The notes under the pieces were generated by a model. The model was not told the origin of the DNA, did no database searches, and saw nothing but the letters and a program-made list of their open reading frames with translations. A DNA stretch of 32,000 bases. Origin: an uncultured Erysipelotrichaceae bacterium. GTDB taxonomy: Bacteria > Bacillota_I > Bacilli_A > Erysipelotrichales > Erysipelotrichaceae. The stretch spans positions 1,290,001 to 1,322,000 of the forward strand of contig OW818668.1 in NCBI GenBank assembly GCA_942493105.1. Reading direction: 5' to 3'. Within the stretch, counting starts at the first letter, position 1. Every line of letters starts with the position of its first letter. Position numbers and translations under genes: made by a program. Shown here piece after piece: positions 1-32,000 of the stretch.

Positions 1-835
1 AATGCTATTCAATATATAAAAAAGATTTCCAAAAAAAACAATGCCAAATTGATACATGACAGTGTAGAATGGTATTCGCAATCTCAATTTAAATTTCGTT
101 TTTTTTCTTATAGTTATCTTAGAAATTCATTATTAAACAGAGTATTGATAGACAAACATTTTTCTGTTATTGCCATTAGCACATATCTTTGCAATTATTT
201 TAAAAAAAGGGGGAAATTCAGTTTGTCTTATCCCCGCTGTACTTGATGTTAGTGAATACAGTATATATAAGAATGTTGATCCAAAAAAGACAGTATTTAC
301 ATATGCTGGATTTGCTGGTAATAAAGATTATTTGATACAATTTCTTAGGGCTGCATCGAAACTTCCAAACAAAGAGTTTGTAATAAGATTAATCGGAATA
401 ACAAAACAGCAACTTATGAAATTAGGACTTGATCGTTTGACTCTGGATTCTTTACAACAAAATCTTGAAATACATGGAAAAGTTTCAAGAACTACAGTTT
501 TAACCTATATTTCTTCAACTGATTTTACTATTATGTTTAGAGATCATAACGAAAGATATTCTAAGGCTGGTTTTCCAACTAAGTTTACGGAATCAATGGC
601 AACTGGAACACCAATGATACTTAATCTATCATCTGATATTGGAAAATATGTTAAAGATGGTAGAGAAGTTATCATTTCAAGTGATCATAGTGAAAAAGAA
701 ATTTTAAAATCCTTGTTAAGAGCAGTGAAATTAACAAATGATGAGAAGTTAAAAATGAAAATTGCAGCCAGAAGTTGCGCAGAAAATAATTTAGATTGTA
801 GACTTTATACAAACGAGTTGGCTTCAATACTCTAG
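1..835 (+). pseudogene. GT4-type (GT-B) glycosyltransferase, 5'-truncated by the window edge and split by a 1-nt frameshift in an A7G5 run
   Basis: Frame 1 is open from nt 1 to the stop at 244-246 (NAIQYIKKISKKNNAKLIHDSVEWYS...VIAISTYLCNYFKKRG). Frame 2 continues as KKGGNSVCLIPAVLDVSEY...FPTKFTESMATGTPMI to 835. Joined, they read like one GT4 enzyme (..vIAiS..l...f.k.g.....iP.v.D, then an E-x7-like C-terminal motif). The frames switch inside aaaaaaaggggg (202-213). The track start at 170 is a TTG with no SD. Confidence 0.6.
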
Positions 836-892
836 TATGAATAACAGTAAATAAACCAAAGACAATAGTAGTGTTGTCAGGAGGACTCGATT

Positions 893-1426
893 ATGAAAAA
901 TCTTGTTGGAGTATTAGTTTATATAAGGAACTTAATATGGACAAAATTATCACCCATGAGTTATGCAAAGCATTTGGGTGTTAATATTGGAAAGAACGTA
1001 GTGTTTTACGCTATGAAACCAGGAATGTTTAGCACTGAACCATTTCTAATAACTATAGGCGATAATTGCTTCATAACTGCAAATTGTCAGTTCATTACGC
1101 ATGATGGAGGAACATTGATTCTTAGAAAAGAGGTTCCTGACCTTGAAATTACAGCCCCAATATATATTGGGAATGATGTATATATTGGATTGAATACTAC
1201 AATTTTACCTGGTACAAAAGTAGGGAATAGATGCATCATTGGAGCATGTTCACTTCTAACCGGGAACTATCCAGATAATTCCGTAATTGCAGGTGTTCCA
1301 GGAAAAGTTATTAAATCAGTTGATGAATATTTAGAGAAAGCAAAGTTGAATTCACTACATATAGGCCACCTTTATGGAAAAGAAAAGGAATTTAAAATAA
1401 GAGAGTTTTTTAATAAACCAAAATGA
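893..1426 (+). CDS. left-handed beta-helix (hexapeptide-repeat) O-acetyltransferase, polysaccharide-modifying
   Basis: AGGAGG SD at 879-884. Hexapeptide-repeat sequence IGDNCFITANCQFITHDGG...IYIGNDVYIGLNTTILPGTKVGNRCIIGACSLL...VIAGVPGKVIK is typical of WcaF/maltose-acetyltransferase-like enzymes. Lies inside a glycan locus. Confidence 0.8.
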   Translation: MKNLVGVLVYIRNLIWTKLSPMSYAKHLGVNIGKNVVFYAMKPGMFSTEPFLITIGDNCFITANCQFITHDGGTLILRKEVPDLEITAPIYIGNDVYIGLNTTILPGTKVGNRCIIGACSLLTGNYPDNSVIAGVPGKVIKSVDEYLEKAKLNSLHIGHLYGKEKEFKIREFFNKPK

Positions 1427-1510
1427 AGATAATATAAATATAGGGAAGCTAATAATTTTAAACTGTAAAGGAGCGAAATACCTTGAGAGATTTTTCAGAA
1501 CTAAATAATC

Positions 1511-2704
1511 ATGAATAAAAACCTAACTCTTTCATGGTATATAATTCTCTTTTTTACATCAATAAACTTCCTAGGAAATAGAAATGTTAATGTTCTTTTA
1601 CTAATTCTTTTTGGTACTTATTGGGTATATAGAAAGAATCTTAAATACGAGGTTGATTTGAGTTTTTTGCTGTTATTATTGTTTTCGGTATTGTATTTTG
1701 CTATGGTATCAGTTTATAGAACTTTAGCGTTAAGTACTTTTCTCTATACTTTGGTTGGACCCATCCTATTATACATAATAGGATTTAGTATAATAGAAAA
1801 AGGGGTCTCAATAATAATAAATTCTTTTGTAATAATTTCCTTTGGCTACTTTATCCATGGGATTCTGAACTTTACTCAATACATTAGAATATATGGAATA
1901 AACTCAATTTTAAGAGTTGTTCCAGATTTTTGGAATGGGAAAATATATGTTTCAACTTTAGTTGGAATACAATTTGCACTTCTAGCATCATTACTATTTA
2001 TTGGTGTAGTTTATTTGAGTAAAAAAGATAGTTTTATAAAAGGAATAATTCTACTTGTTTGTATCTTATCGTCAGTATTCGCCTCGTTCATTTTAGGAAA
2101 TAGAACCTTAATATTACTCATATTTACAATATTTTCAATTAATACCTATTTTTATATTAGGTTTCACAAAATAAAAATTCAGAAAACTGAATTTTTAAAT
2201 ATATGGGTTAAATTCAAACTTCTGATTCTAACACTTAGTTATTTTTTGCTTGGATATATTACAAATGTATTCAAGGTAAGAGATCTAGTTGAAGGATCAA
2301 AATTATACCAAAGATTTAATTTATCATTATTAATTGGTGATCCAAGAATTAAGATATATTCTGAGATTTTTAACCAAATTTTAATTTATCCATTTGGTGG
2401 TGAACAAATGTTGATAAGTCTCCCATATGCTCATAATTTGTGGCTTGATATTATGTTTGTCTCAGGACTAATCCCATTTCTTGTTATTTTATCGTTTACA
2501 ATATTGATTTTTGTAAATATTAGAAGATTAATAAAATCTAGATATATTGCAATTAACGCAAAACTATTTATTCTTAGTATCTACTTTGGATTTATACTTA
2601 TTTTTATGGTAGAGCCAGTTATGGATGGAGCACCATATTATTATTTAGCATATTGTTTATTTTGTGGGATGCTTAACAAGCTAGTAATTATCAAAAGACT
2701 TTAA
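1511..2704 (+). CDS. polytopic membrane protein, probable Wzy-type repeat-unit polymerase (O-antigen ligase/polymerase family)
   Basis: 397 aa, about 10 hydrophobic segments, no soluble domain, located between an acetyltransferase and a Wzx flippase. The call rests on topology and context, not on a recognised motif. Confidence 0.55.
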   Translation: MNKNLTLSWYIILFFTSINFLGNRNVNVLLLILFGTYWVYRKNLKYEVDLSFLLLLLFSVLYFAMVSVYRTLALSTFLYTLVGPILLYIIGFSIIEKGVSIIINSFVIISFGYFIHGILNFTQYIRIYGINSILRVVPDFWNGKIYVSTLVGIQFALLASLLFIGVVYLSKKDSFIKGIILLVCILSSVFASFILGNRTLILLIFTIFSINTYFYIRFHKIKIQKTEFLNIWVKFKLLILTLSYFLLGYITNVFKVRDLVEGSKLYQRFNLSLLIGDPRIKIYSEIFNQILIYPFGGEQMLISLPYAHNLWLDIMFVSGLIPFLVILSFTILIFVNIRRLIKSRYIAINAKLFILSIYFGFILIFMVEPVMDGAPYYYLAYCLFCGMLNKLVIIKRL

Positions 2705-2978
2705 AACTAAACTGATTTGAATAGTTCTACTTACTAAATCAATTCGATTAAATTAATATTTTCTAAAAATGTTATCAATCAAATTTGTTAAGAAGGAAAT
2801 GAGTTTATTCAACTTAGATCAATTTTAGGACAGTTTAGTACAAATCTATTACATCTGGTTTTCTCCTTAATTATCATTTGCGTTTCGAGTTAGCATGCTA
2901 TTATAACTTTGTTGCTCTATTATTTCATACCCATGGGAACCTTGAGTATTAAAGTAATTAATTCTAAAGAGAGAGAAA

Positions 2979-4331
2979 ATGAAAAAACTACATTCAGTGA
3001 GTACTTTGATTAATAAATTCAAACATAACTTGGTTTGGAAAAAATTAATCCTTAATTCTACATGGTTAATTAGTGATAAAGTCACTAGTATGGTTATAAG
3101 TTTATTTGTTACATCATTAGTTGCCAGATACTTTGGACCTGAAAAGTATGGAGTTTATAACTATGCATTGTCATTTATAACATTATTTTCTGCCTTTTCA
3201 ACATTAGGACTAGAAAACTTAACAGTTAAATCTATCATAGTCAAGGAATATCATGAAGGAACCATACTTTTTACAAGTTTAGTTTTACGTGTTATAGGGG
3301 GTTTAATTCTAGTTATATTGTCATATTATGCGATAAGAATTCTTGAACCTGATGATAAGAATGTGCAACTTCTTGTTTCAATAATGTCTTTAACTATGGT
3401 ATTTAAGTCGATTGAAGTAATTGACTATTGGTCGCAAGCATATCAAAAAGCGAAAATGATGTCAATAATTAAAATTTGTACTTATATAATTATTTCATTA
3501 ATGAAAATATGTCTTGTTTTATTTGGAGGAAATTTAACACAATATGCAATTGTGTATTCAATAGATGCAATCATTACTGGTTTCGCTTTATTGTTGGCTT
3601 ATTTTCATTTTAGGAATGATAAAACAAAATGGAACTTTAGTTTCAAATATTCAGTATATATCCTATCTCAAAGCTGGTATTTAATTCTGTCAGGCTTAAT
3701 GGTTACTCTTTACATGCAAATGGACAAGATCATGTTAGGATATATGCTAAATAACAAAGCAAGTGTGGGTATATACTCTATTGCCTCACAGGTGTCAAGT
3801 TTATGGTACTTTATTCCTATAGCAATTATTACTTCTTTTAAACCACTAATTATGACTAAGAAGCAGCAAAGTGATTTCGAATATAAAAGAATTTTACAAG
3901 TGCTTTACACAATCATAGCCTGGATTGGAATTTTCTTTGGGATAATGATAACGATTTTTTCTAGACCGTTAATTTTGCTACTTTTTGGACCTGTTTATGG
4001 TAGTGCAGCCGACATACTCTCTGTTAGTATTTGGGCTGGAACGTTTGCCTTGCTGGGCACAGTTAGATCTGTTTGGCTGTTATATGAAGGGCTACAAAGA
4101 TACACTCTAATTTATACTTTTGTGGGATTCATAACTAATTTAGTTCTCAACTCTTTATTTATACCGATTTGGGGAGGATTAGGAGCAGCTGTCGCAACAC
4201 TTGTTGCACAATTTGTTTCTAATGTATTATCGTTGGCGTTTTTTAGAGAAACAAAAATTTCTACGTTTATGATTCTAAAAGCATTTAGTTTTAGAGAATT
4301 AAAGAATTTGTTCCTATTTAACGAACTATAG
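2979..4331 (+). CDS. wzx: Wzx-type oligosaccharide flippase (MOP/PST family polysaccharide biosynthesis protein)
   Basis: 450 aa, about 12-14 TM segments. The N-terminus (LINKFKHNLVWKKLILNSTWLISDKV...LVARYFGPEKYGVY) matches the conserved PST-family start. Confidence 0.8.
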   Translation: MKKLHSVSTLINKFKHNLVWKKLILNSTWLISDKVTSMVISLFVTSLVARYFGPEKYGVYNYALSFITLFSAFSTLGLENLTVKSIIVKEYHEGTILFTSLVLRVIGGLILVILSYYAIRILEPDDKNVQLLVSIMSLTMVFKSIEVIDYWSQAYQKAKMMSIIKICTYIIISLMKICLVLFGGNLTQYAIVYSIDAIITGFALLLAYFHFRNDKTKWNFSFKYSVYILSQSWYLILSGLMVTLYMQMDKIMLGYMLNNKASVGIYSIASQVSSLWYFIPIAIITSFKPLIMTKKQQSDFEYKRILQVLYTIIAWIGIFFGIMITIFSRPLILLLFGPVYGSAADILSVSIWAGTFALLGTVRSVWLLYEGLQRYTLIYTFVGFITNLVLNSLFIPIWGGLGAAVATLVAQFVSNVLSLAFFRETKISTFMILKAFSFRELKNLFLFNEL

Positions 4332-4395
4332 GCTAATCTTTGATATCAGATCATAAAATATATTTGAGATTATGGAAATCTTGACAAGGAGAAAA

Positions 4396-5592
4396 ATGGA
4401 TAATATTGCAATTGTAGTTGTAGCTTATAACAGACTAGTTTCACTTAAAAGACTTTTGCTTTCTCTAGATAACGCATTTTATGGAGATTATAATCCAACA
4501 TTAGTTATTAGTGTAGATAAATCGGAAAGTATTGAAGTTGCAGAATATGTTAAATCGTTTATTTGGCGTCATGGAAAACTGCTGATTAATATTAATGAAA
4601 CAAGATTGGGACTAAGGGAACATATATTGTATTGTGGTAATTTGACATCTATTTACTCTGCTGTAGTTATACTAGAGGATGATTTAGTTGTATCCCCGTT
4701 TTTTTATAACTATATTGTTGAAACTGTAGACAAGTATAAATCTGATTCGCGAATTGCTGGAATTTCTTTATACACACACTTGTGGAATTTCGGTGCAAAT
4801 AGACCATTCTTCCCTTTACCAAATGGGAAAGATATTTATTTTTTACAGTATGCTCAATCATGGGGTCAAGTATGGACCAAAAGTATGTGGCAAAGCTTTT
4901 ATAGTTGGTATCAAGAAAACAGAGTAATTGAGAAGAACATTAAAGTTCCAGAATATATTACAGACTGGCCTAAAGCTTCATGGTTAAAGTACTATAATCA
5001 CTATATTTCTGACGCAGATAAATTTTTCGTTTACCCATATGTAGCATTATCTACAAATTTTTCTGAGATTGGGACGCATATAAATAAACTAGAAAATAGT
5101 TTTCAGGTCCCAATTCTCTTTGGTCAAAAAGACCAGTATAAGTTGCCAGATTTTATCAAAAATGAACAAATTTATGATATGTATTTTGAAAGTGAAAAAG
5201 TCAAAACATTTATTTGTGGAATTGTTAATTCAAATGATGTTTGTGTTGATCTTTATGGATGCAAAAATAATAAAGAATTAAATAGATTTTGGATAACAAG
5301 TAAACTAGCTAACTTTAAAATAATAAAGAGTTTTGGACTTGAACTTAGACCTCACGAATTGAATGTGCTTCAAGATGTTCCAGGCAACATTTTCTACCTA
5401 TATGATTGTAACCAAATAGAGAAAAATAATTTAAATTTCAAAGATAATGAGATTCAGATTACAAGATATGATGTAAGAGGTTTGTCATTAAATAGAATGT
5501 TTAAATTGTTCATCAAGACGTTGATCTTTAAATTTTTGGAATTAATGAAGCGAAAGCTAAACTGGTTATACAAATTTATAAGAAATAAATAG
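4396..5592 (+). CDS. GT-A fold glycosyltransferase (GT2-like) with extended C-terminal domain
   Basis: N-terminus IAIVVVAYNRLVSLKRLLLSLDNA...LVISVDKS plus an acidic EDD motif (VVILEDDLVVSPFF). I prefer ATG 4396 (AAGGAG SD at 4387-4392) over the track start at 4372. Confidence 0.7.
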   Translation: MDNIAIVVVAYNRLVSLKRLLLSLDNAFYGDYNPTLVISVDKSESIEVAEYVKSFIWRHGKLLININETRLGLREHILYCGNLTSIYSAVVILEDDLVVSPFFYNYIVETVDKYKSDSRIAGISLYTHLWNFGANRPFFPLPNGKDIYFLQYAQSWGQVWTKSMWQSFYSWYQENRVIEKNIKVPEYITDWPKASWLKYYNHYISDADKFFVYPYVALSTNFSEIGTHINKLENSFQVPILFGQKDQYKLPDFIKNEQIYDMYFESEKVKTFICGIVNSNDVCVDLYGCKNNKELNRFWITSKLANFKIIKSFGLELRPHELNVLQDVPGNIFYLYDCNQIEKNNLNFKDNEIQITRYDVRGLSLNRMFKLFIKTLIFKFLELMKRKLNWLYKFIRNK

Positions 5593-5831
5593 GAGTATGA
5601 CAGCTTACAATATAAGAGAAACCTTCAATTTCACTTTAAAGCAAAAATAATCCCATGACATGATTTCAGTCTCTTAAAGATAAGGGTATTATGTGGAACC
5701 TCTCTCCTTGAATTCATCTAGATAACTTCTTTATAGTTATAGAAGTAAACAAATAGATCATTAAATCAAACCATAAGGGAAGAGAATATTAAGACAATTC
5801 AATTTTAGGATTGAAAGAAAGAAGTAAAACT

Positions 5832-6503
5832 ATGAGTACAATAAAACGATTTCTAAAAATTATGTTTCTTAGACTTAAATATTTTGGGAAAGGAATTAAG
5901 ATTCCTTTCGAAAGCAATGTTTCAATTAATTCTCAATTTGAAGAAAATATTGCGATTGGAACTTTTACAAGATTTAGTGGAACTATTGGAAGGTGCAGCT
6001 ATATTGGAAAAAATTGCTCAATATATGCGAAAGTTGGACGATACACAAGCATTGCAGATAATGTGAATATCCTTTATGGTGATCATCCTTCTCGGGTATT
6101 TGTTTCAACTAGTCCTGTGTTTTATGCAAGATCTCAACAGTGTGGAATTACATACAGTGATAAAGATTATTATCAGCAAGTTAAGTTCGCTGATGAGAAT
6201 TTTAATGTAATTATCGGAAATGATGTTTGGATTGGATTTGGTGCAACAATTCTATCTGGCATCAAAATAGGTGATGGAGCAATCATCGCTGCAAACGCAA
6301 CTATAATAAAAGATGTTGAACCTTATACTGTTGTTGGTGGTACACCAAGTAAGGTAATTAGAAATCGGTTTGACCTTGAAGATATCACTAAGTTACTTCA
6401 ATATAAGTGGTGGGAAAAGGAATCTGATTGGATTAAAGATAACTTTACTTTATTTCATAATATTAGAGAGTTTATTGATTTCATTGACGAAAGGGAAAGT
6501 TGA
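5832..6503 (+). CDS. xenobiotic-acetyltransferase (XAT; Vat/CatB-like) family hexapeptide acetyltransferase
   Basis: C-terminal IIGNDVWIGFGATILSGIKIGDGAIIAANATIIKDVEPYTVVGGTPSKVIRNRFDLEDITKLLQYKWWEK closely follows the XAT family signature as I recall it from Vat(D)/CatB. A candidate catalytic His sits in YGDHPSRVFVSTSPVFY. The track start at 5811 is TTG; ATG 5832 is preferred. Confidence 0.8.
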   Translation: MSTIKRFLKIMFLRLKYFGKGIKIPFESNVSINSQFEENIAIGTFTRFSGTIGRCSYIGKNCSIYAKVGRYTSIADNVNILYGDHPSRVFVSTSPVFYARSQQCGITYSDKDYYQQVKFADENFNVIIGNDVWIGFGATILSGIKIGDGAIIAANATIIKDVEPYTVVGGTPSKVIRNRFDLEDITKLLQYKWWEKESDWIKDNFTLFHNIREFIDFIDERES

Positions 6504-6860
6504 TTTTATTTTAGGCAACTTTCTAGAACTTTTGATTTATAAGAAAGCCTTTAGTTTAAATAGAAAGAAAAAGTATTTATTGATCTGGTTGAATAAAAAG
6601 TATTTCCAATCTTTTTTCTCATATATTTCTGCAACAAATAATTAATTCTTTATTATTATTTGAATTTAATGACCTTATTAGCTCCTATATACTGAAGAAA
6701 ATACGTTTAGAGAATTTGTGATAAAATTGTAGCCAAGAAGTGCTACATGAATTTCATCTTTATAGGCCATTCCCACTTTCAAGTAAAATTTTCTGATATT
6801 GTCTTCATAAAAATATATGTACTATAAGTTTATATGAATTTTTAAAAAAGAGGTCTGAGT

Positions 6861-7943
6861 ATGAAAATTTTATTACTAACACCACAAAATAAAAAGTTGA
6901 ATAATGTTCAATATGGCGGAATTTCGAAATGGACGGATAATTTTCTAAGAAACATCGATCTTGAGAAGCATGTTATAAGTATAGTTAATACCGCTACTAT
7001 TGGAAATAGAGAAAATGCATGGAACTCTAGAATGAATTTTTTTACAGAAATTCATAGATTTATAATGATTATATTCTCATTGATGATAAAGTTAATATCC
7101 CAAGAATATGATGTTATTCATATCAATTCCTCATGTTCGAAATTCGGAATTTTTAGAGATTATTTATGTTTAAAGTTATCATTGTTCTCAAAAGCTCAAG
7201 TAATAACTCATTTTCACTGTAATCTTGAAAACCAAGTAAAATCAAATAAACTTGTGTTTTATTTCCTTCAGAAGATAGTTGAGCAGTCGAGTAAAATTTT
7301 AGTATTAAATAATAGATCAATGGAATATGTTGATTTACATTTCGGAGTAAAATGTGAGAAGATTCCGAACTTTCTTGATACTAAATATATCAAAACTGAA
7401 ATTAAGAAGATAAAACCTCAAGTTGAGGTAATTGTATTTGTGGGATCTATATTAAAAGCTAAAGGCTGTAAAGAGATTTTTGAGGTAGCTAATCACTTTA
7501 AGAATATAAAATTCAACCTCATAGGTGTTCTTAACAAAGAAGCTGAAAGTTGGGATATACCTGAAAATTTACTTTTATTAGGAGGTTTAAATGAAGAAGA
7601 TGTATTTTATCAATTAGACAATGCGGATGTTTTTCTTTTCCCTACACACAGCGAAGGATTTTCGTTAGCATTACTTGAAGCTATGGCGAGAGGATTGCCT
7701 ATTATTACAACTGATGTTGGTGCGAATTCTGAAATGCTTGAAAATAGAGGTGGTTTATTTGTTGGTATTGGTGATGTTGGATCAATAATCTCATCTATAA
7801 ATTTAATTCAGGATAAAGACTTAAGACAAAGGATGTCTATATGGAATGTCGAAAAAGTGTATAATTTTTATTCTAGTAAAAAAGTAATTGACTCACTTTT
7901 TAGTATTTATAATCAATTGATTAATAAAAAGCAAATTCAATAA
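6861..7943 (+). CDS. GT4 family (Glycos_transf_1) glycosyltransferase
   Basis: Classic GT-B C-terminal motif FLFPTHSEGFSLALLEAMARGLPIITTDVGANSEML (E-x7-E). SD gaggt lies upstream of ATG 6861. Confidence 0.85.
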   Translation: MKILLLTPQNKKLNNVQYGGISKWTDNFLRNIDLEKHVISIVNTATIGNRENAWNSRMNFFTEIHRFIMIIFSLMIKLISQEYDVIHINSSCSKFGIFRDYLCLKLSLFSKAQVITHFHCNLENQVKSNKLVFYFLQKIVEQSSKILVLNNRSMEYVDLHFGVKCEKIPNFLDTKYIKTEIKKIKPQVEVIVFVGSILKAKGCKEIFEVANHFKNIKFNLIGVLNKEAESWDIPENLLLLGGLNEEDVFYQLDNADVFLFPTHSEGFSLALLEAMARGLPIITTDVGANSEMLENRGGLFVGIGDVGSIISSINLIQDKDLRQRMSIWNVEKVYNFYSSKKVIDSLFSIYNQLINKKQIQ

Positions 7944-8440
7944 GTTATTAATTAAATTCTGATTAAGAAAATTTGAAGAAACTTTAAGTCGTCTAGTCAA
8001 TTTGAATAAAATTGTTTCTGAATTTTCTGAAAGTTAATGGTAAGTAGAGCACTTCAATCAACATATATTTAACTTTTTTAAGATATTATCAATTAATGGT
8101 TAAAAATTGGCTCAAATTCATTAGGATGTGTATTATCTCAATAAATTTGTATTATGAATTTGCTCTCTAATGGTAGTTGAATACTTGAAATAAACCATTG
8201 TTTATTTTTAGACATTTATAATTAAGTATCAAGCTGATCATTTTTTGGAAATAGATGATCTATTCCTTGAATTTGTGAATCATCATCCCAGACTGCTTAT
8301 TATGGTAAGTAAAGCTCAACATTATTTGATATGTTCTATAATAATTTAAATTTATTTATTGGTCTAAGATACGATTTAATTAGTAAAATATGACATAAAA
8401 CCAATCAATTAACGTTTGAATAAATGCATATTCTTTTAGG

Positions 8441-9868
8441 TTAACTTATTTTCTTTTCTTCTAAAAATGTTTTAATCTTCAATTTCAATTCTTCCAGTAC
8501 ATCTAGGTTTGGCCAAGAAACATATAAAAGTCGACTACCCATACTGTAAGTTGGTTGAAGATCACCTTTACCTGTAAGTGCAGAAGCTGTAAATTCCCAA
8601 GGCTTATTGTTTTGTATTTGATCTTGAATGAGTTTCATAACATTATCATTGGTTAAATTTGTATCAATACTTTTAGCAGTAGCTTCGATGATTTTTTCAA
8701 TTTTTAACAATGATGAAGGCTCTGTGACTTTATTTATGATTCCTTTAATGACTTCTTGTTGATTTAAACCTCTTTGAACATCACCGTCTTTGAAAGGGTG
8801 TCTAGCTCTAGAGAAATACAGAGCTTTTTCGGCATCTAAAGTGTTTATGCCTGCCTTGAATGAATATTTATTAGCAGGAACTGTGTCAGATCCAGATACA
8901 AAAGCATATTTCGAATATACATCAATGGTTCCAAGTGCTTTTATAACATTAATGAATGCAGTGAAATTGACTTTTACGTAATAGTTTATGTCAACTCCCA
9001 TTAGGTTTTCTATTGTTTTTACGGTACATTCAATGCCGTAAACTCCAGAGTGTGTTAACTTATCCATTTTTCCAGACTTACATCCTAACGGAGTATAAGT
9101 ATCTCTAGGAATACTGATGGTCAATACTTTGTGTGTTTTTGGATTAATAACCATTAAGATATTAACATCACTTCTCGCTTTTTCTCTTATTGCACCAGGT
9201 GTACGTGAATCAACACCGCTGATTAATATGATAAATGAAGTTTTGGATGTATCTACTTCTTTTACAATTTCTTCTTTTATAAAAGATTTTTCAATTTTGA
9301 AGATTACTTTGGTTTTTGATTCAAATGTAGGATCTTGTTCAACCAAACTATCCCACATACTATTATCTAAGATCATTACATCGATATCTTTTGAGTATAA
9401 GCTTTGTAAATTGCTGAAGTCATCATCGGCAACCGAAGGCGTATAATCATTAATTTCCTTATCTAGGTATTCTTCAAGGTAATTTGCTATGTCATCTTCG
9501 AGTTGAACAGGAAACCCAATGCTACTATTTTTTAAATCAGCGATTTTAGTAAATGTACTTTCCTTTAATACAACAAAGGAAATGACACTTGTTTCAGTTT
9601 TTTCTTGATTGATTAGTCTATTAAACGAGTATTGAGAATAGAAGAGAGCTCCTGATGTTATAAACATAAATATTGATAAAACAACGAGTATCCATTTTTT
9701 CAAATGAGCAAACATTTCTATAATCAGGAACAAAACCAAAACTATTTTTATCGTGTTGCTGATCCAGTTAGGTAATATTTGGTTATAGAAAAGTCCTGCT
9801 ATGAGTATGGCCGTGGCTATAAAATATAATATTTTGCTTATACTAACGTGTTTTTTAATTTTTGACAT
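8441..9868 (-). CDS. LytR-CpsA-Psr (LCP) family glycopolymer-to-peptidoglycan ligase, CpsA-type (N-terminal TM segments + accessory domain + LCP domain)
   Basis: LCP core FIILISGVDSR...RSDVNILMVINPKTHKVLTISIPRDTY...DKLTHSGVYG...VKVNFTAF. N-terminal TM helices and an accessory domain of about 110 aa, as in streptococcal Cps2A. ATG at 9868 is preferred to the GTG at 9898. Confidence 0.85.
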   Translation of the reverse strand: MSKIKKHVSISKILYFIATAILIAGLFYNQILPNWISNTIKIVLVLFLIIEMFAHLKKWILVVLSIFMFITSGALFYSQYSFNRLINQEKTETSVISFVVLKESTFTKIADLKNSSIGFPVQLEDDIANYLEEYLDKEINDYTPSVADDDFSNLQSLYSKDIDVMILDNSMWDSLVEQDPTFESKTKVIFKIEKSFIKEEIVKEVDTSKTSFIILISGVDSRTPGAIREKARSDVNILMVINPKTHKVLTISIPRDTYTPLGCKSGKMDKLTHSGVYGIECTVKTIENLMGVDINYYVKVNFTAFINVIKALGTIDVYSKYAFVSGSDTVPANKYSFKAGINTLDAEKALYFSRARHPFKDGDVQRGLNQQEVIKGIINKVTEPSSLLKIEKIIEATAKSIDTNLTNDNVMKLIQDQIQNNKPWEFTASALTGKGDLQPTYSMGSRLLYVSWPNLDVLEELKLKIKTFLEEKKIS

Positions 9869-10005
9869 AATTGTTTCTTCCCTTATGAAGTTATACACTA
9901 AATGAGCCTATAAATCAATAAATCCAGGGATTAAATCATCTTTTCCTCAATAATTTATTCGCACTATAAAAACAATCAGAATGGCTATAGAAGAAAATAC
10001 TAGGA

Positions 10006-10959
10006 TTATAGATTAAACATTTGCTGCAGTTTTAATAAGTTTTTTGTATTTACATAAGTTAATATCAAAAGTTGGGCTTCTGAACGTTCGCCATCAGTTA
10101 AAGCGCCATACAGAGTTTTGACTGCTGCTACATCTTGTGTAATATTGTATTTTGGATCAGCAATGACTTTACTGATTGTCGACCTTATAGAGCTGACTAC
10201 TGACTTAATGCCTTGAGTTGATGCTTTAGATTCAACAGTTGCCAATTGTTTGTTAGTCGCAATAAGTAGGTCTTTGGCGACCTGTGCTGGGTCTTTGGGA
10301 GGTGTTGGATCGGTTGGTGTTCCAGGATCTACAGGTGGTTTAGGTTCTATAATAACTGGCTTTTCCCATTCCAAAAGTAATTTTGAATCCTTAAAAGAGA
10401 ATCCTAACAGTGAATCTGGAATAATTTCTTTAGATATGATGAGGACACCATCCACAAACGTAATGTTTGGGGAAGCTTTCTTTATATAATCAAATACTAT
10501 ATTTTTGGGAATCTGTATGCTGCCTACTTTAAAATCTATGGGTTCGATCAAAATAGAAGTTTCATTTTCACTTACTTTAACTAAAGATTCAAAACGCATA
10601 AGAAAACCATTCACATGCGCAAAGATTCTAACTTTTAAATCATCATCAACAATATCAATATCAATACTTTTAATGGTAGCGGGACCTACAACGGTTCCTT
10701 CTTTAACGATCAATTGAGCAATCGCATTTAAGTCAGATTCTTCCATGATCCATATCCCACCAGCTGATTGATATTTAAAATACTCAGTAACCAATGTATC
10801 AGTTTTAGAGACTTTGATGATGACTAAACTTCCAGTATTAAAAACCATAGTGGCAAAAACACCGAGCATAAGTATGAATACAATCAGTATTGAACTGATT
10901 GAAAGGATCACTTTTTTTGTTTTTGACATTTTAGTTTTAGTTGGTCGGTCTAGTGTCAT
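10006..10959 (-). CDS. hypothetical N-terminally anchored extracytoplasmic protein with Pro-rich linker and helical C-terminal domain
   Basis: Single TM (VILSISSILIVFILMLGVFATMVF), a beta-rich middle region, the linker EPKPPVDPGTPTDPTPPKDPAQ, then a helical tail of about 85 aa. No family recognised. The start could instead be the internal ATG at 10929. Confidence 0.6.
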   Translation of the reverse strand: MTLDRPTKTKMSKTKKVILSISSILIVFILMLGVFATMVFNTGSLVIIKVSKTDTLVTEYFKYQSAGGIWIMEESDLNAIAQLIVKEGTVVGPATIKSIDIDIVDDDLKVRIFAHVNGFLMRFESLVKVSENETSILIEPIDFKVGSIQIPKNIVFDYIKKASPNITFVDGVLIISKEIIPDSLLGFSFKDSKLLLEWEKPVIIEPKPPVDPGTPTDPTPPKDPAQVAKDLLIATNKQLATVESKASTQGIKSVVSSIRSTISKVIADPKYNITQDVAAVKTLYGALTDGERSEAQLLILTYVNTKNLLKLQQMFNL

Positions 10960-11119
10960 AGGTTCTCATTTCCCATCTTCGTCAAACTAGTTTGCGTGAT
11001 GATATTGCGTTAAATATTCAGTTACAGTATACATTAAGAAAGCTTTATGATTCATTTACTCTAAAAATTAGAATAGACTAATTTGCAATATGAATCAAGA
11101 ATTCATGAATAAATCTAAA

Positions 11120-12097
11120 TCATCGTTTCTCTATGTTGATCAACAAATCTATAATCTGCCTCATGTCACCTTTGTGCTCAGTAGTTTCGAAGCTTTCTAA
11201 GCGTTGTGCGATGGCAGTTTCATTAGCTTCTGCACCTATCACATGTTTCTCTAAAGCTTCGATCCATAAAGAATCCATCGCATCAGACCATAAGGAACTC
11301 TTGATGATACGTCCATCTTTGATCTCAAAGAACCATTTCAAGACTCCAAAATCAAAGGCTTCTTCAAAGATAAGGTTCTCTTTAGCAGCTTGAGGAAACA
11401 ACCACTCCTGTGAAGCATAGTGTTTCATATAAGCTTGAGCTTGATCCAAAGGAAAAGGTAAGATGCTTCCTTGAGTCTGAGTATATTTCTCCACGGCCTT
11501 AAACAAATGGGCTTTTAAACTTGGGATATCTATATCGATCAGTTCTTTAAGGTTCACGATTCGGGCTGCGACAGAATTGACATTCTTGCGTTTTAATTTC
11601 TTAGGATTCACATTCAAATATTTCGCAAGTTTTGATTTATCCACATTGACCAATAAGGTTCCATGGTGAAGATGCTTATTTGAACTATGCGCAAATGCAT
11701 TGCCTGACACTTTGGCACCTTCGATTTCGATGTCATTGCGACCATTGACCTGCGCATTGACGCCAGCCTCTCTAAGGGCCAATGCAATCATTTCCATCTG
11801 TTTTTGAATGTCGAATAAACCAGTTGGGGCAATAAAGGTAAAATTCAGATTGCCCAAATCATGATAGACAGCACCACCGCCAGAAGAACGTCTTGCCAAA
11901 GTGCCTTTATCTTGAGTTAAATGATCTAAAAACACTTCAGAAGGGGCATGCTGATTCTTACCGATGACCACAGTGTGGGCATTTTGCCACAAATAAAAGC
12001 GCAAAGTATCAGATGGACAAGTTTCTAAAAGATAAGCTTCAGCTCCTAAATTTTCATATGGGTTAAATCCCGTTGATTCATATAATTCAAGTTTCAT
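11120..12097 (-). CDS. lplA: lipoate-protein ligase A
   Basis: Full-length match to the LplA/LplJ pattern: RRSSGGGAVYHDLGNLNFTF, KVSGNAFAH...HHGTLLV, and the C-terminal accessory domain. GGGAGAA SD upstream. Confidence 0.9.
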   Translation of the reverse strand: MKLELYESTGFNPYENLGAEAYLLETCPSDTLRFYLWQNAHTVVIGKNQHAPSEVFLDHLTQDKGTLARRSSGGGAVYHDLGNLNFTFIAPTGLFDIQKQMEMIALALREAGVNAQVNGRNDIEIEGAKVSGNAFAHSSNKHLHHGTLLVNVDKSKLAKYLNVNPKKLKRKNVNSVAARIVNLKELIDIDIPSLKAHLFKAVEKYTQTQGSILPFPLDQAQAYMKHYASQEWLFPQAAKENLIFEEAFDFGVLKWFFEIKDGRIIKSSLWSDAMDSLWIEALEKHVIGAEANETAIAQRLESFETTEHKGDMRQIIDLLINIEKR

Positions 12098-12189
12098 TAA
12101 AGTTCTCCCACAGGCATTATAGAAAAGACCAAATAAATATACAACTCATTCGACATAAAACAGAATTATTAAGATGGAATATGTTTAAT

Positions 12190-12198
12190 TGATATAAT
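12190..12198 (+). promoter_or_regulatory. extended -10 promoter element (TGaTATAAT) upstream of the small membrane protein gene
   Basis: ttgatataat, with TG at 12190-12191 and TATAAT at 12193-12198, about 55 nt upstream of ATG 12254. It lies in the divergent intergenic region shared with lplA. Confidence 0.4.
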
Positions 12199-12253
12199 GT
12201 AGAGGCTCAAGATCAATCTGAAGACGTGTCTAAAATGATTGTCGAGGTGAACC

Positions 12254-12634
12254 ATGAAAGAGTTACTGTATTTGATCATCGATTTATTTACTCGTTTTAG
12301 TGGCTTTTTTAGAAGAGTCAGTCAAAAACTAAACCTAGATCTTACCGATAAACAACTTCATTTCATCGTCATCGGATTACTGTGTTTGTTTATTTTTATG
12401 ATCGTACAAATCATCTTTAAAAGACTCGCAAAATGGAAGATTTCATCCATATCTTTCATATATACAATAACAGTTGGGATCATGATTGCCTTCGCAATCG
12501 AAATCGGGCAATGGAAAACTGGGACAGGGGTCATGGAATTTGCAGATATCGTCTATGGAATCTATGGCTTCATTATTTTCTTTATCGCTTACCAAATCAT
12601 CATTGCGCTCACTAAAGTCATCAAAGACAGATGA
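12254..12634 (+). CDS. small integral membrane protein (3-4 TM), function unknown; weak VanZ-like motif resemblance
   Basis: GAGGTGA SD 5 nt upstream. Hydrophobic segments are present. IEIGQWKTGTGVMEFADIVYGIYG loosely recalls the VanZ E-x2-Q...D-x3-G pattern, but this is not secure. Confidence 0.6.
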   Translation: MKELLYLIIDLFTRFSGFFRRVSQKLNLDLTDKQLHFIVIGLLCLFIFMIVQIIFKRLAKWKISSISFIYTITVGIMIAFAIEIGQWKTGTGVMEFADIVYGIYGFIIFFIAYQIIIALTKVIKDR

Positions 12635-12680
12635 ATGACTAGACTTCAAATGCATTTGACAAGTCACCTTGCCTTAATTC

Positions 12681-12689
12681 TGTTATATT
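12681..12689 (+). promoter_or_regulatory. extended -10-like element (TGtTATATT) upstream of the glutaredoxin-like gene
   Basis: tgttatatt lies about 27 nt upstream of ATG 12716. A TTGACA at 12656-12661 is 22 nt away, too far for a canonical -35. Confidence 0.35.
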
Positions 12690-12715
12690 ATCCTCATTGA
12701 AAAGGAGATATGCCT

Positions 12716-12979
12716 ATGCCTAAATTGACCTTATTTATTTTAGAATCTTGTCCTTACTGTGTAAGGGCTAGAAAATATCTCGCAGAACTACAAAATGAAG
12801 ATCCCAAATACTTAACCGTTGAAATCGAATTGATCGATGAACGTCAGAACCGTGCTTTAGCCAATAGTTATGATTATTATTTGGTCCCAACATTCTACTT
12901 GGGAAAAACCAAACTCTTTGAAGGCATCATGAATAAAGAGGATGTCAGAAAAGTATTGGAGTCCGCATTAGCGTCATAA
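12716..12979 (+). CDS. glutaredoxin-like thioredoxin-fold protein (CPYC active site)
   Basis: LFILESCPYCVRARKYL carries the CPYC glutaredoxin motif. The protein is about 87 aa. AGGAG at 12703-12707 favours ATG 12716 over 12710. A stem-loop follows the stop. Confidence 0.7.
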   Translation: MPKLTLFILESCPYCVRARKYLAELQNEDPKYLTVEIELIDERQNRALANSYDYYLVPTFYLGKTKLFEGIMNKEDVRKVLESALAS

Positions 12980-12985
12980 TCCATA

Positions 12986-13008
12986 AACAGGCATTGCCTG
13001 TTTTAATT
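12986..13008 (+). terminator. rho-independent terminator-like stem-loop after the glutaredoxin-like gene
   Basis: aacaggc-att-gcctgtt followed by ttaattt. It overlaps the TTG start proposed by the ORF track for the next gene. Confidence 0.5.
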
Positions 13009-13041
13009 TGCCTTGATTTATTTGGTATACTTAATTTAGAT

Positions 13042-13482
13042 ATGCTCTTTAAACGTTCCTTAAAACTAGATGATGGAGAAATTCGTCTGCAATTTGCCGG
13101 TAAACATGTTGACCCTAAAAAGAATGGATGGGGGACCTCTTTTATCTATGATATCGTTGTATCTGATAAGATCGTAGGCCGTTGTGACTTAAGGATCGGA
13201 TCAGGATCGACCATTGATTATGCCGGTCATATCGGCTATTCCGTCTATTTACCTTATCGAGGTCATCATTATGCTGCCAAAGCCTGTTTATTGCTGTTTA
13301 AACAAGCCAAACACTTAGGCATGGATGAAATCCTCATTACCTGCAATACCGACAACATCGCTTCCTATAAGACTTGTGAGCTGTGTGGTTGTACCTTCAT
13401 TGGAACCAAAGCAGTTCCCATTGACCATGAACTTTATCTTCAAGGAGATCGTGAAAAAGCACTATTCATCAAGCACTTATAG
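13042..13482 (+). CDS. GNAT family N-acetyltransferase
   Basis: GHIGYSVYLPYRGHHYAAKACLLLFKQAKHLGMDEILITCNTDNIASYKTCELCG resembles the GNAT motif A/B region. The track start (TTG 12994) lies inside the upstream terminator hairpin, so ATG 13042 is used. Confidence 0.6.
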   Translation: MLFKRSLKLDDGEIRLQFAGKHVDPKKNGWGTSFIYDIVVSDKIVGRCDLRIGSGSTIDYAGHIGYSVYLPYRGHHYAAKACLLLFKQAKHLGMDEILITCNTDNIASYKTCELCGCTFIGTKAVPIDHELYLQGDREKALFIKHL

Positions 13483-13492
13483 TGCTTTTTTA
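13471..13492 (+). terminator. short stem-loop + T-run after GNAT gene
   Basis: aagcact-tat-agtgctt followed by tttt. The stem includes the stop codon, so it may be only an attenuating structure. Confidence 0.4.
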
Positions 13493-13505
13493 GTATAATA
13501 AAACT

Positions 13506-14276
13506 ATGGATGCCAACTATCACACTCACACTCATCGCTGCGGTCATGCTGTAGGCTCAGATGAACAATATGTCAGAGCTGCACTTGATACAGGATTTAA
13601 GGTCTTAGGTTTTTCTGACCATGTTCCATATGTTGGGATACATGCCCCTAAAGATCGTATGGATCATGATCAAATTGATGAATATTTATCGTCCATCAAC
13701 CATTTAAAAGAAAAATACAAAGATAAAATCAAAATTCTCTCTGGCTTTGAAGTTGAGTTCTATCCCCAACACATCAACTACTATAAATATTTGTTGACCC
13801 GTTGCGATTACTTGGTTTTAGGTCAACATAATGTCACTTTCTTAAAAGATGATCTGGATTGTTATGCCAGCGATGAAGATGTTGAAAAATTCGCAGAAGC
13901 TTTGGTTCAAGCCATGGACTCTGGACTATTTTCATACATCGCTCATCCGGATTACTTTATGATGGGCAGAAGACATTGGAATGAAACCTGTGTTGCTGCA
14001 GCACATAAAATCGCCAAGAAAGCTGCTGAACTCAAACTTCCTTTAGAACTCAATTTAAATGGCATACGACACGGCCATAAGCCGTATAAAGCTGGTTTGG
14101 CTTATGTCTATCCTTATCGTCCTTTTTGGGAAATCGTGGCTCAGTATGATACGGTGTGTGTCTATGGCTATGATGCACATCATCCTACGACCTTATTGGA
14201 AGATGATCGTATCATCACGATCAATAAGATCATTCAAGGCATTCCTTTAAACATCATCGAAAACTATCGGTTATAA
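13506..14276 (+). CDS. PHP-domain histidinol-phosphatase family (HisJ/HisK-like) phosphoesterase
   Basis: N-terminal YHTHTHRCGHAVGSDEQYV...LGFSDHVP and the later HPDYF and GYDAHHP metal-ligand motifs are typical of the PHP HisJ family. Confidence 0.8.
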   Translation: MDANYHTHTHRCGHAVGSDEQYVRAALDTGFKVLGFSDHVPYVGIHAPKDRMDHDQIDEYLSSINHLKEKYKDKIKILSGFEVEFYPQHINYYKYLLTRCDYLVLGQHNVTFLKDDLDCYASDEDVEKFAEALVQAMDSGLFSYIAHPDYFMMGRRHWNETCVAAAHKIAKKAAELKLPLELNLNGIRHGHKPYKAGLAYVYPYRPFWEIVAQYDTVCVYGYDAHHPTTLLEDDRIITINKIIQGIPLNIIENYRL

Positions 14277-14278
14277 AT

Positions 14279-15802
14279 ATGAAAGCCTTCTTTAAGAAGA
14301 TCACTTCAAAAGCCTATGTCATCAGTATGTTGGTCTTATTCCAACTCTTTTTGGTTTATTTACTAATGTATTCATTATCAAGTTTGGTTCCTCTACTGTA
14401 TTTCTTTGTGGCTGGATCAGGGATCATCTTATCGATCTTCATCATCAACACAAAAATGAATCCTTCTTATAAACTATCTTGGATCTTTTTGATTTTGACT
14501 GTACCTTTGATTGGAGTCACGACATATTTGTTGTTTGGAGGAAGAAAAGTCCCTAAAGACTTAAGAACAGGCATCAATCAACTCTCTTTAAACAAACAAC
14601 CTTTATTGCTTCAAGATAAAGAACCCATGCAATCCTTATATGAAGTATGTCCCCGTTCATTCAAGATTTCAAACTACATTTTTAAGACAACCGAATTTCC
14701 TGTCACCCATGATTCTAAAGTAACTTATTATCCAACCGGTGAAAGTAAATATAAGGCTTTGATGGAAGCTTTGAGAAGTGCCCAGCGATTTATCTTCTTA
14801 GAATATTTTATTGTGGTTGAAGGCTTTATGCTGAGTTCAATCAAGAAACTCTTGATCGAAAAAGCCAAAGCAGGCGTTGAAATCAAAATCATCTTTGATG
14901 ATTTCGGAGCTTTAAAGTTACCAAAATCTTTTAGAACAGAAATGAAAGAAGCGGGGATATCCTTGTATTTCTTTAATCCGATCAGACCTATTTTAGCCAT
15001 CTATATGAACAATCGCGATCATAGAAAAATCGCAGTCATTGATGGAAAGATCGGGTTTATCGGAGGCATCAATATTGCGGATGAATACATCAATAAAATT
15101 GAAAGATTTGGTCATTGGAAAGACACAGCCATCAAAGTAGAAGGCAATGCGGTCTTTTCACTTACCATTATGTTTCTGCAATTTTATCGCCATCTAAGTA
15201 AGGAAGACATCCATTTCTTAGATTATAAAGTTGATAATCCAGAATATCTGGATGAAGGCTTTATCCAGATGTTTTCTGATTCCCCAACAGATGAAGAATT
15301 GGTTTCTGAAAATGCCCATCTGAGTCTTATCAATGAGGCTGAACATTATCTTTATATCATGACTCCTTATTTGGTCATCAGTCATGCGATGATGACAGCT
15401 TTGACCTTATCCGCTAAAAGCGGGGTCGATGTAAGGATCTTGGTGCCGCATATTCCGGATAAATGGTATGTTCATCAGGTCACACGTTCTAACTATGAAG
15501 AACTGACCAAAGCCGGAGTGAAAATCTATGAATATAGCCCTGGTTTTGTCCATGGGAAAGTCATGCTTGTGGATGATGTCATGGCGATCGTTGGGACCAG
15601 TAATCTAGATTTTAGAAGTTATTATATGCACTTTGAATGTGGGGCTTTGATTACTTACTCAAAGTCCTTGATGGCTATGAAAAAAGATTTCTTAGATACC
15701 CTGGAAGTTTCTCAAGAAGTCACCTATGCCTCAACTTTAAATGTTAATCCATGGGTTAGAATGGGCAGAATGTTACTGAATGTTTTCAGTAGTGTCTTAT
15801 AA
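14279..15802 (+). CDS. cls: cardiolipin synthase (PLD superfamily, two HKD motifs)
   Basis: Two N-terminal TM helices. HKD-1 is DHRKIAVIDGKIGFIGGINIADEY and HKD-2 is VHGKVMLVDDVMAIVGTSNLDFRS. The start lies 2 nt after the PHP gene stop. Confidence 0.9.
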   Translation: MKAFFKKITSKAYVISMLVLFQLFLVYLLMYSLSSLVPLLYFFVAGSGIILSIFIINTKMNPSYKLSWIFLILTVPLIGVTTYLLFGGRKVPKDLRTGINQLSLNKQPLLLQDKEPMQSLYEVCPRSFKISNYIFKTTEFPVTHDSKVTYYPTGESKYKALMEALRSAQRFIFLEYFIVVEGFMLSSIKKLLIEKAKAGVEIKIIFDDFGALKLPKSFRTEMKEAGISLYFFNPIRPILAIYMNNRDHRKIAVIDGKIGFIGGINIADEYINKIERFGHWKDTAIKVEGNAVFSLTIMFLQFYRHLSKEDIHFLDYKVDNPEYLDEGFIQMFSDSPTDEELVSENAHLSLINEAEHYLYIMTPYLVISHAMMTALTLSAKSGVDVRILVPHIPDKWYVHQVTRSNYEELTKAGVKIYEYSPGFVHGKVMLVDDVMAIVGTSNLDFRSYYMHFECGALITYSKSLMAMKKDFLDTLEVSQEVTYASTLNVNPWVRMGRMLLNVFSSVL

Positions 15803-15812
15803 GGAGGACCGT

Positions 15813-16664
15813 ATGAAAAAGGCGTTGGTTTTAGAAGGCGGAGGCTTGCGTGGAGCCTATACAGCAGGTGTTTGTGCATGGCTGATTGAAAACAAGATCG
15901 AATTCGATCTTCATTGCGGCATCTCATCAGGAGCCTTGTTTGCGATCTGTACAGGACTAAAAGACATCCAGATGCTTCATGATTGCGCAACGACTTATTC
16001 CGTTTCTAAACGCAATGTAGGCTTACAGCCTTTCTTATTGGAAGGACAACCAGTAGGCTATGATTATCTGTTCAATGATGTCTTGCCTAAGAAAGTTAAC
16101 TTGATTCCTTCACGTATCCAAACCATCAAACCTCTGGTTGAATTTGGAGTGTATGATTTAAAAAATGAAGATGTCTTATGGAAAAATCAAACTGATTTAA
16201 AAGAAGATCTCAAATGGTTAAAAGCAGCTTGTGTGCTTCCCATCGCTGGACGTAATGTCAAGATCGGCAAGCAGTATTATATGGATGCGGGAGTCAGAAC
16301 GATGATCCCACTGGATCAAACCTTGACTCATGATGTCGATAAATTAATGATCATTACCACCAAACCAGATACTTTTGTACGTAAAGACAATGCGCCTTTA
16401 ACTCAATTCCTTCTGGATGTTCTTTATTTCAAACACAAAAAATTACTCAAAGAATTCAGAGATCGCAAAACAGTGTATTATCGTGAAATGGCGCAAGTCA
16501 AAGATTTGGTCACACAAGGCAAAGCCATTCATATGCGTCCTACAAAAGATTCTGGAGCCAAACGTTTCTCAGCGACCTATGAACAGGTCAATGATCTCTT
16601 TGAGATGGGAAAAGCAGACTGCGAATCCCGTAAAACAGAAATATTTGATTTTTTCAAAGCTTAA
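15813..16664 (+). CDS. patatin-like phospholipase
   Basis: LEGGGLRGAYTAG (oxyanion GGxR), GISSGA (G-x-S-x-G nucleophile) and MDAGV (catalytic Asp). AGGAGG SD directly after the cls stop, so the track start at 15780 is rejected. Confidence 0.85.
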   Translation: MKKALVLEGGGLRGAYTAGVCAWLIENKIEFDLHCGISSGALFAICTGLKDIQMLHDCATTYSVSKRNVGLQPFLLEGQPVGYDYLFNDVLPKKVNLIPSRIQTIKPLVEFGVYDLKNEDVLWKNQTDLKEDLKWLKAACVLPIAGRNVKIGKQYYMDAGVRTMIPLDQTLTHDVDKLMIITTKPDTFVRKDNAPLTQFLLDVLYFKHKKLLKEFRDRKTVYYREMAQVKDLVTQGKAIHMRPTKDSGAKRFSATYEQVNDLFEMGKADCESRKTEIFDFFKA

Positions 16665-16670
16665 TTCTTA

Positions 16671-16696
16671 AAGAAAATCGGTTGATTTTCTTTTTA
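16671..16696 (+). terminator. rho-independent terminator after the patatin-like gene
   Basis: aagaaaatc-ggtt-gattttctt followed by ttt(a)t. Confidence 0.6.
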
Positions 16697-16726
16697 TAAA
16701 TTCTTCAACAAAAGCAGGACAAATTT

Positions 16727-17128
16727 ATGACAATAACCCCCATTAACGCATTCTTTGAAAAATCGCCTTTCGCCAAACCTTTGTTTGATACTTTGGTCAT
16801 CGAAGTTTTACAACGTTTTCCTGATACGAGCATTAAAGTTCAGAAATCACAAATCGCTTTGGTTTCGAAAAAACCGTATGCGGCGATTTGGCTACCCATC
16901 ATTGAACTGAAAGATCGTCCTCCTGTTTATTTGATCGTCTCTTTTGGCTTGGATCATGAGCTTAAAGATCCTCGTATCGTAGAAGTCAATCAGCCTTATC
17001 CACAACGTTACATGCATCATGTGTTGATCAGTCATCCTAAAGACATCGATGAAACATTATTGAATTGGCTCACGCTCGCTCATGATTTTTCAATGAGAAA
17101 AGCTAAGAATACGCATGAACTTGATTAA
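16727..17128 (+). CDS. conserved hypothetical protein (resembles DUF5655-type domain; assignment tentative)
   Basis: 133 aa and soluble. The pattern F.....A.plfd.l...v...p....kvqk.qia......yaaiW...........l.vsf.l......pri.ev recalls DUF5655-like small proteins. It lies 17 nt upstream of the nuclease-like gene. Confidence 0.5.
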   Translation: MTITPINAFFEKSPFAKPLFDTLVIEVLQRFPDTSIKVQKSQIALVSKKPYAAIWLPIIELKDRPPVYLIVSFGLDHELKDPRIVEVNQPYPQRYMHHVLISHPKDIDETLLNWLTLAHDFSMRKAKNTHELD

Positions 17129-17145
17129 AGCGAAAGACAAGTATC

Positions 17146-18402
17146 GTGACTAAAACCAAAGATGTCTTTGATTATTTAAAATCAGCTGATAAGGAAGATA
17201 TCTATACTTCACTGATTCATTATGCTTTTAATGAAAGTGAAACTTTTAGAAGACGATTTTGTCTGTTTTTTGGGGCTCAAGATGATCCACAAGCGAAGTT
17301 ATTGGTGAGACATCCTTTTTATAATCAAAGTAAAATCGCCAAACGTAAAATAAACAAAGATGAAAAAGTCAGTGAAGATCATCAGTCCCATCAGCGTCAG
17401 ATCCCTGATTTGACTTTGGTAACTCAAGATAAGATCTGCATCATAGAATCTAAGCTCTTTTCTCAAGAAGGTTCTTATCAAACCGAAAGATATGGAGATC
17501 ACAGTTTTCTAGAATCCATTAAGAAAGACAAGAAACTTATTTCTTTAAAATTGGATGATGTGAAATTAAATGCGCATCGCTGTCCATCAAAAATCGATCA
17601 ATGTTTATTTTATATGACCATCAACGGGGATCGTGCAGTCAACACAGCCTTTATGAGCATCACTTGGAGTGAACTCATTGAAGAAGTGTTTGTTGAGTTG
17701 GAGGATTTCAATGAGACTTTAAGAATCATTTTGATTCAGATGAAAGAACGTTTTAGTTCGTATCCGATAATGAGACAAGAAATCATAGACACAAAAAACA
17801 ATCAAAGCCTGGATGCCTTTTTACGTCACAGCAGCAAGCATTTCTTACTTGAGAAGGATTATCTCTTGTTTGCCTATTTCAATCAGCTTGAGCCTATTGG
17901 AGCCCTTATGCAAGATCGTGAAGAACTACAAATTGAATTTGTGACAGTACTGGGAAATCGTCAATTGATCATCACATGTAAAGACTGGGAAAGTCCATCC
18001 ATCCAGGAAACATTATTAAATTTTCCTCTAGGAACATCGGTTGATGAAGTGCTACAACAAATGAAGGATGTGCCTTATCCTTTCTCAAAGCTCATCATCA
18101 AAGTCATCAACAATAAAAAAATATCTGTATGTATCAACTATGAACCTAATCCTTATCTTTCTGATTTAAAATTACTTAAAAGATATGGTATAAAAATCAA
18201 AGAACGGTTGAAGCAAGGCAAAGTTCAGTTTGAACAGGCTTTATTAAGGTGTAACATCACTCCTTCATCAACATTGCTTCAAGTCGCTAAAACAGAATTC
18301 TCAAAGAAGGAACATGATTTGGTTGAAAAGGTGACAGATCAAATCAAACAGTATTGCCTAACCATCGATGAACTGATCAAAAAGGAGATCCCTCATGAAT
18401 AG
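17146..18402 (+). CDS. PD-(D/E)xK nuclease superfamily protein (PDDEXK_4/PF14281-like N-terminal domain) with uncharacterised C-terminal half
   Basis: Ordered motif: N-terminal helix KEDIYTSLIHYAF (E17), IPDLTLV (D88), ICIIESKLF (E101-x-K103), then QTERY (112-116). This is the same order as the ..rID-ilie..iiIEnK....q.nQl.rY core I recall for PF14281. GTG start with a weak SD. Confidence 0.6.
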   Translation: MTKTKDVFDYLKSADKEDIYTSLIHYAFNESETFRRRFCLFFGAQDDPQAKLLVRHPFYNQSKIAKRKINKDEKVSEDHQSHQRQIPDLTLVTQDKICIIESKLFSQEGSYQTERYGDHSFLESIKKDKKLISLKLDDVKLNAHRCPSKIDQCLFYMTINGDRAVNTAFMSITWSELIEEVFVELEDFNETLRIILIQMKERFSSYPIMRQEIIDTKNNQSLDAFLRHSSKHFLLEKDYLLFAYFNQLEPIGALMQDREELQIEFVTVLGNRQLIITCKDWESPSIQETLLNFPLGTSVDEVLQQMKDVPYPFSKLIIKVINNKKISVCINYEPNPYLSDLKLLKRYGIKIKERLKQGKVQFEQALLRCNITPSSTLLQVAKTEFSKKEHDLVEKVTDQIKQYCLTIDELIKKEIPHE

Positions 18403-18592
18403 AGTGCCACTAAAAGATGAACATCATAAAATCATAGGGTATGTGGAAACCAAACCCAATGGTCAACAAACATTATCGGATGATCATTATCGTATCTTGG
18501 GCTATTATGATCCTAAGACCAATTACACCACCGATGATCATCACAAAGTCATAGGACATGGGAATATTTTGACCAGTTTGATCCATAAATAA
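18395..18592 (+). CDS. 65-aa His-rich miniprotein with three tandem D-[DE]-H-[HY]-[KR]-[IV]-[IL]-G-[YH] repeats
   Basis: Strong SD AAAGGAGA (18381-18388) 6 nt before the ATG. The ATG overlaps the upstream gene end by 8 nt. Repeats: DEHHKIIGY (aa 8-16), DDHYRILGY (29-37), DDHHKVIGH (47-55). The same periodicity is visible in the DNA (gatgaacatcataaaatcatagggtat / gatgatcattatcgtatcttgggctat / gatgatcatcacaaagtcataggacat). Confidence 0.6.
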   Translation: MNRVPLKDEHHKIIGYVETKPNGQQTLSDDHYRILGYYDPKTNYTTDDHHKVIGHGNILTSLIHK

Positions 18593-18809
18593 GGGTTTTA
18601 TAGGTGATGCATGTTAAAAATGATGGATTTGTTTTGTGATGAAAAACCCATTTTTAACATACTGTAAATAAAACTAAAAAAGGCATAAGAATACACTCAT
18701 CGAGTGTGGTAAAAGCATTAAAAATAGTGTATTGTAGAAATAACTGAAATAAGTATTGACTTAATATCTAGCTTTATTTTTTTGTAGATTTAAAACAATG
18801 GGGAACATC

Positions 18810-21800
18810 ATGAAAAGAAATCACACTGCCTTCTTAAAGCTCATCATCAGTATGCTTTTTATGTTGACGGTATTGGAGCCAGTCAAAGCATTGGAGACAG
18901 GTTTTGGCTCAGATCAAGTCAGACTTCATCTGGCGGTTGATGACTTCACTGCTTTTGCATCATGTGACATCAATGACCCGATCTTAAGTCAAGACGAGGT
19001 ATTGGGGACCGTAAGTCTATTGGTCAATGAAAGTTTAATTGAACAGAAAATTAGCACCTATAGAGCTTGTGATGGGGTATTGGCAGTGTATCAAGATCAT
19101 TTCGCAGCTTTAGATCTTATTCCTACCGATCCCAACTATGCGACCTATCAATTCAATCTAAAAAAGATTGGGCTTGAAGAAGCATGGAACATTACGAAAG
19201 GCAGTACTTCTATCATTGTGGCTGTTGTCGATAGCGGAGTCGATCCTGAAACAACCATCACTGATTTTTCTACAGGGACCATTTTAAAAGGGGTATCCAT
19301 TCTAACCAATGAGACTACCTTCATTCAATCTATAAAAGCAGATACATATGTAGGTCAGTACTCATACGATGGAGGCAGTCATGGGACAGCTGTGGCCTCT
19401 GTGATCGCAGCAGGGATGAACAGTAAAACCATTACAGGCGTGGCCCCTAATGTACGCATTTTGCCTATCAAAGTCTTTAGAGATGAAAAAACGCTCAATG
19501 AAGAAGTACCAGCATTTACAGTAGATGTCAGTAAAGGCATTGTTTGGGCTGTTGATCATGGTGCAGATATCATCAATTTAAGTTTGGGAACCTATGATTG
19601 GGATTATTCTTTGGCTCAAGCCATCCAATATGCAGAATCCAACAATGTACTTGTGGTTGCGGCTTCTGGTAATAATGCAGATCACAATGGTTTATATGGT
19701 AGTCCAAATAATGGGTATATCAGTTACCCAGCTGTATGGGATGAAGTTATAAGTGTTGGTTCCATCACAAAAGATGATAAAGTATCCAATTTCTCAAGCA
19801 CAGGTAATGATGGCTTAGAGTTGGTTGCCTATGGTGATGGGATATGGCTTCCATGGAGCAGTGAAAATAAATATAAAGCAGTCAGCGGAACATCATTTTC
19901 AGCTCCAACCGTTTCAGGCGTCTTGGCTTTGATTTTAAGTGCTTACCCTAACCTGACACCTTTACAAGCCAGAGGAGCTTTGATTTCTGGAGTGACAGAC
20001 ATCAACAATTCCAGCGATACTTCATTGGGTTATGATTCTCACACTGGATATGGCGTCGTCAATGCCGCAAAAGCCCTAGAATTTGCATCAAAAGTTGCCA
20101 CTCTATCGGATCACGATGATGTCTATGAAAATAGCACCATTGTAGAGTTATTGGACGAGGTACAAGGTAATTTGCAGGTCGTTGGCGATCGTGATATGTA
20201 TTGTATAGAAACCGTATTGGCGGCATCGCTTCGTTTTCAAGTAGATGTTGATCAAAGTTATAATATCTCGACCAATCTTAGTAGAAGAAATCCTGATGGG
20301 TCTATGTATCTTTACAGCGATAATGCAACACCGTTTGTTGAAATTGGTGGGGCAAATCCTGGAATCTATTGCGCCATGGTTTATGACCTCAATGGGCGTA
20401 CGACCTCGACAGGCAGACCATATAAAGTCCGATTCACTGCAAGTCCTATTTTTACGATCCCTTCGATTTTGGCCAATACATCGGCAGGAGAACTTTTCAA
20501 TAATGAAATAAGTTTCTATCCTGTTCAGATTACGATTCGTAATTCATATAAAGCAGTGACTAGTGTTACCAAAGATGGCGTTGGAATTGCGATGCCAGAA
20601 AATAAAATCTTTAATGATGAAGGAAAGTATGTCGTTACCGTTGATGATACAAAAAATGATCCAGTTACTTTCAGTTTTGAGATCAAAACCGGATTAATCC
20701 TTAATGGTTTTATCAATGGCCGACTTTATAATAAGCCAATCACCGTCACTTACACGGCTGATTCTGCCACGCTTGATGGCCAACCCTTTGCTTCTGGATC
20801 AACTGTTTCAACAGATGGAACACATGAATTGACCTTTAAGATCGGTGAAAGAACTTATCAAGCCAACTTTAGAATCGATAGGACACCACCCATCATCACA
20901 GGCATGTCCTCTTACTATGTGCTATATGAGTCACAGCCCATCACTTATAATGAGGGGATCGGGTTGATGGATGGGGTTTTCTTTGCCAGTGGCGGTACAG
21001 TAACCACTCAAGGCTATCATTCCTTAAAAGTCACGGATGAAGCGGGAAACTCGACATCTCAAACCATTTTGGTTATTGATGAATTGAATACGCCTTCGGT
21101 TATATCTAAACCAAAATTCGATTCCATTGACTTACAAGTGGATAATCATACTTCATGGACACAATTCTACCGCATTTATCAAGTAGATCCAGTGACTCAT
21201 GAGAAACAATTCATAGTAGATTCTACGAATGCTTATTATGAAATCAAAGACTTAACAGACTTTAATGCGCTGTTGACTTATGAAGTATCTGGTTGTCGTA
21301 CGGTTGATACAGTAACCTTATGTTCAGAGTCAACTTTGATCACAACAAAAACGATGTTGGAAGCAGTTTATGCTGCACCTTCCCGAATCAGTCACAAGTC
21401 TTTCCTTTTCTCTTGGGTAGGAAATAACAATGCGACAGGATATGATATCTTTGTCAATGGGATCTACTTTGATTCTACGACCGAGTTTACATATTTATTA
21501 GAATTATCTGACCCAGAGTCAGAAAACACCTCTTGGAAAGTCGATATTTTGGCAACAAGAATGGATGATGGGGAGAAAATCCTAGGCTCAATAAATCCTG
21601 CTAATACGCAAACATTATGGGTCAGTGTTCCAAGAGTGACCAACATCACGGCACAAATGCTTGAAACCGGTGAGTATAAAATTGATTGGGATCCAGTTCC
21701 GTATGCCACTTCTTATCGGATCACCTTTAAGATCACTGAATCTGGTTATAGTGGATATTCTGGCGACTATGTCACCAACGAACCGACGATCACCGTAAGT

Positions 21801-24800
21801 GGCTTGATGGGTATGACATCCTATAACATTTATGTGTATGCTCGAACGATTTTAATCAATGGGAACCAAATATCAAGTGAGTCCATGATTAAAGGTATAC
21901 GGACCAATCCTTCTAAACCCTTACTAAGTGGATCTTCTACTGGCGCTGATTCAGTAACTTTAACTTGGCCAAGAGCAACATCTGATTTAGGCTATTATAT
22001 ATATGAATATAATAAAAATACAAAAGCATATGATTTGATCCTTGATACTGCGCAAAACACCGCAACCTTTACTGGAAAAACCGTTGGTGAAATCTCAACT
22101 TATAAAGTGAAAGCATATTCAGAATACAATACAGTCAGATTCATCAGTGCTTTCTCAAATGAAGTAGCCTTATCTCCAATGCCGGTTTCAGTCAATGGGT
22201 TCTCTGTGACAACGATCGGTGCTGATCGGATCAGTTTAAACTGGACTGCTCAATCGGGAATCACTGGATATGAAATATTTAAATCGACTACCTTGACTGG
22301 AACTTATACATTAGCACTGGATATAAATTCAGGTCACACTGCGACCATCACCGGTTTGGCTTTTAATGCCAATACCTATTTTAAGATCAGACCTTATCTG
22401 CAAACCAGCTCCACACGTATTTATGGACCATTAACTTCTGCTATTACAGCAAAAACAGCTTTAGAAAACATCGCTAACTTTAAAGCAAGTTCTTCTGCCT
22501 ATAATTCAAATCTGATCACATGGTCGCCAGTTTCTTTGGCTAGTGGTTATGAATTGTGGACATCGACTGGAACCAGTACGACTTATGTCTTGTTGAAGAC
22601 CCAAACTACGACATCATTTACTCACACAACACTCATCACCAATACCCGATACAACTATAAAGTTCGTGCCTATCGCTTGGTTGGAACGATCAAAGTATAT
22701 GGTGCTTATACAAGCGTGTTATCAAGTGTGCCTTTACCAAGTGCCCCTCAAGCAACGGTTGCTTCAGCGGGATACAATGCATTGAAAGTATCTTGGCCAG
22801 TAGTTGTGGGAGCCAATGGATATGAAGTTTCTTATGCATCCATAGAAAACGGAACTTATACAAAACTAGCATTATTGACAACTAACTCTGTGACCATTTC
22901 TAACCTATTGACCAATACCTCTTATTTTGTGAAAGTCAGAGCTTATAGAACGATCAACACCGTAAAGATATACGGTGATGTGTCCTTAGTCGTCTCAGGA
23001 AAGCCAATCCCAAGTACCCCAGTATTGTCCTCTGTTTCACTCGATTATGACAGTGTAAAACTATCATGGACAGCAGTTTTAGGGGCAACAGGCTATGAAT
23101 TGTATCGCCGCAATACCGTATCAGGAAATTATGAACTCATCTTGGATACAACTCTGTTGACGTTTAATGATGACGGTTTAGTCACTGGAGCAGATAGTCT
23201 CTATAAAGTAAAAGCTTATCGATTAGTAGGAGAAGCCAGAATCTATGGTATAGAATCCAGTGTTACAACCATCAAAGCTTTACCATCTTTAGTGATCGGA
23301 TTAAAAACTTTAAATCCAAAATATACAGAACTTAGTTTGTCTTGGAATGCTGTTGCTGGAGCTACTGGTTATGAAATCTCAAGATCGACATCATCGACAG
23401 GGACTTACGTTTCACTTGGAACTGTTGAAGGGAAATTAAGCTTTATCAACACAGGCTTAAGTTTCAATGCGACTTATTACTACAAGGTTCGTCCTTATAC
23501 CACAGTCAATAGTGTGAAAGTCTATGGATCTTGGTCTGCCTATGTTTTAGGAAAAACAGCTTTAGAAACTGTCGTTGGACAAACGGCTGTGTATACTTCA
23601 TACAATTCAAATAAAATCAGTTGGAGTGCTGTCAATGGGGCTTCAGGTTATCAGGTGTATCGTTCGATTAAGACCAGTACGACCTATTCTTTAATCGCGA
23701 CAGTGACTTCAACCAGTTATACCAACACCAGTCTTTATACCAATACTCGATACAATTATAAGATCAGAGCGTATCGTTTGATTGGGACAACTAAGATTTA
23801 TGGACTTTACAGTGCAATTGTTTCTGCGACTCCATTACCTTGGAATCCAACAATTACTGTTGCTTCTTCTGGTTATAATTCGCTTAAAGTATCTTGGCCT
23901 GTTGTGGCAGGAGCCAATGGCTACGAAGTATCCTATGCCACTACAGAAACCGGGACTTATACCAAAATACCATTGGTAACCACCAACAGTGCGACCATTC
24001 CAAACTTATTAACCAATACTTCTTACTACGTTAAAGTCAGAGCTTATAGAACCGTCAGCTATGTCAAGATCTATGGAGCATATTCACTTGTTGTATCAGG
24101 CAAAGCAATCCCAAGTACACCGGTCATGACTTTGATCTCTAATGGTTATGACAGTGTTAAAATCACTTGGCCGGCTGTTTTAGGGGCTACAGGCTATGAA
24201 TTGTATAGAATCAATCCAAGTACACGCAGCTTTGAATTATGCACTGATACGGCTTTATTGACCTATACGCAAACAGGTTTGGTCAGTGGTCAAATCTCTG
24301 AATACATGATCAAAGCTTACCGTTTGATTGGATCAACTAAAGTTTACAGTGTTGATTCATCTGTCAAATCAGTAACACCGATCCCATCTTTGGTCAGTGG
24401 CTTTAAACTGGCCATGCCTTCAGTCACATCTTTGAAGTTAGCTTGGACACCGGTGTTGGGCGCAACAGGTTATGAGATCACTAAAGCTACTTCATCCACC
24501 GGAACCTATAGTTTAATGAAAACTGTTGAAGGATCAAGCGAATTCACAGTGACTGGCTTAACATTCAACACAACGACCTACTACAAGATCCGTGCTTACA
24601 CGACTGTGAATACAACCAAAGTCTATGGTCCAACAAGTTCTGCGATCAGTGCCAAGACCATTCCTAGTACGGTTGTTTTATCAGTCGTCAATACTTCCTA
24701 TTTATCTCATACCTTATCATGGCCTGCCATAGAAGGGGCTTCTGGTTATGAAATCTACAGATCTACAGGAACCAGTACATATTACACCTTGCTTAAAACA

Positions 24801-25487
24801 CAAAGTACCACTTCTTTCCTAAATACTGCATTGGCTTTCAACACCCAATATAACTACAAAGTCAGAGCATATAAATTGGTTGGGACAACCAAAATATATG
24901 GATCCTACTCCAGTATCGTCAGTAAAAAAACCTTGGTCAGTGATCCTTCAGCCATCTTTAGTATGACCCATGATTCAATCACTGTTTCTTGGGCTGCAGT
25001 CATCGGTGCTTCAGGCTATGAGATCTCCATCGCCACATCACTCAATGGAACCTATACTATTTCCACACAAACCACCTTATCAAAAACATACACAGGTTTA
25101 AGTACAGGCACGGCTTACTTTATTAAACTGCGTGCTTATCGATTGGTTTCAACCACCAAAGTCTATAACCTTACGCCAGTGATCATCACGATCACCCCAA
25201 GTTTAAGTGTTCCTGTGATTCAATTGAGCGGCTTGAGCGCGACTTCTGCGACTTTGAGTTGGCTAAGTGTCAGTGGGGCAACAGACTATGAAGTTCGAAT
25301 CAAAAGCGATGCGCCAGATTCAGAGTGGATCGTTGAAAGTGTCAGTGCACTCAGCGCTACCTTTGATGATTTGGATATGAATGCGCATTATACGGCCGAA
25401 GTACGAGCCATAAAAAAAGTCAATGAAGTTTCAATCCCGTCTGCGTATTCAGAACCGATTACCTTCTCTTATTCAGAAACCAGTTAA
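18810..25487 (+). CDS. giant secreted S8 (subtilisin-family) serine peptidase with PPC-like domain, 3 Ig-like modules and 16 FN3 domains
   Basis: Signal peptide MKRNHTAFLKLIISMLFMLTVLEPVKA. Catalytic triad motifs VAVVDSGVD (D145), HGTAVAS (H195), SGTSFSAP (S366), numbered on the track ORF. PPC-like segment about aa 440-550, Ig-like modules about aa 567-761, FN3 array aa 765-2229 (W..v.gA.GYe.yr...Y.vrAy pattern). GGGGAA SD favours ATG 18810 over 18798. Confidence 0.9.
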   Translation: MKRNHTAFLKLIISMLFMLTVLEPVKALETGFGSDQVRLHLAVDDFTAFASCDINDPILSQDEVLGTVSLLVNESLIEQKISTYRACDGVLAVYQDHFAALDLIPTDPNYATYQFNLKKIGLEEAWNITKGSTSIIVAVVDSGVDPETTITDFSTGTILKGVSILTNETTFIQSIKADTYVGQYSYDGGSHGTAVASVIAAGMNSKTITGVAPNVRILPIKVFRDEKTLNEEVPAFTVDVSKGIVWAVDHGADIINLSLGTYDWDYSLAQAIQYAESNNVLVVAASGNNADHNGLYGSPNNGYISYPAVWDEVISVGSITKDDKVSNFSSTGNDGLELVAYGDGIWLPWSSENKYKAVSGTSFSAPTVSGVLALILSAYPNLTPLQARGALISGVTDINNSSDTSLGYDSHTGYGVVNAAKALEFASKVATLSDHDDVYENSTIVELLDEVQGNLQVVGDRDMYCIETVLAASLRFQVDVDQSYNISTNLSRRNPDGSMYLYSDNATPFVEIGGANPGIYCAMVYDLNGRTTSTGRPYKVRFTASPIFTIPSILANTSAGELFNNEISFYPVQITIRNSYKAVTSVTKDGVGIAMPENKIFNDEGKYVVTVDDTKNDPVTFSFEIKTGLILNGFINGRLYNKPITVTYTADSATLDGQPFASGSTVSTDGTHELTFKIGERTYQANFRIDRTPPIITGMSSYYVLYESQPITYNEGIGLMDGVFFASGGTVTTQGYHSLKVTDEAGNSTSQTILVIDELNTPSVISKPKFDSIDLQVDNHTSWTQFYRIYQVDPVTHEKQFIVDSTNAYYEIKDLTDFNALLTYEVSGCRTVDTVTLCSESTLITTKTMLEAVYAAPSRISHKSFLFSWVGNNNATGYDIFVNGIYFDSTTEFTYLLELSDPESENTSWKVDILATRMDDGEKILGSINPANTQTLWVSVPRVTNITAQMLETGEYKIDWDPVPYATSYRITFKITESGYSGYSGDYVTNEPTITVSGLMGMTSYNIYVYARTILINGNQISSESMIKGIRTNPSKPLLSGSSTGADSVTLTWPRATSDLGYYIYEYNKNTKAYDLILDTAQNTATFTGKTVGEISTYKVKAYSEYNTVRFISAFSNEVALSPMPVSVNGFSVTTIGADRISLNWTAQSGITGYEIFKSTTLTGTYTLALDINSGHTATITGLAFNANTYFKIRPYLQTSSTRIYGPLTSAITAKTALENIANFKASSSAYNSNLITWSPVSLASGYELWTSTGTSTTYVLLKTQTTTSFTHTTLITNTRYNYKVRAYRLVGTIKVYGAYTSVLSSVPLPSAPQATVASAGYNALKVSWPVVVGANGYEVSYASIENGTYTKLALLTTNSVTISNLLTNTSYFVKVRAYRTINTVKIYGDVSLVVSGKPIPSTPVLSSVSLDYDSVKLSWTAVLGATGYELYRRNTVSGNYELILDTTLLTFNDDGLVTGADSLYKVKAYRLVGEARIYGIESSVTTIKALPSLVIGLKTLNPKYTELSLSWNAVAGATGYEISRSTSSTGTYVSLGTVEGKLSFINTGLSFNATYYYKVRPYTTVNSVKVYGSWSAYVLGKTALETVVGQTAVYTSYNSNKISWSAVNGASGYQVYRSIKTSTTYSLIATVTSTSYTNTSLYTNTRYNYKIRAYRLIGTTKIYGLYSAIVSATPLPWNPTITVASSGYNSLKVSWPVVAGANGYEVSYATTETGTYTKIPLVTTNSATIPNLLTNTSYYVKVRAYRTVSYVKIYGAYSLVVSGKAIPSTPVMTLISNGYDSVKITWPAVLGATGYELYRINPSTRSFELCTDTALLTYTQTGLVSGQISEYMIKAYRLIGSTKVYSVDSSVKSVTPIPSLVSGFKLAMPSVTSLKLAWTPVLGATGYEITKATSSTGTYSLMKTVEGSSEFTVTGLTFNTTTYYKIRAYTTVNTTKVYGPTSSAISAKTIPSTVVLSVVNTSYLSHTLSWPAIEGASGYEIYRSTGTSTYYTLLKTQSTTSFLNTALAFNTQYNYKVRAYKLVGTTKIYGSYSSIVSKKTLVSDPSAIFSMTHDSITVSWAAVIGASGYEISIATSLNGTYTISTQTTLSKTYTGLSTGTAYFIKLRAYRLVSTTKVYNLTPVIITITPSLSVPVIQLSGLSATSATLSWLSVSGATDYEVRIKSDAPDSEWIVESVSALSATFDDLDMNAHYTAEVRAIKKVNEVSIPSAYSEPITFSYSETS
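22179..25199 (+). repeat. intragenic higher-order tandem repeat: four-FN3-domain unit (about 1101 nt / 367 aa) present 2.75 times
   Basis: Domain types recur in the order D-A-B-C. D starts at aa 1128, 1495 and 1862 (nt 22179, 23280, 24381). For example, aaaacagctttagaaaac at about 22451 matches aaaacagctttagaaact at about 23555, and gtatcttggccagtagttgtgggagccaatggatatgaagt at about 22789 matches gtatcttggcctgttgtggcaggagccaatggctacgaagt at about 23888. Confidence 0.85.
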
Positions 25488-25492
25488 AGTTT

Positions 25493-25523
25493 AAGCCAAC
25501 CGAATTCGGTTGGCTTGTTTTTT
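25493..25523. terminator. strong GC-containing terminator between the convergent protease and rluA-like genes
   Basis: aagccaaccg-aatt-cggttggctt followed by gtttttt. It sits 5 nt after the protease stop and abuts the rluA-like stop on the other strand. Confidence 0.85.
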
Positions 25524-26175
25524 ATTCAAATTGATCCCAAGGATATGACCGAGGCAATTCAGAGTGAAAGTACATGATTTCTTGAGTGATGGGATGAGGG
25601 AAACTTAAAGATGTTGCCCATAAAGCTAATTGCTGACCCGGTTTAGCATCTCGATTATATCGGGCATCCCCCCACAGCGGACGATGACGGCTGGCAAACT
25701 GAACTCTGATTTGATGAGATCGGCCTGTGATGAGTTGGATTTCAACAAACTGTAACGTTTCTTTACTGCCGAGCACTTTAAATCTTAACTCACTATATTT
25801 ACCTAAAGCACTTGAGGTGACGCTTGAAGTATTGGTTTTTTCATCTTTGATCAAATGATCGATCAAGATTCTTTCATTAGGAAGTTTACCTACTAAGATG
25901 GCTTTATAAACCTTATTAAACTGATCTGTTCGTATCGATTCTGATAATCGTGAAGCAGCTTTTGAAGTCTTCGCAAACACGGCCACACCGCCTACAGGTC
26001 GATCTAAGCGATGAACCATCCCACAGTAGACATTACCAGGCTTATGATACTTTTCCTTAAGGTAAGTCTTGCATAAGCTTAAGAGATCCATATCTTTGGA
26101 TTCATCTTCCTGCATAGGGATATTGATGGGTTTTTCGATCACCAGAAGGTGATTATCTTCATAGATGATCTTCAT
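25522..26175 (-). CDS. RluA-family pseudouridine synthase (no S4 domain)
   Basis: Catalytic motif GMVHRLDRPVGGVAVFAKT plus the downstream TGRSHQIRVQ motif, both typical of the RluA family. Confidence 0.85.
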   Translation of the reverse strand: MKIIYEDNHLLVIEKPINIPMQEDESKDMDLLSLCKTYLKEKYHKPGNVYCGMVHRLDRPVGGVAVFAKTSKAASRLSESIRTDQFNKVYKAILVGKLPNERILIDHLIKDEKTNTSSVTSSALGKYSELRFKVLGSKETLQFVEIQLITGRSHQIRVQFASRHRPLWGDARYNRDAKPGQQLALWATSLSFPHPITQEIMYFHSELPRSYPWDQFE

Positions 26176-27038
26176 TTGAAGATTACCCGAGCACTGTTAC
26201 CACACTCTAAAGGTGTGTTTTTATATTTGATGGGTAAGATCAAATTGGCACATTGGGTTTCTGCTTGATCAAGTGGAAACTGATCATGCATCAAGGCTTT
26301 TAAATCATGCAGATCAAAATTTGCACTGTAGGTAGAAACTAAGAAAAACAAAGGTTTTTTAGATAGAAGTTGTTTACACAATTCAATCAACTTTTGAAGC
26401 TGTTCATTAAATTTCCACAGTTCGCCTTTAGGACCTCTTCCAAAAGGTGGAGGATCCATGATGATGGCATCATAAGTATGGCCTCTGCGAATTTCTCGCT
26501 GCACAAATTTTGAGACATCATCGACGATATATCGGATGTGTGCTTCGCTTAGATTACTTAATTGGGAATTTTCCTTGGCCCATTGAACGATCCCTTTAGA
26601 GGCATCGACATGAACGACAGATGCGCCTTCTTTAGCACAAGCCAATGTTGCAGCTCCAGTATATGCGAATAAATTGAGCACAGAAATCGGACGTTTCGCA
26701 TTCTTGATAAGACCTCTCATCCAGTCCCAATTAGAAGCTTGTTCAGGAAAAATGCCAGTATGTTTGTATAAGGTAGGGGAGATCTTAAAAGTCAGATCTT
26801 GATAGTTTATGGACCAAGAAGTCGGGATTTCTTTTCTAAAAATCCATTCACCTATAGCGTTTCCGGAGCGATAACTTGCATCAGCACTCATCCAATGATG
26901 AGCCTTCATATCGCTGACATAATCCAAGGCATTGACATCAGGTCGTCTTAAAACATAGGACCCAAAACGTTCAAGTTTTTCACCTTCACCAACATCGATC
27001 AATTCATACTCAATCCAATTTCCAGGGGTAAATGACAT
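26172..27038 (-). CDS. class I SAM-dependent methyltransferase, RlmI/RlmL-like (Methyltrans_SAM type), probable rRNA methyltransferase
   Basis: VLNLFAYTGAATLACAKEGASVVHVDASK (SAM motif I) and YDAIIMDPPPFGRGPKGE (DPPxF catalytic motif). The stop overlaps the rluA-like start (ATGA). ATG 27038 (MSFTPGNW) is preferred to 27095, whose N-terminal 19 aa look non-native. Confidence 0.75.
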   Translation of the reverse strand: MSFTPGNWIEYELIDVGEGEKLERFGSYVLRRPDVNALDYVSDMKAHHWMSADASYRSGNAIGEWIFRKEIPTSWSINYQDLTFKISPTLYKHTGIFPEQASNWDWMRGLIKNAKRPISVLNLFAYTGAATLACAKEGASVVHVDASKGIVQWAKENSQLSNLSEAHIRYIVDDVSKFVQREIRRGHTYDAIIMDPPPFGRGPKGELWKFNEQLQKLIELCKQLLSKKPLFFLVSTYSANFDLHDLKALMHDQFPLDQAETQCANLILPIKYKNTPLECGNSARVIFK

Positions 27039-27141
27039 GGCCTTATTATAACACAATGACCATAAGGAGCTCTTGCGGAGAAAGAGAAGAAACATGTGTT
27101 TTCTGTGGGATAAATGTGTGAAAACCCCTTATTTAAAGCCG

Positions 27142-27147
27142 TATAAT
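27142..27147 (+). promoter_or_regulatory. candidate -10 box (TATAAT) for the opuC operon, giving a leader of about 170 nt
   Basis: gccgTATAATgc, with a weak -35-like gtgaaa 18 nt upstream. This is the only consensus -10 in the 27096-27322 intergenic region. Confidence 0.35.
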
Positions 27148-27322
27148 GCAATTCTCATTAAACTTTCACAAAGTCAAAATATGACCATTCTATAAGGGAA
27201 TTATGGATGTACTTAAGTCGAAGAAGCTTGTTTTAGTATGTTTTGTGCAGCCTAAAAATTGATTTAGGGGTATCTATTCGTTAAAATTAAGCGGTAACAT
27301 ACAATTGTCAGGAGGAATGCAT

Positions 27323-28441
27323 ATGATCGAGTATCGACATATACACAAGGCCTATCATGGCAAAATCATCATCAATGATCTTAATTTAACCATCAAGGAC
27401 GGGGAGTTTGTTATACTCATTGGACCCTCTGGATGCGGTAAGACCACCACGTTGAAAATGCTGAATAGGTTGATTGCGAATGAAAAAGGCGAGATTTTTA
27501 TCGATGGTAAAAACATCAAAGAAATAAATGTGACTCAATTGAGAACTTCAATTGGGTATGTCATTCAACAGATTGGTCTGTTTCCAAACATGAGTGTTGA
27601 ACAGAACATTTCCGTCGTCCCTAAACTTTTAAAATGGGAAAAGAATAGAATCAAAGATCGTGTCAAAGAATTGCTAAAGATGGTTGATATGCCCTATGAA
27701 GATTATGCAGGCAAATATCCCAATCAGTTATCAGGCGGGCAACAACAACGTGTCGGAGTACTACGTGCCTTGGCAGCCAATCCTCCCATCTTACTAATGG
27801 ATGAACCCTTTGGAGCCCTAGATCCAATTACCCGTGATATCTTACAAGATGAAATCAAAATGCTTCAGCAAAAGCTCAAGATCACCATCGTTTTTGTGAC
27901 CCATGATATGTCTGAAGCCATCAAATTAGGCGATACCATTGTCTTTATGGACAAAGGCGAAATCATTCAACAGGCATCCCCCGAAGAAATGTTGAGCAAT
28001 CCGGAATCGACGATCGTCAGACAATTCATGGGCAAACATTTAAATAGTCCCAATACACCAAAACTGAAGTGTATGGACATCATGCGTCCACAGGTTTTTT
28101 GGACAACACCTAATCGTAAGACATTAGAATGTCTAGAAATGATGAAGAATCGCCATACCGATGCCTTAGTCGTGGTCGATAAGAATAAAACCTACATTGG
28201 TTATATTACTGTTCAAGACATCTCTGATAAAGGCGTACCAGGCAAAACGATTGAAGCTTTGATCAGAACAGATCGAGCTACCTTTAAGTTAACCGACAAT
28301 GCGCAAGATGCGGTCAATACTTTGTTGAATGAAAATGTCAATTTCGTCGCAGTTGTCGACGATGATTCTAAGTTGTCAGGCATCATCACAAAGAGTTCTC
28401 TCGCAAAATCGCTCAGTGATGTCGTATGGGGCCAATCATGA
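27323..28441 (+). CDS. opuCA: OpuC-type glycine betaine/carnitine/choline ABC transporter ATP-binding protein with C-terminal tandem CBS domains
   Basis: Walker A GPSGCGKTT, signature LSGGQQQRV, Walker B ILLMDEPFGALD. The C-terminal 120 aa is a CBS pair (IMRPQVFWTTPNRKTLECLEMMKNRHTDALVVVD...VNFVAVVDDDSKLSGIITKSSL). AGGAGG at 27310-27315 fits ATG 27323. Confidence 0.9.
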   Translation: MIEYRHIHKAYHGKIIINDLNLTIKDGEFVILIGPSGCGKTTTLKMLNRLIANEKGEIFIDGKNIKEINVTQLRTSIGYVIQQIGLFPNMSVEQNISVVPKLLKWEKNRIKDRVKELLKMVDMPYEDYAGKYPNQLSGGQQQRVGVLRALAANPPILLMDEPFGALDPITRDILQDEIKMLQQKLKITIVFVTHDMSEAIKLGDTIVFMDKGEIIQQASPEEMLSNPESTIVRQFMGKHLNSPNTPKLKCMDIMRPQVFWTTPNRKTLECLEMMKNRHTDALVVVDKNKTYIGYITVQDISDKGVPGKTIEALIRTDRATFKLTDNAQDAVNTLLNENVNFVAVVDDDSKLSGIITKSSLAKSLSDVVWGQS

Positions 28442-29079
28442 GTTTTGATTTAAAGTATCTAAAATACATGCCGAAACTAGGTGAGGCCATTATGGTTCAC
28501 ATGTCTTATGTGTTGTGGTCAGTATTGATTGGAACTGTTATTGCTTTGGTTTTGGCGATATTTCTATCCAGAAATCGGAAATTGGCCAAATATATCTTGC
28601 CTGTATTGAGTGTGTTTCAAACCATCCCAGGTATTGTCTTTATTGGGATCTTGTTTATCTATTTAGGAATGAAACCCATCACGATCATCATTGCTTTGGC
28701 TCTATATGCAATTTTACCTATCTTAAAGAATGCTTATACGGGAATCATCACAGTCGATCCCGGACTTTTAGAGGCAGGGAAAGGCTGTGGGATGACTCCA
28801 CTGGATATTTTGATCAAGATCGAATTGCCGATGTCGGTCGGTGCCATCTTTGGTGGTATACGGATGTCGACGATCTACATCATCAGTTGGGCTGTTTTAG
28901 CAGCTATGATTGGACAGGGCGGCTTAGGTGAATTCATCTACCGCGGCATTGATACCAACGTTAAGGAATACATCATCATGGGTGCCATACCGGCAGCCTT
29001 ATTGGCCATTGGAAGTGGTTTTCTGATCGATTGGCTTCAAGTTTTGTTTACACCGAAAGGACTTAGGAAAAAGATATGA
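28438..29079 (+). CDS. opuCB: OpuC-type ABC transporter permease
   Basis: BPD-transport permease with about 6 TM segments. The EAA-like loop is EAGKGCGMTPLDILIKIELP. ATGA overlap with the opuCA stop. Confidence 0.85.
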   Translation: MSFDLKYLKYMPKLGEAIMVHMSYVLWSVLIGTVIALVLAIFLSRNRKLAKYILPVLSVFQTIPGIVFIGILFIYLGMKPITIIIALALYAILPILKNAYTGIITVDPGLLEAGKGCGMTPLDILIKIELPMSVGAIFGGIRMSTIYIISWAVLAAMIGQGGLGEFIYRGIDTNVKEYIIMGAIPAALLAIGSGFLIDWLQVLFTPKGLRKKI

Positions 29080-29675
29080 ACCTAGATGCAGCACTTCAGC
29101 ATTTCTATTTGGTTTTTATGGCTTCGATCTTCATCCTTACGATTGGTTTGGTGTTAGGTGTCAGTGCCTATCTATTCAAGTGGATCCGTAAACCAATCTT
29201 GCTTTTGTTGGATCTGTTTCAAACGATCCCGTCTTTGGCTACGCTAGGCTTTTTGGTGGTCATCTTTGGAGCTAACGCGACGACCGTTATCATCGGTCTG
29301 GTCATGTATTCACTGTTGCCTGTGGTTAAGAATACCTTGCTGGGCTTAGAATCTGTTTCGCCTGGCATTAAGGAAGCTGCCATTGGGATGGGCATGAATC
29401 AAATGCAACGCTTATTTAGCGTTGAGTTACCTTTAGCTTTCCCCATGGTGTATGCCGGGATGAGAATTGCAGTTGTTACATCGATTGGATTTGCCGTATT
29501 TGGCGCAATCGTAGGAGGAGGTGGATTAGGGACCATATTATATCGAGGAGTCAGGATCCAGAATTTGGGCATGATTCTCTCAGGAACAGCCACGCTGATG
29601 ATTTTATCCATTGTGATCGATGGATTCATGGGCTTGGTCGAGAAAAAATATTTTCAACCTAAACAAGGAGGCTAA
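29076..29675 (+). CDS. opuCD: OpuC-type ABC transporter permease (second subunit)
   Basis: Paralogue of the preceding permease. The EAA-like loop is EAAIGMGMNQMQRLFSVELP. ATGA overlap with the upstream stop. Confidence 0.85.
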   Translation: MNLDAALQHFYLVFMASIFILTIGLVLGVSAYLFKWIRKPILLLLDLFQTIPSLATLGFLVVIFGANATTVIIGLVMYSLLPVVKNTLLGLESVSPGIKEAAIGMGMNQMQRLFSVELPLAFPMVYAGMRIAVVTSIGFAVFGAIVGGGGLGTILYRGVRIQNLGMILSGTATLMILSIVIDGFMGLVEKKYFQPKQGG

Positions 29676-29676
29676 A

Positions 29677-30567
29677 ATGAAAAAAATTTGGATCAGTTTA
29701 ATACTGGTAATCAGTTTATTAGGTGCATGTACTTCTGCCCCAAAAGCGAAGCAGCTCACGATCATCGATGGGGACTATGGGGAAATGTATTTGTTTACAC
29801 AAATGGCAAAGATCTTGATTGAAGATAAGACCGATTATAAAGTCAAGATCAATCCGACCATGGCCGTAACATTAGCCTATGATCAAATCAGAACAGGTAA
29901 GATGGATATGCGTCTAGGTTATGATGGGACCTTAATGGCAACCTTATTACAGCTTGATTTATCCACCAAACCGGCAGAATTGACTGTCTATGAATATGCC
30001 AATCGTGAAGGCAAGAAAAAAGGCGTTGAACTCTTAGGAAAACTGGGCTTTCAAAATACTTATGCGGTAGCTGTTACCAAAGAAGTAGCCGCTCAATACA
30101 ATTTAACAAAAGTCTCAGATTTGATTCCCATTGCGGATAAGCTTATCTTTGGGGCTGAACATCAATTCTTTGATGAAGAAGGAACCGTTCGCTACAAACC
30201 CTTTACAAAATTCTATGGCTTGAATTTCAAAGATGGGATATCACTTGACCTCAACTTGAAATATGCGGCTATGGCCAGCAAAAACATCGATGTGACCTTA
30301 GTTTATGGCACAGATGGATTAAATCTCAAGTATGAATTGGTTGTTTTGGAAGATGATAAAGTCTTCTTCCCTGAATACTATGGAGCCTATATGATCCGTA
30401 GCGATCTAGAGAAAGATTTCCCTGGCATCAAAGCAGTATTGGCTGTTTTAGAAAACACTTTTACTTTAGAAAGCACGATTGCCTTAAACTATAAGATCGA
30501 TGTTGACAATGAAGATCCTTATGATGTTGCCTATGAATATCTAAAATCAAAGAATTTGATCGATTAA
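29677..30567 (+). CDS. opuCC: OpuC-type compatible-solute-binding lipoprotein (OpuAC/PF04069-like SBP)
   Basis: Lipoprotein signal MKKIWISLILVISLLGAC (lipobox LLGAC). LGFQNTYAVAV and the FFPEYYGAY aromatic-box-like segments. AAGGAGG SD at 29665-29671. The track start at 29620 is rejected. Confidence 0.85.
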   Translation: MKKIWISLILVISLLGACTSAPKAKQLTIIDGDYGEMYLFTQMAKILIEDKTDYKVKINPTMAVTLAYDQIRTGKMDMRLGYDGTLMATLLQLDLSTKPAELTVYEYANREGKKKGVELLGKLGFQNTYAVAVTKEVAAQYNLTKVSDLIPIADKLIFGAEHQFFDEEGTVRYKPFTKFYGLNFKDGISLDLNLKYAAMASKNIDVTLVYGTDGLNLKYELVVLEDDKVFFPEYYGAYMIRSDLEKDFPGIKAVLAVLENTFTLESTIALNYKIDVDNEDPYDVAYEYLKSKNLID

Positions 30568-30570
30568 CGA

Positions 30571-30595
30571 AAAAAGACTCGAAAGAGTCTTTTTT
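30571..30595. terminator. bidirectional terminator between opuCC and tRNA-Gln
   Basis: aaaaagactc-gaaa-gagtcttttt. The A-tract and T-tract flank a GACTC/GAGTC core, and the hairpin lies 8 nt from the tRNA 3' end on the other strand. Confidence 0.8.
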
Positions 30596-30603
30596 GATGG
30601 TCA

Positions 30604-30678
30604 TGGCTGGGGTACAAGGATTCGAACCTTGGAGTGCCAGAGTCAGAGTCTGGAGCCTTACCGCTTGGCCATACCCCA
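30604..30678 (-). tRNA. tRNA-Gln (anticodon CUG), CCA encoded
   Basis: The reverse complement folds by hand into a cloverleaf: acceptor TGGGGTA/TACCCCA, anticodon stem CCAGA/TCTGG, loop CT-CTG-AC, T arm CAAGG-TTCGAAT-CCTTG, discriminator G, then CCA. Length is 75 nt. Confidence 0.9.
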
Positions 30679-30733
30679 ATAAAGTGTGCACGTTGCGCTT
30701 AACTATTATATAATATCTATCGGAGATATGTCT

Positions 30734-32000
30734 ATGAAAAAAGTGAGAACACGTTTTGCCCCAAGTCCTACCGGTTACATGCATATTGGTAATCTTAGGA
30801 CTGCTTTGTATGAGTATTTGGTCGCTAAAAAAGATGGCGGAGATTTCATCTTGCGCATTGAAGACACTGATCAAGCCCGCTTGGTCGAAGGCAGTGTCGA
30901 AATCATTTATGATACCTTAGCTCAAGTTGGACTAATTCATGATGAAGGACCTGATAAACCTGGTAAATATGGACCTTATGTTCAATCTGAACGTTTACCG
31001 ATGTATAAGCAATATGCCTTGGAACTTGTCAGATTAGGCGGAGCCCATGTGTGTTTTTGCCAAGAAGACATCATTCAAGGCCAAAGAGATGCGGCTGAAA
31101 AAGCCGGTGTTCCTTTTAAATTCAGTGATCCCTGTCACTTCTTAAATCCTGTTGATGTTGAAAAGCGAGTAGACTCCAATGAAGCCTATGTTATTCGTCA
31201 AACCATCAAACCTGGTGCGTCTACGCTCTTTCATGACGAAGTCTATGGCGACATCGAAGTCGAACGAGATATTTTAGATGAACAAGTCCTCTTAAAATCA
31301 GATGGCTTTCCAACCTATAATTTCGCCAACGTCATCGATGATCATACGATGGAAATCACCCATGTCGTTAGAGGTAATGAGTATTTGTCTTCGACCCCTA
31401 AATATAATCTGCTTTATGAATCTTTCGGTTGGGAAAAACCAATCTATATTCATGTCCCACCGGTCATGAAAGATGAGACCCATAAATTATCCAAAAGAAA
31501 TGGCGATGCTTCTTTCCAAGATCTCGTCGCGAAAGGTTATCTGCCTCAAGCCATCATCAATTACATTGCTTTATTAGGATGGTCGCCAGAAGGCACTCAA
31601 GAAATCTTTACTTTAGAAGAACTTAAGAGCGCATTCAGTGTTTCACGTATCTCAAAATCAGGATCCATCTTTGATATTGAGAAACTTAAATGGATGAATG
31701 GGATGTATTTAAGAGCCATGTCTTTGGATGAATTCCATGCGATCTGTTTGCCTACGCTCAAAGAAGCCATTCATATTCCTTGCGACCTAAAAGAAGTCAG
31801 CAAGATGCTTCAACAACGGGTCAATGTCTTATCAGAAATCCCAGAGATGGTTGATTTCTTAGATACTTTCCCTGAATATGATGTTCAGATGTATTTTCAT
31901 CCTAAAATGAAGACCGATAAGGGAATCTGTTTAAGAGCCCTGGATGCTTCACTTCATGTGTATGAAGAAATAAATGACTGGAATGATATCTTAGAACTAC
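30734..32000 (+). CDS. gltX: glutamyl-tRNA synthetase, 3'-truncated by window edge (not in ORF track because no stop is reached)
   Basis: MKKVRTRFAPSPTGYMHIGNLRTALYEY (HIGH-type motif) and HKLSKRNG (KMSKS motif, about 31480-31503). GGAGA SD at 30722-30726. Confidence 0.9.
   Translation, partial: MKKVRTRFAPSPTGYMHIGNLRTALYEYLVAKKDGGDFILRIEDTDQARLVEGSVEIIYDTLAQVGLIHDEGPDKPGKYGPYVQSERLPMYKQYALELVRLGGAHVCFCQEDIIQGQRDAAEKAGVPFKFSDPCHFLNPVDVEKRVDSNEAYVIRQTIKPGASTLFHDEVYGDIEVERDILDEQVLLKSDGFPTYNFANVIDDHTMEITHVVRGNEYLSSTPKYNLLYESFGWEKPIYIHVPPVMKDETHKLSKRNGDASFQDLVAKGYLPQAIINYIALLGWSPEGTQEIFTLEELKSAFSVSRISKSGSIFDIEKLKWMNGMYLRAMSLDEFHAICLPTLKEAIHIPCDLKEVSKMLQQRVNVLSEIPEMVDFLDTFPEYDVQMYFHPKMKTDKGICLRALDASLHVYEEINDWNDILEL

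Follow-up and report, generated by a model that had tools for sequence, protein, structure and literature searches.

A divergent PDDEXK_4/PDC-S26-like protein and an overlapping miniprotein gene in one clade of Erysipelotrichaceae

The window analysed in this work (the whole stretch of 32,000 nucleotides of contig OW818668.1, from an uncultured Erysipelotrichaceae bacterium) contains a gene encoding a 418-aa protein whose end overlaps the beginning of a gene encoding only 65 aa. The question raised by this locus is whether the two products work together and, if so, in which process. A previous sequence-only reading had interpreted them as a nuclease-like protein and a His-rich, triple-repeat miniprotein forming an undescribed two-component module, possibly acting in defence or addiction.

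Both ORFs, their coordinates, the 8-nt overlap, and the Shine-Dalgarno (SD) of the miniprotein gene were confirmed from the sequence (Table 1). The GTG start is found only in the window copy of the nuclease gene, all its relatives using ATG. The miniprotein SD is kept at equal spacing in all the eight lineages compared, regardless of whether the genes overlap; five of them (the window copy plus L001, L004, L005, and L033) retain the 8-nt overlap, the genes being instead separated by 8-11 nt in L003, L012, and L024. Upstream, the DUF5655 gene and the nuclease gene are separated by 17 nt in the window and overlap by 4 nt in L003, L004, L005, and L012. The promoter/terminator scan of the region revealed fewer promoter-like sites than in shuffled controls and no clear terminator 3' of the miniprotein gene, and the GC content of the region lies 2-4 points under that of the flanks; these data define neither a transcription unit nor a foreign origin.

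Table 1. Coordinates of the cassette genes and of their features (positions counted from the first letter of the window).
Feature	Position	Strand	Basis or remark
DUF5655 gene, 133 aa	16727..17128	+	Pfam PF18899, E = 9e-15
Nuclease-like ORF, 418 aa	17146-18402	+	start GTG 17146, stop TAG 18400-18402
N-terminal PD-(D/E)xK domain, ~aa 1-185	17146..17700	+	conserved columns, AF2, weak PF14281 match
E17 codon	17194-17196	+	N-terminal domain
Clade-specific long beta-hairpin insertion, aa 57-85	17314..17400	+	gap in all distant relatives; AF2 strands 57-69, 74-85
D88 codon	17407-17409	+	N-terminal domain
E101 codon	17446-17448	+	N-terminal domain
K103 codon	17452-17454	+	N-terminal domain
Q112 codon	17479-17481	+	N-terminal domain
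Y116 codon	17491-17493	+	N-terminal domain
C-terminal alpha/beta domain, ~aa 255-411	17908..18378	+	no Pfam family; covered by hhalign
Family-wide motif Y-E-P-N-P-Y in C-terminal domain	18139-18156	+	wider-family alignment
Shine-Dalgarno AAGGAG for miniprotein	18382-18387	+	inside nuclease coding sequence, 7 nt before ATG
Nuclease stop/miniprotein start overlap, 8 nt, ATGAATAG	18395-18402	+	sequence
Miniprotein ORF, 65 aa	18395-18592	+	start ATG 18395, stop TAA 18590-18592
Repeat 1 of miniprotein, KDEHHKIIGYVE	18413-18448	+	alignments, AF2
Repeat 2 of miniprotein, SDDHYRILGYYD	18476-18511	+	alignments, AF2
Repeat 3 of miniprotein, TDDHHKVIGHGN	18530-18565	+	alignments, AF2
Short C-terminal hydrophobic helix of miniprotein	18566-18580	+	AF2 helix 58-61 in ILTSLI

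The 418-aa protein and its family

The first issue concerns the nature of the larger protein. The search for its homologues yielded 19 clusters, and two alignments were used, one embedding the 18 members of the close family and the other one the wider family including distant relatives. An ordered set of residues (E17, P87-D88, E101-x-K103, Q112-T-E-R115-Y116) had been proposed as the signature of a PD-(D/E)xK enzyme; the positions are right, and the set is invariant or nearly so in the 18 members and in the wider family. Indeed, P87, E101, K103, Q112, and Y116 are invariant, and the sole exception at D88 is an Ala in a single lineage (L003/P0015).

On its own, the window protein matches PF14281 (PDDEXK_4) over aa 6-137 with 13 bits and E = 0.1, without reaching the gathering score of 22.3 bits; thus, the match to this family anticipated over aa 1-190 stays below threshold and is shorter for the single sequence, but the homology holds at the family level. 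PF14281 matches at E<=1 were obtained for 8/18 close members (best 4.8e-4). An exhaustive HMMER search of 1.8 billion proteins with the family profile retrieved 100 representatives at E<=1e-3, mostly 370-400 aa long, and distant relatives were found at E = 7e-31 to 1e-10. The PF14281 gathering score is passed by eight of the ten distant relatives, and the alignment of the close and distant families by hhalign extends over their full length (probability 100%, E = 2e-47), so that the assignment of the N-terminal domain to the PF14281 kind is borne out. The PADLOC models of the candidate defence system PDC-S26 match 9/10 distant relatives (E = 1e-6 to 6e-12, in some cases nearly full-length) and, weakly, 10/18 close members (best 2.2e-5), the search of the window protein itself against PADLOC giving no match at E<=1. 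Judging from these profile alignments, the 418-aa protein is homologous over its entire length, though divergent, to a two-domain PDDEXK_4/PDC-S26-like family of ~380-400 aa. The idea that the pair fits no described system must therefore be modified, the nuclease being a divergent relative of PDC-S26.

The same is true for the statement that the C-terminal half matches nothing recognisable, since this half is conserved throughout the wider nuclease family, as revealed by both the alignment and hhalign. The motif shared by the family reads 'HYE(T/P)NPY'; across the wider family Y337 does not vary, W281 and P336 hardly do, and the PDC-S26 models reach into this domain in two proteins (P0026 and P0035). 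PF14281 itself is listed with function 'Unknown' by Steczkiewicz et al. 2012 (PMC3424549). The window protein shares its motif order E...PD...ExK...Q..Y and differs from it by a pair of insertions specific to the clade (aa 57-85 and about aa 141-152) and by a C-terminal region of 230 aa lying outside the Pfam model.

The AF2 model of the 418-aa protein (pLDDT 87, pTM 0.83) places D88 just before strand 89-92 and E101-x-K103 at the end of strand 96-102. The Foldseek comparison of the whole-chain model with PDB and BFVD did not retrieve any significant PD-(D/E)xK match, the best BFVD match being Gp314 of Bacillus phage G (E = 6e-3; TM 0.18 query-normalised, 0.33 target-normalised). This result, the missing PADLOC match and sub-threshold Pfam score of the window protein, and the replacement of D88 in one lineage are observations that speak against the explanation favoured below. 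Profile-versus-PDB sequence searches with the close-family, wider-family, and miniprotein alignments and with DUF5655 gave nothing meaningful, and PHROGs contained no match for any cassette protein. A similarity to the ISH3 transposase (NCBIfam, 17.5 bits versus a cut-off of 225) was rejected as noise-level, and weak Pfam matches of single members (NERD, DpnII, R1_ABCA1, etc.) were regarded as noise or generic PD-(D/E)xK similarity.

The cassette, its insertion junction, and the distant relatives of the nuclease

The comparison of gene organization revealed that the miniprotein gene lies 3' of the nuclease gene in 11/11 close-family contexts with readable downstream sequence, in agreement with the pairing originally proposed. 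The pair is complete in eight lineages (the window, L001/L002, L003, L004, L005, L012, L024, and L033) and partial in L006, L013, and L022, where the contigs end; moreover, for 11 members of the miniprotein cluster, the length of the longest contig coincides with that of a nuclease family member. In all the eight complete lineages the two genes are immediately adjacent, while the neighbouring DUF6144, AbiE, and protease genes come and go: DUF6144 is added to the cassette in some lineages, AbiE is inserted near it in L012 and L024, and the giant protease flanking the window pair is absent in the closest relative. This last gene, which had been described as part of the genomic setting, is actually present in the window, but it represents an incidental later insertion.

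In every close-family locus the nuclease is accompanied by the DUF5655 gene, and both are missing together from a sister lineage that has kept Cls-Patatin on one side and PsiU-MTase on the other; DUF5655, nuclease, and miniprotein are all absent from that junction, so that the cassette cannot be considered part of the core genome. Weak tblastn matches of the miniprotein in the sister-lineage loci (E ~2) were rejected as spurious, given their position inside the presumed downstream gltX. The genes are a coupled pair as suggested, but the unit whose presence varies from lineage to lineage comprises the upstream DUF5655 gene as well. The best reading of these data is that DUF5655, nuclease, and miniprotein constitute an accessory unit specific to one Erysipelotrichaceae clade. 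The junction between the Patatin and PseudoU-synthase genes behaves as an insertion hotspot, also taking AbiEi/AbiEii, adhE, or the giant protease in different genomes.

The distant relatives offer a different scenario. P0049 is located between hsdM and hsdS/hsdR, L007 lies inside a type I restriction-modification (R-M) locus, and the L015 copy is found directly 3' of hsdR; L019 adjoins the genes of a reverse transcriptase and of a DUF2779 protein, and L018 a DUF4238 gene. None of the distant relatives is accompanied by the miniprotein. As to whether a small ORF always follows the nuclease gene, this holds for the readable close-family contexts but not for the distant relatives.

According to one possible view, the cassette might serve a role other than defence, such as DNA repair/recombination, nucleic-acid turnover, or competence, fixed in the clade and with the miniprotein as an accessory factor. 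The occurrence of the cassette at one fixed site in all the sampled clade members, across genomes whose core proteins diverge by ~20-25%, would fit this idea, as would a GC content only slightly under that of the surroundings and the Pfam and PADLOC scans, in which neither a known defence gene nor a mobile-element gene was seen next to the cassette in the window. However, the cassette is missing at the same junction of the sister lineage, its nuclease and DUF5655 change more rapidly than the core genes around them, the junction resembles a hotspot that also receives AbiE, and the distant relatives lie in or adjacent to R-M and other defence genes. On balance, a non-defence role appears unlikely. 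An inheritance that is vertical and bound to a fixed site is in any case unusually stable for a defence gene, an observation that speaks against the defence reading.

The miniprotein and its homologues in phages

The identity of the miniproteins across lineages ranges from 72 to 88%, that of the nucleases from 53 to 63%, and that of the core neighbours from 65 to 85%; moreover, the nucleotide differences of the miniprotein gene are distributed as 11/6/30 over the three codon positions. The miniprotein gene is thus genuine and subject to strong purifying selection. The three-fold repeat recognised in its product is also real. The description as His-rich applies to the bacterial branch, where the His residues are conserved, but not to the phage homologues, which lack them; for this reason, metal binding by His-rich loops was dropped as a family-defining feature.

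In the AF2 model (pLDDT 85), six strands form three beta-hairpins with uniformly short loops, followed by helix 58-61; L62 is invariant across the miniproteins, phage copies included. Bflower_2 (PF21785) was matched weakly, with 16.1 bits and E = 0.01 and without reaching the gathering threshold of 38 bits; matches at E<=1 were found in 6/9 miniprotein members (best 0.0029), and none in the phage homologues. The Foldseek search of PDB with the miniprotein model returned repeat-like matches (Rhs, OspA, LolA, TULP1), none of which is significant, with TULP1 (Tubby) ranking 19th (E = 1.3). Scans of Pfam, PADLOC, and NCBIfam found no HTH, RHH, DNA-binding, or antitoxin families, and scanning Pfam at E<=1 yielded no MORN_2 match. 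The family to which the miniprotein belongs is unannotated and absent from Pfam.

Beta-flowers are built from repeated hairpin 'petals' and a C-terminal hydrophobic helix, and 'half-flower' matches have been noted, some relatives being annotated as 'MORN repeat variant' (Durairaj et al. 2023, PMC10584680). [quoted passage not shown] The miniprotein resembles them in having hairpin repeats followed by a C-terminal hydrophobic helix, but its score is far below gathering and no significant Tubby fold match was found; besides, its three hairpins supply no more than six strands, too few for a monomer to close a barrel of 8-12 strands.

Three contigs of large phages also encode homologues of the miniprotein, each time upstream of nrdH-nrdD and with no nuclease gene; one of these phage miniproteins lies at L034:4995-5213. 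A tblastn search of the GenBank phage collection with the phage miniprotein gave no match. The occurrence without the nuclease implies that the miniprotein can function independently, which also speaks against the explanation favoured below. Since distant nucleases occur without the miniprotein and phage miniproteins without the nuclease, the partnership is lineage-specific, and the idea of a general two-component module is not supported.

These phage contexts lend some credit to the possibility that common descent alone keeps the two genes side by side, the miniprotein being independent of the nuclease and engaged, for instance, in nucleotide/redox metabolism. The bacterial co-occurrences may stem from a single ancestral event in one syntenic block, and three lineages lack the gene overlap. 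Nevertheless, given the mutual relatedness of the phage contigs, their nrd synteny counts as a single observation; the pair has remained adjacent in all the eight complete lineages despite the turnover of its neighbours, the SD inside the nuclease coding sequence and, in five lineages, the overlap have been maintained, and the clade-specific insertions of the nuclease coincide with the presence of the miniprotein. We consider a purely positional association rather unlikely.

A candidate defence nuclease with a proposed small partner

The explanation that we favour, with a probability of about 0.45, is that the accessory cassette encodes a probable foreign-DNA nuclease and a newly added small partner subunit. 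The 418-aa protein, judging from its conserved residues, would be a catalytically intact, Mg2+-dependent nuclease active on foreign DNA, which would have gained, within this clade, a 65-aa partner made up of three hairpins and a short helix. This partner would be translated from its own conserved SD, usually coupled to the nuclease through the 8-nt overlap, and might act as a stoichiometric partner subunit, as a regulator/inhibitor, or possibly as a sensor. The long hairpin at aa 57-85, missing from the miniprotein-less distant relatives, is a candidate docking site on which the miniprotein may sit. The data show the homology, the conservation of the catalytic residues, the co-occurrence, the purifying selection, and the variable presence of the cassette among lineages, whereas nuclease activity, physical contact of the two proteins, and a role in defence are inferred. 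As for an inhibitor role, it is not evident that a downstream, coupled gene would yield the surplus of product that an antitoxin-type inhibitor is expected to have.

This explanation is best appreciated by comparison with known systems. PDC systems are defined by their embedding in or next to defence loci, PDC-S26 being a guilt-by-embedding candidate (Payne et al. 2024, bioRxiv 10.1101/2024.01.29.577857); neither PDC-S26 nor PF14281 occurs in the accessible part of the supplements of that study. The window family shares with PDC-S26 the size of ~400 aa, a PD-(D/E)xK core with a C-terminal extension, and distant relatives located within type I R-M loci or next to them. In contrast to the single-gene PDC-S26, a coupled 65-aa partner and a co-inherited DUF5655 gene are present here, and no defence system surrounds the window copy. 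The location of distant family members between hsd genes recalls that of PrrC in EcoprrI, embedded in a type I R-M system; there is no sequence relationship and the window copy has no R-M neighbours, so the analogy is one of context only. Such an embedded position suggests that defence is organised with a second line or back-up, a logic that Payne et al. 2024 (bioRxiv 10.1101/2024.01.29.577857) discuss.

Small beta-hairpin-repeat proteins can indeed act against an adjacent toxin: YwqK-type MORN-variant repeat proteins are antitoxins or immunity proteins countering nucleic-acid-targeting toxins. Here, the partner is a 418-aa cytoplasmic nuclease and not a secreted polymorphic toxin, and the miniprotein gave no MORN_2 match. 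Antitoxin mimics encoded by phages are known for other systems, and the phage miniproteins could be such mimics; together with the adjacency, the translational coupling, and the strict co-occurrence in the clade, this would be in agreement with a toxin-antitoxin/addiction module, in which the loss of a labile miniprotein antidote lets the nuclease kill or arrest the cell, possibly as abortive infection. This possibility is nonetheless improbable: nuclease homologues stand alone, which implies that the enzyme does not intrinsically need an antidote; compared with type II systems the 'toxin' is large and the small protein has no known antitoxin domain and no DNA-binding domain match; the conservation of the miniprotein exceeds that of the nuclease and roughly equals that of core genes; the locus is vertically inherited and holds one syntenic position in every clade member sampled, instead of being patchy or mobile; and copies of the nuclease were found neither in plasmids and phages (tblastn with the nuclease and one distant relative) nor by a pattern scan across viral contigs.

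Going further, one might imagine that the miniprotein is a new regulatory subunit restraining or arming the PDC-S26-like nuclease, that the phage nrd-adjacent homologues are mimics neutralising or triggering it in a host-phage arms race, and that its unnamed fold is possibly a dimeric 'half beta-flower'; we regard this attractive scenario as a long shot.

If the two genes were independent, the locus would represent no more than a divergent member of a known nuclease family beside an orphan small gene. If the pair works together, then a stand-alone candidate defence nuclease of the PDC-S26/PDDEXK_4 type can acquire a dedicated small partner, and the locus would offer a tractable two-gene system for the control of these nucleases. 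Once defined, the fold and the ligand of the miniprotein would establish a new small-protein family in bacterial chromosomes and large phages, and might uncover a trigger or a counter-defence used by phages.

The predicted nuclease and its family

Both ORFs of the pair were found exactly where the sequence-only reading had placed them, and the motif residues it had listed for the longer one (E17, P87-D88, E101-x-K103 and Q112-x-x-R115-Y116) are all present. The GTG start of this gene has no obvious SD, and the homologous codon is ATG in all seven relatives compared.

Features of the window and of the compared loci (L handles denote loci or contigs; L034, L036 and L039 are IMG/VR viral contigs; the first four rows were read from the sequence)
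Feature	Locus	Position	Strand	Remarks
Nuclease ORF, 418 aa	window	GTG 17146 to TAG 18400-18402	+	
Miniprotein ORF, 65 aa	window	ATG 18395 to 18592	+	
8 nt shared by both ORFs	window			ATGAATAG
AAGGAG	window	18382-18387	+	7 nt 5' of miniprotein start codon
Patatin ORF as mechanically called, 294 aa	window	15780-16664		overlaps cls by 23 nt
Subtilisin-like (S8) surface protease, 2229 aa	window	18798-25487		many Fn3-like repeats
Nuclease P0015	L003	8001-9242		Asp to Ala in PD motif
DUF6144-like gene, 321 aa	L001	7063-8028		overlaps nuclease gene only
DUF6144-like gene, 321 aa	L004	7033-7998		overlaps of 4 nt or longer on both sides
DUF6144-like gene, 321 aa	L005	6881-7849		overlaps of 4 nt or longer on both sides
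AbiEi/AbiEii	L012	4101-5524		between Patatin and DUF5655
AbiEi/AbiEii	L024	6019-7436		between Patatin and DUF5655
adhE-like aldehyde/alcohol dehydrogenase, 887 aa	L027	8032-10695		one sister-lineage genome
Viral miniprotein homologue	L034	4995-5213		UViG_3300031998_000063
Viral miniprotein homologue	L036	4001-4216		UViG_3300029305_005443
Viral miniprotein homologue	L039	3956-4162		UViG_3300045988_143477
Distant nuclease relative	L007			between hsdM and hsdS/hsdR
Distant nuclease relative	L015			directly after hsdR
Distant nuclease relative	L018			adjoins DUF4238 gene
Distant nuclease relative	L019			adjoins reverse transcriptase gene and DUF2779 gene
Split distant nuclease relative	L020	5974-7215		two ORFs, 215 and 192 aa

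The expected Pfam match to PDDEXK_4 was indeed obtained, but at only 13 bits, under the gathering score of 22.3; the window nuclease matched no PADLOC model, and NCBIfam only at noise level. A word-indexed search of 5.8 billion proteins returned just 19 clusters of homologues (53-100% identity), all without annotation, and the proposed catalytic positions, whose conservation had been named as a check, are invariant or nearly so in the alignment of their proteins. When 1.84 billion representatives were searched exhaustively with a profile, 100 proteins were obtained at E<=1e-3, most of them of 370-400 aa and several aligned end to end. Eight of ten such distant relatives reach the PF14281 gathering score, and nine match models of the PADLOC candidate system PDC-S26 (E = 1e-6 to 6e-12); in individual scans of the close members, belonging to the same Erysipelotrichaceae clade, the corresponding figures are 8/18 for PDDEXK_4 matches and 10/18 for PDC-S26. 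The close family and the distant relatives were aligned by hhalign over 355 columns (probability 100%, E = 2e-47), with R55, P87, E101, K103, F105, E108, G109, Q112, Y116 and Y337 invariant in the joint alignment and a C-terminal motif, 'IHYE(T/P)NPY', common to both. Thus, the C-terminal half, covered by no Pfam model and previously regarded as unrecognisable, is no orphan, but belongs to the same full-length family.

On these sequence comparisons, the window nuclease is a divergent PDDEXK_4 / PDC-S26-like protein with intact predicted catalytic residues, that is, a new member of a known, uncharacterised family. The function of PDDEXK_4 is given as unknown (Steczkiewicz et al. 2012, PMC3424549), and the PDC set comprises 145 candidate systems, proposed through 'guilt-by-embedding' in BREX, DISARM and type I R-M loci (10.1101/2024.01.29.577857). 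Only in the L003 lineage does the PD motif carry Ala (codon GCT) in place of its metal-binding Asp; the miniprotein beside it is intact, and this nuclease may be catalytically dead.

The coupled miniprotein

Wherever the sequence downstream of a close-family nuclease gene could be read, the miniprotein gene lies directly 3' of it, with complete copies in the window, L001/L002, L003, L004, L005, L012, L024 and L033 (the closest relative) and partial ones at the contig ends of L006, L013 and L022. The suggested two-component pairing is therefore constant within one clade, but no 65-aa partner gene accompanies the distant nuclease relatives. Five lineages retain the 8-nt overlap, and in three the genes are separated by a spacer of 8-11 nt instead. 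For 11 miniprotein cluster members, the length of the longest contig coincides with that recorded for nuclease clusters.

Because miniprotein homologues share 72-88% identity (versus 53-63% for the nuclease and 65-85% for core neighbours), nucleotide differences average 11/6/30 over the three codon positions, and AAGGAG is kept at equal spacing in 8/8 lineages compared, the predicted miniprotein is to be regarded as a real gene under strong constraint, always adjacent to the nuclease in this clade. Its triple repeat is a 12-residue unit in three copies (KDEHHKIIGYVE, SDDHYRILGYYD and TDDHHKVIGHGN), and the AF2 model (pLDDT 85) has six strands forming three hairpins, then a short hydrophobic helix; Foldseek gave no significant match to it in the PDB. 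The sole family signal is Bflower_2, with six of nine members at E<=1. C-terminal hydrophobic helices and 'half-flower' proteins are both described for beta-flowers (Durairaj et al. 2023, PMC10584680); however, the score of 16 bits is below the threshold of 38, and the similarity is a lead, short of membership.

Unexpectedly, homologues of 68-72 aa (41-43% identity), with the same three-repeat-plus-helix layout, occur on three large viral contigs (70, 135 and 144 kb). All three lie just upstream of nrdH(-like)-nrdD, which in L034 and L036 are followed at a greater distance by nrdG-like ORFs. None has a PDDEXK_4-like nuclease gene nearby; phage copies are thus independent of the nuclease. The L034 copy overlaps by 8 nt an upstream 124-aa ORF. 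Most His residues of the bacterial miniprotein are Phe, Tyr or Gly in the viral copies, so that the His-richness noted earlier holds for the bacterial branch and is not a family trait.

A variable chromosomal junction

All close-family loci share the order Grx-GNAT-PHP-Cls-Patatin-DUF5655-(DUF6144)-nuclease-miniprotein-...-PsiU(-)-MTase(-), with tightly packed cassette genes (DUF5655-nuclease-miniprotein) and 4-nt overlaps in several lineages. In a sister lineage recovered from metagenomes by anchoring on the patatin gene (55-59% identity), Cls-Patatin and PsiU-MTase are kept, often directly abutting, and all three cassette genes are missing from the junction; thus, they are present or absent as one block at a variable site. 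An AbiEi/AbiEii pair (type IV TA / abortive infection), inserted in one sub-lineage, shows that the Patatin|PsiU junction takes defence cargo, and the adhE-like gene indicates a general insertion hotspot rather than a specific defence island. In L004, a gene for a 1277-aa protein comes next after the pair. The giant protease, which lies between the miniprotein and PseudoU-synthase genes and was emphasised in the sequence-only reading, is incidental, since the junction is variable and the protease is absent there from L033, as well as from L001 and L003; its GC content is about 0.40-0.43, versus about 0.35 for the cassette.

As for the remaining genes, the 321-aa ORF with a weak C-terminal DUF6144 match lies between DUF5655 and the nuclease in some lineages, completing a four-gene coupled chain in L004 and L005, and is absent from the window, L003, L012 and L033. 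The patatin orthologues, of 277-283 aa throughout, all share the N-terminus MKKALVLEGGG; translation of the window copy therefore probably starts at an internal ATG about 11 codons downstream.

Possible roles of the pair

We infer that the 418-aa protein would cut nucleic acid and target foreign DNA, with the miniprotein as a putative partner binding and regulating it. Two nuclease insertions are limited to the miniprotein-associated clade, a long beta-hairpin at aa 57-85 and a second insertion at about aa 141-152. They may provide the docking site, which is speculation, as the association reflects a single evolutionary event. Several distant relatives sit in defence-type contexts, which argues for a defence role; however, vertical inheritance of the cassette has been stable among genomes whose core proteins diverge by about 20-25%, and no defence gene neighbours it in the window. 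Plasmid records were matched by neither the window nuclease nor one distant relative, phage genomes were unmatched by the former, and a family pattern scan matched no viral contig. The split copy in L020 (a Gastranaerophilaceae MAG) is probably a frameshifted pseudogene; an intact copy of 411 aa is found in L019 (a Eubacterium MAG), where the neighbourhood is nearly identical.

The phage copies would suit two functionally independent proteins, which we consider unlikely given their constant adjacency within the clade. That the miniprotein is a regulator with phage-borne mimics is more doubtful still. A classical toxin-antitoxin module is equally improbable: members of the nuclease family usually occur without a partner, no antitoxin-like domain is present in the miniprotein, which is better conserved than the 'toxin', and the genes are not patchily distributed.

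The earlier observation is therefore confirmed and its interpretation supported in part: rather than fitting no described system, the pair is a variant within a known nuclease family, not a categorically new system, and what is new is the coupled miniprotein added to a PDDEXK_4 / PDC-S26-like nuclease.
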